DNA from: a candidate division Hyd24-12 bacterium UBA5074
Lineage (GTDB): Bacteria; Fermentibacterota; Fermentibacteria; Fermentibacterales; Fermentibacteraceae
NCBI GenBank assembly: GCA_002414865.1
Contig: DIAQ01000033.1
Location: 26,958-90,957 of the forward strand
Length of the DNA stretch: 64,000 nucleotides
Direction of reading: 5' to 3'
How positions within the stretch are numbered: the first letter of the stretch is position 1; each line of letters opens with the position of its first letter. This document shows, in pieces, positions 1-64,000 of the stretch. The notes under the pieces were generated by a model. The model was not told the DNA's origin. It saw only the letters and a list, made by a program, of their open reading frames with translations, and ran no database searches. The translations under genes and the position numbers were made by a program.

Positions 1-1609
1 CACGGCGCTCCTGGGCAGGCGCGACGTGATCGTGGTGGCCTCGGTGAGCTGCATCTACGGCCTGGGCAATCCCTCCTCCTTCAGGACCACGTGCGTGGAG
101 GTGTCGAAGGGAGGCGGGCGGGGCCTGGAGGAGCTGCTCGGGGAGCTGGTGGCCGTCCAGTACGAGAGGAACGACATCGCGCTCGTCCGCGGGCGGTTCC
201 GCGTGCGGGGCGACGTCGTCGACATCGTGCCGTCGTACATGGACACCGGGTACCGGATCGAGTTCTTCGGGAACGAGGTCGAGTCCATCAGGGCCATCGA
301 CCATCTCACGGGCCATGTCCAGGCCGATCTCGAATCGGTGCTGATCTATCCGGCGAAGCACTTCGTCATCACCGAGGCCGATCTCGCACTCGGGATGGGC
401 AGGATCGAGGAGGAGCTGGAGGCCAGGCTGCGCACTCTCAAGGTCAACGGCCGCATACTCGAGGCCCAGAGGCTCGAGTCCAGGACCAGGTACGACCTCG
501 AGCTGCTCGGGCAGACCGGCTACTGCCCGGGCATCGAGAACTACAGCAGGCACCTCTCGGGAAGGGGTGAGGGCGAGAGGCCTGCATGCCTGCTCGACTA
601 TTTCCCCTCCGACATGCTCGTGGTAATCGACGAGTCGCACCGGACCATCCCGCAGATCAGGGGCATGTACTCCGGGGACAGGGCGAGGAAGGAGACGCTG
701 GTCGAGCACGGCTTCAGGCTGCCGTCCGCGCTGGACAACAGGCCGCTCTTCCTCGACGAGTTCATCGGCATGGCCGGGCAGAAGATCTGCCTGTCCGCCA
801 CTCCGGCCGAGTACGAGCTCTCGAGATCCTCGGCCATCATCCCCCTCATCGTGAGACCCACCGGCCTGGTAGACCCGGAGCTGATCGTGAGACCCGCGCA
901 GGGCCAGATAGACGATCTCGTGCGCGACATCAGGGAGACCACCTCGGTCGGCGGGAGAGTCCTCGTCACCACGCTCACGAAGAAGATGGCCGAGCAGGTC
1001 TCCTCGTATCTCGAGGACCTGGGGATAAAGGCCAGATATGTCCACAGCGAGATCGACGCCCTCGAGAGGGTCTCGATCCTGCGGGATCTCAGGCTGGCCT
1101 CCTACGACGTCCTGGTGGGCGTGAACCTGCTGAGGGAGGGGCTCGATCTCCCCGAGGTCTCCCTGGTCGCGATACTCGACGCAGACAAGGAGGGCTTCCT
1201 CCGCTCACGCACCAGCCTGATCCAGACGGCCGGGCGGGCGGCGAGGAACATGGCGGGCCGGGTGGTGCTATATGCCGACACGGTCACCGACTCCATGAGG
1301 GACGCCATGGAGGAAACCGCGAGGAGACGGGATATCCAGCTCCGGTACAACGAGGAGCACGGGATCATCCCCCGCGGCATCACGAAGACCCGGGAGGAGA
1401 TACTACGGGCCACCAGCATAGCCGACTCGTTCGCGCCGAAGGAGCTGAAGTCGCAGCAACGGGAGAGTCTCCCGGACGATCCCGCGGCAGCCGCGGCGCT
1501 GCTGGAGAAGCGCATGATGGAAGCCGCCTCCAGGCTCGAGTTCGAAGAGGCGGCAAGGCTCCGGGACGCCTTGCGGAAGCTTATCGAGCCGCGGAGGAAC
1601 GGGGGTTGA
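1..1609 (+). CDS. uvrB: Excinuclease ABC subunit B (UvrB), 5'-truncated by window edge
   Basis: The frame is open from nt 2. The translation matches UvrB helicase motifs (VVVASVSCIYGLG, DESH). The C-terminal UVR domain (EFEEAARLRDALRKL) is present. Confidence 0.93.
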   Translation, partial: TALLGRRDVIVVASVSCIYGLGNPSSFRTTCVEVSKGGGRGLEELLGELVAVQYERNDIALVRGRFRVRGDVVDIVPSYMDTGYRIEFFGNEVESIRAIDHLTGHVQADLESVLIYPAKHFVITEADLALGMGRIEEELEARLRTLKVNGRILEAQRLESRTRYDLELLGQTGYCPGIENYSRHLSGRGEGERPACLLDYFPSDMLVVIDESHRTIPQIRGMYSGDRARKETLVEHGFRLPSALDNRPLFLDEFIGMAGQKICLSATPAEYELSRSSAIIPLIVRPTGLVDPELIVRPAQGQIDDLVRDIRETTSVGGRVLVTTLTKKMAEQVSSYLEDLGIKARYVHSEIDALERVSILRDLRLASYDVLVGVNLLREGLDLPEVSLVAILDADKEGFLRSRTSLIQTAGRAARNMAGRVVLYADTVTDSMRDAMEETARRRDIQLRYNEEHGIIPRGITKTREEILRATSIADSFAPKELKSQQRESLPDDPAAAAALLEKRMMEAASRLEFEEAARLRDALRKLIEPRRNGG

Positions 1610-1679
1610 CAGCCCTGATACCCTCGTCCATAGTACGGACGCGAAGGTGTAATTGTTAACCCGTGAAAGGGGGTTGTTC

Positions 1680-2303
1680 ATGAGAAGGGTGCTTTTCGTA
1701 CTGGCCGCACTGTCGGCCATGGCGTTCGCGAGCGGCAGCAACTTCCTGCTTGACCGCCCGGTAGTCGCCGGTTCGACCGATGACCTTCTTCAGTACGACG
1801 ACGGCAGCGCGTACTGGCTGACCTGGGGTGGTCTCTACAGGGGTACGTGGTTCAACCTCGACGACTTCCTCCCCGGTGGCATGGGCGCCGCCAACAACCT
1901 GCAGTACTGGTTCTACCACCACGCCAGCTATCCCTGGGACACCGCTTCGTTCTACTCCGAGCTCTACAATGGCGATGCGGCCGCCCCTGTGACCCAGCTG
2001 AACCAGACCTCCTGCCTCGCAACCCACTACACTCCGATCACCGCCACCTATGCGACCCCCATCGTCACCGAGTCCGACTTCTGGGGTCTCATCAACACCG
2101 AGATGTCCGCGGGCGGCTGGCCTTCGGTCCTCGGCGACAACAGTGCCGGCTCCGTGAGCCACAGCATGTTCAGCGATGACTTCATCGTCTGGGAGCCCTG
2201 GATCATCAGCGGCTCCTACTCGAACGACTACCTCATCCGCTGCACCTTCACGTTCGGGCTCGAGAGCACTACCTGGGGCGCCATCAAGGGTCTGTACAAC
2301 TAG
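1680..2303 (+). CDS. Hypothetical secreted protein (signal peptide, W/Y/T-rich)
   Basis: ATG at 1680 is preceded by GAAAGGGGG. The N-terminus MRRVLFVLAALSAMAFASG looks like a signal peptide. No recognisable family. Confidence 0.5.
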   Translation: MRRVLFVLAALSAMAFASGSNFLLDRPVVAGSTDDLLQYDDGSAYWLTWGGLYRGTWFNLDDFLPGGMGAANNLQYWFYHHASYPWDTASFYSELYNGDAAAPVTQLNQTSCLATHYTPITATYATPIVTESDFWGLINTEMSAGGWPSVLGDNSAGSVSHSMFSDDFIVWEPWIISGSYSNDYLIRCTFTFGLESTTWGAIKGLYN

Positions 2304-2393
2304 ACAACCCTTGTTCCCGTTCCTTGGGGCGCCGGCTCTTCGGAGCCGGCGCCCTTCTTATGAGGGAGTCTGCCTGATGGAGGACCGGCGCCG

Positions 2394-4115
2394 ATGAGCG
2401 TCATGGTGGCAAGGACTGCAGGTTTCTGCTGGGGGGTCCGACGCGCGGTGGACCTCGTGCTCGCCGAGCTCAAGAGGGGAGGCGGGCCCTGCAGGGTGTC
2501 CGGTCCATTGGTCCACAATCCGCAGGTGCTGGACGCTCTCGCGGAGCGAGGCGTGGAATGCTGCAGGGATACCGGCGAGGTGCGGGGCGGGGTGCTCTTC
2601 CTCCCCACGCACGGCACGACCCTCGAAGAGCGAGGCAGACTCGATGCGCTCGATGTGCGGCTGAGGGATCTGACCTGTCCCAGGGTCGGCAGGGCGCTGG
2701 CCCTCGCCAGGAGGAAGTCGTCCGACGGCTGCAGCGTGATAATCCTGGGCGATCCCGACCATCGCGAGGTCCACGCCCTGAAGTCGTACGGGGGGGAATC
2801 CGCCGTCGTCGTGACGGGCCCGGGCGACGTGGAAGGGCTGCCCGATCTTCAGCGGCCGTTCCTGCTGTCCCAGACCACTCAGGACACCGAGGTCTTCAGG
2901 CGGACGGAGGAGGCTCTCCGGGCCAGGTTCCCCGGTCTCCAGTCCGAGAATACCATCTGCGATTCCACCGGCCTGCGCCAGGAGGAGCTCAGGAAACTGT
3001 GCCCGAAGGCCGACTGCGCGGTCGTGGTCGGCGGCAGGGACAGCGCCAACACCGCGAGGCTCGCGGATATCGCGAAGAGCTGCGGACTGCCGGTCTTCCT
3101 GATCGAGTCCGACGCCGGGCTCGACCCCCGTGCGCTGCAGGGCTACCGGCGGATCCTTGTGACCTCTGGCGCCTCGACCCCCGGCTGGGTGATAAGGAGG
3201 GTGCGGGGCAGGCTGCTCGAGATGCAGGGCGCGACTGCCGGAAGGGCTCTCGAGCTTCTGTCGGACGCGTTCCACGGGAGCTTCCACGTGCTTCCCTCGG
3301 CGTTCCTTCTCGGCACCGCGGGAGCCCTGGCTCTCGGAGGCGCCGGCTGGATGCTGCCTGTGGTGGCCGCCTCCCTCGCCCTCTCGGCGCTCCACATGCT
3401 CAACGCCTTGCTGGAATCGGGATTTTCGCATTCGGTCAGCGTGCAGAGGCATTCCTTCCTCCGCCGCAACAGGGGTCTCCTCACACTCGCGGCAGTTCTC
3501 TCGCTGTGCGGAGCGGCCGCGATCTCGCTCTTCCTCCCTCCGCTCTGGGGTCTCCCGCTGGCGGGAGGCGTGGTGCTCTTCTCGCTCTACTCGATGCCGC
3601 TCATCAGGAATCCTGGAAAGCCCCCGCGCGGCGTGAGGGCGATCCCGGGCTCGCGCGACCTGATCTTCGCCGCCGCCTGGGCATTCCTGCTGTCCCTGCT
3701 CCCCTCGATCTCGCTCGGCATCCCCCGGTGCGGGCTCCCGGGCGTGGCCGCCTGGTCGGCCACCCTGTTCATGCTCCTGCTCGCGAGGTCCATCCTCCTG
3801 GACCTCGTGGATCTCCAGAGCGACGCGATGATGGGCAGGGACACGATCCCGCTGGCACTCGGCTGGGTCTGGAGCCGCATCCTCTTCTGGGCCTGCGTCA
3901 CACTGCCGGTTGTCATCGTCACTGCGTCCGTCGCCTTGGACCTGCTGGCCCTGCCGGCTCTCGGGATCCTGGCCGGATACGCATGGTTGACCGCTGGCTA
4001 TATCGTATTGCGCCGAACACCCTTCCCGTCCGATCTCCTCGCGAGGACTGCCGCTGACGGCAGCCTGCTCGCGGCGGGTATATTACCGCTGCTGCTCGCA
4101 CTGAACGTCCCCTGA
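2394..4115 (+). CDS. ispH: 4-hydroxy-3-methylbut-2-enyl diphosphate reductase (IspH/LytB) fused to a C-terminal polytopic membrane domain resembling UbiA-type prenyltransferases
   Basis: Residues 1-285 are IspH-like (AGFCWGVRRAV, TSGASTPGWVIRRV). A multi-TM region of about 285 aa follows, with a UbiA-like second Asp-rich motif (DLVDLQSDAMMGRDTIPLALG). The first motif looks degenerate (NALLESGFS). Confidence 0.75.
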   Translation: MSVMVARTAGFCWGVRRAVDLVLAELKRGGGPCRVSGPLVHNPQVLDALAERGVECCRDTGEVRGGVLFLPTHGTTLEERGRLDALDVRLRDLTCPRVGRALALARRKSSDGCSVIILGDPDHREVHALKSYGGESAVVVTGPGDVEGLPDLQRPFLLSQTTQDTEVFRRTEEALRARFPGLQSENTICDSTGLRQEELRKLCPKADCAVVVGGRDSANTARLADIAKSCGLPVFLIESDAGLDPRALQGYRRILVTSGASTPGWVIRRVRGRLLEMQGATAGRALELLSDAFHGSFHVLPSAFLLGTAGALALGGAGWMLPVVAASLALSALHMLNALLESGFSHSVSVQRHSFLRRNRGLLTLAAVLSLCGAAAISLFLPPLWGLPLAGGVVLFSLYSMPLIRNPGKPPRGVRAIPGSRDLIFAAAWAFLLSLLPSISLGIPRCGLPGVAAWSATLFMLLLARSILLDLVDLQSDAMMGRDTIPLALGWVWSRILFWACVTLPVVIVTASVALDLLALPALGILAGYAWLTAGYIVLRRTPFPSDLLARTAADGSLLAAGILPLLLALNVP

Positions 4116-4155
4116 ACACCCGCGCCGCCGCGGTGCCGGCATTTGGAGGCCTCAC

Positions 4156-5451
4156 TTGATAGAGCGCTACAGCATCCCCGAGATGGAGGCGATCTGGTCG
4201 GACGAGAACCGCTTCTCGCGCTGGCTGGAGATCGAGCTGCTGGCCGTCGAAGCCCGCTGCGGGCTCGGTGCCGTTCCGAGAGCCGACCTGGATCTGCTGA
4301 GGAGCAAGGCCCGCTTCGACCCGGCCAGGATAGCCGTGATCGAGAACACAGTGAAGCACGATGTGATCGCATTCCTCATGTCGGTTTCGGAGAGCCTGGG
4401 ACCGGAGTCGAGGCATATTCACTATGGGATGACCTCCAGCGACATCCTCGATACCGCACTCGCCACGCAGCTCAGGGATGCGGGAGCGCTGCTGACCGGG
4501 GCGCTCGACGCCTGGGGCGGGTCGCTCGCGGGGCTCGTGAGGAGGACCAGGGGCATCCCCTGCATGGGGCGGACTCATGGAATGCACGCCGAGCCTACCA
4601 CCTTCGCCCTCAAGTTCGCAGGGCACCATGCCGAGTACCGGAGGTGCAGGGAGAGGCTGGAATCGGCGCTCGCAGACGTATGCACGGGCAAGCTCAGCGG
4701 AGCGGTGGGCACCTATGCCCATCTGGATCCCTCGGTGGAGGAGTTCGTCTGCGCGAGGCTGGGCCTCCGGCCTGAAACCGTGGCCACCCAGGTGGTCCCG
4801 CGAGACCGCCACGCGGCGTTCCTTTGGGCCCTGGCCAGCATCGGGGGAGCCCTGGAGCGCTTCGCCACGGAGATCAGGCACCTCCAGAGGACCGAGGTCT
4901 CGGAGGCGGAGGAGCCCTTCGGCAAGGGCCAGAGGGGCTCGAGCGCCATGCCGCATAAGCGGAATCCCATCACCTGCGAGAGGCTCTGCGGGATGGCCCG
5001 CCTCCTCCGGTCCTACCTGCTCGTGGGTCTAGAGGACACCTGCCTCTGGCACGAGCGCGACATCAGCCACTCGTCCGCGGAGAGGTTCGTCCTCCCGGAT
5101 GCCTGCGGCGTGGCCCTCTACTCGCTCAGGAAAGCCTGCGAGGTGGCCGACGGGCTTTGCATCTGCGAACAGGGCGCGATGGGGCACCTGGCCTCGGCGG
5201 GCGACGGCTTCTACTCCCAGACGGTCCTGCTCGCGATGGTCGACTCGGGAGCCGACAGGAACGCTGCATACGCCTCTGTCCAGGCAGCTGCCGCGCGGGC
5301 ATCGGAAGCCGGGAGGAGCTTCGTCGAGGAGGTCTGCGGAGATCCTTCGATAACCGCCGTCCTGCCATCCGGAAGCATCCGCGCCATGTGCAGCCTCGAG
5401 CGGCACCTCAGGCACGAAGGGGATATCCTGAAGCGGGCAGGCCTGGAGTAG
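4156..5451 (+). CDS. purB: Adenylosuccinate lyase
   Basis: The N-terminus MIERYSIPEMEAIWSDENRFSRWLEIELLAVEA is a canonical PurB start. Fumarate-lyase family signature. Confidence 0.93.
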   Translation: MIERYSIPEMEAIWSDENRFSRWLEIELLAVEARCGLGAVPRADLDLLRSKARFDPARIAVIENTVKHDVIAFLMSVSESLGPESRHIHYGMTSSDILDTALATQLRDAGALLTGALDAWGGSLAGLVRRTRGIPCMGRTHGMHAEPTTFALKFAGHHAEYRRCRERLESALADVCTGKLSGAVGTYAHLDPSVEEFVCARLGLRPETVATQVVPRDRHAAFLWALASIGGALERFATEIRHLQRTEVSEAEEPFGKGQRGSSAMPHKRNPITCERLCGMARLLRSYLLVGLEDTCLWHERDISHSSAERFVLPDACGVALYSLRKACEVADGLCICEQGAMGHLASAGDGFYSQTVLLAMVDSGADRNAAYASVQAAAARASEAGRSFVEEVCGDPSITAVLPSGSIRAMCSLERHLRHEGDILKRAGLE

Positions 5452-5541
5452 CGCCGGTGGCCCCCGGGCGCACCTTGGCCCATATTCGCTTCGGAGCAGG
5501 CCGGCATCTGCCGGTCCTTTCTCCGTGAAGGGTGGTCGGGA

Positions 5542-6696
5542 GTGGAAATTCTCATGCTCTTCCTTGGCCTGATCGTCGGCGCGACGGTGGCCTGGCTCTG
5601 GGTCTCGGCCGCGATGAAGCGCAGGCTGCAGGTCGAGGAGGATCGGGCGGCCGGCCTGAACCGCGAGCTGACCACGATCAAGCACGAGAACCGCGAGGTC
5701 TGCTCCAACGTCACCCAGCAGGCGCGGGAGATCCAGAATCATCGCGACCTCGCCGTCCTGCTGCCCGAGCTGGTCAAGCAGATCTTCTCGGCGCGCTCCG
5801 TCAACGAGCTGGCCGACTTCGTGGCCAGGGCAGTCAGCATGATGACGAACACGGAGAAGGTTGCCGTCTTCCTATCCGACAGGACCGGCAGGCGTCTGGG
5901 CCTCGTCGAGGCCAGGGGGCTCTCCGACGTTCTCCAGATGCCGCTCGCATTGAATGTGGGCGAAGGTCATGTCGGCTTCTCCGCCGAGACCGGGAGGGTG
6001 TTCTCCATCGAGGACCTGGAGAAGGAGAGCACTCTCGTCAGGAAGCATATCGAGGACTCGGCCATCCCGGGCTACGCCCCCGAGCTCGCCGCCCCCATGA
6101 CCAGCCAGGGAGTGCTCTACGGAGTGCTCTGCCTCAACGGCATACCCAAGGGGTCCAACCTGGTGAGGGAAAGGGTCCGGGCCATCGCCGCCATCGGGGC
6201 GGCGGCCAGCGAAAACATCAGGCTCCTCGAGAGATTCGAGACCGCTGCGGATCTCGACCCCGACACCGCACTCCCTGGGAAGAGCCAGATGCGCCACCGC
6301 ATGGATTCCGAGCTCGAGAGGGTCAGGCGCTTCAACAGCCCGCTCTCCATCATCGAGCTCCAGCTCCCTCAGGGAGCCTCCACCGACAGGCTCCTCGCCA
6401 AGGAGGTGATGCGCATGTGCGCCAACCAGCTCAAGGCCACCATGCGCAACATCGATACAGGCGTGCGCGTCGCGAGGGACCGGGTGATGCTCCTCCTCCC
6501 GGGCACGAATGCGGAAGGCCTGGTCAGCGTGGTCGCCCGCCTCGGAGTCGACCTCCCGGGCATGACCAACGAGGAGGGCGACAGGATCGCGTCCGTCAGG
6601 ATGCGCTTCCTCACCTGCGAACCCGGTGAGGACCTCTCGGTGGACCCTGTTCTCCAGAGGCTGGATCTGATGGAGTTCAGGGAGTTCTCATCCTGA
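5542..6696 (+). CDS. Membrane-anchored GAF domain protein with degenerate GGDEF-like C-terminal domain
   Basis: N-terminal TM helix, then a coiled coil, then a GAF-like block (VAVFLSDRTGRRLGLVEARGL...GEGHVGFSAETG). The C-terminal region is DGC-like (RFNSPLSIIELQL...RVARDRVMLLLPG) but lacks the GG(D/E)EF motif. Confidence 0.55.
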   Translation: MEILMLFLGLIVGATVAWLWVSAAMKRRLQVEEDRAAGLNRELTTIKHENREVCSNVTQQAREIQNHRDLAVLLPELVKQIFSARSVNELADFVARAVSMMTNTEKVAVFLSDRTGRRLGLVEARGLSDVLQMPLALNVGEGHVGFSAETGRVFSIEDLEKESTLVRKHIEDSAIPGYAPELAAPMTSQGVLYGVLCLNGIPKGSNLVRERVRAIAAIGAAASENIRLLERFETAADLDPDTALPGKSQMRHRMDSELERVRRFNSPLSIIELQLPQGASTDRLLAKEVMRMCANQLKATMRNIDTGVRVARDRVMLLLPGTNAEGLVSVVARLGVDLPGMTNEEGDRIASVRMRFLTCEPGEDLSVDPVLQRLDLMEFREFSS

Positions 6697-6719
6697 CGCC
6701 CGACACGCCGGAGGCAGGC

Positions 6720-8984
6720 ATGGAAGGGCTCAGGGCGGCCCTGGAGAAGTCGATCGCCTCCCGCGGGCTCTCGCTCACTCCGGACGAAGCGCTGAAAGTG
6801 GCCTCCTGGGTGGGACGGATGCCCACTCCGGTCGAGCTCCACCTGTTCGACACGATGTGGAGCGAGCACTGCTCGTACAAGAGTTCCCGCAGGCTCCTTT
6901 CGGTTCTGCCCACGAACTCGCCCGACGTGACCCTCGGACCCGGCGAGGATGCCGGGGCTTTCCGGTTCGCGGAGCACGCGGGGAAGTGCTGGGATGTGGT
7001 GGTCGCCCACGAGAGCCACAACCATCCCTCCCAGGTCCTCCCGGTCGAGGGAGCCGCAACGGGAGTCGGCGGCATCGTCCGCGATGTCTACTGCATGGGT
7101 GCCACGGTCACCGGCGTGATGGACATGCTCCGATTCGGCGATCCCCTGGGTCCTGCGGGCAGCAGGGTCCGCTCCATCGCCAGGGGTGTCGTGAACGGGA
7201 TATGGCAGTACGGTAACGCTCTCGGCGTGCCCAATCAGGGCGGAGATACCTGCTTCCATCCCGGCTACGACGACAACTGCCTCGTGAACGTGGTGGCCAT
7301 GGGCGTCGTCGAGTCCTCCCGCCTCGTGCACAGCCGGGTGCCGGAAGCCGCCCACGGCGAGCCCTACGTGCTCGTCCTCGTGGGGAAACCCACCGATTCC
7401 ACCGGGTTCGGCGGCGCCACCTTCGCCTCGGCCGATCTCGACGAAGGCGGCCTGAGGGCGGTGCAGGTGGCCGATCCATTCCTGAAGAGGGTGGTTTCGA
7501 TCGCGAATGCCGCGGCGCTCGATTTCCTGTTCGAGAGCGGCGCCAGCTTCGGGTTCAAGGATCTGGGCGCCGGCGGCATCGCCTGCGTCAGCAGCGAGAT
7601 GGCCGCAGCGGGCGGGATGGGGGTCGAGCTCTTCCTGGATGAAGTCCCCACAGCCGTCGAAGGGCTGCCGCCCGAGGTCATCGCCTGCTCCGAGACGCAG
7701 GAGAGATACGGCCTCGCCGTCCCCGAGCGCCTGGCCGCCAGGATCCTGGCCATATACAACGAGGACTACGAGATGCCGAAGCTGCACCCCGGGGCGGGCG
7801 CGGCGCTCATAGGGCGCTTCGTGGACGATCCCGTGTACAGGGTCTGGTGCAGGGGCACGGAGGCCGCCTGCGCTCCTGTCGAGGCCATCACCAGAGGCAT
7901 CCACCACGAGCGCCCCTGGAGGGAGGCCCCGATCACCGCGCCAGGGATGCCGTCGCGGGAGTTCTCCCCGGCACAGGACATCTCGAGGATGGCCCTGTCG
8001 CTCTCCGGATGCTCGAGGAAGCCGCTGTTCTCGTACTACGACTGTGAAGTGCAGGGCATCGCCCTGTTCAGGCCGGGCGAAGCCGACGCTTCCGTAAGCC
8101 TGCCGGTGCCGGGCTGCATGGCCGGGCTGGCCGTGTCAGGAGCCGGGAACCCGTGGATAGGGGAGCTCGATCCGTTCCTCGGAGGAGCATCAGCCGTCGC
8201 CGAGGCTGTCCGGAACGTCGTTGCCGTCGGGGCGACTCCGCTCGCGGCCACGGACTGTCTCAACTACGGCAGCCCCGAGGTGCCCGAGGTCATGTGGCAG
8301 TTCCGCAGGGGGCTCGAGGGCATATCCGAGGCCTGCAAGGCTTTCGGTTTCACGGGCGGCCCGCTCCCCATAGTGTCCGGAAACGTGAGCTTCTACAATC
8401 AGACCCCTGCCGGCCGCGCGATACCTCCATCTCCCGTGGTGGCCGTGTTCGGCCGCATCTCCGACGCCTCCAAGGCGGTGGACATCTCCCTCAAGGAGCC
8501 CGGGAACCTGCTGGTCCTCTTCGGTCCGAGGCGCGGGGAGCTCGGCGGCAGCCTCTACGCGAGGGAGTTCTGCGGCGGCTCGGGAGGTCCTCCTCCCGGA
8601 TTCCGCCCCGCGGAGGAGAGGGAGATGGCCGGGGAGATCCTCGAGTGGATCTCCGCGGGCAGGGCGCGGGCATGCCATGACATCTCGGAGGGCGGCATGG
8701 CCCTGGCCGCCCTGGAGATGATCCTCGCCGACTCGGATGCCGGAGGATGCGGAATCGAGCTGTCCTGCTCCTGCGATGCGATCGCCCTGTGCGCTGAGAA
8801 TGCAGGCTACCTCGTCGAGGTGAGGCCGGGCGACCTCCCTCCGCAGATGCCCGGATTCGCCTCCGTCATCGGAACGGTGACGGGAGACGGCTCCCTCTCC
8901 GGTCCGGGATGGAGGCTCGAGGTCTCCTTGCTGCGACCGGCGTGGGCGGACAGGCTCGCATCGGTCGTCTGGAGGGAGGAATGA
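6720..8984 (+). CDS. purL: Phosphoribosylformylglycinamidine synthase subunit PurL
   Basis: Small-PurL architecture with the HESHNHPS motif. Repeated AIR-synthase-like domains. Confidence 0.92.
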   Translation: MEGLRAALEKSIASRGLSLTPDEALKVASWVGRMPTPVELHLFDTMWSEHCSYKSSRRLLSVLPTNSPDVTLGPGEDAGAFRFAEHAGKCWDVVVAHESHNHPSQVLPVEGAATGVGGIVRDVYCMGATVTGVMDMLRFGDPLGPAGSRVRSIARGVVNGIWQYGNALGVPNQGGDTCFHPGYDDNCLVNVVAMGVVESSRLVHSRVPEAAHGEPYVLVLVGKPTDSTGFGGATFASADLDEGGLRAVQVADPFLKRVVSIANAAALDFLFESGASFGFKDLGAGGIACVSSEMAAAGGMGVELFLDEVPTAVEGLPPEVIACSETQERYGLAVPERLAARILAIYNEDYEMPKLHPGAGAALIGRFVDDPVYRVWCRGTEAACAPVEAITRGIHHERPWREAPITAPGMPSREFSPAQDISRMALSLSGCSRKPLFSYYDCEVQGIALFRPGEADASVSLPVPGCMAGLAVSGAGNPWIGELDPFLGGASAVAEAVRNVVAVGATPLAATDCLNYGSPEVPEVMWQFRRGLEGISEACKAFGFTGGPLPIVSGNVSFYNQTPAGRAIPPSPVVAVFGRISDASKAVDISLKEPGNLLVLFGPRRGELGGSLYAREFCGGSGGPPPGFRPAEEREMAGEILEWISAGRARACHDISEGGMALAALEMILADSDAGGCGIELSCSCDAIALCAENAGYLVEVRPGDLPPQMPGFASVIGTVTGDGSLSGPGWRLEVSLLRPAWADRLASVVWREE

Positions 8985-9796
8985 GCCGGCCCGGGGTCGC
9001 TGTCATCCAGTTCCCTGGCTCCAACTGCGAGCGTGAGACCGCCCGGGCCCTGGAATCGGCGGGTCTGTCCGCCACGATAATCAGGTGGAACGAGGGCGCC
9101 CGGCTGATCTCCTCCTGCCATGCATGCGTTCTCCCTGGTGGATTCTCGTTCCAGGACAGGATCAGGGCCGGCGCCGTCGCCGCCAAGGAGCCGGTGATGG
9201 AGGCCGTCGCCGCGATGGCGGATTCCGGAAGGCCCGTGCTGGGCATCTGCAACGGCGCCCAGATACTCGTCGAGAGCGGCCTGGTTCCGGGCTGGGCTCC
9301 GGGCTCCGTCGAGGCCGCGCTTGCCGCCAATGACATACCGGGCCGGAGCGGCTACCTCTCTGGATGGGCGTTCGTGCGTGTGGCCGAGGGTGCCTCCCGC
9401 TCACCCTGGCTTGCGGAGGCTCCGGGGGGAGCCATCCCGCTGCCGTTCGCCCACGCCGAGGGACGGTTCGAGTTCGCCCAGGGCACATCGCTGGATCACC
9501 TGATCTCGAGGGGCACGCCGGGACTCCTCTACTGCCGGCGCGACGGCTCGCCGGCCCTGGGCTTCCCCGCGAATCCCAACGGCTCCTCCTTCAGCCTGGC
9601 AGGCATCCTCAACCCGGGCGGGAACGTGCTCGCGATGATGCCTCATCCCGAGAGGGCGGCGATGCTCTGGCAGGTGCCGCCCGCGCTGGGTGGAAGCTGG
9701 GGAGGCCTCAGGAGGGCTTCCCGCCGTCTCGACGTCCCCGGTCCGGGAGCGGCCCTCTTCCTGAGCCTGGCGACCTTCCTGGGGGCAGGCAGCTGA
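8981..9796 (+). CDS. purQ: Phosphoribosylformylglycinamidine synthase glutaminase subunit PurQ
   Basis: MSRPGVAVIQFPGSNCERE is a class-I GATase start. Its ATG overlaps the purL stop (ATGA). Confidence 0.9.
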   Translation: MSRPGVAVIQFPGSNCERETARALESAGLSATIIRWNEGARLISSCHACVLPGGFSFQDRIRAGAVAAKEPVMEAVAAMADSGRPVLGICNGAQILVESGLVPGWAPGSVEAALAANDIPGRSGYLSGWAFVRVAEGASRSPWLAEAPGGAIPLPFAHAEGRFEFAQGTSLDHLISRGTPGLLYCRRDGSPALGFPANPNGSSFSLAGILNPGGNVLAMMPHPERAAMLWQVPPALGGSWGGLRRASRRLDVPGPGAALFLSLATFLGAGS

Positions 9797-10323
9797 TGGC
9801 CGTCGTGCGGGCGGCCATAAGGCTCAAGTCGTCGGACCCCGTGGCCGGAACAGCTCTGCGGGCCCTCTCCAGGGCCATGCCGGACTCCTGTCCCGAGGCG
9901 CTCTCCCGCTACGACCTGTGGGAGTTCGACCTCCCGGGCGGCCGCGAGGAGGTCCTGGCCATCCTCGCGAGGTTCCCCGACATATTGAATCCCAACAAAC
10001 AGGAGTGCTTCTTCCCGGAGGAGGGACTCCTGCCGGGTGAGAGCCCCTCGCTGACATGGGTCTCCGTGGAGGTCTCCGAGAGATCAGGCTCCACAGGCTC
10101 CACCTGGAGCCAGGTGATAGGCCGTGCAGGCTTCGAGCTGCGGGGATTGAGGCTCCTGACGCTCTGGAGGCTGGGGTACCCCTCGGCCGTGGGTTCCGCC
10201 CGGGCCCTCGAGGCTGCGGGGGAGACCGCAGTCTCCGTCTCGAGGAACCGCGGGCTGCTTTCCAACCCTGTTTCACAGTCCGCGGAAGTATCGGCCGCAC
10301 TTTCAGGAGCCCGAAGCCTTTGA
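9796..10323 (+). CDS. purS: PurS, tandem-duplicated (two PurS-like repeats in one polypeptide)
   Basis: ATG overlaps the purQ stop. Two consecutive PurS-like segments of about 80 aa each; the second carries the ...LLSNPV signature. Confidence 0.7.
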   Translation: MAVVRAAIRLKSSDPVAGTALRALSRAMPDSCPEALSRYDLWEFDLPGGREEVLAILARFPDILNPNKQECFFPEEGLLPGESPSLTWVSVEVSERSGSTGSTWSQVIGRAGFELRGLRLLTLWRLGYPSAVGSARALEAAGETAVSVSRNRGLLSNPVSQSAEVSAALSGARSL

Positions 10324-12728
10324 CGTCCCCCGTCTCCTGGGAGGACCTCCTCGGAGGGCTCTCCCATCCCCAGCAGTATGTCGGATGCGAGTGGAACACC
10401 GTGGCTGCCAGGTCCGGCCTGGCCGACGTCGCTCTGGTTTATCCGGACATCTACGAGCTCGGGGCGTCCAACTTCGGCCTGTCGGTCGTGCGCCACGCGC
10501 TCCTGCGCTCGGGGGCCTTCAACGTGCGCAGGGCGTTCTGCCCCGCGCCCGATCTGGCCGGCCTCATAGAGTCGGGGAGGAGCCCCTGGCGCTGCGTCGA
10601 GGACGGCTTCCCCGTGGCATCGTGCCGTGTCATCGGATTCGGGGTCCCTTCCGAGGCGCTCTTCTCCAACGTCCTGTTCCTCCTCCGGCTCGCGGGGCTC
10701 CAGACCAGGTCGACCGGCAGGAGGGATTCCGACCCCCTGATCCTGGCAGGCGGAGGGGGCATCTCGAATCCTCTCCCCCTTTCGCCCTTCGTCGACGTCT
10801 TCTTCCTGGGGGAGGCCGAGGAGCAGGCGGCGGCTCTCTTCGAGTCTCTCTCCGGACAGGGCTCCAGGCAGGATAGACTGGAGTCCGCGGCAGGGATACC
10901 GGGCGTCTGGGTCCCCGCCCTCGGGGTGAAGCCCGTCGAGCTCCAGAGGGTGCGCCGGCTGACCATGGAGGATGCTCCGGTAAGGCAGCTCGTCCCGCTC
11001 GCTCAGATATCCCACGACAGGGCCGTCGTGGAGATAGCCCGCGGCTGCACCCGGGGGTGCAGGTTCTGCCAGGCCACGCAGCTGACGCGGCCGGTCAGGG
11101 AGAGGCCGGTAGGGGACGTCCTCGAGCTGGCCGCGTCCTGTCTCAGGCAGACGGGCTGGGAGGAGGCGGGATTCCTGTCGCTCTCCTTCTCGGACTATGG
11201 AGACCTGGACACGCTGCTGGCGGGGGCCTCGAATCTCGAGAGGGAGCTGGGAATAGCGGTTTCCAAGCCTTCGCTGAGGCCGGACAGCTTCGCCAGGCTC
11301 GCAGCGGGGGGCAGGATGCGGGGCAGGGTCACCCTCGCCCCGGAGGCTGGATCGGAAAGGCTCAGATACAGCCTGAATAAGATCCTCCCGGACGATGACA
11401 TCCTCTCGGCTGCCGACACGGCCTTCCGTCTCGGCGCGACCGGGATCAAGCTCTATTTCATGATCGGGCTGCCCGGCGAGTCCTGTGAAGATCTCGACGC
11501 CATGGTCGAGCTCCTCGGGAGGCTGCGGAGCGTCGCCGCGTCCAGGGGCCGCAGGGGGCGGGACGTGATCGGAGCAGCCCTCTCGCCGTTCGTCCCCAAG
11601 CCGCACACTCCTCTTCAGTGGGCTCCGCAGCTCGCCCCCGACGAGGTCCGCGGCAGGATCGAGCGCATCTGCTCGGCCATAAGGTGGGGGAAGCCGGGAT
11701 GGAACGACCCGAGACTCGCCCTCCTCGAGGCGGTTCTCGGCCTGGGTGATGGGCACGGGACGGCAGACATGCTCGAAGAGGCCGTCCTCACCGGGGCGAG
11801 GTTCGATGCCTGGAGCGATCGCTTCCGGTGGGACATCTGGGAGCCGGTCCTCCGGAGTGGAGGAGCCTTCTCGCCGGATGGCCCCCAGGCCGGCCGGGAC
11901 CCCTCTGCCGATCTCCCCTGGAGCTTCGTCAGGGCGGGGTCATCAGTCGAGTTCCTCCGCGCCGAGTACGGGCGGTTCCTGGCGGGCGTGCCCACCCCTG
12001 ACTGCAGGGAGGCCGGATGCTCGGGCTGCGGTGCATGCCGGGACGCCGGGACAGTCGGAGAGGTGGCGACAGGAGGCCTGGAGTCCGGGAACCCCGCCGT
12101 GCCCGCCCTCGCAAAGGCGCAGCACCAGCCGGTGGCCGTCCTCAGGATTCGATGGGGGAGGCACGGGCTGGCGAGATTCTCGTCCCACCTCGACATGGTG
12201 AGGCTCTGGACCAGAACGATCAGGAGGTCGGGGCTCCCCGCCGCCGGCAGGGGCGACTTCGTCAGGCGCCTGAGGGTCCGCTTCGGACCGGCGTTGCCGC
12301 TGGGGTTTGAGAGCGGGGCCGAAGTTCTGGATATTCTGCTGGAGGCGGTGCCTGCCCCGGGCGCCCTTGCGGCGCTCGCCGCGGCCCTGCCGCAGGGCTT
12401 CGAGATCTGCGAGGGACGCCTGCTGCCCCCTGGTGCGGGGGCGCCCGACGCGGAGGCGGAAGTGGCCGAGTACGAGTTCACCGGGGCCGAGGATGGCCCC
12501 TTGCGGGAAGTCCTCTCCCGGGCGCCGGGAATTGTGTTGTCCGGCGCAGGAGCGGACGGGAAGACCCGCGCGATGATCGGGCTGGGAGGCGGTTCGCCGA
12601 GGGTGGACAGGCTCCTCTCCGAAGCGGGCGTCCGGGTTGGCCTCATAAAGAGGACCGGGCTCTTCGCGCTGCGTGGAGGGGAACCGACCCCGCTGCTGTC
12701 TCTCCATGAGGGGGATGATCTCACTTGA
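10320..12728 (+). CDS. TIGR03960-like B12-binding-domain radical SAM protein fused to DUF2344 (TIGR03936-like) domain
   Basis: TTG start overlaps the purS stop (TTGA). The N-terminal motif is LLGGLSHPQQYVGCEWN. The radical-SAM CxxxCxxC is IARGCTRGCRFC. The C-terminal region (RIRWGRHGLARFSSHLDMVRLW) is DUF2344-like. No ATG lies near the annotated start. Confidence 0.75.
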   Translation: MTSPVSWEDLLGGLSHPQQYVGCEWNTVAARSGLADVALVYPDIYELGASNFGLSVVRHALLRSGAFNVRRAFCPAPDLAGLIESGRSPWRCVEDGFPVASCRVIGFGVPSEALFSNVLFLLRLAGLQTRSTGRRDSDPLILAGGGGISNPLPLSPFVDVFFLGEAEEQAAALFESLSGQGSRQDRLESAAGIPGVWVPALGVKPVELQRVRRLTMEDAPVRQLVPLAQISHDRAVVEIARGCTRGCRFCQATQLTRPVRERPVGDVLELAASCLRQTGWEEAGFLSLSFSDYGDLDTLLAGASNLERELGIAVSKPSLRPDSFARLAAGGRMRGRVTLAPEAGSERLRYSLNKILPDDDILSAADTAFRLGATGIKLYFMIGLPGESCEDLDAMVELLGRLRSVAASRGRRGRDVIGAALSPFVPKPHTPLQWAPQLAPDEVRGRIERICSAIRWGKPGWNDPRLALLEAVLGLGDGHGTADMLEEAVLTGARFDAWSDRFRWDIWEPVLRSGGAFSPDGPQAGRDPSADLPWSFVRAGSSVEFLRAEYGRFLAGVPTPDCREAGCSGCGACRDAGTVGEVATGGLESGNPAVPALAKAQHQPVAVLRIRWGRHGLARFSSHLDMVRLWTRTIRRSGLPAAGRGDFVRRLRVRFGPALPLGFESGAEVLDILLEAVPAPGALAALAAALPQGFEICEGRLLPPGAGAPDAEAEVAEYEFTGAEDGPLREVLSRAPGIVLSGAGADGKTRAMIGLGGGSPRVDRLLSEAGVRVGLIKRTGLFALRGGEPTPLLSLHEGDDLT

Positions 12729-14257
12729 AATCGGATTTCATTGTCAACTCGCATCCTGATGTGACGCGGATAGCGATCCTCGAGGACGGCCGGCTCATGG
12801 AGCTGATCGTCGAGAAGACCGAGGAGAAGCGCATCGTCGGCAACATCTATCTGGGGCGCGTGAACGCCGTGCTGCCTGGGATGCAGGCCGCATTCGTGGA
12901 CATTGGCCTCGAGCGGAGCGCCTTCCTGCACTCCTCCGACGTGAGGAGCGGGGTGATCGATGCGAAGGCCTTCGCCCAGTCCCTCGTGGAGGAGAAGCCC
13001 CTTCCCGCAGAGGAGTCCAACCAGCCCATCGAGGACCTCCTGCGCCGGGGGCAGGACATACTCGTCCAGGTGACGAAGGAGCCGATCGGCACCAAGGGGG
13101 CGCGCGTCAGCTCCAGGATCTCGATCGCCGGGAGATACGTGGTCAGCATGCCGGGCGACCCGGTCGCGGGCGTGTCCCGGAAGATAGGCGACAGGAAGGA
13201 GCGGACCCGCCTCCGCGAGATCGTCCAGAGGATGCGCGGCGAAGGCTTCGGCATCATCGCGAGGACTGCGGGGACCGATCAGAGCGAGGATGCCTTCAAG
13301 TCGGACGTGGAGAGGATCATCGACCGCTGGAAGGAGATAGGGGAGCTCACGCTCCGCTCCAGGGCGCCGGCCCTGCTACACCAGGAGTACGACATCATCA
13401 CGATGACGATGCGCGACCTGGTCTCCGCCGAGATGAGCTCCTTCGTGACCGATTCGAAGGACGTCTTCTCGATAGCGCGGACCTACATGAAGCGGATCAC
13501 GCCCGACATGTCGGCGCGCGTGAGGCTCTACAGGGGCAAGACCCCGATCTTCGACCAGTACGGGGTGGAGCAGGAGATAGTGCAGATACTCAACAGGGAG
13601 GTGCCTCTCAAGAGCGGCGGCTCCCTCGTGATCGACCAGACAGAGGCGCTCGTGGCCATCGATGTGAACACCCGTCGATACGTCGGCAAGAGGAGCCAGG
13701 AGAACACTATCCTGAAGACGAACCTCGAGGCCGCCAAGGAGGTCGCGCGGCAGCTCCGGCTGAGGGACATCGGTGGGATCATCGTCATAGACTTCATCGA
13801 CATGGACATCGAGGACCACAGGGAGAAGGTCGTGAACTCCCTCCGCAGCGAGCTGGGGCGTGACAGGTCTCCCACGAAGACATGCCAGGTCAGCTCGCTC
13901 GGCCTGGTCGAGATGACCCGCAAGAGGGTGAGACCCAGCCTCGTGCAGGCTCTCTCGGAGCCCTGCCCGCACTGCGGCGGAACCGGCAGGGTGCTCTCGG
14001 CGCTCTCGGCCGCCACGCGGCTCGAGCGCCTCCTCGAGAGGGCGTCTCTCCAGAAGAACCACAGGAACATCGTCGTCTCGATCCATCCCGACCTGTCCGA
14101 GTATCTCATGAGGGATGACGGCAGGCGGATGGATCACATCCTGGAAAAGGCGAAGCTCGCGGTGGAGTTTCATGAGGACAGGAGGATGAAGGTCGACCAG
14201 TTCAGGGTGTTCTCCCTGGACACGCACGAGGAGATCACCTCGCTGTACGACTCATGA
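12725..14257 (+). CDS. rng: Rne/Rng family ribonuclease (RNase G-like)
   Basis: S1 domain (NIYLGRVNAVLPGMQAAFVDIG) plus an RNase E/G catalytic core. Start overlaps the upstream stop. Confidence 0.9.
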   Translation: MKSDFIVNSHPDVTRIAILEDGRLMELIVEKTEEKRIVGNIYLGRVNAVLPGMQAAFVDIGLERSAFLHSSDVRSGVIDAKAFAQSLVEEKPLPAEESNQPIEDLLRRGQDILVQVTKEPIGTKGARVSSRISIAGRYVVSMPGDPVAGVSRKIGDRKERTRLREIVQRMRGEGFGIIARTAGTDQSEDAFKSDVERIIDRWKEIGELTLRSRAPALLHQEYDIITMTMRDLVSAEMSSFVTDSKDVFSIARTYMKRITPDMSARVRLYRGKTPIFDQYGVEQEIVQILNREVPLKSGGSLVIDQTEALVAIDVNTRRYVGKRSQENTILKTNLEAAKEVARQLRLRDIGGIIVIDFIDMDIEDHREKVVNSLRSELGRDRSPTKTCQVSSLGLVEMTRKRVRPSLVQALSEPCPHCGGTGRVLSALSAATRLERLLERASLQKNHRNIVVSIHPDLSEYLMRDDGRRMDHILEKAKLAVEFHEDRRMKVDQFRVFSLDTHEEITSLYDS

Positions 14258-14262
14258 CGCGG

Positions 14263-14292
14263 TTGACCGGAGCGCAGCCTCCTGCGTATAAA
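14263..14292 (+). promoter_or_regulatory. Sigma70-like promoter upstream of rplU (TTGACC-18 nt-TATAAA)
   Basis: TTGACC at 14263-14268 and TATAAA at 14287-14292. GGAGGTG is a ribosome-binding site at 14319-14325. Confidence 0.5.
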
Positions 14293-14329
14293 CGCAATCG
14301 TTTTGCCGGAGATAACCTGGAGGTGTCCT

Positions 14330-14644
14330 TTGTACGCCATAATCGAAACAGGGGGGCTGCAGTTCCGTGTCCAGCCCGGTCTGAAGCTCATCGTGCCCCG
14401 CCTGCCGCAGGAGGAAGGCGCCAGCGTCAGGATCGAGAAGGTTCTCCTCCTCGGCGGGGAGGGTGACGCGAAGATCGGTGCCCCCACGGTCGCGGGCTCC
14501 AGCGTCGATGCGCTGATAGTCAGGCATCTGCGCGGACCCAAGCTCGACGTGTACCACCGCAAGCGCCGCAAGGGCTACGAGAAGAAGACGGGCCATCGCC
14601 AGGAGCTCACCGAGATCCAGATAACCGGCATCGCCGGAAGCTGA
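14330..14644 (+). CDS. rplU: 50S ribosomal protein L21
   Basis: TTG start 5 nt after GGAGGTG. The translation MYAIIETGGLQFRV is the canonical L21 N-terminus. Confidence 0.9.
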   Translation: MYAIIETGGLQFRVQPGLKLIVPRLPQEEGASVRIEKVLLLGGEGDAKIGAPTVAGSSVDALIVRHLRGPKLDVYHRKRRKGYEKKTGHRQELTEIQITGIAGS

Positions 14645-14646
14645 GC

Positions 14647-15486
14647 TTGGCCCTGCTCCTCGAAGGCAGGGGGCTGGCCGCCTCGATCAGGGCCCGCGTG
14701 GCTTCGGAAGCCGCAGCCCTGGGCGGCCGCCCGCCCGGCCTCGCCGTCATACTCGTGGGCGACGACCCGGCCAGCGAATCCTATGTGGCGGGCAAGCGGA
14801 AGGCCTGCGAGAAGGCCGGCTTCGTCTCATCGGTCTCAAGGTTCTTCGATTCTGTCGGCCCGGAGGTCCTGCTGGCGGAGATCGCAAGGTTGAACGCCGA
14901 CCCTTCGATAGACGGCATACTCTGCCAGCTCCCTCTGCCGGGCCACATCCCGCTCGATGCGGTTGCACGGGCGGTGCTCCCTTCCAAGGACGTCGACGGC
15001 TTCCACCCCCAGAACGTGGGAAGCCTCTGGCGCGGAGAGAGGGGCATCGTGCCCTGCACTCCGGCCGGCATAATGAGGCTCCTCGACGCCAACGGGATCG
15101 ATCCTTCGGGCAGGCGCGCCGTGGTGGTCGGCCGCAGCGGGATCGTCGGCAAGCCCGTCGCCGCTCTGCTCCTCGCCGCGAATGCCACCGTCACCATCGC
15201 CCATTCGAAGACGCGCGACCTCGCCTCCGTCTGCCGCGAGGCCTACATCCTGGTCACGGCCGCGGGGATCCCGGGGCTCATAGGTGCCGATTTCGTGGCT
15301 CCCGGAGCCGTCGTGATCGATGTCGGGATCACCCGGACGGCCGGAGGGCTCGCCGGGGATGTCGATTTCGAATCCGTGGAGCCGCTCTGCTCCGCGATAA
15401 CACCCGTGCCCGGAGGGGTGGGTCCGCTCACCATCGCTCTCCTGCTCGAGAACACGCTTGCCTGCAGGAAGCTGGCAGCGGGCTGA
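14647..15486 (+). CDS. folD: Bifunctional methylenetetrahydrofolate dehydrogenase/cyclohydrolase
   Basis: ESYVAGKRKACEKAGF, DGILCQLPLP and DVDGFHP motifs. TTG start immediately after the rplU stop. Confidence 0.9.
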   Translation: MALLLEGRGLAASIRARVASEAAALGGRPPGLAVILVGDDPASESYVAGKRKACEKAGFVSSVSRFFDSVGPEVLLAEIARLNADPSIDGILCQLPLPGHIPLDAVARAVLPSKDVDGFHPQNVGSLWRGERGIVPCTPAGIMRLLDANGIDPSGRRAVVVGRSGIVGKPVAALLLAANATVTIAHSKTRDLASVCREAYILVTAAGIPGLIGADFVAPGAVVIDVGITRTAGGLAGDVDFESVEPLCSAITPVPGGVGPLTIALLLENTLACRKLAAG

Positions 15487-15626
15487 ACAGGCCCCGGGCT
15501 TTCTCCGGAACGCGCTCCCTGCGATAATAGACCGGATGACGAGGGGTCCGCGGGGCTTCAGATGCTCCGCACGTCCCGCGCGCAGATCCGGTCCGGCGGC
15601 CGCCCGCCGTTTTCGGGAGGAGTTCC

Positions 15627-15980
15627 GTGAGCTCGACCGACATCATCCTTCTCGCAGGAGTCGCCGGTGTCTGGATCGGTCTTCTCGTCGCCGCAATCGC
15701 GGTGTTGAGGGCGCTGCGTGCCGTCTACAGGCTCGAGTTCGAGATGGAGCGTCTCCGGAGGGAAATGGACGGCCTCGTGCCCAGGGTGGGTGGAGCTCTC
15801 GACGAGCTGGCCCGGATGGGTTCCGAGATATCGAAGACGGCTTCGTCGGCCCGGACCCTGATGGAGTCTGCCGACAAGCGATTCTTCAAGAGCGCGGCGG
15901 CCGGGGTCGCGGGGTATCTTCCCCTCGCCGCAGGCATCGCCCGCATCGTCCTGCCGATCGTCTTCAGGAGGCACAGATGA
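15627..15980 (+). CDS. Small membrane-anchored protein (N-terminal TM + coiled coil, DUF948-like)
   Basis: GTG start after GGGAGGAG. A hydrophobic N-terminus is followed by a charged helical region. Confidence 0.45.
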   Translation: MSSTDIILLAGVAGVWIGLLVAAIAVLRALRAVYRLEFEMERLRREMDGLVPRVGGALDELARMGSEISKTASSARTLMESADKRFFKSAAAGVAGYLPLAAGIARIVLPIVFRRHR

Positions 15981-16921
15981 GGCTCGCGATTTCGTGTGCG
16001 CTGCTCGCAGGCCTTCTGGCGGCGGGCTGCAGGAGCGGCGCGGAGGGCCCCCTGAAGGGCGTCCTCCTCGTCTATCCGCAGGGTATGGAGGAGCAGGCCG
16101 ATTCGCTCTCCTCCGCCCTGCAGATCGTGGTGGCCACCGTGGATCCCGAGCCCGTGTTCGCCTTCTCATACGCGTCGGAGGACGAGCTGGACGCCTCGCT
16201 CGAGAGGCGCAGGACGATCCTGTTCCTCTGCCCCTCCGTCGAGGACGTGCCGGACGGCCTGGAGAGGGTGGGTTCCCACTGGGCGGGCAGCGACCGCTGG
16301 GCGCTCGACCAGGCGGTCTTCGCAGCCGTGCCGGGAGTGACCGACGCATCGGAGCTCTCGACCGCCATGCAGCTCGCATACGACGCCCATCTGAGGAGCT
16401 ATCTCTACCGGTCCTTCGTCAGCACAGGCATGTCGAGCCCCGAGAGGATCGACAGCCTCAGGGCGGTGGGCTTCTCCATGGACGTCCCCAGATCGTACCG
16501 GACGGCGGAGTGGAGGCCGGAGGACGGCTTCATCCAGTTCCAGCGCACCGTCTCCGACGAAGGCGCGATCATGATCAGCATACGCTGGACCGAAGGCGAC
16601 ACCCTGCTCTCGGCCGGCGAAGCCGTGCTGAGGCGGGAGGCCGTCGCGAGGCGCTTCTTCTACGACGCCGGCGCCGACTCGGTGGACAGGTCGAGGCTGG
16701 ACCTCAGGGCGATGAGCCTGGGGGGCCTCGGCGGATGGAGGCTGCTGGGGGCCTGGCGCAATCCGGAGCATCTTAACGCAGGTGCGTTCACGAGCTATGT
16801 TCTCCAGTCGGATAGCGGTGTCTGGGTCCTCGATACCGAGGTCTTCAACCCCGGTGAGGAGAAGGAGCCGTTCATACGCGAGGGGTGGATCATCATGAAC
16901 ACCTTCTCGCTGGAGGGCTAG
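15977..16921 (+). CDS. Hypothetical lipoprotein
   Basis: ATG overlaps the upstream stop (ATGA). The lipobox is LLAAGC in MRLAISCALLAGLLAAGCRS. Confidence 0.55.
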   Translation: MRLAISCALLAGLLAAGCRSGAEGPLKGVLLVYPQGMEEQADSLSSALQIVVATVDPEPVFAFSYASEDELDASLERRRTILFLCPSVEDVPDGLERVGSHWAGSDRWALDQAVFAAVPGVTDASELSTAMQLAYDAHLRSYLYRSFVSTGMSSPERIDSLRAVGFSMDVPRSYRTAEWRPEDGFIQFQRTVSDEGAIMISIRWTEGDTLLSAGEAVLRREAVARRFFYDAGADSVDRSRLDLRAMSLGGLGGWRLLGAWRNPEHLNAGAFTSYVLQSDSGVWVLDTEVFNPGEEKEPFIREGWIIMNTFSLEG

Positions 16922-16922
16922 A

Positions 16923-18053
16923 ATGCCTGACGCCCTGGAAAACGAGATAAGGGGCCTGTACGACGACTGGATCTCCAGTCCGTCAGCGTCCGTGTGCGCC
17001 AGGCTGGCCGACCGGCTGAGGATCGCGGGAAGGCCGGACGAGGCTCTGGAAGTGGCTTCGAGGGGTCTGCAGGACTGGCCGGCCAACAATGCCATCCTGC
17101 TGGCAGCGGCGAGGTGCCACCGGGATACCGGGAACATCGTCTCCGCCTCGGAGGCCTTCGACAAGGTCCTCGGAACGGATCCCTTCAACCTTGTAGCCCT
17201 CCGCGCGTCCGCCGAGATCGCCATGACCCGGGGCAGGCACGAGGATGCCATCCGCATCCTGGGCGACTACCTCTTCGAGAACCCCGCCGACACTGATGCC
17301 GAGAAGCTCCTGGACGAAGCGAAGGAGGCCGTGAGGAAAGGCGGCGGGCCGGATGCCCGGGCCACGGTCCAGACGCCTGCTGAAGCCTCTGCCGCGGAAG
17401 CTGCAGCCGCCCCGGAACAGCCTCCTTCCGAGCCCGTCGCTCCGCCGGCGCCGGTAGAGCCGCCCTCCGGAATCCCCCGGGATGTCCCCCCGGGTGTTCC
17501 GGAAGCCCTTCCCGGACCCGAGCCCGGGGAGGAGCCCGGCCCGGAGCAGCAGGCCGTTCAGCTGCCGGAGGCCTCCGCCGGTCAGGCGTCCGGACAGGAG
17601 CAGGAGGACAAGGAGGATCCGGGATACCCGCGGACGGCCAGGATGGAGAGGATATTCCAGGAGCAGGGCAAGGACCCCGGCGCGTTCCCGATGCCGCCGA
17701 CCCCCGGTGATGCGCCCGCCTCTGCCGCCGTCGAAGAGACGACGCCCCCGCCGGCGGCCGGGGATGCCGGGATGGATGCGGCGGCCGCCCCGGAAGAACC
17801 AGCCCCTTCAGTCGCGGCGACCCCTCAGGCGTTCCTGACGCCGGATCCCTCGTCTGTCGTCAGCGATTCCCCTTCCGTGGAAGAGCCCGAAACCCCCGCC
17901 GCTGCCGGGCCGGAACGGCTCCAGCCCGCTCCCGTCGACGCCCCGGCGGCGAAGAGCGCTCCGAGGAGGGATCCCAGGAGCCTCCTCGACCTCTTCTCGC
18001 TCGAAGAGCGCGACGAACTCGGACTCGAGCCGTACAGGTCGGAGGAGGCATGA
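16923..18053 (+). CDS. TPR-repeat protein with long Pro/Ala/Glu-rich low-complexity C-terminal region
   Basis: N-terminal TPR-like helices. The C-terminal 200 aa are PxxP/PEP-rich. Confidence 0.55.
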   Translation: MPDALENEIRGLYDDWISSPSASVCARLADRLRIAGRPDEALEVASRGLQDWPANNAILLAAARCHRDTGNIVSASEAFDKVLGTDPFNLVALRASAEIAMTRGRHEDAIRILGDYLFENPADTDAEKLLDEAKEAVRKGGGPDARATVQTPAEASAAEAAAAPEQPPSEPVAPPAPVEPPSGIPRDVPPGVPEALPGPEPGEEPGPEQQAVQLPEASAGQASGQEQEDKEDPGYPRTARMERIFQEQGKDPGAFPMPPTPGDAPASAAVEETTPPPAAGDAGMDAAAAPEEPAPSVAATPQAFLTPDPSSVVSDSPSVEEPETPAAAGPERLQPAPVDAPAAKSAPRRDPRSLLDLFSLEERDELGLEPYRSEEA

Positions 18054-18538
18054 CCCGTCTGCGCGTGGCGGTCATCAACGGGCCGAACCTCTCCCATCTG
18101 GGGAGCCGCCAGCCTGAGATCTACGGATCAGGAACCGCCTCCGATCTCGGAGCCCTCCTCGAGGACGCATCCCGGGAGCTCGGCATGGAGATCGATCTCG
18201 TCCAGCACGACGGCGAGGGAGAATTCGTATCCGCCGTCTGGCAGGCGTCGCGCGACTGCTGCGCCCTCATCGTCAATCCGGGGGGGTACTCACACACTTC
18301 CGTCGCTGTGCTGGACGCCCTGGAGGCCTTCCCGGGGATCGTCGCCGAAGTGCATATAAGCCAGGTTTTCCGCCGGGAGGAGGAGAGGAGGAACCTCCTC
18401 ACCGCCCGGGCGGCTGATCTCGTGATAGTGGGCGCGGGCCTGCAGGGCTACCGGCTCGCAGCGGAATACATCGCCCGCTCGGTTGCCGAGAAGGCTTCGA
18501 GAGGCATCTCCGGAGGATCTGATGATAACCACCAATGA
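18050..18538 (+). CDS. aroQ: 3-dehydroquinate dehydratase type II
   Basis: RVAVINGPNLSHLGSRQPEIYG is a type II DHQase signature. Confidence 0.9.
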   Translation: MTRLRVAVINGPNLSHLGSRQPEIYGSGTASDLGALLEDASRELGMEIDLVQHDGEGEFVSAVWQASRDCCALIVNPGGYSHTSVAVLDALEAFPGIVAEVHISQVFRREEERRNLLTARAADLVIVGAGLQGYRLAAEYIARSVAEKASRGISGGSDDNHQ

Positions 18539-19085
18539 CCTGAGGCGGGGAACGGTCATCGAAGCCGAGGGAGTGCTCTACCAGGTCGTGGAGTTCCAGC
18601 ATGTCAAGCCGGGCAAGGGTCCCGCGTTCGTGAGGACGAAGCTGCGCGAGATCCACACCGGCAAGGTGCTCGACAGGACCTGGAGGGCCGGGGAGAAGGT
18701 CAAGGACGTCCGCCTCGAGCGCAGGGTCTTCGACCTGCTGTACCGCACCGAGGACGGATTCGTCCTGATGGATCCGGACAGCTTCGAGCAGGTGGTGCTC
18801 GACTCGTCGGTGGTGGGCGATGCCGAGAAGTACCTTGTCGACAACACCAGGCTCGATGTCCTGTTCAACGGGTCCGAGCCGATAATCGTCGAGCCCCCGA
18901 CATTCGTGGAGCTGGCCATCGTCACCACCGATCCCGGGATGAAGGGTGACACAGCGAGCGGGGGCTCCAAGCCGGCAACGCTGGAGACGGGCCTCGTGAT
19001 CCAGGTACCGCTGTTCGTGCGCGAGGGGGACAAGGTCCGCATCGACTCGCGGACCGACACCTACATCGAACGCGTGAAGAGCTGA
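18522..19085 (+). CDS. efp: Elongation factor P
   Basis: MITTNDLRRG...VKPGKGPAFVRTKLR. The KPGKG loop carries the conserved Lys. Start overlaps the aroQ 3' end. Confidence 0.9.
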   Translation: MITTNDLRRGTVIEAEGVLYQVVEFQHVKPGKGPAFVRTKLREIHTGKVLDRTWRAGEKVKDVRLERRVFDLLYRTEDGFVLMDPDSFEQVVLDSSVVGDAEKYLVDNTRLDVLFNGSEPIIVEPPTFVELAIVTTDPGMKGDTASGGSKPATLETGLVIQVPLFVREGDKVRIDSRTDTYIERVKS

Positions 19086-19093
19086 CATCCGGG

Positions 19094-19837
19094 ATGCCCC
19101 GAAGCGTCGTACTCGTCCCGACCTACAACGAAGCCACCAACATCCGCGAGTTCCACAGGTCGTTCCGGGAGCATTGCGATCACGACCTGCTCGTGATAGA
19201 CGACTCCTCGCCCGACGGTACCGCCGAGCTGGTGCGGCAGATCGCCTCGGAGGACCCGGGCGTGAGGCTCCTCCTCAGACCCGGGAAGGAGGGGCTCGGG
19301 AAGGCCTATGCCGAGGGCTTCGGGATGATCAGCTCCGAGGGCCGGTACGACAGGGTCTTCATGATGGACGCAGACCTGTCGCATCAGCCCTCCCATCTCC
19401 CGGCGCTCGCGGAGGCCCTCGACCGCGTACACATGTCCATAGGATCCAGATACATCCACGGCGTGAGCGTCCTCAACTGGTCCATCCTGCGCCTGAATCT
19501 CAGCTACACGGCCAACTGGTACATCAGGACGGCCACCGGCCTTCCCGTGAGGGACTGCACCAGCGGTTTCAGGGGCTTCCGGGCCGAGGTGCTCCCCGTC
19601 CTGCTCTCCTCGGAGTTCCGGGCTTCCGGCTACGCTTTCCTGGTCGAGATGCTGCACAGGGTCTGGATGGCCGGGATGGAACTGGGAGAGGTTCCCATCG
19701 TGTTCCTGGAGAGGCGTTCGGGCAGTTCCAAGATCAGCCGCAGGGTGCTCCTGGAATCCCTTCTGCTGCCGCTGCGACTCGTGCCCGGGAGATTCCGCCG
19801 GCGGCGCGCGCCGGGCCGGTCTCAGAGCGAGTTGTAG
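19094..19837 (+). CDS. Family 2 glycosyltransferase (polyprenol-phosphate mannosyl/glucosyltransferase-like)
   Basis: VVLVPTYNEATNI, DDSSPDGT and FMMDADLSH motifs of Dpm1-like GT2 enzymes. Confidence 0.8.
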   Translation: MPRSVVLVPTYNEATNIREFHRSFREHCDHDLLVIDDSSPDGTAELVRQIASEDPGVRLLLRPGKEGLGKAYAEGFGMISSEGRYDRVFMMDADLSHQPSHLPALAEALDRVHMSIGSRYIHGVSVLNWSILRLNLSYTANWYIRTATGLPVRDCTSGFRGFRAEVLPVLLSSEFRASGYAFLVEMLHRVWMAGMELGEVPIVFLERRSGSSKISRRVLLESLLLPLRLVPGRFRRRRAPGRSQSEL

Positions 19838-21180
19838 ATCTCCCTTATCACCGCGTCCTGCCAGTTCCTGGCGGCGTACACCGAGCCCTGGGGGACCTCC
19901 GCCATGAGCACGACTGCAATCCTCCGGCCCGAGGCCGTGGAGACGATCCCCGCGATCGAGGACGTGTCGTTCAGCGAGCCCGTCTTGCCGCGGAAGGCTC
20001 CCTCCGGCAGATCGGTGAGCCTCGTGGAGAGAGTTCCCTCCTGCCCGTTGACCGCCAGGGAGGCCAGGTACTCGGGTCCGTAGCCGAACGAGCCCACCCC
20101 TTCGAGCAGGACGGCGGCCAGGGCTCTCGGCGTGAGGCGGTTGAGCCTGCTCAGTCCCGAGCCGTCGGCCAGAAGGATATCCCCTGGAGAGGGCGTCAGA
20201 TCGGAGATCATCGCGCCGGCCATCTCGCAGCCGGCGGCGGTCGATGCAGGGGGTCCGAAGGCCTGGAGGGCGGAAGCCCTGAGCAGGAGCTCGGCCACGC
20301 CGTTCAAGCTCCACTTGTCCATCTCCGCCGTGATCTGCCAGAGGGGGCGGGAGGAGATGACGGAGATCGATCTGATGCCCGGCCCCCCTGGAGCCTGTCC
20401 TTCCGAGATGGAGGCCACGCGGATGCCATACTCCCCCAGGGCGTCGGCGAAGAGGAGCGCAAACTCCAGGGACGGATCGGGGAATGGTGTCCACAGCGTA
20501 CGGACGCTCCGCGCCGGCAGGGATCCCTGGACGGTCACCCGGTCCGGTGACTCGTCCCATCCCGAGACGGAGACAGTCAGATCGTCGGCGCCGATGCCGG
20601 CAGCGGGCCTGAGTTCGGCTCCGGGCAGATCCGGCCATCCCGAGACCCGGAGCGGTCCGCCGACGGTCGAGACGACTATCTCGAGCAGGTTGCCCCCGAA
20701 CGAGAGAGCCTCGACTGGAGGGCAGTAGGCCCTGCCCCAGTCGTCCTCGTCCCAGCCCAGGCAATGGGAGTCGTCCTCGAAGCAGCCTGTGTCGTAGATC
20801 AGCCTCCATGGCACGGAGGGATCTATGGAGAGGGCGGTCTCCATGGCCGATCTCTCGATGTCGTCGAGTTCCAGCAGCGGGGCGCCTGAGCCGGCGAGGC
20901 AGATGCACGCCGACGACGTATCGACGAGGACCGGCGTCCTGAAGACGTAGTCGGGACCCAGGGTGCGCATCGCCAGGAGCGAAGTCACGAGCTTCACCGT
21001 CGAGGCGGGGCGGAAGGCCTGGTCCGACCGGGTGTCCAGGATGACCTCGCCGGTCTCGGCGTCTATCGCCAGGGCGCCGGTGCGCCAGCTCTGCTGCGGT
21101 TGCGGGAACTCGAGCGCCAGGAGGATCGACAGGACAAGGGCCGGGCTCAAGACGAACCTCCGGATCGGAAGTTGACACAA
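19822..21180 (-). CDS. dacB: D-alanyl-D-alanine carboxypeptidase/endopeptidase (PBP4 family, peptidase S13)
   Basis: Signal peptide. SxxK (ASTVKL) and KTG (KTGSL) motifs. Convergent with the GT2 gene. Confidence 0.82.
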   Translation of the reverse strand: MCQLPIRRFVLSPALVLSILLALEFPQPQQSWRTGALAIDAETGEVILDTRSDQAFRPASTVKLVTSLLAMRTLGPDYVFRTPVLVDTSSACICLAGSGAPLLELDDIERSAMETALSIDPSVPWRLIYDTGCFEDDSHCLGWDEDDWGRAYCPPVEALSFGGNLLEIVVSTVGGPLRVSGWPDLPGAELRPAAGIGADDLTVSVSGWDESPDRVTVQGSLPARSVRTLWTPFPDPSLEFALLFADALGEYGIRVASISEGQAPGGPGIRSISVISSRPLWQITAEMDKWSLNGVAELLLRASALQAFGPPASTAAGCEMAGAMISDLTPSPGDILLADGSGLSRLNRLTPRALAAVLLEGVGSFGYGPEYLASLAVNGQEGTLSTRLTDLPEGAFRGKTGSLNDTSSIAGIVSTASGRRIAVVLMAEVPQGSVYAARNWQDAVIREIYNSL

Positions 21181-21254
21181 TCAGCCTCGAACCTACATTT
21201 GAAGGGTACTCTTGTGCAACCGCAAGGGATTTCGGAGCCGGGAGGAGATCGAGC

Positions 21255-22877
21255 GTGGGACGAATGCTGGCCATCGCCGTTTCGCTGCTGTTCCTGTCGT
21301 CATGCGCGCGCCGCGAGGAAGCCCTGAGAGTCGGGGACCTCTCGTACGACAGGCAGGAGCTCTCGGAGATACTCCGCCCTGTCGCCGGCGACTCGCAGGC
21401 GGTGGAGAACAGGCTCCAGTCGTTCATCGCAGGCCGGCTGATCCTCGTCGATGCCGATGCGCGCGGAATAACGGGAGACAGGATCGTCACCGAGCAGCTC
21501 TGGGAGAGGTCCAGGGAGAGGCTCCAGGCAGCCTACATCTCCGCCAAGCTGGGAGCCATCGTCATCCCGGAGGACAGTGTGACGGCCTTCTATGACGCGA
21601 GCGGAACCATGCTGCAGTACACGGTGATGAACGTCGCCGACAGCGCGCTGGCCGACAGCCTGCGGACGCTGGTCCTCGCAGGGGAGGACATGAGCGGCCT
21701 GGTGCGCAGGTTCTCCACGCTCTCGGTCGATGTCGAGACCGGCGGGCTGGTGGGCCCGAGGGATTCGATGAGGACCTCGGCGGCAGACGGGATGCTGCTT
21801 GCCGGTCTATCCCGGGGGGAGGTGTCCCCCGTGGCGAGGTTCGATTCCGGATGGCGCTTCCTGAGGCTCGACAGCATCTACCAGGCACCCATGCCCCGCT
21901 TCGAGGAAGCCAGGCAGGGCATCTACGATTTCATCTGGGGCCACGAGGCCGAGATCTACAAGGTGGGCCTGGAGGACAGCCTCAGGTCCGCGTACTCGAT
22001 AAGAGTGCCCGAAGGCGCGGTCGACCTCCTGGTCTCCCACGCCCTGACGCCTTCCGGCGAGTTCTCGCCGTATTCTCCGGAGGAGGACTCGACCATCGTA
22101 TGCGAGTGGGACGGGGGCCACAGGACCGCCGGCTTCGTGGCCAGGAACATCATCGCAATCCCGTCGTTCCTGCCCAGGGATGCCACCGACTCCTCGTGGG
22201 TGGACGGATACGTCAGGCTTCTCGGCCTGTACGACGTCATGGCAACGAGGGCGGTAGAGATGGGGCTCGACACGATCCCCGAGACCGCCGCCCTGGTCAC
22301 GCAGGCCAGGGAGGGCGTGATCCTGGAAGCCTGGCGCTCGAGGGTGCTCCTCCCGAGGATCTCACCTGACGAGCAGCAGATAGTCGCGTCCTACGAGGCC
22401 CATCGAGCCGCTCTCGTCATCCCGGAGAGGCGCAGGCTGCGCGCGATCGCCGCGGTGGACGAGGCGCAGGTCGCGAGGCTCGAAAGCCTCCTCTCGGCCG
22501 GGGGGGACCCTCTTGATTCGCCGGATCTCTTCACACCCGTGAGGTCGCTCCTGGAAGAGGGGGAGACCGTTCTGACAAGGCCCCTGGCCGCATCGGACCT
22601 GCCTCCCGAGATAGCCTCGGAAGTCGCCTCGCTCGAGCCGGGCGAAGCTCGGGCCTGCTCGCTATCGGGCGGCTCGGTCCTCTACATGGCGCTCGAGGAG
22701 GTCATCCCCGCCCGCCAGGCAACCCTGGAGGAGGCCCGGGAAAGCATTGCCGCCGCTCTTTCCGACTCCACCGAGCGCGTCATGCTCAGGGGACTTGTAG
22801 ACAGCCTGCGGTCTGCGTATCCTTGTCGTGTAGATTCCGAGTTCGTTTCCCGGTTCTGGAGTCCATCCCAGCGCTGA
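21255..22877 (+). CDS. Lipoprotein peptidyl-prolyl isomerase (parvulin/SurA-PrsA-like)
   Basis: GTG start 7 nt after GGAGGAG. Lipobox LSSC. Parvulin-like block ETGGLVGPRDSM...GEVSPVARFDSGWRFLRLD. Confidence 0.6.
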   Translation: MGRMLAIAVSLLFLSSCARREEALRVGDLSYDRQELSEILRPVAGDSQAVENRLQSFIAGRLILVDADARGITGDRIVTEQLWERSRERLQAAYISAKLGAIVIPEDSVTAFYDASGTMLQYTVMNVADSALADSLRTLVLAGEDMSGLVRRFSTLSVDVETGGLVGPRDSMRTSAADGMLLAGLSRGEVSPVARFDSGWRFLRLDSIYQAPMPRFEEARQGIYDFIWGHEAEIYKVGLEDSLRSAYSIRVPEGAVDLLVSHALTPSGEFSPYSPEEDSTIVCEWDGGHRTAGFVARNIIAIPSFLPRDATDSSWVDGYVRLLGLYDVMATRAVEMGLDTIPETAALVTQAREGVILEAWRSRVLLPRISPDEQQIVASYEAHRAALVIPERRRLRAIAAVDEAQVARLESLLSAGGDPLDSPDLFTPVRSLLEEGETVLTRPLAASDLPPEIASEVASLEPGEARACSLSGGSVLYMALEEVIPARQATLEEARESIAAALSDSTERVMLRGLVDSLRSAYPCRVDSEFVSRFWSPSQR

Positions 22878-22901
22878 AGGATAGACCGGAGGGCATATCT
22901 G

Positions 22902-23837
22902 ATGTTCTGCCGTGCATGCGGGCATGACAATGGTGAGAATAGCAGGGGCAAGTGCTCGAACTGCGGATTCGATCTCGAGTTCCAGACGCTTCCGCTCCGC
23001 GAGCAGAGAGAGGGTCTCCAGAAGCCTGTCGAAGGCAGGCTGGACATAGGCGATACCACCTTCAGGACGCACCATTACAGACGGACGGGTCTGACCGGCG
23101 TCGTGATAGGCATCGCCGGCCTGGTGGTGACGATCTTCATCATCTCCACGTTCGACAGGGCGCAGATCGTCGGCAGTGACGAAGAGCTGCAGGCCGTGGC
23201 GGACACCCTCGCCGCCCCTTCTGACTCGCTGCCCATCGAGATCGGGGCGGACATCGTCTATGTCCTCAACGACAGCGGCACCAGCGCGGAGCCCAGGACG
23301 AACCTGAACCTCAGCCTGATCCCCGAAGGCAGCTCCGTGGCGTTCCTGGGCAGCAGATCCGTCCCGATCCGCCCGCTCGTGAGCTTCATCGAGCGAAAGC
23401 GAGCGGAGGGCGAGACCGCCCGTCTGGACCTCAACGCTCTCTGCTGCTGGAACGACGACTCACACAGCACCTTCACGAGGATCCCGCTCGTGGTCACGGA
23501 TCCGACGCCCGCCGACAGCGCAACCGCTCCCGTGACCTTGAAGCTGATCTTCACCGAGGAGTGGCTCGTGGGCAGGGTGGACGAGTTCGGCATCGACATC
23601 ACGGCCCCGGTGCGCGCAGGAGAGTTCAGCGCATGGAAGCTCGACAGCGTCCTGACGCAGGTTTCGAGCCGCCTCTCCAGGAGGGATCTCGGAGGAAGGG
23701 CCGTCGAGGTTACCGCGATGTTCTCGGAGGGCTCGAACCTCGGCCATGCCATGGACATCATGCTGCAGGTCCAGCCGTCCGTCGACAGCCTCGGCTACAG
23801 GGGCCTCGGACTGAAGTACTTCCTGCTCGAGGACTAG
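22902..23837 (+). CDS. Hypothetical zinc-ribbon membrane protein
   Basis: An N-terminal CxxC...CxxC ribbon (CRACGH...CSNCGF) is followed by a TM helix and an extracytoplasmic domain. Confidence 0.5.
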   Translation: MFCRACGHDNGENSRGKCSNCGFDLEFQTLPLREQREGLQKPVEGRLDIGDTTFRTHHYRRTGLTGVVIGIAGLVVTIFIISTFDRAQIVGSDEELQAVADTLAAPSDSLPIEIGADIVYVLNDSGTSAEPRTNLNLSLIPEGSSVAFLGSRSVPIRPLVSFIERKRAEGETARLDLNALCCWNDDSHSTFTRIPLVVTDPTPADSATAPVTLKLIFTEEWLVGRVDEFGIDITAPVRAGEFSAWKLDSVLTQVSSRLSRRDLGGRAVEVTAMFSEGSNLGHAMDIMLQVQPSVDSLGYRGLGLKYFLLED

Positions 23838-23963
23838 GCCGGGCGCGCTCCGGCGCCTCCGGCGGACCCGGCATCTCCAGGCCGATCCGGCAAGCGCGGA
23901 CCAGCGTTCCGCGCACCCGGCGGAAACTGTCGCAGGAGGCCGCATCCTGCAGAAGGCGGATCG

Positions 23964-25154
23964 ATGAGCGCCACTCTTGTACTGCTCCCGCACAGGGAGA
24001 AGTCGCTCCTGAACAGGCATCCATGGATATTCTCGGGTGCGGTCGCGGGAGTCACGGGGGAGCCGTCCCCCGGCGACGTCATCGACGTACACGCCAGCGA
24101 CGGCCGTCTCCTCGCGAGAGGATTCTACAATCCCAGGTCGCAGATCGTCTTCAGAGCCCTCACATGGGCTGACGAAGACGTCAGGCAGCCCTCGTTCTGG
24201 ACTCGCAGGATAGCCGACGCCCTCTCGTACAGGATCAGGACCCTAGGCATGGAGCTCGACGGCCGCGCCCTGAGGGTCATATCCGCCGAGGCCGACGGGC
24301 TGCCCGGGCTCATCGTGGACATGTACGACGGCTGTGCGGTGATCCAGATGCTCTGCATGGGCATGGACATCCGCAGGCGGGAGATCGTGGACGCCCTGAA
24401 CGCCATCCTCGCCCCGCGCTGCATCTACGAGCGCAGCGACAGCGAGGTTCGACGGCTCGAGGGCCTCTCCACCGTCTGCGGGCTCGTGCAGGGGGAGGAG
24501 CCCCCGGCCCTCGTGGAATTCTCGGAAGGTGCCGTCAGGCTGCTGGCCGACATCAGGACCGGTCACAAAACCGGTTTCTACCTCGACCAGGCGGTCAACC
24601 GGAGGATCGTCGCAGGCTACGCCCGCGGGAGGACCGTGTTGAACTGCTACAGCTACACCGGGGCGTTCGGCGTGCACTGTGCAGCATCCGGGAGCTCTGT
24701 CGTGACGAGCCTCGACTCGTCCGCCCCGGCTCTGTCCCTGGCCACCGCCAACATGGATCTCAACGGCTTCGGCGAACTCCATGCGCCGGAGGACTGCGAC
24801 GTGCCCGAGAGGCTCAGGACCCTCTCCAGGGAGGGCAGGTCGTTCGGCATGGCGATACTCGACCCGCCTCGTTTCGTGCCCAACAGATCGGCTCTCGAGA
24901 AGGGGGCCAGGGCCTACAAGGACATCGCCCGCCTGGCATTCATGCTGCTCGAGCCGGGTGGCATCCTGGCAACCTTCAGCTGCTCGGGCCAGGTGGACGC
25001 AGACCTGTTCCAGAAGATCATCTTCTCCGCCTCGGTCGAGGCCGGCAGGGACGCCAGGATCATCTCCAGGCTGGGTCAGGCGCCCGACCACCCCGCCCTG
25101 CTCTCCTGCCCGGAGGGGACCTATCTGAAGGGGCTGCTCTGCAGCGCAGTGTAG
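23964..25154 (+). CDS. rlmI: Class I SAM-dependent rRNA methyltransferase (RlmI/RlmK-like, PUA + MTase)
   Basis: N-terminus LLNRHPWIFSGAV. A Rossmann-fold MTase core follows. Confidence 0.8.
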   Translation: MSATLVLLPHREKSLLNRHPWIFSGAVAGVTGEPSPGDVIDVHASDGRLLARGFYNPRSQIVFRALTWADEDVRQPSFWTRRIADALSYRIRTLGMELDGRALRVISAEADGLPGLIVDMYDGCAVIQMLCMGMDIRRREIVDALNAILAPRCIYERSDSEVRRLEGLSTVCGLVQGEEPPALVEFSEGAVRLLADIRTGHKTGFYLDQAVNRRIVAGYARGRTVLNCYSYTGAFGVHCAASGSSVVTSLDSSAPALSLATANMDLNGFGELHAPEDCDVPERLRTLSREGRSFGMAILDPPRFVPNRSALEKGARAYKDIARLAFMLLEPGGILATFSCSGQVDADLFQKIIFSASVEAGRDARIISRLGQAPDHPALLSCPEGTYLKGLLCSAV

Positions 25155-25264
25155 TCTTCCTTCTTGAACCGGCCGGGTGTTCCGGCTATAATGAAGAACA
25201 GGCTTGTGCCGATGCCGGCCGCGAGCCGCGCCGCAGGACAACGACCCGCGGAGGGTGGGTATAA

Positions 25265-25759
25265 ATGAGTTTCAGATTCGTCAGCAGCGCCGTCGATCCC
25301 ACTGGCTATCTGCCCTGCTGGTACGCGAAGGCGGGGAATGACTGCTCGCCTCCCGTCGGATGGGCCGGACTCCCTCCGGAGACCGGGAGCATCGCGGTGA
25401 CCTGCGAGAACCTCTCGGCCACACCCGAGGTTCTGCACTGGGTGCTGTACGATCTGGCACCCTATCCCGCAACCGTCTTCGGCGGGCTGCCGAAGCGCCC
25501 CGTGCTCGATTTCGGGTCGCACCAGGCTACGAACAGCTTCGGGGTCACGGGCTGGACGGGTCCCGGCGAGGACGGCGGCATCGTCACGCTCACGTTCACC
25601 GGATACGCCCTTCCCGGTCCCCTCGGGCTCCCCGGTGGCGCCCCCGCCGCGGAAGTGGCGGAGCTGGCGCGGGAGAATGCACTGGCGATCTGCAGCTTCA
25701 CCGGAACGTACTTCCCGAGAAGGCGCAGACCGGCATGCGCCTCCGGTGCAGGGGGATGA
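25265..25759 (+). CDS. PEBP/YbhB-YbcL family protein (divergent paralog)
   Basis: A DxSPPxxW-like N-terminal motif. The C-terminus parallels the downstream paralog. Confidence 0.6.
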   Translation: MSFRFVSSAVDPTGYLPCWYAKAGNDCSPPVGWAGLPPETGSIAVTCENLSATPEVLHWVLYDLAPYPATVFGGLPKRPVLDFGSHQATNSFGVTGWTGPGEDGGIVTLTFTGYALPGPLGLPGGAPAAEVAELARENALAICSFTGTYFPRRRRPACASGAGG

Positions 25760-25762
25760 GAA

Positions 25763-26230
25763 ATGGCCGCTCTGTTGCTCTTCAGCAGCGCGTTCAGTGA
25801 TGGCGGGCCGATCCCTGCACTCCATACCTGCGACGGGGCCGACATCTCGCCCCCGCTCTCCTGGCAGGCACAGGACAGCTCGATCGTCTCCTTTGCCCTC
25901 GTCTGCGAGGACCCCGACGCGCCTCTCACGACATGGACCCACTGGGTGATCTTCAACATCCCTGCCACGACCGATTCGCTCCCCCAGGGTCTTTCCACGG
26001 AGTCCCGCCTTCCCGACGGCTCCTGCCAGGGTCTCAACAGCTGGGGGCGCACCGGATACGGCGGACCCTGCCCTCCTTCCGGCACCCATCGCTACTTCTT
26101 CAGGCTCTACGCCCTCGATGCAATGCTCGATCTCCCGTCCCGCTCACGCCCCGCGGAAGTCGCGAGGGCCATGGACGGCCATGTCATCTACTCGGCGAGC
26201 CTGATGGGCACCTACTCCAGGCACAGGTAG
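25763..26230 (+). CDS. PEBP/YbhB-YbcL family protein
   Basis: GGPIPALHTCDGADISPPLSW, DPDAP and PCPPSGTHRYFFRLYALD are canonical. Confidence 0.85.
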   Translation: MAALLLFSSAFSDGGPIPALHTCDGADISPPLSWQAQDSSIVSFALVCEDPDAPLTTWTHWVIFNIPATTDSLPQGLSTESRLPDGSCQGLNSWGRTGYGGPCPPSGTHRYFFRLYALDAMLDLPSRSRPAEVARAMDGHVIYSASLMGTYSRHR

Positions 26231-26238
26231 GGCGCCCC

Positions 26239-27453
26239 GTGCGCCCCGAAGGCCTCCAGGGCAGCGTCCATTCACCGCTGTGGGCGCTGGACCCCGGCGT
26301 TGTGTTCCTCAACCACGGTTCGTTCGGGGCCTGCCCCCGCGAAGTGCTCGCCCACCGGAGGGCGCTCATCGAGGAACTCGAGTCCGAGCCCATGGACTTC
26401 CTCGTCAGGAGATACCCTGGCCTTCTCGGCGAGCAGATATCCTTCCTCGAGTCGTTCCTCGATGCCGAGCCCGGCTCGATCGTGCTCGTGCAGAACGCCA
26501 CGGTAGGCGTGAACACGATCCTCCGGAGCCTCCGGCTCGGACCCGGCGACGAAGTCCTGGTGACCGGCAGCGAGTACTTCTCGACGAGGAACTCCGCGCG
26601 CTCCGTCACCGAGGCCGCAGGAGCCTCGGTCAGGATGGTCGGGATCCCGTTCCCGCTCTCTGATCCCTCCGAGGCCTCGGATGCCATCCTGTCCGCCGTG
26701 ACCCCCCGGACGCGGCTCGCTGTGATCGACCACATCGCGAGCCCGACGGCCCTTGTATTCGACGTCGAACAGATAACGGCCGCGCTGACATCGAGGGGCA
26801 TCGAGGTGCTGGTCGACGGGGCGCACGGACCGGGCGGCGTCGATCTGAGCCTCCGCTCCGTAGGCGCGTCATACTACACCGGCAACTGCCACAAGTGGCT
26901 TTGCAGCCCGAAGGTGTGCGCTATACTCTATGTCAGGCCGGACAGGCAGGAGGGCGTCCACCCGCTCGCGATATCGCATGTCCGGGCCGACCTCGACACC
27001 CCTCTGTCGGATTTCCAGCTCGAGTTCATGTGGAACGGCACGCCCGACCCCACGGCCGCGCTGAGCGTCAGGAAGAGCGTGGAATACATGGCCTCGATCC
27101 TGCCGGGGGGCTGGACGGCCATAAGGGAGCGGAACAGGGCGTTGGCGACCGAGGCCGGCCGCAGGCTCTCGTCGGCTCTGGGGCTCCCGCCTCAGGCGCC
27201 CGACTCCATGACGGGGCCCATGGCGGCGGTCCTGCTGCCGTGGAGGCAGCCTCCCGAACCTCCCGGAGTTCTCTGGCTCGATCCGCTTCAGGTCTGGCTG
27301 AGGGAGGAGAGGGGCATAGAGGTGCCGGTCACCTGGACTCCCGGACCGCGGAGCAGGCTCCTGCGGCTCTCCGCTCAGCTCTACAACTCGCCGGAGGAGT
27401 ACGACTACCTGATCGAATCCGTCCTCGAGTGCCCATTCCTCGGAGCCGACTGA
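26239..27453 (+). CDS. Class V aminotransferase (cysteine desulfurase / IPNS-epimerase-like)
   Basis: GTG start after the PEBP stop. VFLNHGSFGACP N-terminus. PLP-fold family. Confidence 0.75.
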   Translation: MRPEGLQGSVHSPLWALDPGVVFLNHGSFGACPREVLAHRRALIEELESEPMDFLVRRYPGLLGEQISFLESFLDAEPGSIVLVQNATVGVNTILRSLRLGPGDEVLVTGSEYFSTRNSARSVTEAAGASVRMVGIPFPLSDPSEASDAILSAVTPRTRLAVIDHIASPTALVFDVEQITAALTSRGIEVLVDGAHGPGGVDLSLRSVGASYYTGNCHKWLCSPKVCAILYVRPDRQEGVHPLAISHVRADLDTPLSDFQLEFMWNGTPDPTAALSVRKSVEYMASILPGGWTAIRERNRALATEAGRRLSSALGLPPQAPDSMTGPMAAVLLPWRQPPEPPGVLWLDPLQVWLREERGIEVPVTWTPGPRSRLLRLSAQLYNSPEEYDYLIESVLECPFLGAD

Positions 27454-27460
27454 CCGGCGA

Positions 27461-28651
27461 TCAGGCTGCCGGCTCGAACCAGCCCCGCGTCCGCAGGCAT
27501 ATCTTCACGAGCATCAGCATCACGGGCACTTCGATCAGCACACCGACCACGGTCGCCAGCGCCGCTCCCGACGAGAGGCCGAACAGCATCGTGGCCGTGG
27601 CGATGGCCACCTCGAAATGGTTCGAGGCCCCGATCATCGCCGCCGGCGCCGCATCCTCGTAGCGGAGTTTCAGGAGCCTCGCGAGCCAGTACCCGAGCCA
27701 GAAGATCAGGTTGGTCTGGATGAAGAGGGGAATGGCGATCCAGAGGATCGTGAGGGGATTCGAGAGGATCGTCCCGCCCTTGAAACTGAACAGGAGGACC
27801 AGGGTCGTGAGAAGGGCGACGATCGTGATGGGCGTGAGGACATGGAGGAACTTCTCCCTGAACCACCGCTCGCCCCTTGCCCTGACGATCCACCTCCTGG
27901 AGAGGTATCCCGCCACCAGGGGCAATGCCACGTAGATTGCGATGGACAGCGCCAGTGCCTGCCATGGGACCGGCAGCCTCCCGACGCCCAGCAGGAATCC
28001 GCCGAGCAGTCCGTAGAGAACCAACATCGACAGAGAGTTGATGGCGACCATCACGAGCGTCAGCCCGTCGTTGCCCCTGGCGAGATAGCTCCAGACAAGG
28101 ACCATGGCCGTGCATGGCGCTATCCCCAGCAGGATGCATCCTGCGAAATAGCTGCGCCACAGTGGTACCTGCAGCATCTTGATCCCGTCGGAGAGGACCA
28201 CCGTGCCCGCCCCGTGTGTCGCTCCGACCGGCAGGTCCAGGCCGAAAGGCATCTTCACCAGGTCCGTCGCGTCGGTTCCGATGAACGCGCGGAAGAGAAC
28301 CCCCAGAAACAGCAGGGCGATGGCGTACATCGTGAAGGGCTTGATCGCCCAGTTCACGAATAGAGTCAGCCATACGGGCCTGCCGCTCCTGCCGGCCCTG
28401 ACCACCGAAGCGAAGTCGATCTTCACCATGATCGGGTACATCATCAGGAAGAGGCAGATGGCGATCGGGATGGAAACCACCGGCGCGCCGTTCACGAAGA
28501 TCGAGAATCCATCCAGCCTGGTCGCCAGAGCGGGCGCGAGCCTGCCGAGTATGATCCCCGCGACGATGCACAAGCCAACCCACACGGTCAGATACCGCTC
28601 GAACACGTTCGACATCCTGCGGTCTGCAGCCGGGCACGAGGTTCCGCTCAT
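27461..28651 (-). CDS. arsB: ACR3 family arsenite/antimonite efflux transporter
   Basis: FERYLTVWV...[14 protein letters not shown] and [12 protein letters not shown] are ACR3 signatures. The start could instead be the internal Met at MSNVFERY. Confidence 0.85.
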
Positions 28652-28727
28652 CGCCCCTCCCTGTCCACGATCGCCTCAATCCCTGCGCAGCTCGCGAATC
28701 CATTTCGCGCAGGAGTTGGAAGGCGCT

Positions 28728-29435
28728 TCATATGGCTTTTTGCAGCATATAGATACCTGCCAGGATGACGAGGGCTCCGGCGGCGCGCCGCAGGATGGCG
28801 AGAGCTCGGGACTTCTCGTTCCAGCTCAGCAGTCTGCAGGCTGTCCCGGAGAAGGTGCCTGCGGCGACGATCACGCCACAATGGCCGATGGCGAAGCAGC
28901 CCATCATGGCTGCGGAGAGGACTGGCCGAACGGCCTGTGCGGCCAGGACCACCCCGAGCAGCGGGGCGATGAAGGCAAAGGTGCAGGGCCCCGCCGCAGC
29001 CCCGAAGACGAGGCCATAAAGGGCGGAACCCAGGAGCCCCGACCTTCTCCGTCCCGGCATCGCAACTCGTGGCGCCGGCAGGGTGAAGACCTCCATCAGG
29101 TTCAGACCGAACAGCATCAGCAGGACGGCAAGAATGATGCCCCCGGGTTTCCCCATGTCTCCCGCAATGCGCCCCGCGCTTAACGTGATGACTCCCAGGG
29201 CCGAAACGGCAACCAGGACCCCGGCGGCGAATGACGCCGAGATTCGGAACGCCTTTCTCGTGGAGGTCTCGGGATCCTTCGAGATGTAGCCCACGAGCAG
29301 GGGGATGCTGGCGAGATGGCATGGGCTGAGAAGAATGCTCAGCATTCCCCAGACCATGGCGGCGGCAAGCCCGACAACGGGGGAGGATCCTTCGACCGCT
29401 CTCCCCAGGCCGGTCAGGAATTCACTCACCGGCAT
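28728..29435 (-). CDS. ccdA: Cytochrome c biogenesis protein CcdA / DsbD-core transmembrane thiol-disulfide electron transporter
   Basis: LSPC motif (SILLSPCHLASIPLLVGYI) and the second Cys region (GAAAGPCTFAF). Six TM helices. Confidence 0.8.
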   Translation of the reverse strand: MPVSEFLTGLGRAVEGSSPVVGLAAAMVWGMLSILLSPCHLASIPLLVGYISKDPETSTRKAFRISASFAAGVLVAVSALGVITLSAGRIAGDMGKPGGIILAVLLMLFGLNLMEVFTLPAPRVAMPGRRRSGLLGSALYGLVFGAAAGPCTFAFIAPLLGVVLAAQAVRPVLSAAMMGCFAIGHCGVIVAAGTFSGTACRLLSWNEKSRALAILRRAAGALVILAGIYMLQKAI

Positions 29436-29838
29436 CCTCCGGTATCACGTCGTATCCCAGCTCGGTCCACTTCGCGACCATGTCCTCGGCCGATACGACG
29501 CCCTCGTGCCTCCAGAGCTCGGTTCCGGTCTCCGAGAGGAAGATCTGCGTCGGGATCACCCTGATGCCGTAGGTGCGCGCTGCCGCCTGGTTCTCGTTCA
29601 CGTCGACGAAAGAGATCTCGAGGGTCCCCTGCGTCATGTCCTCGAGACGGTCGAGCTCGGTCATCATGGTCTGGCACGGTATGCACATCTGCGAACCGAG
29701 ATCGAGGACCTTCGGCAATGCCGTCAATGTCGTGTCCGGAGCTTCCAGGCGCTCGGTTCCCGTGTCACGGGTCAGGACTGCTGCGGCTGCAAGCCCGCCG
29801 ACTACCAGGACTATCGCTGCCTTGGTCAATGTCTTCAT
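29422..29838 (-). CDS. Membrane-anchored thioredoxin-fold protein (TlpA/ResA-like), CxxC = CIPC
   Basis: N-terminal TM anchor. Thioredoxin fold with CIPC. Overlaps ccdA by 14 nt. Confidence 0.75.
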   Translation of the reverse strand: MKTLTKAAIVLVVGGLAAAAVLTRDTGTERLEAPDTTLTALPKVLDLGSQMCIPCQTMMTELDRLEDMTQGTLEISFVDVNENQAAARTYGIRVIPTQIFLSETGTELWRHEGVVSAEDMVAKWTELGYDVIPEDAGE

Positions 29839-29872
29839 CGGAGTGAATCCGTCCTTCGGAATCTGATGTTGT

Positions 29873-30112
29873 CTACTTCCCGGTCAGTATGGCCGCTATC
29901 TCATCCACTCCCGGGACTCTGCCCATGACCCTGACCTCTCCATCCACAACGAGAGCCGGAGTCATCATCACGCCGAACTTCATGATCTCCCTGATGTCCG
30001 TAACCTTCTCGATCGACACGCCCTGGAGCTCCGCCTTCTCGACTGCCTTGTGGACGTGCTCCATGAGCTTGATGCATTTCGGGCAGCCCGTTCCCAGCAC
30101 TTGAATAGTCAT
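29873..30112 (-). CDS. Small thioredoxin-family protein (redox-active disulfide protein 2-like), CxxC = CPKC
   Basis: MTIQVLGTGCPKCIK. This 79-aa family commonly pairs with COG0701 permeases in ars-type operons. Confidence 0.8.
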   Translation of the reverse strand: MTIQVLGTGCPKCIKLMEHVHKAVEKAELQGVSIEKVTDIREIMKFGVMMTPALVVDGEVRVMGRVPGVDEIAAILTGK

Positions 30113-30132
30113 CTCTTACCTCCAGTTCCGCA

Positions 30133-31428
30133 TCAGCTCGCGAAGGTGCCGAAGATGAACCCGGTGAAAGTTGCGAGAACGACCACGAGAGAAACGAAGA
30201 CCACCGTTTTCTTCGCACCCATGATGCTCCTGAGGACGAGCATGCTGGGCAGGGACAGTGCCGGGCCGGCAAGGAGAAGGGCCAGGGCCGGGCCTTTGCC
30301 CATCCCGGAACCGAGCAGTCCCTGAAGGATGGGTATCTCCGTGAGCGTGGCGAAGTACATCAGCGCGCCGGAAACGGAGGCGAAAAGATTCGCGAGCAGC
30401 GAGTTGCCGCCGACGGCTCCAGCGATCCATGTGGATGGGATCATCGCCTCATGGCCGGGCCTGCCCAGGAGGAACCCGGCGACGAGCACGCCTCCCAGGA
30501 GCAAGGGAATGATCTGACGGGCGAAGCCGACCGTCGCGTCGAACCACTCCCGGAGCTGGGGGCCACCTGTGGCGGAGAGGGCGCCCACAGCGATGACACC
30601 AGCCGAGAACGCGTAGATCGGATGCTCCGGCCACAGCAGCGCAAGGGCAGTGACGGGAACGGAACCCAGAAGCACTCTCCTCCATCCGACCTTGAACTCG
30701 AGCACGAGGATCACGGCCAGGAGAACGGAGAATGCCGATGTGATGTACCACTTGATCTGAGCTACGAAGGCCCAGAAGGGAGCCGCCCCTTCAGGGCTGC
30801 CCCAGTTGGCGAAGACGAGGATTCCGGCCATGGAGGCGAAGTACAGAGCTGTTTTCCAGAGTGGTCGCTGAGGAGCCCCCGGCGCCGTCGCCATGCTGGT
30901 TCGCGTCTTCTCTGACGAAGCCTTGCGGAAGAACAGGCTCATCAGGAGGCCGATGACAACGCTGAAGGCTACTGCGCCGACGGCGCGGGCGACTCCGATC
31001 TCCAGCCCGAGCACCCTCGCCGTCATCACGATGGCCAGGATATTGATGGCGGGGCCGCTGTATAGAAATGCCGTCGCTGGCCCGAGCCCTGCTCCCATCG
31101 TATAGATGCCGGCGAAGATGGGCAGCACCGTGCACGAGCAGACGGCCAGAACGGTCCCGGATACCGAAGCGACTCCGTACGCCTTGAATCTGTTCGCCCC
31201 CGGTCCGAGGTATCGCAGGACGGAGTCCTTGTTCAGGAAGACGCCGATGGCGCCCGCGATGAACAGGGCGGGGACCAGGCAGAGGATCACATGAAGGCGG
31301 GCGTATTCGTTGAGCATGAAGAGGGATTCCCGGACTGCACCCTCGAACCGCGGCGAACCGACCGGAAGGAACCAGGCTGCGAGAAGAGCGGCAGCCAGGA
31401 GGAGAAGCGTCTTCGTCGTCGAAGTCAC
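30133..31428 (-). CDS. COG0701/DUF318 permease (ArsP-like), CSC motif
   Basis: Polytopic membrane protein with the LAVCSCTVLPIF motif. GTG start overlaps the arsR stop (GTGA). The ATG at 31515 would overlap arsR by 90 nt. Confidence 0.75.
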   Translation of the reverse strand: MTSTTKTLLLLAAALLAAWFLPVGSPRFEGAVRESLFMLNEYARLHVILCLVPALFIAGAIGVFLNKDSVLRYLGPGANRFKAYGVASVSGTVLAVCSCTVLPIFAGIYTMGAGLGPATAFLYSGPAINILAIVMTARVLGLEIGVARAVGAVAFSVVIGLLMSLFFRKASSEKTRTSMATAPGAPQRPLWKTALYFASMAGILVFANWGSPEGAAPFWAFVAQIKWYITSAFSVLLAVILVLEFKVGWRRVLLGSVPVTALALLWPEHPIYAFSAGVIAVGALSATGGPQLREWFDATVGFARQIIPLLLGGVLVAGFLLGRPGHEAMIPSTWIAGAVGGNSLLANLFASVSGALMYFATLTEIPILQGLLGSGMGKGPALALLLAGPALSLPSMLVLRSIMGAKKTVVFVSLVVVLATFTGFIFGTFAS

Positions 31429-31754
31429 TGCTTGTTCTCCTTCGGGCAGGCCGGGAGCCTGCAGGCCCCTCCCGCGATCACGTTCTCCACGCACTGGAAG
31501 AAATCGAGGACGCATCTCACCGCGAGGGTGTAGTACACCTTCGTGCCCTCCTTGCGGTCCGCCGCGAGGCCCGCGCTTCTAAGGACGGAGAGGTGTCTCG
31601 ACACCGTAGAGATGTCCAGGCCGACCTCTGCGGAGAGGTCGCCCACGGTCCTCTCACCTGTCGAGAGCGCATCCACGAGATGCAGGCGGGCGGGATTGGC
31701 GAGGGCGGAGAGTATCGATGCCCTTCTTCGATAGATCTCGTTGTTCGACGACAT
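31425..31754 (-). CDS. arsR: ArsR/SmtB family transcriptional regulator
   Basis: HTH block LSALANPARLHLVDALSTGERTVGDLSAEVGLDISTVSRHL. C-terminal Cys pairs. GGAGGAG ribosome-binding site. Confidence 0.85.
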   Translation of the reverse strand: MSSNNEIYRRRASILSALANPARLHLVDALSTGERTVGDLSAEVGLDISTVSRHLSVLRSAGLAADRKEGTKVYYTLAVRCVLDFFQCVENVIAGGACRLPACPKENKQ

Positions 31755-31895
31755 GGTTCTCCTCCTTGCAAACTTATGCAAATATACAAATATTCGTTCC
31801 TGGATCAACAGGAGCTCGATCTTGGCAATCGCGGACATTTCCGCGATACTGATCGAAACCGCGTGGAAAAGCAGCCTTGCATGCGAGGAGGCAAG
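31755..31895. promoter_or_regulatory. AT-rich divergent intergenic region (putative arsR operator / bidirectional promoters)
   Basis: The only AT-rich stretch for kilobases. Direct repeat CAAATAT-A-CAAATAT and palindromic TTGCAA, between divergent arsR and the selenoprotein candidate. Confidence 0.45.
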
Positions 31896-32537
31896 ATGGG
31901 GAAGATTCTGGCTGTTCTGCTGCTGGCCGTGCTGCCCGTCACCGCAGCCACCATAACGGTCGGCAGCCCTCAGATATCGTCGAGCGATCCCTGGTGCGGC
32001 TCCTGAAGCCCCCAGATGCGCTACCAGGCGGTAGTGCTGGGCGAAGAGATGCAGGGAGCCTGTGACATCCTCTCGGTGGCATGGCAGCGGACCACTTCGG
32101 GGAACGACCAGGGCCATTACTATGACGTCAACATCTACATGGGCCTCTGTGCATCGGACCAGCTCGGCTCGGTCTTCGAAGACAACTGGGTGCCGGGCAC
32201 CAAGACGCTGGTATTCTCCACCGACCAGCTCGACCTGTCCGCCGGCGTCAACGAATGGGAGCCGATCACGCTCGATGCGCCATACTGGTACGGCGGTCAG
32301 CAGAACCTGCTCCTCGAGGTCGAGTGGGGCTCCGCCAACACCTCCTACAGTTTCTACACATGGAAATGGGATACCGGGGCCGTGCGATCGATCAAGGCCG
32401 TCGACCTCGCCGCGCCGTCGGGCATAATGTCGACCCAGATGTCCGAGCTCCAGTTCACGGCAGACCTCGACCTGGAGGTCGACACCTTCGGCTGCATCAA
32501 GACCCTGTTCATCGGCGGAGAGGAGCGGGGGGAATGA
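31896..32537 (+). CDS. Candidate secreted selenoprotein 1 (signal peptide; C-G-S-U with in-frame TGA at 32004-32006)
   Basis: ATG sits 5 nt after GAGGAGG. Signal peptide MGKILAVLLLAVLPVTAA. The upstream and downstream ORFs share one frame and are split only by TGA. The downstream region is homologous to paralog 2 from the first codon after TGA. A hairpin begins 11 nt after TGA. Confidence 0.6.
32018..32037 (+). promoter_or_regulatory. Candidate bacterial SECIS-like hairpin (8-bp stem, AGGC loop) 11 nt downstream of TGA
   Basis: GCGCTACC-AGGC-GGTAGTGC. Same position and stem as in paralog 2. Confidence 0.45.
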
Positions 32538-33172
32538 AGATCCTGCCGCTGCCCCTGCTGGCCCTTGCATTCCTCGCGCCGGCCGCGACGATAACCATCG
32601 GGCAGGAGGAGCTCTCGGGCGGCGAGCCGCTCTGCTGCTCCTGAGTCGAGTCCCTGCACTACCAGGTGGTGGTGCTCGATTCGGAGATCGGGGGAGCGTT
32701 CCAGATCCAGGAGCTGTCACTCGTGCGGCACAGCTCGGGTTCTACGCCCGCCCCGACGAACTTCAGCGATTTCCAGATCTGGTTCGGACTGACCGATTCC
32801 GACCAGCTCTCGTCGATGTTCGAGGACAATTTCATCCCCGGCACACGCACGCTCGTGTTCGACCGCGACTCGCTCTACCTTTCCGCGAGTCCGGGCGAGC
32901 AGATCGACTTCGAGCTGGACCAGCCCTTCTGGTACGGAGGAACGCACAACCTCGTGGTCGAGATCCTCTGGTCGGACGGCGAGGAGATCGGCTCCGAGTG
33001 CGTGTACACCTGGCAGTGGAACACGGGCGCCATGAGGTGCGCGTCAGGCCCGTACACGGCGTCCTCGGGCAGCCTCACCAGCATGATCCCGATGCTGGTC
33101 CTCACAGGAGTGCAGGCGCTCGACCAGACCACTTTCGCGGCGGTGAAGTCGTCCTTTTCCGGGAGCCCCTGA
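32534..33172 (+). CDS. Candidate secreted selenoprotein 2 (signal peptide; C-C-S-U with in-frame TGA at 32642-32644)
   Basis: ATG overlaps the gene 1 stop (ATGA). Signal peptide MKILPLPLLALAFLAPAA. Single frame interrupted only by TGA. About 40% identity to paralog 1 across the TGA. Hairpin 11 nt after TGA. Confidence 0.6.
32656..32675 (+). promoter_or_regulatory. Candidate bacterial SECIS-like hairpin (8-bp stem, AGGU loop) 11 nt downstream of TGA
   Basis: GCACTACC-AGGT-GGTGGTGC. Confidence 0.45.
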
Positions 33173-33288
33173 GCGGCGCCGGACGGGTTCCGAGCGATTT
33201 CCGGGATATCGATGCACATGACCCGGCAGGGATCCGGGGTCGCAGTGTTGCCTCCTCCGGGCGGCGCTTGGCAATATTCGCGTGCGGT

Positions 33289-33365
33289 GCGCCCGTAGCT
33301 CAGCTGGATAGAGCAGCGGACTTCTAATCCGCAGGTCTCGCGTTCGAGTCGCGACGGGCGTACCA
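33289..33365 (+). tRNA. tRNA-Arg (anticodon TCT)
   Basis: Cloverleaf GCGCCCG-TA-GCTC...CTTCTAA...TTCGAGT...CGGGCGT-A-CCA. CCA is encoded. G1-U72 wobble. Confidence 0.85.
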
Positions 33366-33371
33366 CTCTCC

Positions 33372-33399
33372 GGAAGGCCTTCCCGGCAGGCGGCCTTCC
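33372..33399 (+). terminator. GC-rich hairpin downstream of tRNA-Arg (GGAAGGCC...GGCCTTCC)
   Basis: 8-bp perfect stem with a 12-nt loop. No U-tract. Confidence 0.4.
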
Positions 33400-33478
33400 G
33401 TTCCACCATCTCCAGGCCCGCCCTCCCGTGGGCCGGCACCGACTCAAGGCTCCCGCACGGACCCGGGCACGATACGGA

Positions 33479-33506
33479 GGAAGGCCGCCCTAACGGACGG
33501 CCTTCC
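33479..33506 (-). terminator. GC-rich hairpin downstream of tRNA-Lys (GGAAGGCCG...CGGCCTTCC)
   Basis: 9-bp stem with a 10-nt loop. It shares the stem sequence of the hairpin at 33372. Confidence 0.4.
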
Positions 33507-33513
33507 TGCACGA

Positions 33514-33589
33514 TGGTACGCCCCCCGGGAATCGAACCCGGAACCCACGGATTAAGAGTCCGTTGCTCTACCAATTGAGCTAGGGGCGC
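33514..33589 (-). tRNA. tRNA-Lys (anticodon CTT)
   Basis: Reverse complement gives GCGCCCC-TA-GCTC...CTCTTAA...TTCGATT...GGGGCGT-A-CCA. Confidence 0.85.
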
Positions 33590-33597
33590 AAAAATCC

Positions 33598-33674
33598 TGG
33601 GGTGGGAGACCGGACTCGAACCGGCGACCACTTGATCCACAGTCAAGGGCTCTACCAACTGAACTACTCCCACC
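33598..33674 (-). tRNA. tRNA-His (anticodon GTG, with G-1)
   Basis: Reverse complement gives G-GTGGGAG-TA-GTTC...CTGTGGA...TTCGAGT...CTCCCAC-C-CCA. G-1 and C73 are typical of tRNA-His. Confidence 0.85.
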
Positions 33675-33707
33675 AGAGCAGGCCGCATATATAGACGAGC
33701 CCCTCGA

Positions 33708-33757
33708 TGCGTCAAGCAATACAAGCTCTTGACGCAGCTTCCGCGGCAGGATACGCT
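33708..33757 (+). promoter_or_regulatory. Inverted repeat TGCGTCAAG-N11-CTTGACGCA overlapping a TTGACG-17 nt-TACGCT promoter-like element upstream of nrdR
   Basis: Perfect 9-bp arms at 33708-33716 and 33728-33736. TTGACG at 33729-33734 and TACGCT at 33752-33757. Confidence 0.35.
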
Positions 33758-33791
33758 TCGTCGACCAGACGCGAACGGGGGGCCCTTTCCG

Positions 33792-34250
33792 ATGAGATGC
33801 CCGCGCTGCGGGAGCATGGACGACAGGGTTGTCGATTCGAGGAGCGCCAAGGAGGGCAGGGCCACCCGGCGCCGTCGCGAATGTCTCGACTGCGGCTACA
33901 GGTACACCACCTACGAATTCATCGAGACCAGCTATCCCGGAGTCGTCAAGAAGGACGGGAGGCGCGAGCCTTTCGATACCGCCAAGCTGGAGAAGGGCAT
34001 CGCCAGGGCCTGCGAGAAGCGCCCGGTCTCCGCACAGGAGATCAAGGACGTCGTCGAGAAGCTCACTGCGCGGATCACGGAGGAATTCCCCGATGAGGTC
34101 AGCTCGGGTTTCATAGGAGAATGCGTGATGGAGACTCTTCGCGGGATCGACGAAGTCGCCTACGTAAGGTTCGCGAGCGTCTACAGGCAGTTCCGGGATG
34201 TCGCTCAGTTCAAGGAGGAGCTGGAGAGGCTGCTGAAGAACCAGAAGTGA
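33792..34250 (+). CDS. nrdR: Transcriptional repressor NrdR
   Basis: [17 protein letters not shown] zinc ribbon plus an ATP-cone. Confidence 0.92.
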
Positions 34251-34414
34251 GTTACCCGCCTTGTGGCGGCACTTCGGATTCCCTATGAATGGCCAGTCAC
34301 AGCAAGGCATTGGAGCATCCTGCAGGGTCGGGATGGAACACGCCGGTCCTTCCCGGGCGATTTCCTTCGACCATACAGGCTTGTTGCATCGGGAAGGTCT
34401 GTCCATGGAGGCTT

Positions 34415-35728
34415 ATGGGGAAACGCAGAACCTTTTCGGGGGGGGCGCACCCTGACGAGCGCAAGGAGCTGGCCGAGCACAGCGCCGTTCGGAAGCTGCC
34501 CGCGCCGAAGGTGATCCGGGTGGCCCTGTGCCAGCATCTCGGAGCCCCCTCGACGCCGCTTGTCGCCAAGGGTGACAGGGTTACGCGCGGCCAGGAGATC
34601 GGTGCTCAGAACGGCTTCATCAGCCTGCCCACCCATTCTCCGGTCGGCGGAACCGTGCTGGCTCTCGAGGATGCGGCGCTGCCGCACAGGAGGTCTGGCC
34701 CCACGATCGTGATCGAGACCTCTTCGGAGGAGGGAGGCGCGGTATTCGAGCCCTGGCCCGAATACTCCAGCCGTTCTCCCCAGGAGGTCATCGAGAGGAT
34801 AAGGGCTGCCGGAGTCTGCGGAATGGGGGGCGCGAGCTTCCCCACCCATGTCAAGCTCTCCCCGCCCAGGGACAAGAAGGTCGACACCCTCATCCTCAAC
34901 GGCGCCGAGTGCGAACCCTACCTCACCTCGGACGCCCGCCTGATGGTCGAGCGCACGGCCGACGTCATCGATGGGATGAGGATCCTGGCCCACGCTCTCG
35001 GAGTCGGGCGGGTCTTCGCGGGCGTCGAGGCCAACAAGCCGGAGGCAGCCGCCGCTCTCGAGGGAGCCGGCGCGGAAGTCATCACTCTGAAGGTGAAGTA
35101 TCCGCAGGGCGCCGAGAAGCAGCTGATCAAGGCCGTCACCGGGCGCGAGGTGCCGGTGGGAGGCCTTCCCATGGATGTCGGAGTCGTCGTGCAGAACGTC
35201 GGGACGGCGGCCGCAGCTGCAGAGGCCGTTCGCGACGGCATGCCCTGCATGCGGCGCATAGTCACCGTCTCGGGCGGTGGGATAAAGGCACCCGGCAATT
35301 TCGACGCATGCGTCGGCACCTCCTTCGCGGATCTCGTCGAGGCTGCGGGGGGCTACTCCGGAGAAGTCGTCAGGCTGCTCTCCGGAGGACCCATGATGGG
35401 CATCGCTCAGTTCACCGACGCCGTGCCCGTGACGAAGGGGACCAGCGGGATCGTCGCGCTGACCTCGCGCGAGGCGAGGTCGCTCTCCGAGGGTCCGTGC
35501 ATCAGGTGCGGGAAATGCGTGGACGCATGCCCGATGGGTCTGGCCCCGTGTCTCATCTCGGAAGCCGCGGAGCACTCCGGCTGGAAGTCGGCCGACGAAG
35601 CCGGCGCCCTGAGCTGCATGGCCTGCGGCACCTGCACCTTCGTCTGCCCCAGCTCCCGCTTCCTCGTCCATTACATCAAGAGGGCCCAGGAGGCAATCCG
35701 CGCCTCCAAGCGCTCCAGGGAGGCATGA
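34415..35728 (+). CDS. rnfC: Rnf electron transport complex subunit C
   Basis: GMGGASFPTHVKL NADH/FMN site. Two 4Fe-4S CxxCxxCxxxCP motifs. Confidence 0.9.
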   Translation: MGKRRTFSGGAHPDERKELAEHSAVRKLPAPKVIRVALCQHLGAPSTPLVAKGDRVTRGQEIGAQNGFISLPTHSPVGGTVLALEDAALPHRRSGPTIVIETSSEEGGAVFEPWPEYSSRSPQEVIERIRAAGVCGMGGASFPTHVKLSPPRDKKVDTLILNGAECEPYLTSDARLMVERTADVIDGMRILAHALGVGRVFAGVEANKPEAAAALEGAGAEVITLKVKYPQGAEKQLIKAVTGREVPVGGLPMDVGVVVQNVGTAAAAAEAVRDGMPCMRRIVTVSGGGIKAPGNFDACVGTSFADLVEAAGGYSGEVVRLLSGGPMMGIAQFTDAVPVTKGTSGIVALTSREARSLSEGPCIRCGKCVDACPMGLAPCLISEAAEHSGWKSADEAGALSCMACGTCTFVCPSSRFLVHYIKRAQEAIRASKRSREA

Positions 35729-36804
35729 TGGCTGAACCGCGCCTCTTCCAGCTGTCCATGTCGCCTCATGTGACATCGCCGCTCAACACGCGGCGGGTGA
35801 TGCTCGACGTGGTGACGGCCCTGCTGCCCGCCCTGGCGGGCGCGATCTGGTTCTTCGGCTTCGTCGACTCTCTGCTGCCCGTCCTCGTGAGCGTCGTCAC
35901 GGCCGTGGCTGCCGAGTACTTCTGCCTCAGGATAATGAAGCGGCCCGTGAACGCCGCGCTGGACGGCAGCGCGATCGTGACCGGCCTTCTGCTGGCCTAC
36001 AACCTGCCGCCGGGAGTCCCCTGGTGGCTGCCCGTCATCGGCTCGGGCTTCGCCATCGTGGTGGCCAAGCAGGCCTTCGGAGGTCTGGGGCACAACATGA
36101 TCAACCCAGCCCTGCTCGGCCGGGCCTTCCTGATGGCGAGCTTCCCGGTCCTGATGACATCCGGATGGCAGGCCCCCTTCGAGTGGAGCGCGCCGGAATC
36201 CCACTTCGAGACGTCCGGCATACCCGTGGAGAACCTGCAGGCCATCCCTGACGCCGACGCCATCTCCGGTGCCACGCCGCTGCGGGTGATGAAGGACTCC
36301 TTCACAATGGAGCGGCACCGCGGCAACGCCGTGAGGGCGCAGCTCGCGAGCGAGGGCACCTACCTCAACCTCTTCCTCGGTCGCCGCGGAGGCTGCATTG
36401 GGGAGACCTCGGGCCTCCTGCTCCTGCTGGGGGCGATCTACCTCGTGGTCCGCGGCGTCCTGGAGCTGAGGCTCCCGCTTAGCTACCTCGGCTCCGTGGC
36501 CCTCTTCGGATGGATCATCGGCGGCCCGGGCCTGCTCCAGGGGGATCCCCTGTTTTCCGTGCTCGCAGGCGGGGTGATCCTGGGCGGCTTCTTCATGGTC
36601 ACGGACATGGTCACCACGCCGGTCACGCCCTGGGGCAAGATCCTGTTCGGCTTCCTGGCCGGTTTCATCACGATCGTCATTCGACGCTGGGGAGGCTATC
36701 CGGAAGGATGCTCATACTCCATCCTCATCATGAACCTCGCCACGCCGCTGCTCGACCGGTTCACCCGGCCGAGGATCCTCGGGGAGGTGGGGAAGCATGC
36801 GTGA
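35725..36804 (+). CDS. rnfD: Rnf complex subunit D
   Basis: ATG overlaps the rnfC stop. NqrB/RnfD polytopic membrane protein. Confidence 0.88.
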   Translation: MMAEPRLFQLSMSPHVTSPLNTRRVMLDVVTALLPALAGAIWFFGFVDSLLPVLVSVVTAVAAEYFCLRIMKRPVNAALDGSAIVTGLLLAYNLPPGVPWWLPVIGSGFAIVVAKQAFGGLGHNMINPALLGRAFLMASFPVLMTSGWQAPFEWSAPESHFETSGIPVENLQAIPDADAISGATPLRVMKDSFTMERHRGNAVRAQLASEGTYLNLFLGRRGGCIGETSGLLLLLGAIYLVVRGVLELRLPLSYLGSVALFGWIIGGPGLLQGDPLFSVLAGGVILGGFFMVTDMVTTPVTPWGKILFGFLAGFITIVIRRWGGYPEGCSYSILIMNLATPLLDRFTRPRILGEVGKHA

Positions 36805-37411
36805 GATGATGCGCCTCGGCCTCATCCTGATGGGCATGAGTCTCATCTGCGCCGCTGCCCTGGGCTTCGTCAACAACCAGACGGAGGACAGGATCGCCGC
36901 CCAGAAGGAGCTCATCCGCCAGCAGGCCATGCAGTCCGTGTCGGCCTCCTTCGGTTCCGACCTCGAGTTCGACTCGCTGTCGGTGGCAGGCCTGGCCAAC
37001 CCCTACGAGGAGACAGGCAGGGTTCTGACCCCCATGGAGATCGTCTCCGGCGGCAGGCGGGTGGGCTTCGTGTTCACGGCCTACCGCAAGGGCTACTCGA
37101 GCGTCATCGAGACCCTCGTCGCGGTCGACACCACCGGGGTGATCTGCGGCAGCAGCATCCTCTACCAGTCCGAGACGCCGGGCCTGGGCACGAAGGCGCA
37201 GGCGCCCGAGTGGATGGCGCAGCTCGCCGGCCGTGACGAGAACGCCCTCGCCGTGGACAAGGACGGCGGGGAGATACACTCCATCACCGGGGCCACCGTC
37301 AGCTCCAGGGCGATAGTCGGCTCGGTCGCCGAGGGCCTGGAGGCCATGAGGGCGGCGGGGCTGTTCGTCGCAGGAGCCCCTGCCGCAGCTGCTGCCGGAG
37401 GTGCTGAATGA
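36797..37411 (+). CDS. rnfG: Rnf complex subunit G (FMN-binding)
   Basis: SITGATVSSRA FMN-attachment motif. Confidence 0.88.
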   Translation: MREMMRLGLILMGMSLICAAALGFVNNQTEDRIAAQKELIRQQAMQSVSASFGSDLEFDSLSVAGLANPYEETGRVLTPMEIVSGGRRVGFVFTAYRKGYSSVIETLVAVDTTGVICGSSILYQSETPGLGTKAQAPEWMAQLAGRDENALAVDKDGGEIHSITGATVSSRAIVGSVAEGLEAMRAAGLFVAGAPAAAAAGGAE

Positions 37412-38016
37412 GCAGGTGGAAGGATCTCACCAACGGGTTCTACACCGAGAACCCGATCTTCAGGATCACACTCGGGATGTGTCCCTTCCTCGCCCTCAGC
37501 ACCTCGGTGCAGAACGCGGTCGGGATGGGCTCTGCAGCCACTTTCGTGCTCATCTGGTCGAACGTGGCGATCTCCGCGCTCCGCAACTTCATACCGGACA
37601 AGATCCGGATTCCGTGCTACATCGTCTTCATCGCAACCTTCGTGAGCCTGGTCGACATGGTCATGGCCGCGTTCATGCCACCTCTCCACAAGGCACTCGG
37701 CATCTACATCCCGCTCATCGTGGTCAACTGCATCATCCTGGGCCGCGCCGAGGCCTTCGCGAACAAGAACACGGTCATGAGCTCGTTCCTCGACGGCATC
37801 GGGATGGGAGTGGGCTTCACCCTCGCCATGCTCCTGATGGCCTCGATCAGGGAGATCCTCGGCAACGGCACATGGTACGGCATCAACATCCTGGGCCATG
37901 CCTACACCAGCCAGCCTGTGCTGCTCGCCATCCTCCCGCCGGGAGCCTTCATACTGATGGGCTTCGTGCTCGGCGTCTTCGCCATCATCGACCGCAGGAA
38001 GGAGCGTGCAGCGTGA
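37408..38016 (+). CDS. rnfE: Rnf complex subunit E
   Basis: NPIFRITLGMCPFLA is an RnfE/NqrD signature. Confidence 0.88.
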   Translation: MSRWKDLTNGFYTENPIFRITLGMCPFLALSTSVQNAVGMGSAATFVLIWSNVAISALRNFIPDKIRIPCYIVFIATFVSLVDMVMAAFMPPLHKALGIYIPLIVVNCIILGRAEAFANKNTVMSSFLDGIGMGVGFTLAMLLMASIREILGNGTWYGINILGHAYTSQPVLLAILPPGAFILMGFVLGVFAIIDRRKERAA

Positions 38017-38651
38017 GCCCGGCTCTACTGCTCTCGGCGGCCGTCTCTTCCACCGGTGCGGGAGACGGGGGCTTCGCCCAGATCATGGGTCTCGTGATAG
38101 GCGGCATCCTGATCAACAACTACGTCCTGTCGCGATTCCTCGGCATCTGCCCGTTCCTCGGGGTCTCGAAGCAGCTCGACTCGGCCATCGGCATGGGCGC
38201 CGCCGTGGTTTTCGTCATGGCGATGACCGGTGCGGCGTGCTGGGCTCTCTGGGAGCTGGTCCTGATCCCGATGCACCTCGAGTACCTTAGCACGATCGTC
38301 TTCATCCTCATCATCGCCGCCCTGGTCCAGCTCGTGGAGATGATCCTGCTGAAATACAGCCCCGCCCTCTACAAGGCCCTCGGGATCTATCTCCCGCTCA
38401 TCACGACGAACTGCGCCGTCCTCGGCGTCGCAGTTCTCAACAAGGACGCCGGCTACAACCTGGCGATGAGCGTCATCAATGCAGTGTCGGGCGCCCTCGG
38501 GTTCGGCCTGGCTCTCATCCTGATGGCCGGCTTGAGGATGAGGATGGAGTACTCGGACATCCCCCTGGCCCTAAGAGGAAAACCCATCACCTTCATCCTC
38601 GCGGGCCTCATGTCCATAGCCTTCCTCGGCTTCGCCGGGCTGGGGGTGTAG
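38013..38651 (+). CDS. rnfA: Rnf complex subunit A
   Basis: GTG overlaps the rnfE stop. NNYVLSRFLGICPFLGVS is an RnfA/NqrE signature. Confidence 0.88.
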   Translation: MSPALLLSAAVSSTGAGDGGFAQIMGLVIGGILINNYVLSRFLGICPFLGVSKQLDSAIGMGAAVVFVMAMTGAACWALWELVLIPMHLEYLSTIVFILIIAALVQLVEMILLKYSPALYKALGIYLPLITTNCAVLGVAVLNKDAGYNLAMSVINAVSGALGFGLALILMAGLRMRMEYSDIPLALRGKPITFILAGLMSIAFLGFAGLGV

Positions 38652-38652
38652 G

Positions 38653-39708
38653 ATGCACTCCCTAATCATCCAGGCGATGATCTCCTCGCTCCAGGCTCCC
38701 GCTCTCGGCGAAGCGGTCGCCATCCCGGCCGCGCTGCTGGGAGCCACCGGCCTGCTGCTCGGCGTCGGGCTCGCCGTCGCCGCCCGGAAGCTGGCCGTGG
38801 AGAAGGACCCGCTCGTCGCAGAGCTCGAAGCGCTGCTCCCGGGGGCCAACTGCGGAGGCTGCGGATTCCCTGGCTGCAGCGGCTTCGCCAGGGCGCTGGC
38901 CGAGAAGAGGGCCGAGCCCTCCTGCTGCGTTGCGGCCAATGCGGCGACGCTCTCCTCCCTGGCCAGGGCGATGGGTGTCGAGCTGTCCGAGCAGGTGCGC
39001 AAAGTCGCGCTCGTCCAGTGCAACGGCGGCCGTTCCGCCGTCGATGCCTTCGCCTACGACGGTCCCCGCTCCTGCACCTCGGCCATGCTCGTCATGGGAG
39101 GGTCGAAGGCCTGCAGGTTCGGGTGCCTCGGCATGGGTGACTGCGTGTCCTCCTGCCCGTTCGGTGCGCTCTCGATGGGCGAGAAGGGGATTCCCTCCGT
39201 GAACCGCGAGAAGTGCACCGGATGCGGAAAGTGCGTCTCGACCTGTCCCAAGAAGCTCATCGTCCTGTGGCCCGGGAACCGGGAGGTGGCCGTAGCCTGC
39301 AGCAACAGGGAGCGCGGACCCGTCGCCCGGAAGGGATGCGGCGTCGCCTGCATCGCCTGCGGGAAATGCGAGAAGGAATGCCCGGTCCAGGCGATCGCGA
39401 TCACCGACTTCCTGTCCCGCATCGATGCCGCGAAATGCATCAACTGCGGGATATGCGCCACGGTGTGCCCCACGGGCGCGATCATCGACAGGGCGCCGGC
39501 CCGCCCCAGGGCTTATATCGACACGAGCTGCATCGGCTGCACGATATGCGCCAAGGTGTGCCCCACCAAGGCAATAACCGGCGAGTTGAAGCAGAAGCAC
39601 GAGGTCGATGCCGCGAAGTGCGTGGGCTGTGGCCAGTGCGTTCCCAAGTGCCCCAAGAAGGCGATCAGGCTGATGGGTTCGCTGGCCTACTCCAAGGAGG
39701 TCCGCTAG
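38653..39708 (+). CDS. rnfB: Rnf complex subunit B (polyferredoxin, extended form)
   Basis: N-terminal anchor plus the GANCGGCGFPGCSGFA motif. Multiple 4Fe-4S ferredoxin repeats. Confidence 0.88.
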   Translation: MHSLIIQAMISSLQAPALGEAVAIPAALLGATGLLLGVGLAVAARKLAVEKDPLVAELEALLPGANCGGCGFPGCSGFARALAEKRAEPSCCVAANAATLSSLARAMGVELSEQVRKVALVQCNGGRSAVDAFAYDGPRSCTSAMLVMGGSKACRFGCLGMGDCVSSCPFGALSMGEKGIPSVNREKCTGCGKCVSTCPKKLIVLWPGNREVAVACSNRERGPVARKGCGVACIACGKCEKECPVQAIAITDFLSRIDAAKCINCGICATVCPTGAIIDRAPARPRAYIDTSCIGCTICAKVCPTKAITGELKQKHEVDAAKCVGCGQCVPKCPKKAIRLMGSLAYSKEVR

Positions 39709-39710
39709 CC

Positions 39711-41080
<1,370 letters not shown>

Positions 41081-41090
<10 letters not shown>

Positions 41091-42958
41091 TAGCAGGCAC
41101 CGCCGGCCACATCGACCACGGCAAGAGCTCTCTCGTCAGGTGGCTCACCGGGCGCGATCCCGACCGCCTGAAGGAGGAGAAGCTCCGGGGCATCACCATC
41201 GAGCTCGGATACGTCTTCATGCCCCTGCCGGACGGAGGCGTGCTCGCGTTCATAGACGTTCCCGGACACGAGAAGTTCGTCCGCCAGATGGTAGCAGGCG
41301 TCGCCACCGTGGATTTCTTCCTCCTGGTCGTGGCAGCCGACGAAGGGGTCATGCCCCAGACCCGCGAGCATTTCGATATCCTGAGGCTTCTGGGGGTCAG
41401 GGACGGAATGGTGGCTCTGACGAAATGCGACATGGTGGACCGGGAAGTCCAGGACATGGCGGAGGAGGAGGTCTCGGACCTGTTCGCCGGGGCCGGCCAT
41501 GCCTCGATCCCCGTCCACAGGGTCTCCTCCGTCACCGGGGAAGGCATGGAGGATCTGCGCGCGGCGTTGATCGCCAGGGCCGCCAGCATCAGGAGGAGGG
41601 ACGCCAGCGACCGCTTCAGGCTGGCCATCGACAGGGTCTTCACCCTCCAGGGCCACGGCACTGTCGTCGCCGGTACGGTTCTGTCCGGTTCGGTGCACAG
41701 CGGTGAGACCGTGGAGCTCCTGCCCGCCGGGAAACCTTACCGGGTCAGGGAGATACGAGTAAACGAGGGAAGGACCCAGGGGGCCGGCACGGCAGGGGAC
41801 AGGGTCGCCCTCAATCTGGTCGGTCTCGAGAAGGAGGACGCCTGGAGGGGGAGCTGCCTCGCAGTGCCGGGATGGCTCCAGGCCCGGAGCGGCTTCGACG
41901 CCGAGTGCACCATGCTTCCGGACGCCATGCTCGAACACAGGCAGAGGGTGCGTTTCCACACAGGGACCGCCGAGGTCATGGCCTGGGCCATACCGATCTC
42001 TACCGAGGGGCTCGCCCCGGGCATGACGGGCTTCGTCCATTTCGAGCTCGAGGAGCCCGTCGTCGCCGTTCCCGGCGACAGGTTCGTCATCAGGAGGTAT
42101 TCCCCGGTGTCCACCATCGGGGGAGGGCTGATACTGGAGGCCGGCACCGCCCGCATCAGGGCGAAGGCCAGGGACGAGCGCCTCAGGCGGGTTGAAATGC
42201 TCTCCGGGGGCGACATCCGGGGCATTCTCCTGGCCAAGCTCGCATCGAAGCGCTGGGAGGGATTCGCCCTGGCCGAGGCCTCCCGGGAGCTGGGCAGGGG
42301 AGCGGAGGAGATCGCGTCCGCGATGTCCTCCCTGGCAGCGGACGGGGAAGCGCTCATCCTCAGGGACGGCTCCGCGGAGAGAGCCGTGGCTGCATCGACA
42401 GCTTCCGAAGCCATGGCAAGGCTGACCGCAGCACTTTCGGACTATCACGCCGAGAGACCGCTCAGCGCAGGTCTTCTCTCCTCGCAGGTCGCTCGTCTCC
42501 TGCCCGAGGCGCCCCAGTGGTTCCTGAGGGGGATTCTCGGGAGGATGGCCGAGTCCTCGACCATCCGCAGATCCGGCGACAGGATCGCCCTCGGCTCCTT
42601 CCCCGCGGAGATCCCGGACCCTCTTCCCGCAAGCGTCCGCTCCCTTCTCGAAGCGGTCGGAGGCGCCGGCTTCCAGGGCTGGGAGCCGCCTCAGGGGACC
42701 GGCTCTGCGCTCGTCGAGTCCCTCCTCGAGCGGGGGCTGCTTCTCGAGCTCGAGAAGGGGCTGCTCACCTCTCCATCCGTCGCGAAGGATGCGGAGGCCT
42801 CTCTGAGATCCACATTCGGCACGGCCGGGTTCCGCCTCGGGGAACTGCGCCAGGCCCTCGGCGTTCCACGGAAAGCTGCCGTGCTCTGGGCCGAGCTGCT
42901 CGACCGGCTGGGCCTCACAGGCCGGAAGGGGGACCTCCGCTTCCTGACGGCCGGCTAG
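41081..42958 (+). CDS. selB: Selenocysteine-specific translation elongation factor SelB
   Basis: GTAGHIDHGKSSLVRWLTG G1 motif, EKLRGITIELGY, and an extended winged-helix C-terminal region of 625 aa. Overlaps selA by 10 nt. Confidence 0.88.
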
Positions 42959-43035
42959 GGTGCGGCTTTACAGCCCGTCGGCGCTTGTCTATTCTCGCAG
43001 CTGTCTCACAACTACGCTCAGACCCTGGAGGAAAG

Positions 43036-44337
43036 ATGCGGATCGCAGTAGTGGGTAGCGGCTATGTAGGACTCGTGGCCGCCACGTGCCTCGCTGAGAT
43101 GGGCAACGATGTCATCTCGGTGGACAAGGACGAGCGCAAGATCTCCGATCTGGGACGGGGGATAATCCCCATCTTCGAGCCGGGCCTCGACGAGATGGTC
43201 CATCGGAACACGGCCGAGGGCAGGCTGACCTTCAGCACGGACGTGGCCGACTCTGTCAGGAAGAGCGACATCATCTTCATCGCCGTGGGCACGCCTCCCG
43301 ACGAGGACGGCTCGGCCGACCTGAAGCACGTGCTCTCGGTGGCCCGGGAGATAGGCCACAACATGGACGGTCCCAGGATCGTCGTGAACAAGAGCACTGT
43401 CCCCGTCGGCACCGCTGACCTGGTGAAGGCCGAGATACAGGCCATCACCTCCCATCCCGTCAACGTCGTCAGCAACCCCGAGTTCCTCAAGGAAGGCACC
43501 GCCATAGATGACTTCATGAAGCCCGACAGGGTGGTCATCGGCACTGACGATCCCGCGACCGCGGAGGCCATGAAGGAGCTCTATTCCCCGTTCGTGCGTA
43601 CCAACAACCCCATACTCGTGATGAGCAACCGAAGCGCCGAGATGACGAAGTACGTGGCCAACAGCCTCCTCGCGGCGCGCATCTCCTTCATGAACGAGAT
43701 AGCCAACCTGTGCGACATCATCGATGCCGACGTCAACGAAGTCAGGATAGGCGTCGGATCCGACCGGAGGATAGGCCCGAGCTTCCTCTTCCCCGGAGTC
43801 GGGTTCGGGGGCTCCTGCTTCCCCAAGGATGTCCGCGCTCTCATGGCCACCGCCAGGGAGAACGGCTACCGCCTCCGCTCGCTCGAAGCGGCGCACGAAG
43901 TGAACGAGGAACAGAAGCGCGTATTCGTCCACAAGGCCGTGAAGCACTTCGGCACGAACATGGACGGACTCAGGTTCGGCATCTGGGGTCTGTCGTTCAA
44001 GCCCAACACCGACGACATCCGCGAATCCCCCGCCCTCGTGATAATCGACGAGCTCCTGGAACGGGGAGCCGCCGTCTCCGTTTTCGACCCGCAGGCCATG
44101 CGCAACACGACCGATCGGTACGGCGACAGGCTCACTTTCTGCCGCACGGCCTACGACGCCACCTCGGGGGTCGACGCCCTGTTCCTCCTGACGGAGTGGA
44201 TGGAGTTCCGCGAGCCCGATTTCGCCAGGATCAGGACCCTGATGAGGGGATCGGTCGTGTTCGACGGCAGGAACGTCTGGAATCCCGAGAAGATCAAGAA
44301 GCTGGGCTTCACGTATTACGGAGTCGGACGGAGATAG
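43036..44337 (+). CDS. ugd: UDP-glucose 6-dehydrogenase
   Basis: MRIAVVGSGYVGLV Rossmann N-terminus. UDPG/GDP-mannose dehydrogenase family. Confidence 0.88.
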   Translation: MRIAVVGSGYVGLVAATCLAEMGNDVISVDKDERKISDLGRGIIPIFEPGLDEMVHRNTAEGRLTFSTDVADSVRKSDIIFIAVGTPPDEDGSADLKHVLSVAREIGHNMDGPRIVVNKSTVPVGTADLVKAEIQAITSHPVNVVSNPEFLKEGTAIDDFMKPDRVVIGTDDPATAEAMKELYSPFVRTNNPILVMSNRSAEMTKYVANSLLAARISFMNEIANLCDIIDADVNEVRIGVGSDRRIGPSFLFPGVGFGGSCFPKDVRALMATARENGYRLRSLEAAHEVNEEQKRVFVHKAVKHFGTNMDGLRFGIWGLSFKPNTDDIRESPALVIIDELLERGAAVSVFDPQAMRNTTDRYGDRLTFCRTAYDATSGVDALFLLTEWMEFREPDFARIRTLMRGSVVFDGRNVWNPEKIKKLGFTYYGVGRR

Positions 44338-44762
44338 TGAGAGCGACCTTCTGCGCGCTCCTGCTCGCAGGCATCTGCACCGCGTCGGGGCTGGAGGGCT
44401 ACGTGGTGCCCGGGCTCGAGACCGGCGAAGTGCTCATGAGCGTGCATGTCTGGGGCTGCGTCAACGTCCCGGGCACCCAGCTCCTGCCCGCCGGATCCGA
44501 CCTCGTGGCGGCCCTTTCCGCGGCGGGCGGCCCCTCGGCGGACGCCGACCTGACGGAGGTCAGGATGGTCTTCGATTCCACCGAGTCGATCTATGACCTC
44601 GAGAGCTTCCTGATGGGTGAAGGACCCCCGGTTCCCTCCCTCGTGCCTGGCGTGACGGTGTACGTTCCGAGGTCGACCTCGGACTGGTGGAAGGAAGCTC
44701 TCGACGTCGCATACAAGCTGCTCGTGACAGCCAACCTCGTCTGGATAATGCTGGACAGATGA
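44337..44762 (+). CDS. Short polysaccharide export protein (Wza/SLBB-like periplasmic protein)
   Basis: GTG start overlaps the ugd stop. Signal-peptide-like N-terminus. Adjacent to the BY-kinase gene. Confidence 0.5.
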   Translation: MRATFCALLLAGICTASGLEGYVVPGLETGEVLMSVHVWGCVNVPGTQLLPAGSDLVAALSAAGGPSADADLTEVRMVFDSTESIYDLESFLMGEGPPVPSLVPGVTVYVPRSTSDWWKEALDVAYKLLVTANLVWIMLDR

Positions 44763-47002
44763 CAGGAGCAACCGAGGAGAGAGATTCCATAAATCTGGCG
44801 GAGTACGTGTGGCTCATCCGCCAGGGCAAGTGGATAATCCTGGCCTTCGTCGTGATCGCGATGGCGGTGAGCATCTACGTGACCATGCGAACCGCTCCGG
44901 TCTACCAGTCCAGCACTACCTTCATCTACGACTTCACGAACACCATGTCCCAGACCCTCGACTTCCAGGGCGTGTTCTGGTTCGAGGTGGAGCCCCAGAA
45001 GAACAACCAGATCCAGATCATCCGCAGCAGGAGCATGGCCGAGGCCGTCGCCGACTCGGTGCTGCGCTCCCCCGACTCGGACAGCCTCGTCGCACTTCTC
45101 TTCGACGGCATGGTCCCCGAGGGCCCCGCCCTCAGGTCCGCGCTCGTCTCTCTCAGCGCGGGGAACATCTCCGTAAGCGTGATGAAGGACACGGACTTCT
45201 TCATCCTCTCCGCCACCGGCAGCTCTCCCTCGGCCTCGGCGGCACTTGCCAACCTGGTGGCGCATACCTACTACAGGAGAAACCTCGAGGACGTCCGCGG
45301 CGAGAACCGGGAGATCAGGGAATTCCTCGCGAGCCAGCTCACCGAGATGGAGCAGAAGCTCCTCGGCGACGAAGCCTCCCTGAGGGATTACAAGGAGCAG
45401 CACGGACTCGTCGATCTCGACACCGAGACCAGGGAGCTCGTGACCAACCTCTCGACGCTCGAGACCCAGTCGGCCCTCGCTGCAACGGAACTCGGAGCCC
45501 TTGAAGCCACCCGCAACTACCTCTATTCGAGGAGCGAGGGCTTCAGGAGCAGTCTGCCGGAGGACCTCGAGTCCCTGAACAGCGCCCTCGTATCCTCACT
45601 CCAGTCCGACCTGGCCCTCCTGGAGGGCTCCAGAGCGTCTCTGCTCGCCAGGGGAGCCGACGAGGGCGATCCAGCGGTCGCAGACATCGATGCCGAGATA
45701 TCCTCCAGGCGCTCCTCCCTGGCGGATGCCCTCGCCGACCTCGCGGGCAGCGACTTCCCGGCCGATCCCTCGGGTGCCGTTCAGGGTGTCATGTCCGACC
45801 TTCTCAGGACCGAGGCCGATATCAGGGGCGAGAGGACCAGGAAGTCGGTTCTCGACGGTCTGGTGGCCGACATGGACTCGAGGCTGCTGGAACTGCCCGA
45901 GGCCGAGATGAGCCTGGCCCGCCTCGAGAGGAACAGGACCGTCAGCGAGAACGTCTATCTCCTCATGAGGACCAAATACGAGGAGATCCGTATCGCCGAA
46001 GCCGGCCAGATCGGCAACGTGACCATAATCGACACGGCTCTGCCCGGAGGGCTCATCAAGCCCTCCAAACAGCGCAATCTGATGATGGGCCTTCTGATCG
46101 GCCTGGCCCTCGGCGTCGGCACGGTATTCCTCCGGGAGAAGCTGGACACGAGCCTCTCGAGTCCGGAGCATGTGGAGGCTCTCGGGATCTCTATCCTCGG
46201 CGTGGTCCCCCGCATCAGGCGGCCATCGGCGGCGCCCTTCTCGGCGGGAACCGGCATGTCGACGAGCCTCGTCACCTACTTCGCCCCGCGCGACCCGGTG
46301 AGCGAGGCCTACCGCGACCTGAGAACCAGCCTGAAGTTCAGCAGGACCGACCTGCAGATCCGCACGATCCTCGTCACCAGCGCGGGACCCCGCGAGGGCA
46401 AGTCCACCACATCGGCCAACCTGGCGATAGCCTTCGCCCAGTCGGGGCAGAAGTGCCTGCTGGTCGATGCCGATCTCCGGCGCCCGGTGGCGCACAACCT
46501 CTTCAACGTGCCCAGGGAGCCCGGCCTGTCTGAAGCCGTGGCAGGCATGGCCCCGCTCGAGAAGTGCATCAGGGAGACCGGGGTCGACAACCTCAGCGTC
46601 CTGCCCTGCGGGTTCATCCCGCACAACCCGTCCGAGCTCCTGGGCAGCGCGAAGCTGCGCGAGCTCATGGGTGTCCTCAAGGCGGGATGGGACATGGTCA
46701 TCTTCGACAGCCCGCCTGTCGCGGTCGTGACCGACGCACTCCTGCTGAGCCCCGAGTTCGACGGAACGCTGATCGTCGTGGGGGCGAAGCTCGGCAACAA
46801 GAGGGTCGTCCAGACCGCTCTCTCCAAGCTCGCGCGGGCCTCCGCCCATGTCGTGGGCGCCGTGCTGAACGGTTTCGATCCCCTCAGGATGTACACCAGT
46901 TACGGCTACTACACCTACAGGTACTACTACTACTACTCGGACGGAAGGCGTAAGAAGCCGGAGTCCGGGAAGTCACGCAAGGCCAGCAGAGAAACCCCCT
47001 AG
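44759..47002 (+). CDS. wzc: Polysaccharide co-polymerase / BY-kinase (Wzc-like tyrosine autokinase)
   Basis: ATGA overlap with the upstream gene. Wzz-like N-terminal domain with TM helix. Walker A LVTSAGPREGKSTTSANLAIAFA. C-terminal Tyr cluster YTSYGYYTYRYYYYYSD. Confidence 0.85.
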   Translation: MTGATEERDSINLAEYVWLIRQGKWIILAFVVIAMAVSIYVTMRTAPVYQSSTTFIYDFTNTMSQTLDFQGVFWFEVEPQKNNQIQIIRSRSMAEAVADSVLRSPDSDSLVALLFDGMVPEGPALRSALVSLSAGNISVSVMKDTDFFILSATGSSPSASAALANLVAHTYYRRNLEDVRGENREIREFLASQLTEMEQKLLGDEASLRDYKEQHGLVDLDTETRELVTNLSTLETQSALAATELGALEATRNYLYSRSEGFRSSLPEDLESLNSALVSSLQSDLALLEGSRASLLARGADEGDPAVADIDAEISSRRSSLADALADLAGSDFPADPSGAVQGVMSDLLRTEADIRGERTRKSVLDGLVADMDSRLLELPEAEMSLARLERNRTVSENVYLLMRTKYEEIRIAEAGQIGNVTIIDTALPGGLIKPSKQRNLMMGLLIGLALGVGTVFLREKLDTSLSSPEHVEALGISILGVVPRIRRPSAAPFSAGTGMSTSLVTYFAPRDPVSEAYRDLRTSLKFSRTDLQIRTILVTSAGPREGKSTTSANLAIAFAQSGQKCLLVDADLRRPVAHNLFNVPREPGLSEAVAGMAPLEKCIRETGVDNLSVLPCGFIPHNPSELLGSAKLRELMGVLKAGWDMVIFDSPPVAVVTDALLLSPEFDGTLIVVGAKLGNKRVVQTALSKLARASAHVVGAVLNGFDPLRMYTSYGYYTYRYYYYYSDGRRKKPESGKSRKASRETP

Positions 47003-47035
47003 CACATCCATCCCCGGCTCCCTCCACACGGAGCG

Positions 47036-47055
47036 CTCCCCCTGCAAGGGGGGGT
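47036..47055 (+). terminator. GC hairpin after wzc stop (CCCCC-TGCAA-GGGGG)
   Basis: Perfect 5-6 bp G/C stem directly after the stop. No U-tract. Confidence 0.3.
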
Positions 47056-47113
47056 GACCGCGACCGCACCTCGCGACCTCATCCTTCTGTGGGTGAAATT
47101 CCCATGAAATGGG

Positions 47114-47141
47114 TTGACAGTGGTAGGAAGTGGGGTAGAAT
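47114..47141 (+). promoter_or_regulatory. Sigma70-like promoter of the dcw cluster (TTGACA-16 nt-TAGAAT) upstream of mraZ
   Basis: TTGACA at 47114-47119 and TAGAAT at 47136-47141. Confidence 0.5.
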
Positions 47142-47160
47142 ATCCCTCACAGGGGGGAAC

Positions 47161-47598
47161 ATGGGCGAGTTCACTGGCACTCATCAGCACACGCTCGACG
47201 AAAAGGGCCGGGTGAGTGTGCCCGCCCAGTTCCGGAGGCAGCTCACCGGCGAGGACCTCTACCTGAACCTCGGGATGGACGGCTGTCTCGAGCTGTATAC
47301 GCCCGAGAAATGGTCCTCCCTCCGCGACTCCCTAGGAAAAGTCTCCCGCAACCAGGAGCGCAACAGGTTCTTCGTGCGGAGGTTCGCAAGCTTCGTGCGA
47401 CCCGTCAGCGTCGATGCGCAGGGGCGGATCTCCATCCCTGCCGATCTGCAGAGCCTCGCGGGGATGAAGAGCGAGGTCGTGTTCCTGGGCCAGCTGGACA
47501 AGATCGAGATCTGGTCGCCCGACCGGCTGGCAGCGTTCATGAAACGCGAGGACATCTCGTTCGAAGAGGTGGCTGAAGGGCTCGAGATAGATCTCTGA
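47161..47598 (+). CDS. mraZ: Transcriptional regulator MraZ
   Basis: MGEFTGTHQHTLDEKGRVSVPAQFR. Duplicated MraZ fold. Confidence 0.88.
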   Translation: MGEFTGTHQHTLDEKGRVSVPAQFRRQLTGEDLYLNLGMDGCLELYTPEKWSSLRDSLGKVSRNQERNRFFVRRFASFVRPVSVDAQGRISIPADLQSLAGMKSEVVFLGQLDKIEIWSPDRLAAFMKREDISFEEVAEGLEIDL

Positions 47599-47628
47599 CG
47601 CCGGGCTCCACCCGGGGGTCGGATTGGT

Positions 47629-48522
47629 ATGGCTCTGCAGGAAAGCGTCCGCGAGGTATCCCGCAGCGTCCCGGTCGCCCGTCACGAGCCCGTGATGGTC
47701 GGGGAGATCGTCGATTTCCTCCGCCCGGCCGCGCAGGCGCTCGTCGTGGACGGTACGGCCGGGGGTGGAGGGCACCTGGCTGCGCTCATGGCTGCCTTCC
47801 CCGGAGCCCGTTTCCTCGCGGTCGACCTCGATCCCGAAGCCGTCCGCAGAGTGGGGGAGACCCTTGATGACGAGAGGCTCGAGATCATCGCATCGGGATT
47901 CGACTGCATCCCCGAGCTGCTCGCATCGCACGGTCTCGGGGGAGCCGCCGCCGCCCTGTTCGATCTCGGGCTCTCCTCGATCCAGCTCGACGACGCGGAA
48001 AGGGGTTTCGCCCATTCCCTCGACGGGCCTCTGGACATGAGGTTCGACCGCGGCACCGGCGTGCCCGCATCCGAGCTGCTCGAGGGCATGTCTGAGACGG
48101 AGATCGCCGACCTCGTCTACACCTTCGGACAGGAAGGCAGGAGCCGCTCGATCGCTCGCGAGATAGTCAGGGCGCGTCCCGTGGAGACCACGGGCGACCT
48201 CGCCCGCGCGGTGTGCCGGGCTGTGAGGGGCCGTCCGGTCAAGCCCCTGTCCAGGGTCTTCCAGGCCCTCAGGATGGCGGTCAACGACGAGCCGGGAAGG
48301 CTTGCGAGGCTCCTTTCGGGGCTTCCAGGATGGACCCTGCCCGGAGCCAGGGTGGCGTTTCTCACATTCCATTCGCTCGAGGACAGGGCGGTGAAGCGCT
48401 TCTTCATCGACGATCCTGCCTTCACGCCCTGGGATCCCCCGTGGATGGCCCCCTCCAGGGAGGAGATACGGAGGAACCCCAGGTCCCGGTCCGCCAAGCT
48501 GCGCATGGGGGTCAGGTCGTGA
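47629..48522 (+). CDS. rsmH: 16S rRNA (cytosine1402-N4)-methyltransferase
   Basis: VDGTAGGGGH SAM motif. MraW family. Confidence 0.88.
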   Translation: MALQESVREVSRSVPVARHEPVMVGEIVDFLRPAAQALVVDGTAGGGGHLAALMAAFPGARFLAVDLDPEAVRRVGETLDDERLEIIASGFDCIPELLASHGLGGAAAALFDLGLSSIQLDDAERGFAHSLDGPLDMRFDRGTGVPASELLEGMSETEIADLVYTFGQEGRSRSIAREIVRARPVETTGDLARAVCRAVRGRPVKPLSRVFQALRMAVNDEPGRLARLLSGLPGWTLPGARVAFLTFHSLEDRAVKRFFIDDPAFTPWDPPWMAPSREEIRRNPRSRSAKLRMGVRS

Positions 48523-48818
48523 GCCGCATGCGGCAGGCCCTGCTGGTCGCGGCAGTGCTGCTCGTCGCGCTGGCCATGGGCGAGGTGGTCCTGTACAACT
48601 TCCGGCTCTCGCTCGCCCTGCGCATGGAGGACCTCGAGACCGAGCGCACCGCTCTGATCAGGGAGAGGGAGGAGCTGGAGAACCTGAAGGCCGCGCTCCT
48701 GGCGCCGTACAGGCTGGAGGAGGCCGGAAGGGCGCTGGGGCTGGAGCCCCTTCCGCTGTCGCAGCTGGCGCTCGTCCCCGGGGAGGTGGGAGAGGATGCC
48801 ATTGCTTCTCTCAGATGA
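48519..48818 (+). CDS. ftsL: Cell division protein FtsL
   Basis: Small bitopic protein with a TM helix and a leucine-zipper-like coiled coil. Sits in the conserved dcw position. Confidence 0.6.
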   Translation: MSRMRQALLVAAVLLVALAMGEVVLYNFRLSLALRMEDLETERTALIREREELENLKAALLAPYRLEEAGRALGLEPLPLSQLALVPGEVGEDAIASLR

Positions 48819-50511
48819 TCTCTCCGCCAGGAGGAGGTCCGCCAGGCTCAGACTTGCATCGGCGCTGGCAGTGGCGCTGTTCGGCGTCACGATCTGCCGG
48901 ATGGCGCGGCTGCAGCTCATAGAGCACGATGCTTATGCAGCGAAGGCCGAGGCCCAGCACACGCACAGGGTGATTCTCGAGCCGCAGCGCGGGAGGATAT
49001 ACGACAGGAATGGGTTCCTCCTGGCCGGCAACCGTTCCGTAGTGTCGATAGAAGTCTACTGGCCGAACGTGCCGGTAGGCAGCGAGGCCCAGATAGACAG
49101 CCTCTGCCTGAGGCTCTCCGCGGCGGGAGCGGAGGCCAGCAGCCCGGACAGGACGGGCAGGAATCAGATCCTGGCCCGCGACATGCCTTACGAGCAGGCG
49201 CTGGGCATCATCTCCGGCCCGCTGCCGCGCGGAGTGAACTGGACCATCGGCGCCCGGAGGACCTATCCATTGGGAGACGTCGCCGCCGCGGTGATCGGCA
49301 GAGCCGGCACGGGTGGCACGGAGGGCCTCGAGAGGGAGTACGACGGCCTTCTCTCGGGCACGGCGGGCGTCCGGTTCGTTGAGCGCAGCGCCTTTCCCGG
49401 CATGAGCGTGACCGATCCCGAGGCCGACAACATCCCTCCCGTCGACGGGGCCGACCTCCGACTGACGATCGACGCCCGGTTCCAGTGCATCGTCCAGTCC
49501 GAGCTGGAGGCGGCCCTCGAGATGTCCGGCGGGAGCTGGGCCGCCGCGGTGGTCATGGATCCCGACAACGGAGACATCCTGGCCATGGGCAGCTGCCCGG
49601 TCCGCACCGACAACGGCTCGATAGACATGAACCGTTGCGTCGAGAGCATGTCGGAGCCCGGTTCGACCTTCAAGATCGTCACCCTCGCAGCATGCCTGCA
49701 GGAGAGCCTCGTGGCCCTGCAGGACTCGTTCGACTGCAGCAGGGGCATCATCGAGGTCGCTGACAGGACGATCTCCGACTGCCACACCTTCGGGACGCTC
49801 TCGGTGAGGCAGATCATCTCCAACTCGAGCAATGTCGGCACGATCCGGCTAGTCTCCCTGATCCCCGACTCGGTCTTCTTCGACTACTGCAGATCGTTCG
49901 GATTCGGCGCGCCCACGGGAATCGAGCTGCCCGGCGAGCAGTGGGGGATACTCCGGCCCCCGTCCGAGTGGTCGGGCATGTCGAAGGCGAGCATGGCGAT
50001 CGGCCAGGAGGTCGCGGTGACCCCCCTCCAGCTCGCGAGGGCGTTCTGCGTGATCGCCAACGGTGGCAGGCTCGTGCAGCCCCGGCTGGTGGAGGCGAGC
50101 AACACCAGCAGCCACTGGAGGAGCTGGGCGGTCTTCCCCACAAGCCAGGTGCTGGAAGCATCCGTGGCCGACACCATGCGATCAGTCCTCGCCACGGCGG
50201 TGGAATCAGGCACCGGGACGACGGCCGCGGTCGCCGGGGTGACCGTCGCAGGCAAGACCGGCACCGCCGAGCGGCTCGGCTTCGGACGCGGGGCATACCT
50301 CTCCGCGTTCGCCGGCATGATCCCTGCAGAGGACCCGAGGCTCGTCGCCGTGGTGATCATCGACCGCCCGGGTTACATCTACCGTTTCGGAAGCACCCTG
50401 GCAGCCCCCGTCTTCGCGCGCATGATGAGCCGCATCCTCGCCACCGAGCCGGAGCTGGCCTTCGGAGGCCGCGAGCCCGGGTCCCAGCAATCCTGGATGG
50501 CACTCCGGTGA
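48796..50511 (+). CDS. ftsI: Peptidoglycan D,D-transpeptidase FtsI (PBP3)
   Basis: STFKIVT (SxxK), SNS and KTGTA motifs. Confidence 0.88.
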   Translation: MPLLLSDDLSARRRSARLRLASALAVALFGVTICRMARLQLIEHDAYAAKAEAQHTHRVILEPQRGRIYDRNGFLLAGNRSVVSIEVYWPNVPVGSEAQIDSLCLRLSAAGAEASSPDRTGRNQILARDMPYEQALGIISGPLPRGVNWTIGARRTYPLGDVAAAVIGRAGTGGTEGLEREYDGLLSGTAGVRFVERSAFPGMSVTDPEADNIPPVDGADLRLTIDARFQCIVQSELEAALEMSGGSWAAAVVMDPDNGDILAMGSCPVRTDNGSIDMNRCVESMSEPGSTFKIVTLAACLQESLVALQDSFDCSRGIIEVADRTISDCHTFGTLSVRQIISNSSNVGTIRLVSLIPDSVFFDYCRSFGFGAPTGIELPGEQWGILRPPSEWSGMSKASMAIGQEVAVTPLQLARAFCVIANGGRLVQPRLVEASNTSSHWRSWAVFPTSQVLEASVADTMRSVLATAVESGTGTTAAVAGVTVAGKTGTAERLGFGRGAYLSAFAGMIPAEDPRLVAVVIIDRPGYIYRFGSTLAAPVFARMMSRILATEPELAFGGREPGSQQSWMALR

Positions 50512-51947
50512 GGCTCGGCGAACTCCTCGGACCCAGCTGCGTGCCTGTTCCGGAGGGTCTCGCCGGCCTGGAGGTCACGGGGCTGGAGAACGACTCCCGG
50601 AGGGTGGCCCCGGGATTCCTCTTCGTGGCCGTGAGGGGATTCACCGAAGACGGGCACGCATATGCGGCCCGGGCCATCGAGGCAGGCGCGTCGGCGGTGC
50701 TGGCCGAGCGCCCCCTCGAGATGCCGTCGTGCATCGTCAATCCCCGCGGAGACAACAGGAGGCTCCTGGGCGAGATCGCCGCCAGGTTCTACGGCAGGCC
50801 CTGGGAGAGCCTCGTCGTGGTCGGCGTGACGGGCACGAACGGGAAGACCTCCACAGCCCACATGATCAGATGGATGCTGGAGCGGCAGGGCCTCAGGTGC
50901 GGACTGCTGGGGACGGTCGGGCATATCGTGGCCGGCAGGGAGGTGGCCGCGTCCGAGACCACTCCCGATGCCCTCGCCCTCGCCCGCCTGTTTTCCGGGA
51001 TGGCGGAGGGCGGCGACGCCGCGGCGGTCATGGAGGTTTCCAGCCACGCCCTGGCTCTCTCGCGGGTCGAGGAGATCCGTTTCGACGCCGCGGTCTTCAC
51101 GAACATCACGCAGGACCATCTCGACTTCCACTCCTCGATGGACGGATACCTCCGCGCCAAGATGCACCTGCTCGACCTGCTCAAGCCTTCCGGGAAGGCG
51201 GTATTCGGGACCTACGCGCCGGGATGGCCCGAGGTATCCGGGGCGGTGACCTTCGGGACCTCGCCGGGAAGCGCCTTCAGGATCTGCGGACTCACCTGCG
51301 ATCCTTCCGGGATCTCGTTTGACATCCAGCACGAGGGGGATTCGGCCAGGGTATCCATGGCCACGCCCGCGAGGGTGAATGCCTACAATTCGGCAGGGGC
51401 CATTGCCGCCTGCGTGACGCTGGGGCTTCCGATGGCGGAGTGCGCCGCCGCTCTCGCCGGTTTCCCGGGAGTGCCGGGAAGGCTCGAGATCATCGGGAAC
51501 GACCGGGGATTCCTGGTCGCCGTCGACTATGCCCATACGCCCGACGCCCTCGAGCGCGTTCTGCGGCAGGCCAGGGAGTTCACGAGGAACAGGCTGGCCG
51601 TCGTATTCGGAGCCGGCGGCGACAGGGACAGGGCCAAGAGGCCCAGGATGGGAGCCATTGCCGCGCGTCTCGCCGACAGGGTCGTGGTCACGAGCGACAA
51701 TCCGCGCACGGAGGATCCTCTCTCGATCATCGGGGAGATACTCGCCGGAATCCCGTCGGGATGCGGCACGGTCTCCGTGGAGTCCGACAGGAGGAAGGCC
51801 ATCCGCATGGCGGTTGAGGGCTCACTCCCCGGCGACGTCGTGATCATCGCCGGCAAGGGGCACGAGGACTACCAGATAGTCGGGCACACCCGTTCGCACT
51901 TCGATGACAGGGAAGAAGCCAGGGCCGCGCTGGAGGCCGGGTCATGA
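50508..51947 (+). CDS. murE: UDP-N-acetylmuramoyl-L-alanyl-D-glutamate--2,6-diaminopimelate ligase
   Basis: GTG overlaps the ftsI stop. GVTGTNGKTST P-loop. DNPR motif (VVVTSDNPRTEDP). Confidence 0.88.
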   Translation: MRLGELLGPSCVPVPEGLAGLEVTGLENDSRRVAPGFLFVAVRGFTEDGHAYAARAIEAGASAVLAERPLEMPSCIVNPRGDNRRLLGEIAARFYGRPWESLVVVGVTGTNGKTSTAHMIRWMLERQGLRCGLLGTVGHIVAGREVAASETTPDALALARLFSGMAEGGDAAAVMEVSSHALALSRVEEIRFDAAVFTNITQDHLDFHSSMDGYLRAKMHLLDLLKPSGKAVFGTYAPGWPEVSGAVTFGTSPGSAFRICGLTCDPSGISFDIQHEGDSARVSMATPARVNAYNSAGAIAACVTLGLPMAECAAALAGFPGVPGRLEIIGNDRGFLVAVDYAHTPDALERVLRQAREFTRNRLAVVFGAGGDRDRAKRPRMGAIAARLADRVVVTSDNPRTEDPLSIIGEILAGIPSGCGTVSVESDRRKAIRMAVEGSLPGDVVIIAGKGHEDYQIVGHTRSHFDDREEARAALEAGS

Positions 51948-53275
51948 ACTTCACCCTCGGCGACCTCGCGCTTTTTTCCGGCGGGGTCATGAGCGGGTCC
52001 GACAGGGCTCTCTCGCAGGCGGTGACGGACTCCAGGAAGGCTTTTCCCGGCTCGGTGTTCTTCGCTCTGAGAGGCTCGAGGGCGGACGGGCACGAGTTCG
52101 TCTCCGGAGCGCTCGCCCTGGGAGCCGCAGCCGTGGTCTCACGCGGGGAGGCTCTCGAAGGCACCGTGCGCGTCGCCTCTGTGGAGAAGGCCCTGCTCGA
52201 CTGCGCCTCCGGCATGCGCTCCAGGATGGAGTTCCCGGTGGTGGCCGTGACAGGATCGAGCGGGAAGACCACCACGCGCGAGATGATCCGCCTGGCCCTC
52301 TCGCCTCGCTACAGGGCCGGCGCCAGCCCGGGGAATCTCAACAACTCCATCGGGCTTCCGCTCTCGCTGCTGAACCTGGACCCGTCCTGCGACGCCGCCG
52401 TTGTCGAGCTGGGCATGAACGCCCCGGGCGAGTTGACCCTGCTGGGCGGGATCGCGCGTCCGGACGTCACGGTGATAACCAACATCGGCACAGCCCACAT
52501 CGAGTTCCTCGGATCAAGGGAGGGCATCGCCGCGGCCAAGGCGGAGCTCCTGGCGCAGACGGCGGAGGGCGGTCTCTGTGTGATACCTTCCGGCGAGCCG
52601 CTGCTCGATGAAGCGGCCGCCTCGAGAGGTCTCAGGATCCTGAGGCACGGGCCCGGCGGAGACGCCTGGCTGGATTCCTCGGGCCCGGTCCCTGTGGCGA
52701 TGCCGTGGGGGCTCCCTGTGCGGCTGCGGATGCCGGGTCTCCACAATTGCGGGAACGCAGTCTGTGCAGCTCTGACCGCATCGGGGCTGGGAATCCCGGC
52801 CGGCCGGGCCCTCGAGGCCTTGAGCTCTCTGGAGCCCTTGGAAGGCAGGGGGAGCGTCTTCGAGGCAGGCCGGTTCAGGGTGATAGACGAGAGCTACAAC
52901 GCCAATCCCGAATCCATGCGAGCCTGCCTGTCCACGCTCGCCGGGATGCCAGGGAACAAGGCCGCGGTCCTTGGGGACATGCTGGAGCTGGGCCCGCGCT
53001 CAGCGGCAGAGCACGAGGAGCTTCTGCGCTCGGCGGACCTACTCGGCCTGACAGCCCTCGTGCTGGTGGGCGACGGCATGGCGTCGGCCTCCCCTGCGGC
53101 ATCCAGGACCAGGGTCCTGCTCGCGCACGACTGGCAGGGCGCCCTGGAGCAGCTCGGAAGGATCGGAGGCGAGCTGACGCTGCTCGTGAAGGGCAGCCAT
53201 TCCATCGGGCTCGAGAGCCTTGTCGAGGCTCTGCGGACGGAGGGGAAATGCTGTACTGGCTGCTGTATCCGCTGA
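51944..53275 (+). CDS. murF: UDP-N-acetylmuramoyl-tripeptide--D-alanyl-D-alanine ligase
   Basis: VAVTGSSGKTTTREM P-loop. Mur ligase family. Confidence 0.88.
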   Translation: MNFTLGDLALFSGGVMSGSDRALSQAVTDSRKAFPGSVFFALRGSRADGHEFVSGALALGAAAVVSRGEALEGTVRVASVEKALLDCASGMRSRMEFPVVAVTGSSGKTTTREMIRLALSPRYRAGASPGNLNNSIGLPLSLLNLDPSCDAAVVELGMNAPGELTLLGGIARPDVTVITNIGTAHIEFLGSREGIAAAKAELLAQTAEGGLCVIPSGEPLLDEAAASRGLRILRHGPGGDAWLDSSGPVPVAMPWGLPVRLRMPGLHNCGNAVCAALTASGLGIPAGRALEALSSLEPLEGRGSVFEAGRFRVIDESYNANPESMRACLSTLAGMPGNKAAVLGDMLELGPRSAAEHEELLRSADLLGLTALVLVGDGMASASPAASRTRVLLAHDWQGALEQLGRIGGELTLLVKGSHSIGLESLVEALRTEGKCCTGCCIR

Positions 53276-54402
53276 GGGACAGCATCTCTCTATTCAACCT
53301 GTTCGGGTACATCACCTTCAGGGCAGCCTATGCGACAGTTACCGCCCTGCTGATAGCGTTCTTCATCGGCCCCGTCATCATCAGGTTCCTCAGGAAGAGG
53401 CAGATCGGGCAGCACGAGAGAAGCGACGGCCCCGGCACCCATCTCGTCAAGGAGGGCACTCCCACGATGGGAGGGCTGATCATCCTGCTCTCGGTGATCG
53501 TGCCCACCCTCCTCTGGGGCAGGCTCGACAACCAGTACCTGCTGCTCGTGCTCGTGAGCACCGTTTGGATGGGCCTCATAGGGCTCCTGGACGACTATCT
53601 GAAGGTCATGAGACACTGCTCGAAGGGTCTCATCGGGAGATACAAGCTGATAGGACAGTTCGCACTCGGCCTCGCTGTCGGCTGCTGGCTGTACTTCGCG
53701 CCGCTCGCGGGGAACGCCTCGCCCGGACCCGGTGTCGCCCCGGGCATCCACACCGTGGACCTCGAGCAGGGCGAGACCTCGATCTCCCCGAGCGAGACGA
53801 CGGTGCCGTTCGTGAAGCAGGCTCGGATCGACTTCGGCATCCTCTACATCGCCTTCGTGGCCCTGGTGCTGGCCGGTACCTCGAATGCGGTCAACCTCAC
53901 CGACGGCCTGGACGGGCTCGCCACGGGGACGAGCCTGGTCTCCATCATGACATTCGGAGTGATGGCCTACCTGCTGGGGAATGCGCGTTTCGCGTCCTAT
54001 CTGCAGTTCCCGTTCCTGCTGGGGGCGGGGGAGCTCGCCGTGTTCGCCGGGGCCGCCGCAGGGGCGTGCCTCGGATTCCTCTGGTTCAATGCGCCTCCCG
54101 CATCGGTCTTCATGGGCGATACGGGGTCGCTGGCGCTCGGCGGCGCCATCGGGGCTCTGGCCGTGGCGACCAAGAGCGAGCTCCTGCTGGCGATCGTGGG
54201 CGGGATCTTCGTGATCGAGGTGCTGAGCGTGACGATCCAGGTGGGCCACTTCAGGCGCACCGGGCGCCGCATCTTCAGGATGGCCCCCATCCACCATCAT
54301 TTCGAGCTCCTCGGATGGTCCGAGAGCAAGGTCGTCATAAGGTTCTGGATCGTGGCCGCTCTGCTCGGACTGCTCGGGCTGAGCACGCTCAAGATCCGAT
54401 AG
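53248..54402 (+). CDS. mraY: Phospho-N-acetylmuramoyl-pentapeptide-transferase
   Basis: Conserved MraY motifs (NAVNLTDGLDGLA, FMGDTGSLALGG). Confidence 0.88.
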   Translation: MLYWLLYPLRDSISLFNLFGYITFRAAYATVTALLIAFFIGPVIIRFLRKRQIGQHERSDGPGTHLVKEGTPTMGGLIILLSVIVPTLLWGRLDNQYLLLVLVSTVWMGLIGLLDDYLKVMRHCSKGLIGRYKLIGQFALGLAVGCWLYFAPLAGNASPGPGVAPGIHTVDLEQGETSISPSETTVPFVKQARIDFGILYIAFVALVLAGTSNAVNLTDGLDGLATGTSLVSIMTFGVMAYLLGNARFASYLQFPFLLGAGELAVFAGAAAGACLGFLWFNAPPASVFMGDTGSLALGGAIGALAVATKSELLLAIVGGIFVIEVLSVTIQVGHFRRTGRRIFRMAPIHHHFELLGWSESKVVIRFWIVAALLGLLGLSTLKIR

Positions 54403-54411
54403 GAAGAAGCG

Positions 54412-55755
54412 ATGCCTCGATACTGGACCGAGGGGGAGGGCAGGAGGGTCGGAGTCGCCGGGCTCGGGAAGAGCGGCAGGGCGGCGGCACGCCTCCTCGC
54501 CGGGAAAGGCTTCACCGTCATCGGATACGACGACAACCCCGCTGTCGAGCCCTGCGAGTGCTGCTCGGAGAACTACATCGGGGGAGGCGGCTTCGAAGCG
54601 CTCCCGACCCTCGAGGGGATAGTCCTCTCGCCGGGGATCGGCCCTTCGGCTCCCATCCCGGCGGCCGCGGCCGCGGCGGGGCTCCCCGTCATAGGCGAGA
54701 TCGAGCTGGCGTTCCGCAACACCCAGGTCCCGATCCTCGCGGTCACCGGATCCAACGGGAAGACCACAACGGCCGAATGGACAGGCTTCATCCTGAGGAA
54801 GGCCGGCCTGCGGGCGGTGGTCGCGGGGAACGTCGGCTACCCCTTCACAGCGGCGGTGCTCGATCATCCCAGCCTGGACTGGTTCGTGCTGGAGGTCAGC
54901 AGCTACCAGCTGGAGACCATCGACAAGTTCAGGCCCGCCGGAGCGGCGGTGCTCAACCTGACCCCCGACCACCTCCAGCGGCACGGGAACATGGAGGGCT
55001 ATCGGAACGCCAAGGCCCGCATCTTCATGAATCAGCACTCCGAGGATCTGGCAATCCTGAACGCGGATGACCCGGAATCGGCTCCGCTCCTCGGGCTGGC
55101 CCGCGGCATCGAAGGGCTCTTCAGCCTGTCGAGGAGCGTGGAGACCGGCGCATTCCTGGAGGACGGGCAGATCATCCAGGCCTGGGGAGGGGAGAGGACG
55201 GCGCTGCTCCCGGCATCGGGGATCTCCATCCCGGGACTGCACAACGTCGCCAACGCCCTCGCGTCGATCTGCCTCGCGGCGCGCACGGGGATCCCGGGCT
55301 CCGCGATGCTCGAAGGCCTGAAGACATTCCCAGGGGTGGCGCACAGGATAGAGCGGATCAGGTCCCTGGGCGGCGTCGAGTGGGTGAACGACTCCAAGTC
55401 GACCAATCAGGACTCTCTCAGAGTGGCGCTCGAGAGCTTCGGTGCGAGAGTCATCCTCATCGCCGGGGGGCTCTCAAAGGGCACCGACTACGGCTCGCTC
55501 AGGGCGCTGGTAGCTGAGAAGGTGCGGCATCTGGTGCTCATCGGGAGCGCTGCGGAGGAACTCGCCGAAGCCTGGGAAGGAGCCGCTCCCGTGACGCGCG
55601 CCGGAGACCTCGCCAGGGCGGTGGGAGTCTGCCGCGAGCTGGCCGGTCCAGGAGACACCGTGCTCCTCTCTCCCGCCTGCGCCAGCTTCGACCAGTACAG
55701 GAACTTCGAGGAGCGTGGAGATCACTTCCGCAGGCTCGTGGAGGAGCTTTCCTGA
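54412..55755 (+). CDS. murD: UDP-N-acetylmuramoylalanine--D-glutamate ligase
   Basis: GLGKSGRAAARLL Rossmann start. VTGSNGKTTT P-loop. Confidence 0.88.
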   Translation: MPRYWTEGEGRRVGVAGLGKSGRAAARLLAGKGFTVIGYDDNPAVEPCECCSENYIGGGGFEALPTLEGIVLSPGIGPSAPIPAAAAAAGLPVIGEIELAFRNTQVPILAVTGSNGKTTTAEWTGFILRKAGLRAVVAGNVGYPFTAAVLDHPSLDWFVLEVSSYQLETIDKFRPAGAAVLNLTPDHLQRHGNMEGYRNAKARIFMNQHSEDLAILNADDPESAPLLGLARGIEGLFSLSRSVETGAFLEDGQIIQAWGGERTALLPASGISIPGLHNVANALASICLAARTGIPGSAMLEGLKTFPGVAHRIERIRSLGGVEWVNDSKSTNQDSLRVALESFGARVILIAGGLSKGTDYGSLRALVAEKVRHLVLIGSAAEELAEAWEGAAPVTRAGDLARAVGVCRELAGPGDTVLLSPACASFDQYRNFEERGDHFRRLVEELS

Positions 55756-56858
55756 TGCGGATCCGGGTGAGCTCCGACGGGCGCGCGCTGATCTTCCTCA
55801 CGGCGGGCCTGCTCGTGGCCGGGGCGATGGCGGTGCTCTCCGCCAGCTCGTTCGCGGCCATGAAGACCTTCGGGAACACCCATCAGTACTTCGTCGGGCA
55901 CCTCGTCAGGGTCCTGATCGGCATACTCTGCGCCCTTGCAGCCTGGAGGATCCCCCTCTCGGCGTGGAGGCTCGTCTCGGTCCCGCTCTATCTGGTCTCG
56001 GTCCTGCTAGTGCTCCTGACCGCCATACCGGGCTTCCCGCTCGCCCCGGCGGTGAACGGGTCGAGCCGCTGGCTGGTCCTGGGTTCCTTCAGGATCATGC
56101 CGTCCGACCTCGTCAGGTTCTCGTACATCCTGATGATATCTACACTCACTGCAAGAGGTTTCATTGCGCCGAGGAAGTTCTCAGGCGTCCTCTTCACGGC
56201 CGGTACCGCCCTGCTCCCGGCAGCCCTGGTGATACTGCAGCCCGACTTCGCGGGAGCCGCCTACCTGCTCGTCATGATGGTGGTGATGCTGTACTTCGCC
56301 GAGTCCAGATTCAGGCACATGGCGGTCCTGTTCGTCGCTCTCGCCTGCCTCGGAGCCGCCTTCGTCCTGACCTCGGGATACAGGGTCGAGCGAGTCCGTG
56401 GCTGGCTGGACCAGGAGGCCGGCATCCAGGAGGAGAATTTCCAGCCGCAGCAGGCCTGCATTGCGATAGGCAGCGGAGGCCTCCTGGGGAGGGGGCTCGG
56501 CAGGGGGAGGCAGCAGAGGGGCTTCCTGCCCGAGGCATTCTCTGATTTCATCCTCGCGGTGATCGGCGAGGAGACCGGGTTCGTCGGGACCACGGTCCTG
56601 ATATCAGCCTTCATCGCCCTCGCTCTGCTGGGATGGAGGATCGCCGAAAGGGCTGATGACACCTTCGGCTCGCTGGCCGCGGCGGGGCTGACCGCTTCCA
56701 TCGCCATCGGAGCCCTGCTCAACATCGGTGTTGCCACGAGGCTCCTCCCAACCACGGGGATGACTCTCCCGCTGATCTCGTGGGGCGGCACGAGCATCTT
56801 CATGACGCTTGCCGGGATCGGCGTGATCGCCAGGATCTCGGGGGGCAAGGCGTCGTGA
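55755..56858 (+). CDS. ftsW: Peptidoglycan glycosyltransferase FtsW (SEDS family)
   Basis: Polytopic SEDS protein in the dcw position. ATGA overlap with murD. Confidence 0.85.
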   Translation: MRIRVSSDGRALIFLTAGLLVAGAMAVLSASSFAAMKTFGNTHQYFVGHLVRVLIGILCALAAWRIPLSAWRLVSVPLYLVSVLLVLLTAIPGFPLAPAVNGSSRWLVLGSFRIMPSDLVRFSYILMISTLTARGFIAPRKFSGVLFTAGTALLPAALVILQPDFAGAAYLLVMMVVMLYFAESRFRHMAVLFVALACLGAAFVLTSGYRVERVRGWLDQEAGIQEENFQPQQACIAIGSGGLLGRGLGRGRQQRGFLPEAFSDFILAVIGEETGFVGTTVLISAFIALALLGWRIAERADDTFGSLAAAGLTASIAIGALLNIGVATRLLPTTGMTLPLISWGGTSIFMTLAGIGVIARISGGKAS

Positions 56859-57934
56859 GGCTTCTGCTGGCGGGAGGGGGCACGGGAGGGCACATAGCGC
56901 CCGCGCTGGCCGTGGCGGAGGCCCTCGAGAGGGACTTCCCGGGCGTGGAGATACTCTTCGCAGCGACGCCGAGGCCGGTCGATGCGGCCATGTACGCAGC
57001 GCAGGCCTCGAGGCTCAGGATCCTCGATCCCCCGAGGCTTGATGGAGGCATGGCGGCCAAGCTTCTCCTGCCCCTGAGGGCCTCGTCCGCCCTCTCGGCG
57101 GCGCACAGAGTGGTCTCCGGCTTCCGCCCCGACGCCGTCCTCGCCACAGGAGGTTACTCGTCTTTCTTCTGCGTCCTGGCGGGATGGCTGGACGGGGTGC
57201 CCGTCCTGGTCCACGAATCGAACGCCGTGCCCGGGATGGCCAATCGCAGGGCCGCCCGCTTCGCGCGGAAGGCGCTCGTCGGATTCGAATCGGCTTCGAG
57301 CGCCTTCGGGCGCAAGGCGATTTTCACGGGCAATCCTGTCAGGCCCTCGCTGGTGCCGGTCGATGCCGGCGCGGCCAGGGCTTCCATGGGCCTGGACCCG
57401 GCCGTTCCCGTGGTCCTCGTGCTGGGAGGCAGCCAGGGGGCTTCCGCCCTGAACGACCTGGCCCTCGCAGGTGCGGGGGGCGAGGTCCAGATAATCCTCC
57501 AGTGCGGCGAGCGGGATGCAGCGAGGGTCTCGACCCGGTCATCCGGTCTCGGCTCCTTCGTCGTGACGCCGTTCGCGACCGATCCCGCCCCGCTCTACTC
57601 GGCCGCCGATTTCTGCGTCGCGCGCGCCGGTGCGATGACGATCGCCGAACTCTCGAGGTTCGGGCTGCCCTGCATCCTGGTCCCGTACCCCCACGCCGCG
57701 GGCGACCACCAGACTGCAAACGCCGCCGAAGTCGAACGGGCGGGCGGCGGCCTGCTCCGGCCCGAAGCCTCCCTGGACGCCGTGGCGCTCTGGGCGGAGA
57801 TAGGCTCGATCATTTCGGACCGCGGCAGACTGGCTTCGATGTCCTCGGCCATGAAGGCGATGTCTCCCGGCGACCCGGCCGGACTCGTCGCGAAGCTCCT
57901 GGTCGGAGAGGCGGGAGGTTCCCCGAAGTCATGA
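56855..57934 (+). CDS. murG: UDP-N-acetylglucosamine--N-acetylmuramyl-(pentapeptide) pyrophosphoryl-undecaprenol GlcNAc transferase
   Basis: GTG overlaps the ftsW stop. LLLAGGGTGGHIAPALAVAEAL is the MurG start. Confidence 0.88.
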   Translation: MRLLLAGGGTGGHIAPALAVAEALERDFPGVEILFAATPRPVDAAMYAAQASRLRILDPPRLDGGMAAKLLLPLRASSALSAAHRVVSGFRPDAVLATGGYSSFFCVLAGWLDGVPVLVHESNAVPGMANRRAARFARKALVGFESASSAFGRKAIFTGNPVRPSLVPVDAGAARASMGLDPAVPVVLVLGGSQGASALNDLALAGAGGEVQIILQCGERDAARVSTRSSGLGSFVVTPFATDPAPLYSAADFCVARAGAMTIAELSRFGLPCILVPYPHAAGDHQTANAAEVERAGGGLLRPEASLDAVALWAEIGSIISDRGRLASMSSAMKAMSPGDPAGLVAKLLVGEAGGSPKS

Positions 57935-59247
57935 GAGCTCATCTGGTGGGCATTTCGGGAAGCGGCATGAGCGGCCTCGCAGCGTGGCTCGCCGCTCTGG
58001 GATGGGAAGTCGACGGCTGCGACAGGAGCCCGGGAGGCGACAGGCATCTCGCGGAGCTCGGGATAGAAGTGGAGAGGGGCCACTCCTCCGGGCACGTCGA
58101 GGGCGCCTCGCTGGTCATCCATTCGGCTGCGGTCGACACGGGCTGTGCAGAGCTGGAGAGCGCCAGGAAGCTGGGCGCCAGGGTTCTGAGGAGGGGGGAG
58201 GCCCTCGCAGATCTCTGCGCCGGGAGGCGGGTGCTCGCGGTGGCGGGGGCGCACGGCAAGACCACCACCACGGCGATCACAGGCTGGATACTCCAGCAGC
58301 TCGGCCTCGACCCGCTGGTCCTCGCCGGAGGACGGGTCAGGGGCTGGCAGGGCGGCTTCAGAATGGGCTCCGGGGTGGCCGTGATCGAGGCGGACGAATA
58401 CGACAGGGCCTTCCTGAGGCTGCCGCACGAGCTGGCCGCAGTCACCTCCTACGACCTCGAGCACCTCGAGTGCTACGGCGGGCCCGACCAGTTGCACACC
58501 GCATTCCAGATCTTCCTGGAGCTGACAGCTCCCGGAGGTTCCGTAGTCGTGCCTGTCGAGAACAGGGACCTGGCGCACTGGGCTGCGAGGATCGGCAGGA
58601 GGGTGCTGACAGCAGGTCCCGGAGGCGACTGCGACTGCAGGAGCAGGGGCGCTTCCAGCTGGGGAGAGGTCTTCGACGCAGGCGGCGCCACAGGTCTGCT
58701 CCCCGTCCCAGGCCTCCAGAATCTCAGGAACCTGTCCACCGCCATGGCCGCGCTCTCCGCCCTCGGCGTGGGGACGAAGGAGGCCGCGGCCGCGGTCAGG
58801 GGCTTCCCGGGCGTGGGACGCAGGCTGGAGCGGCTGGGAAGGTTCGCCGGGCGGTTGATAATCTCCGACTACGCCCACCATCCCGCCGAGATGACCGCAT
58901 CCCTCGAGGCGCTGCGAAGAGCCTGCGGCGGAGAGAGTCTGGCAGTTGTGTTCGAGCCCCATCTCTACTCCCGCACCGCGAGGCTTGCCGGCGAGATGGG
59001 GACCGCGCTCGGTCTCGCCGACTCCAGCGCCGTGCTCCCGGTCTTCGGCGCCCGCGAGGAGCCGCTCGCGGGGGTCGACAGCTCTCTCGTCGTATCAGCC
59101 GCGAGGAGGGCCGGGGCCGAATGCTCCGCCTGCCCTCCGGAGGAGGTTCCCGGATTCGTGAGATCCGTCAGCGCCGGAGTCGTCGTCTTCATGGGAGCGG
59201 GGAACAGCGATTCGATCGCCAGGTCCCTGCCGCTGGAGCCCCTGTGA
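57931..59247 (+). CDS. murC: UDP-N-acetylmuramate--L-alanine ligase
   Basis: HLVGISGSGMSGLA and VAGAHGKTTTTA P-loop. Confidence 0.88.
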   Translation: MRAHLVGISGSGMSGLAAWLAALGWEVDGCDRSPGGDRHLAELGIEVERGHSSGHVEGASLVIHSAAVDTGCAELESARKLGARVLRRGEALADLCAGRRVLAVAGAHGKTTTTAITGWILQQLGLDPLVLAGGRVRGWQGGFRMGSGVAVIEADEYDRAFLRLPHELAAVTSYDLEHLECYGGPDQLHTAFQIFLELTAPGGSVVVPVENRDLAHWAARIGRRVLTAGPGGDCDCRSRGASSWGEVFDAGGATGLLPVPGLQNLRNLSTAMAALSALGVGTKEAAAAVRGFPGVGRRLERLGRFAGRLIISDYAHHPAEMTASLEALRRACGGESLAVVFEPHLYSRTARLAGEMGTALGLADSSAVLPVFGAREEPLAGVDSSLVVSAARRAGAECSACPPEEVPGFVRSVSAGVVVFMGAGNSDSIARSLPLEPL

Positions 59248-59939
59248 GGCGCAGAGCGGCGGCATTCCTGGTTTGGGCCTCGGTCGTGCTCGCCGCGGCG
59301 CTCGCCGCCCTCGGCTACAGGTGGCTCGAGCGCAGGGGCGAGTTCGAGCTGAGGAGGGTCCTCGTCTATGGCTGCAGGCCCGCCGATTCGGCCGAGGTGG
59401 CCTCGGCCGTGGAGGGCTGTTTCGGGAGATCCCTCGGGAAGATCGACCCGGAGCAGGTGGCGGAAGCCCTGGAGGGACTCCGCGGGTTCGAGTCCGCGGC
59501 GGTCTGGCGGAGCTGGCCCGATGCGATATGCGCCGAAATCTCCATCGCGAGGCCTGTGCTGGTCCTCCGCTCCGGGAGCTGGGCGTCACCGGTCTCGGAC
59601 CGGGGCGAGAACCTGCCGGCCTCCTTCCTCTCGGACACGCTCCCGGTGTTCGACCTCCAGGGCATGCCGGACCCCTCGGTCCTGAGGAGCGCAGTGGCCT
59701 GGGCGGCGCGCGGCGGGGTGCCCGAGGACGCTGCGGCACTGACGATACAGGGAGACTGCATCTCGGCGTTCATGGAGGGGCACGTGCTGCTCCTGGGAGC
59801 GGGCGACTACGAGGAGAGGCTGGCGGTCTACAGGAGAGTGTACGGGGCCGGGCTGATCGGGACTGGCTGGGATGTCATCGATCTCAGGTACGAAGGCCAG
59901 ACGGTCCTCAGAAGAAGTGATCAGGGGGTGTCCTCTTGA
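59244..59939 (+). CDS. ftsQ: Cell division protein FtsQ/DivIB (POTRA)
   Basis: GTG overlaps the murC stop. TM helix followed by a POTRA-like domain. murB and ddl are absent between murC and ftsQ. Confidence 0.7.
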   Translation: MRRRAAAFLVWASVVLAAALAALGYRWLERRGEFELRRVLVYGCRPADSAEVASAVEGCFGRSLGKIDPEQVAEALEGLRGFESAAVWRSWPDAICAEISIARPVLVLRSGSWASPVSDRGENLPASFLSDTLPVFDLQGMPDPSVLRSAVAWAARGGVPEDAAALTIQGDCISAFMEGHVLLLGAGDYEERLAVYRRVYGAGLIGTGWDVIDLRYEGQTVLRRSDQGVSS

Positions 59940-61177
59940 GCGACAGCCTGCTGGCTGGACTGGATGTGGGGACCAGCAAGGTCTGCTGCGTCACCGCGGA
60001 GCTGGACGAGTCGGGCGGCCTGACGATCACCGGAGCAGGTCAGGCCCCGGTCGAAGGCTGCCTGCGGGAGGGTGTCCTGCTGGATGTCCCGGGAGTTGCC
60101 GAAGCCATCGAGAAGGCGGTCTCCGAGGCCGAGCAGATAAGCTCCTCGGGAATCGAGAGGGTTTTTGCCGGAGTCAGCGGCGCGCATGTCAGGGGCTTCA
60201 GCGGGACCGGGACCGTGAGCGTAGGTCGCCAGGACGAGGTCGAATCCCGCGGCATAACGATGGAGGACGTAAGGAGAGCCGAAGAGGCGGCGAAGGCGGT
60301 CGGACTGCCTCCCGGCTGCCGGGTGCTGGGCGTGATCAGGCGGGATTACGGGGTGGACGGCTTCGACCGCGTGAGGAAGCCCCCGATAGGCCTCAGGGCT
60401 GAGCAGCTCAGCGCCAGCGTCTATACCGTCATCGCGGATCGCACCGCGGTCAGCAACCTGGAAGCGGCCATAAGATCGGCAGGCCTCGAGGTGGCTTCCG
60501 TCCTCCCATCAGCCCTCGCCACGGGAGCGGCCGTCCTGACCAGGGACGAGATGGAGATGGGAGTCGCCGTCGCGGACATCGGGGCCGGGACGACCGATGT
60601 CGCCGTCTACAAGTCCGGCTTCCCGGCGCATGTGGGTGTCGTCCCGCTGGGAGGGAACTACATCACCTCCGACCTCCAGGCGCTCCGGATTCCGCTCGAA
60701 CAGGCTGAGAAGATCAAGACCGGCTGGGCTGTCGCGTCTCCCGGCCTCGTCGATCCCAACATGAGCAGGAAGGTGCCGATGCTCGGCAACCGGGGAGTCT
60801 TCACCGTCTCGCACTCGGTGGTCTCCCAGGTGGTGGGTCAGAGGGTCGAGGAGATCTTCGAGGGCGTACTCGGAGAGCTTCTCAAGACCGGGATCGAGCT
60901 TTCGGACCTGCCGGCCGGGCTGGTGCTGTCCGGAGGATCGAGCCGCCTGGCGGGGATCTCGGATGTTGCAGGCCGCGTGACCGGGCTTCCTGTAGAGCAC
61001 GGCGTGCCGTCCGGCTTCGAGACTGCGACGGAAATGGTTCTTGCGCCAGAGTATGCGACTTGTGTGGGGCTCCTCGCGCTCGCGCTGGAAGGGGCTTCCG
61101 ATTCGAGGAGAAGCAGAGGTAAGGGCCTTTCGAGGCTGTTCTCGTGGCTTTCCGGCGCGGCCGGGAGGCTCCGCTAG
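59936..61177 (+). CDS. ftsA: Cell division protein FtsA
   Basis: LDVGTSKVCCV actin-fold start. TTG overlaps the ftsQ stop. Confidence 0.88.
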   Translation: MSDSLLAGLDVGTSKVCCVTAELDESGGLTITGAGQAPVEGCLREGVLLDVPGVAEAIEKAVSEAEQISSSGIERVFAGVSGAHVRGFSGTGTVSVGRQDEVESRGITMEDVRRAEEAAKAVGLPPGCRVLGVIRRDYGVDGFDRVRKPPIGLRAEQLSASVYTVIADRTAVSNLEAAIRSAGLEVASVLPSALATGAAVLTRDEMEMGVAVADIGAGTTDVAVYKSGFPAHVGVVPLGGNYITSDLQALRIPLEQAEKIKTGWAVASPGLVDPNMSRKVPMLGNRGVFTVSHSVVSQVVGQRVEEIFEGVLGELLKTGIELSDLPAGLVLSGGSSRLAGISDVAGRVTGLPVEHGVPSGFETATEMVLAPEYATCVGLLALALEGASDSRRSRGKGLSRLFSWLSGAAGRLR

Positions 61178-61189
61178 AGAGGGGGGACC

Positions 61190-62338
61190 ATGGTTGTGAC
61201 TTCGTTGACCGAGATAGGCGAGGAGAATACCGGGCGGGTCCGGCTGAAGGTGGTGGGCGTCGGCGGCTGTGGATGCAACGCCATCAACAGGATGATCCGC
61301 CAGAGGATCGGCGGCGTCGAGTTCGTCGCGATCAACACCGACGCGCAGGCGCTGAACGACTGCCTGTCCGAGAACCGGCTGCAGATCGGGCAGCGCGAAA
61401 CCCGCGGACAGGGCGCCGGAGGCAACTGCGAGGCGGGTCAGAGGGCGGCGGAGGAGAGCCTCAAGGAGATAGAGTCGACGATCGAGGGCAGCCATATGGT
61501 GTTCCTCGCCGCCGGCATGGGCGGCGGAACGGGCACCGGGGCGGCTCCGGTCATCGCGCGGGTGGCCCGCGAGGCCGGCGCCATAACGGTAGGCGTCGTG
61601 ACGAGTCCGTTCGAATACGAGGGGGATGTCAGGAGCCGTCAGGCCGAGAGCGGGATAGAGGAGCTCCGCAAGGAGGTCGACACGCTGATAGTGATACCCA
61701 ACGACCGCCTCAGGACCCTTGCCGATCCCGACTCGACCCTGACCGACGTCCTGGACATGGCCAACGACGTCCTTCTGAACGCGGTGGACGGCATCTGCAG
61801 GCTCATCTCGACGCCGGGACAGATAAACCGCGACTTCCAGGACGTGAAGACGGTCATAACCAAGGGCGGCGGCGCGATGATAGGGACCGGGCGCGCTTCG
61901 GGCCCGAGCAGGGCTTCCGAGGCGGCGAAGTGGGCGGTTTCGGGTCCCCTTCTCGACGGCGTGTCGATAGAGGGAGCCCAGGCCCTGCTCATCCATGTGC
62001 AGGCCTCGGCCGAGCTGAAGTTCAACGAGTTCGACGAGGCTGTCCGGACGATAACGAATGCCGCCGGCAGCCAGGCCCACGTGTTCCTCGGATCCACACA
62101 CTGCCCTGACCTCGGCGACGAGATGAGGGTGACGGTCATCGCGACCGGGTTCGGCCAGGCGGTGGAGCGCGAACCGGAGGATGTAACCTACCGGACCTAC
62201 AGCCAGTTCAACGCCGAGACGAAACCCGCCGTGAAGGACCGGGAGAGCATTCCGATGAACACAGGAGGCTCCGGTCCGCAGTTGGACAGGCGGGCCGATG
62301 CCCGCCTCCCGAGCTTCCTCAAGAAGGAGATCAACTGA
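61190..62338 (+). CDS. ftsZ: Cell division protein FtsZ
   Basis: GVGGCGCNAINRM and GGGTGTG tubulin signature. Confidence 0.93.
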   Translation: MVVTSLTEIGEENTGRVRLKVVGVGGCGCNAINRMIRQRIGGVEFVAINTDAQALNDCLSENRLQIGQRETRGQGAGGNCEAGQRAAEESLKEIESTIEGSHMVFLAAGMGGGTGTGAAPVIARVAREAGAITVGVVTSPFEYEGDVRSRQAESGIEELRKEVDTLIVIPNDRLRTLADPDSTLTDVLDMANDVLLNAVDGICRLISTPGQINRDFQDVKTVITKGGGAMIGTGRASGPSRASEAAKWAVSGPLLDGVSIEGAQALLIHVQASAELKFNEFDEAVRTITNAAGSQAHVFLGSTHCPDLGDEMRVTVIATGFGQAVEREPEDVTYRTYSQFNAETKPAVKDRESIPMNTGGSGPQLDRRADARLPSFLKKEIN

Positions 62339-62430
62339 GGCGCTGACGGAGTCTGCGGCTTCGTGCTGGTCCGCGGACGGGGACGGGGTTATATTTACGC
62401 ACTAATTACAGTCCGGGAGGGATCCTGGGA

Positions 62431-64000
62431 GTGAGCAGAGCCCCTGCGGCCGATCGTTACGAGCAGCGGAGGAAGAAGCTGCTCGAGTCAGAGGTGCAGT
62501 TGAGGCCGAGGAACTCCCGCGGCGTCTTCGAGACCGTGCTCGCCTATCCGAACTGCTACCAGGTCGGCATGTCATCCCTGGGGTTCCAGCAGGTCCTGCT
62601 GCAGCTCGGCAACTGGCCGGAAACCATCTGCGAGAGGGCCTTCCTCCCCGAACCGGACGAGCTGAACTGGCGCAAGCGCACGGGCAAGCCGATGGTGACT
62701 CTCGAGAGCGGGCGCTCGATCCGGAGCTGCGACCTCCTGGGATTCAGCATCGCGTACGAGCCCGACTATGTGAATGCCCTCGAGATGATGCGCCTGTCGG
62801 GGATCGCCCCCCTGAGCTCCGACAGGGACGACAAATGGCCGATCGTGCTTGCTGGAGGCCTCTGCGTCACTGCCAACCCGATGCCTCTGTCCCGCTTCTT
62901 CGACGCGATGGTGATCGGCGAGTCCGAGCCCACACTGGGCCCCCTGCTCGACACGATAAAGAGCATGGGCTCGCAGGGAGCGGGCAAGAAGAGGATCCTG
63001 AGGCTCCTGGCCGATCTGCCCGGCGTCTATGTACCTCAACTCCACGGCTTCTCGACTCCGAAGGCCACCATCATGCGCCAGTGGGCGAGCGCCGAGGCCA
63101 TAGGGGCTTCCTCCTGCATCCAGGCCAGCTCCAGTGCGCTCGGCGACATGATCATGGTCGAGATCTCGAGAGGTTGTCCGTACAGCTGCAGGTTCTGCCT
63201 GGCGGGATACGCATACCTGCCCTATCGCGAAGGACGCCTCGAGGACTTCTCGGAGACCCTGGCAGGCCTGCCGCGCGGCTCGAGGCTCGGCTTCGTGGCC
63301 TGCTCGCCCGACTCCCATCCTCTCTTCCCCGAGATGGTGGAGCTGGCCCGGTCCGGCGGACACGATGTCAGCATCGGGTCGCAGCGCGCCGAGGACCCTC
63401 TCCAGCTCAAGAAGGACGGCTTCGAGGAAACCACTCTCACGATCGCCCCCGAAGCCGGCTCGGACGGCCTGCGCAGGGTGATCGGCAAGAGCCTCCGCAA
63501 CGAAGCGATCCTGAGGACCGTCGAGGCGGCCACCGGGAAGGTCTCGAGGATACGGCTCTACTTCATCTACGGTTTCCCGTTCGAGACCGACGAGGACCGC
63601 GAGTCGATAGTCCAGCTCGTCAGGCAGATACGGGAGAAGACGGATCTCCCCCTGTCCCTCAGCCTCAATCCGTTCGTCCCGAAACCGTGGACCGCCTTCC
63701 AGTGGACCGCGATGGCCGACCTGAAGGACCTTCGTCGCTGGCGGGACGATCTGTCGCGCGATTTCCGGAGGATACCGGGCGTCGAGTTCCGCTTCCTCGG
63801 AGTGCATGAGGCTCACATACAGGCGCTGCTGGCCAGGGGCGACTCCAGGTCGGCCGAAGCCCTAATCTACAGGCTCGACGGGGACAGCTGGAGCACGGCA
63901 TTCGCCCGGGCGGGGATCGCGTTCGACTGGGTGTTCTCGCCTCTGAGGCCGGCCCAGCCCTTCGAGTGGGACTTCATCAACATGGGTTTCGGCCACACCA
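62431..64000 (+). CDS. TIGR03960-like B12-binding-domain radical SAM protein (paralog of 10320..12728), 3'-truncated by window edge
   Basis: GTG start 9 nt after GGGAGGG. A stop at 62344 bounds the frame upstream. VFETVLAYPNCYQVGMSSLGFQQV resembles the first paralog's N-terminus. CxxxCxxC is EISRGCPYSCRFC. Not in the ORF track because no stop falls inside the window. Confidence 0.7.
   Translation, partial: MSRAPAADRYEQRRKKLLESEVQLRPRNSRGVFETVLAYPNCYQVGMSSLGFQQVLLQLGNWPETICERAFLPEPDELNWRKRTGKPMVTLESGRSIRSCDLLGFSIAYEPDYVNALEMMRLSGIAPLSSDRDDKWPIVLAGGLCVTANPMPLSRFFDAMVIGESEPTLGPLLDTIKSMGSQGAGKKRILRLLADLPGVYVPQLHGFSTPKATIMRQWASAEAIGASSCIQASSSALGDMIMVEISRGCPYSCRFCLAGYAYLPYREGRLEDFSETLAGLPRGSRLGFVACSPDSHPLFPEMVELARSGGHDVSIGSQRAEDPLQLKKDGFEETTLTIAPEAGSDGLRRVIGKSLRNEAILRTVEAATGKVSRIRLYFIYGFPFETDEDRESIVQLVRQIREKTDLPLSLSLNPFVPKPWTAFQWTAMADLKDLRRWRDDLSRDFRRIPGVEFRFLGVHEAHIQALLARGDSRSAEALIYRLDGDSWSTAFARAGIAFDWVFSPLRPAQPFEWDFINMGFGHT

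Follow-up and report, generated by a model that had tools for sequence, protein, structure and literature searches.

Hairpins downstream of in-frame UGA codons in two tandem Fermentibacterota genes as probable bacterial SECIS elements

In the Escherichia coli gene fdhF (formate dehydrogenase H), the SECIS is part of the coding sequence and follows immediately on the Sec-UGA, and its apical hairpin starts exactly 11 nt after that codon (TGA-CACGGCCCATC-GGTTGCAGGTCTGCACC). Its upper stem comprises 5 bp and is topped by a 6-nt loop (or, alternatively, by a GGUC tetraloop with a closing A-U pair). A U that bulges from the 5' side of this stem is needed for binding by E. coli SelB. The fdhF SECIS sequence is present in 5419 of 5426 E. 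coli genomes, under the fdhF annotation. The bSECISearch consensus model specifies a loop of 3-9 nt, a stem of 4-16 bp and 16-37 nt between UGA and loop (PMC13188914, Fig. 2A), together with a G as the first or second loop base, with G or U as the usual next base, and an energy of -7.5 kcal/mol or lower (PMC13188914). On the protein side, SelW-like, GrdA and AhpD-like selenoproteins (Table 1, PMC13188914) carry Sec two residues after a Cys (CxxU), an arrangement typical of redox-active selenoproteins (PMC13188914).

Hairpins and in-frame UGA codons at the locus

Within the window, by which we mean the whole 64,000-nt stretch analysed, two overlapping plus-strand genes (31896-32537 and 32534-33172) each contain one in-frame TGA that is followed by a hairpin. 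We consider it very probable that each hairpin is a bacterial SECIS inside the coding region and that UGA is read as Sec in both tandem genes. The signal is canonical, and the family that carries it appears to be undescribed. The relevant features are as follows:

31425-31754, minus strand: divergent ArsR/SmtB-family regulator (NF033788, 80.7 bits), listed as context and not part of the SECIS
31896-32537, plus strand: G1, putative secreted selenoprotein paralogue 1; 213 codons, one of them an in-frame TGA; homologues found
32004-32006, plus strand: candidate Sec-UGA of G1 (codon 37), in frame; the alignment column holds TGA in 99 distinct homologues and Cys (TGC) in L035, L094 and L095/96
32018-32037, plus strand: predicted SECIS hairpin 1, GCGCUACC-AGGC-GGUAGUGC, 11 nt after the UGA; from fold, covariation and family alignment
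32534-33172, plus strand: G2, putative secreted selenoprotein paralogue 2; 212 codons, EPLCCS-U motif
32642-32644, plus strand: candidate Sec-UGA of G2 (codon 37), in frame; from the family alignment column
32656-32675, plus strand: predicted SECIS hairpin 2, GCACUACC-AGGU-GGUGGUGC, 11 nt after the UGA; from fold, covariation and family alignment
39708-41090, plus strand: selA, L-seryl-tRNA(Sec) selenium transferase (TIGR00474, 510.6 bits against a cut-off of 267.9); exact start codon uncertain
41081-42958, plus strand: selB, Sec-specific elongation factor, 625 aa (TIGR00475, 302.5 bits against a cut-off of 242.25)

Both genes begin at a ribosome-binding site and an ATG (31896 and 32534), with AGGAGG upstream of the G1 ATG and the G2 ATG overlapping the G1 stop TGA (ATGA). 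At site 1, TGA at 32004-32006 is followed by an 11-nt spacer (32007-32017) and then by GCGCTACC-AGGC-GGTAGTGC at 32018-32037; at site 2, TGA at 32642-32644 and an 11-nt spacer precede GCACTACC-AGGT-GGTGGTGC at 32656-32675. Both stems consist of 8 pairs, with one G-U wobble apiece, and each loop has 4 nt. The initial annotation had reported 8-bp stems with GG-containing 4-nt loops exactly 11 nt after each in-frame UGA, and inspection of coordinates, frames and loops bears this out. It had also placed the loop about 22 nt from the UGA, inside the 16-37 nt range; this agrees with the 11-nt figure, which is the distance to the stem. The gap from UGA to loop is 19 nt at both sites, the first loop G being the 21st base after the UGA.

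Among the 678 plus-strand TGA triplets in the window, the two described here are the only ones followed 11 nt downstream by a hairpin with an 8-bp stem and a 4-nt loop, where about 0.5 would be expected by chance. The core motif GCTAYCAGGYGRTRG is found in the window at these two sites only, against 0.06 expected; the two copies are paralogues and thus do not count as independent events.

Folding of downstream sequence only, over 42 or 60 nt, yields both hairpins. The 42-nt folds have energies of -18.4 kcal/mol (z = -2.35) at site 1 and -20.4 kcal/mol (z = -3.78) at site 2, and the z-scores in the 60-nt context are modest (-1.35 and -1.56). A stable fold downstream of each UGA, which had been proposed as a check, is therefore present, though a 110-nt fold of site 1 that also takes in sequence before the UGA has an alternative structure as its lowest-energy form (z = 0.16). 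Both hairpins agree with every element of the bSECIS model, namely position within the coding sequence, loop, stem, loop G, spacing and energy. Nothing in them contradicts that model (PMC13188914), which they exemplify with unusual uniformity, since the stem is tied to a peptide motif that is itself conserved. A search of the whole window with Rfam gave only three tRNAs at the gathering threshold, and no match was obtained at E up to 10 in 31850-33250.

The resemblance to fdhF extends from the position within the coding region directly after the UGA and the 11-nt spacing to a common loop region, C-AGGU. In contrast to the fdhF element, the hairpins described here have 8 uninterrupted pairs (6 of them universally conserved) and a 4-nt loop, and their stems have no counterpart of the bulged U of fdhF. 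The distance from UGA to the loop G is about 2 nt greater than in fdhF, and a conserved lower stem is absent across the family. A lower stem that includes the UGA can be formed in some members, G2 among them, but RNAalifold finds no conserved lower helix across the family.

A family with TGA in a single conserved column

Relatives of the two genes comprise 99 distinct sequences, every one from Fermentibacterota genomes or metagenomes. All 99 have TGA in the identical alignment column, with a signal peptide in frame before it. Among the 98 sequences that include upstream sequence, the motif preceding TGA is CxxU in 83 and CU in 9; in 4 the Cys is more distant but still within 8 residues on the upstream side, and 2 have no Cys in that range. 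A hairpin of at least 6 contiguous pairs is found at the anchored position in 95 of the 99, with stems of 6-8 bp across the family, and in the divergent members L100 and L102 it is shifted in register. The stem begins 11 nt after the UGA in 81 sequences, 14 nt after it in 17 and 17 nt after it in 1, so that members with one or two extra codons have UGA-to-loop spacings of 22 or 25 nt. Loops are AGGU (81), AGGC (8), AGUU (5), AGGG (4) or AGGA (1). Assemblies with several matches hold at least 3-5 family copies, often including a conserved tandem pair; the combination of type 1 and type 2 recurs in L001-L007, L045-L048 and L078.

Only three Cys forms were found (L035, L094 and L095/96), each with TGC in the TGA column, and in these the hairpin is absent or weakened. 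Their 26-nt core folds have energies of -3.4, -1.8 and -8.2 kcal/mol, compared with a mean of -11.6 kcal/mol over the 99 Sec forms, and L095/96 retains a 5-bp remnant of the hairpin. The family differs from other CxxU selenoproteins in that Sec forms (99 distinct) far outnumber Cys forms (3). Its predicted fold, moreover, is not thioredoxin-like, and a signal peptide is present. Predictors of selenoproteins that depend on plentiful Cys homologues would tend to overlook a family dominated by Sec forms, a limit also stated by the authors of one such tool, deep-Sep.

If the TGAs were true stops, each gene would instead consist of a short leader ORF, encoding 36 residues that resemble a signal peptide, and a separate downstream protein, with the hairpin acting in translational coupling or attenuation. 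Public gene calls are in line with such an arrangement, since all 23 database homologues are called as proteins of 152-173 aa that start after the TGA, and G1 does have an ATG four codons past it. Many members, however, have no start codon near this point (those with the sequence 'GSQNRYQ' have none), and the first candidate start in G2 is a GTG within the hairpin itself. A ribosome-binding site is absent before 32016 and strong before 31896. In 98 sequences the frame before the TGA, the signal peptide and the P[WF]C[GA]S motif stay in phase and are conserved. The Cys forms run through this point as unbroken ORFs, and the N-terminal strand is included in distant homologous domains. We regard termination at these codons as very unlikely.

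UGA is reassigned in some uncultured bacterial lineages, and a further set of rival readings comprises genome-wide reassignment to Trp or Gly, pseudogene formation and assembly error. In this family, however, TGA also serves as a normal stop, ending G1, G2 and 35 of about 92 complete family genes, and each gene has exactly one internal TGA, always in the Cys-aligned column. The window is G+C-rich by inspection and contains selA and selB. The same feature, with the frame otherwise intact, is seen in 99 distinct sequences from many independent assemblies. The chance that reassignment, gene decay or assembly error accounts for the TGAs seems negligible. A scan for further TGA-interrupted ORFs across the window was too noisy to use, because spurious long ORFs abound in this G+C-rich sequence.

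Covariation and synonymous-site constraint

The stem lies wholly within the codons of a conserved peptide, and the initial annotation had cautioned that protein-level selection on YQxVVL could account for the nucleotide conservation. The hairpin would then be a by-product of codon conservation for R/H-Y-Q-V-V-V-L and have no RNA function. It is consistent with this explanation that the final stem base, along with two bases of the 4-nt loop, belongs to the Gln codon CAG. Comparison of orthologues nonetheless reveals the compensatory substitutions that had been suggested as a check, with the stem covarying in 40 further loci and then among the 99 distinct homologues.

In an alignment of 42 sequences, every sequence forms the inner six pairs, and the pair types are GC19/GU14/AU9, UA29/UG10/CG3 and CG27/UA15. 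The covariation score is 0.33, compared with 0.20 for shuffles, of which 0 of 500 reach 0.33; slid controls score far lower. This hairpin is the only consensus structure returned by RNAalifold. As the sequences are related, raw counts overstate the number of independent events, and counts based on a tree are fairer. On a neighbour-joining tree built with the hairpin region left out, a C-G pair that becomes U-A changed on its 5' side at least 6 times, and the U is paired with A in 24 of 24 sequences. The synonymous choice of Tyr codon, UAC or UAU, follows Val versus Ile/Met at the paired codon in 24 of 24 cases with at least 6 independent changes, which speaks against a mere by-product of protein-level conservation. 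At the G/A:C/U pair, A-C is found in 0 of 96 sequences; the combination of His with Ala is never seen, because this mismatch would result. Read on the opposite strand, the G-U wobbles of both stems would turn into A-C mismatches, which argues that the sense RNA is under selection.

Within the stem, third positions hardly vary, and the codons used there (GTA, ATA, CGC) are rare elsewhere. Val+1 is GTG in 79 of 81 sequences (family background 0.24 for GTG and 0.40 for GTC), Val+2 is GTA in 56 and GTG in 16 but never GTC or GTT, Ile+2 is ATA in 16 of 16 (background 0.22), Arg-2 is CGC in 71 of 74 (background 0.17), and Gln is CAG in 99 of 99. Third-position entropies in the stem codons are 0, 0.2 and 0.78 bits. 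By contrast, residues that are equally conserved elsewhere show saturated third positions: the 22 other four-fold codon columns that are conserved have 1.45-2.0 bits, among them the Leu codon just outside the stem with 1.67 bits. The Cys forms, in addition, keep the protein fold yet lose the hairpin. Frozen third positions and hairpin loss or decay in Cys forms thus resolve the earlier caveat about protein-level selection, and we judge a pure by-product of the peptide, now largely refuted, to be highly improbable. Judged from the alignments, compensatory change holds the structure beyond what the protein sequence requires. The 'SECIS-like' description given at the outset is upheld by the agreement with the bSECIS model, the covariation, the frozen synonymous sites and the loss of the hairpin in Cys forms. 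The family is a clear case of an RNA signal that is embedded in coding sequence and limits both codon and amino-acid choice.

Selenocysteine machinery, predicted products and neighbouring genes

The selA and selB genes lie inside the window, 7-9 kb downstream of the hairpins. With an E. coli SelA query, tblastn gives 49% identity for selA. The SelB beta-barrel, SelB-wing_2 and SelB-wing_3 Pfam domains all score over their cut-offs in the selB product, which by domain match includes the SECIS-binding winged-helix domain. No tRNA(Sec) gene (selC) was detected by ARAGORN in the 64-kb window or in 43 loci, and selD was not found in the 64-kb window. At locus L029 of a related genome, genes for a cysteine desulfurase (SclA-like), SelD, YedF and a Se/S carrier are located directly upstream of a family member. 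The selD gene there has Sec at the Cys17 position, and its UGA is followed after 12 nt by a weak 4-bp hairpin (GGGC-CGGGA-GCCC, z near 0), which is too weak to be of use as a second template for SelB specificity in the phylum.

These components suggest how the hairpins may act. With the UGA in the ribosomal A site, the mRNA entrance would be occupied by the hairpin, whose stem begins 11 nt further on. SelB (41081-42958) would bring GTP and Sec-tRNA(Sec), and its C-terminal winged-helix domain would bind the apical AGGY loop and hand over the tRNA, so that the UGA is decoded as selenocysteine and not as a stop. SelB binding to both hairpins and Sec insertion at both UGAs would be expected. The products would be two paralogous exported proteins, each with a signal peptide, an N-terminal C-x-x-U loop and a CBM-like beta-sandwich domain; for G1 the corresponding parts are a signal peptide, a PWCGS-U motif and the beta-sandwich domain.

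Pfam and NCBIfam searches with the G1 and G2 proteins (U replaced by C) gave no match at E up to 1, and a Pfam search with two distant homologues returned no informative family. Most of 119 catalogued selenoprotein families carry a Pfam, NCBIfam or other InterPro-based domain identifier (PMC13188914), and the proteins described here accordingly have none of the domain identifiers given for most of those families. An AF2 model of the G1 mature domain (pLDDT 89) predicts a galactose-binding/CBM-like beta-sandwich. A Foldseek search with the mature-domain model found no match with E below 1e-3; CBM-like or PHR-type beta-sandwich domains (PDB 7tog, 7tok and 3gbw) share 8-11% sequence identity with it and none is a selenoprotein, so the modelled similarity would indicate fold class only and not function. 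Cys45 is also conserved in the protein.

Public annotations of the homologues examined are 'hypothetical' or unnamed, and they are missing the signal peptide and the Sec loop. Recognition of the SECIS gives back the likely true products, including these two dropped parts. We found no paper that joins Fermentibacter, Fermentibacterota or Aegiribacteria with selenium or selenoproteins in a search of literature outside subscription-only sources. For Fermentibacterota, which are common in anaerobic digesters and sediments, the family points to Sec decoding and to several genes per genome in one exported, Sec-dependent family.

On balance we lean towards a broader reading, in which this is an undescribed, phylum-restricted family of extracytoplasmic selenoproteins with a CBM-like beta-sandwich that nearly always contain Sec, the N-terminal CxxU loop, acting outside the cytoplasm, either serves a redox function or captures a chalcogen or metalloid (Se, S or As), and Fermentibacterota are strongly selenium-dependent. 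The signal peptides suggest export of the products, and a redox or chalcogen/metalloid-related role is suggested by the CxxU motif together with ArsR, thioredoxin, CcdA and selenium-metabolism neighbours. The ArsR gene adjoins the selenoprotein genes not only in the window but also in L044-L047, L026, L053 and L063, and other neighbours of family members include genes for thioredoxin, CcdA and an ArsP-type permease.

Hairpins at the in-frame UGA codons

The tandem genes G1 and G2 each contain one in-frame TGA codon that is followed by a compact hairpin. Judged from sequence, both hairpins are very probably SECIS elements, a reading already put forward in the initial annotation and now supported by RNA-level selection on the stem, by the presence of selA and selB in the window and by the fit to a published model.

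31896-32537, + strand: G1, with AGGAGG before its ATG and an in-frame TGA
32004-32006, + strand: TGA 1, in frame in G1
32018-32037, + strand: hairpin 1, GCGCTACC-AGGC-GGTAGTGC, 20 nt, after an 11-nt spacer
32534-33172, + strand: G2, whose ATG overlaps the TGA stop of G1, with an in-frame TGA
32642-32644, + strand: TGA 2, in frame in G2
32656-32675, + strand: hairpin 2, GCACTACC-AGGT-GGTGGTGC, 20 nt, after an 11-nt spacer

The arrangement is as first described, with a hairpin exactly 11 nt downstream of each UGA and an 8-bp stem closed by a 4-nt, GG-containing loop at both sites. One of the eight pairs in each stem is a G-U wobble, which would be an A-C mismatch on the opposite strand; the sense RNA is therefore the selected molecule. 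Both hairpins are recovered when only the downstream 42 or 60 nt are folded, the longer length being the one proposed earlier as a check. The 42-nt folds have energies of -18.4 kcal/mol at site 1 (z = -2.35) and -20.4 kcal/mol at site 2 (z = -3.78). When the context is widened to 110 nt and takes in upstream sequence, the lowest-energy fold at site 1 is a different structure (z = 0.16), and the upstream part of this context would be covered by the ribosome during UGA decoding. An 8-bp hairpin with a 4-nt loop after an 11-nt spacer follows 2 of 678 + strand TGA triplets, both of them here, where about 0.5 would be expected by chance. A search of the whole window found the hairpin core motif at these two sites only.

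The window hairpins fit the published bacterial SECIS model (PMC13188914) on each of its four constraints, the UGA-to-loop spacing noted earlier among them. Their geometry also agrees with E. coli fdhF and with a structural study of full-length SelB, in which the stem has 6-8 bp and the conserved G of the loop lies about 20 nt past the UGA (PMC4605307). Like fdhF, the sequence of which was verified, they place an apical hairpin after an identical 11-nt spacer, and fdhF shares CAGGU with them in the loop region. They differ from the fdhF type in having an uninterrupted 8-bp stem without a bulged U and a 4-nt loop. No Rfam family matches the hairpins. Given the model fit, the differences from fdhF and the lack of an Rfam family, we assign them to the bacterial SECIS class and not to the E. 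coli subtype; as RNA elements they are canonical and of a known kind.

RNA-level and protein-level selection on the stem

Because the hairpin overlaps the conserved YQxVVL codons, selection on the protein could also explain its conservation, as the initial annotation cautioned. Five lines of evidence, one of them the strand argument from the G-U wobbles above, speak against this explanation and favor selection on the RNA. At least 6 contiguous pairs form at the anchored position in 95 of 99 Sec forms, and the spacing between UGA and stem is 11, 14 or 17 nt, shifting by whole codons alone. The inner six pairs are formed in all 42 aligned sequences despite varied pair types (GC19/GU14/AU9, UA29/UG10/CG3 and CG27/UA15). 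The covariation score of this alignment, 0.33 versus 0.20 in shuffles, was reached by none of 500 shuffles and was much lower in all slid-register controls, and the RNAalifold consensus is exactly this helix and no other.

Compensatory stem changes, which had been proposed as a check in orthologs, are thus present in the alignment, and they also appear as events on a tree of the family protein from which the hairpin region was left out. At one pair that changes from C-G to U-A, the 5' base is a synonymous Tyr third position and the 3' base opens the Val or Ile/Met codon; the 5' side changed at least 6 times, and the U is matched by A in 24 of 24 cases. At the pair joining the second positions of Arg/His and Val/Ala codons, each side changed 8-13 times without a single A-C mismatch (0/96), which indicates that RNA structure forbids His together with Ala.

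Codon choice in the stem departs from that elsewhere in the same genes.

Codon use at stem positions, with the background in the same genes
Val+1: GTG 79/81; background GTG 0.24, GTC 0.40
Val+2: GTA 56, GTG 16, GTC 0, GTT 0; background GTA 0.14, GTC 0.40, GTG 0.24, GTT 0.22
Ile+2: ATA 16/16; background ATA 0.22
Arg-2: CGC 71/74; background CGC 0.17
Gln: CAG 99/99; background CAG 0.93

Third-position entropy in stem codons is 0, 0.2 and 0.78 bits, compared with 1.45-2.0 bits in 22 other conserved four-fold codon columns of these genes; among the latter, at 1.67 bits, is a Leu codon with its third base immediately outside the stem.

The Cys forms are natural controls, sharing the domain but not needing recoding. 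Over 26 nt they fold with energies of -3.4, -1.8 and -8.2 kcal/mol, compared with -11.6 on average for the Sec forms. Two of them (L035 and L094) have no hairpin at the site, and the third (L095/96) retains a 5-bp remnant.

The two most divergent Sec forms, at loci L100 (635) and L102 (378), read RPFCGS-U-GNS[IV]R[YH]QVLV and lack the standard hairpin register, with a shifted hairpin, GGUACCAG-GUA-CUGGUACC or GCACCAG-GUU-CUGGUGC. They are most closely related to the Cys forms L094-L096, among which one has the 5-bp remnant, and the group looks like a snapshot of SECIS decay following a Sec-to-Cys change.

Selenocysteine machinery and decoding

Genes for Sec machinery lie 7-9 kb downstream of G1 and G2. 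selA was first located by tblastn in the window, with E. coli sequences as queries.

39708-41090, + strand: selA (NCBIfam TIGR00474, 510.6 bits against a cut-off of 267.9)
41081-42958, + strand: selB (NCBIfam TIGR00475, 302.5 bits against a cut-off of 242.25), overlapping selA by 10 nt

The encoded SelB has the Pfam domains SelB beta-barrel, SelB-wing_2 and SelB-wing_3, each above cut-off; the C-terminal winged-helix domains are the SECIS-binding part of SelB. We infer that, with UGA in the A site, a hairpin starting 11 nt downstream would sit at the mRNA entrance. Its apical loop would be bound by the last winged-helix domains of SelB, which would carry GTP and Sec-tRNA(Sec) and deliver the tRNA.

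selD was not found in the window, and selC was found neither there nor in the fetched loci. At locus L029 (2520-6495), from a MAG titled 'uncultured bacterium' (binchicken_co67_278), four genes lie directly upstream of a family member: one for a cysteine desulfurase that scores below the SclA cut-off, selD, yedF and one for a Se/S carrier. In this selD an in-frame TGA (3836) aligns with E. coli Cys17 (TAVG-U-AAK), indicating that Sec decoding of UGA in the phylum extends to a classical selenoprotein. The selD hairpin, GGGC-CGGGA-GCCC, 12 nt after the UGA, is weak (z about 0). The organisms also use UGA as a regular stop codon, since TGA terminates G1, G2 and 35 of about 92 complete family genes.

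Three tRNA genes just downstream of G2 (33289-33673), Arg-TCT (+), Lys-CTT (-) and His-GTG (-), include no tRNA(Sec). They are followed by an ORF that appears NrdR-like (33729-34250) and by a + strand ORF run (34289-42958) that begins with an RnfC-like ORF (34289-35728) and has selA and selB directly at its end; the NrdR-like ORF, the RnfC-like ORF and those following it were named by eye from translations.

The gene family and its surroundings

G1 and G2 are paralogues with good ribosome-binding sites and a common layout. A signal peptide precedes a short strand (TITVG or TITIG); next come a loop, with P-W-C-G-S-U at its end in G1 and P-L-C-C-S-U in G2, the motif [RH]-Y-Q-x-V-V-L and a domain of ~165 residues. 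A search of 5.8 billion proteins returned 23 relatives, unnamed or annotated 'hypothetical protein', of 152-173 aa. All start just past the TGA position, which indicates that gene callers stopped at the TGA; the family is systematically mis-annotated. It also appears to be undescribed. Of the 119 prokaryotic selenoprotein families catalogued in a 2026 review (PMC13188914), nearly all carry a domain identifier from Pfam or NCBIfam or another based on InterPro, whereas the G1 and G2 proteins match no Pfam or NCBIfam model. Searches of the open-access literature for this phylum together with selenium yielded nothing relevant.

Homologous DNA comprises 43 genome and 68 metagenome loci. All taxon-titled genome loci are Candidatus Fermentibacteria (Hyd24-12), Aegiribacteria or Sabulitectum, and the remainder of the 43 are titled 'uncultured bacterium'. 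After a profile search over all fetched locus DNA and removal of duplicates, 99 distinct members have TGA at the identical column, each preceded by an in-frame signal peptide, and three have Cys (TGC). Among the 98 members with upstream sequence, the pre-Sec motif is CxxU in 83 and CU in 9; Cys lies farther upstream, within 8 residues, in 4, and 2 have no Cys within 8 residues. Tandem pairs like that of the window also occur in L001-L007, L045-L048 and L078, and assemblies with several hits hold at least 3-5 copies, with loci counted by source record.

A second mature-domain Cys, Cys45 (Y-M-G-L-C; 'GLC' in G1, about 32148-32150), is at least 90% conserved across the family but replaced by Thr in G2; it may act as the resolving partner of Sec. 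Distant homologues of the beta-sandwich domain (L103-L111) have neither Sec nor Cys at the site (for example, ...GTGTxxxxxPxxxxYNYSxxQQIYTxxE...). Their domain, for which Pfam has no model, is repeated in as many as 7 copies per protein. The ORFs are 847 to >1800 residues long, several of them truncated at contig ends, and two of these giant proteins have a signal-peptide-like N-terminus.

A possible role in extracytoplasmic redox, or in chalcogen or metalloid handling, is suggested by the CxxU loop, by the signal peptide and, in L029, by neighbors from selenium metabolism. In the window, the family genes adjoin a divergent cluster.

28728-31754, - strand: ArsR-family regulator, ArsP_1 permease, MTH895/ArsE thioredoxin-like protein, thioredoxin and CcdA/DsbD-like protein

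The thioredoxin has a hydrophobic N-terminus and the CcdA/DsbD-like protein is a membrane protein. These neighbors are conserved: a cluster of genes for an ArsP-type permease, an MTH895/ArsE-type thioredoxin-like protein, thioredoxin and a CcdA-like protein lies ~5 kb from family genes in L001, L005 and L007, and an ArsR-family regulator adjoins them in L044-47, L026, L053 and L063. The window permease has a weak match, 100 bits where the cut-off is 300, to the SO_0444 Cu/Zn efflux family; this family has Sec (UxC) forms (PMC13188914), whereas the motif here is Cys-Ser-Cys. The regulator likewise scores weakly to TsoR, and the CcdA-like protein to the selenoprotein TsoB. Between arsR and G1, a promoter-like site (31822-31850, + strand; TTGGCA-17-GATACT) overlaps a perfect 8-nt inverted repeat, ATCGCGGA-N4-TCCGCGAT (31828-31847), a candidate operator at which the ArsR-family regulator might act.
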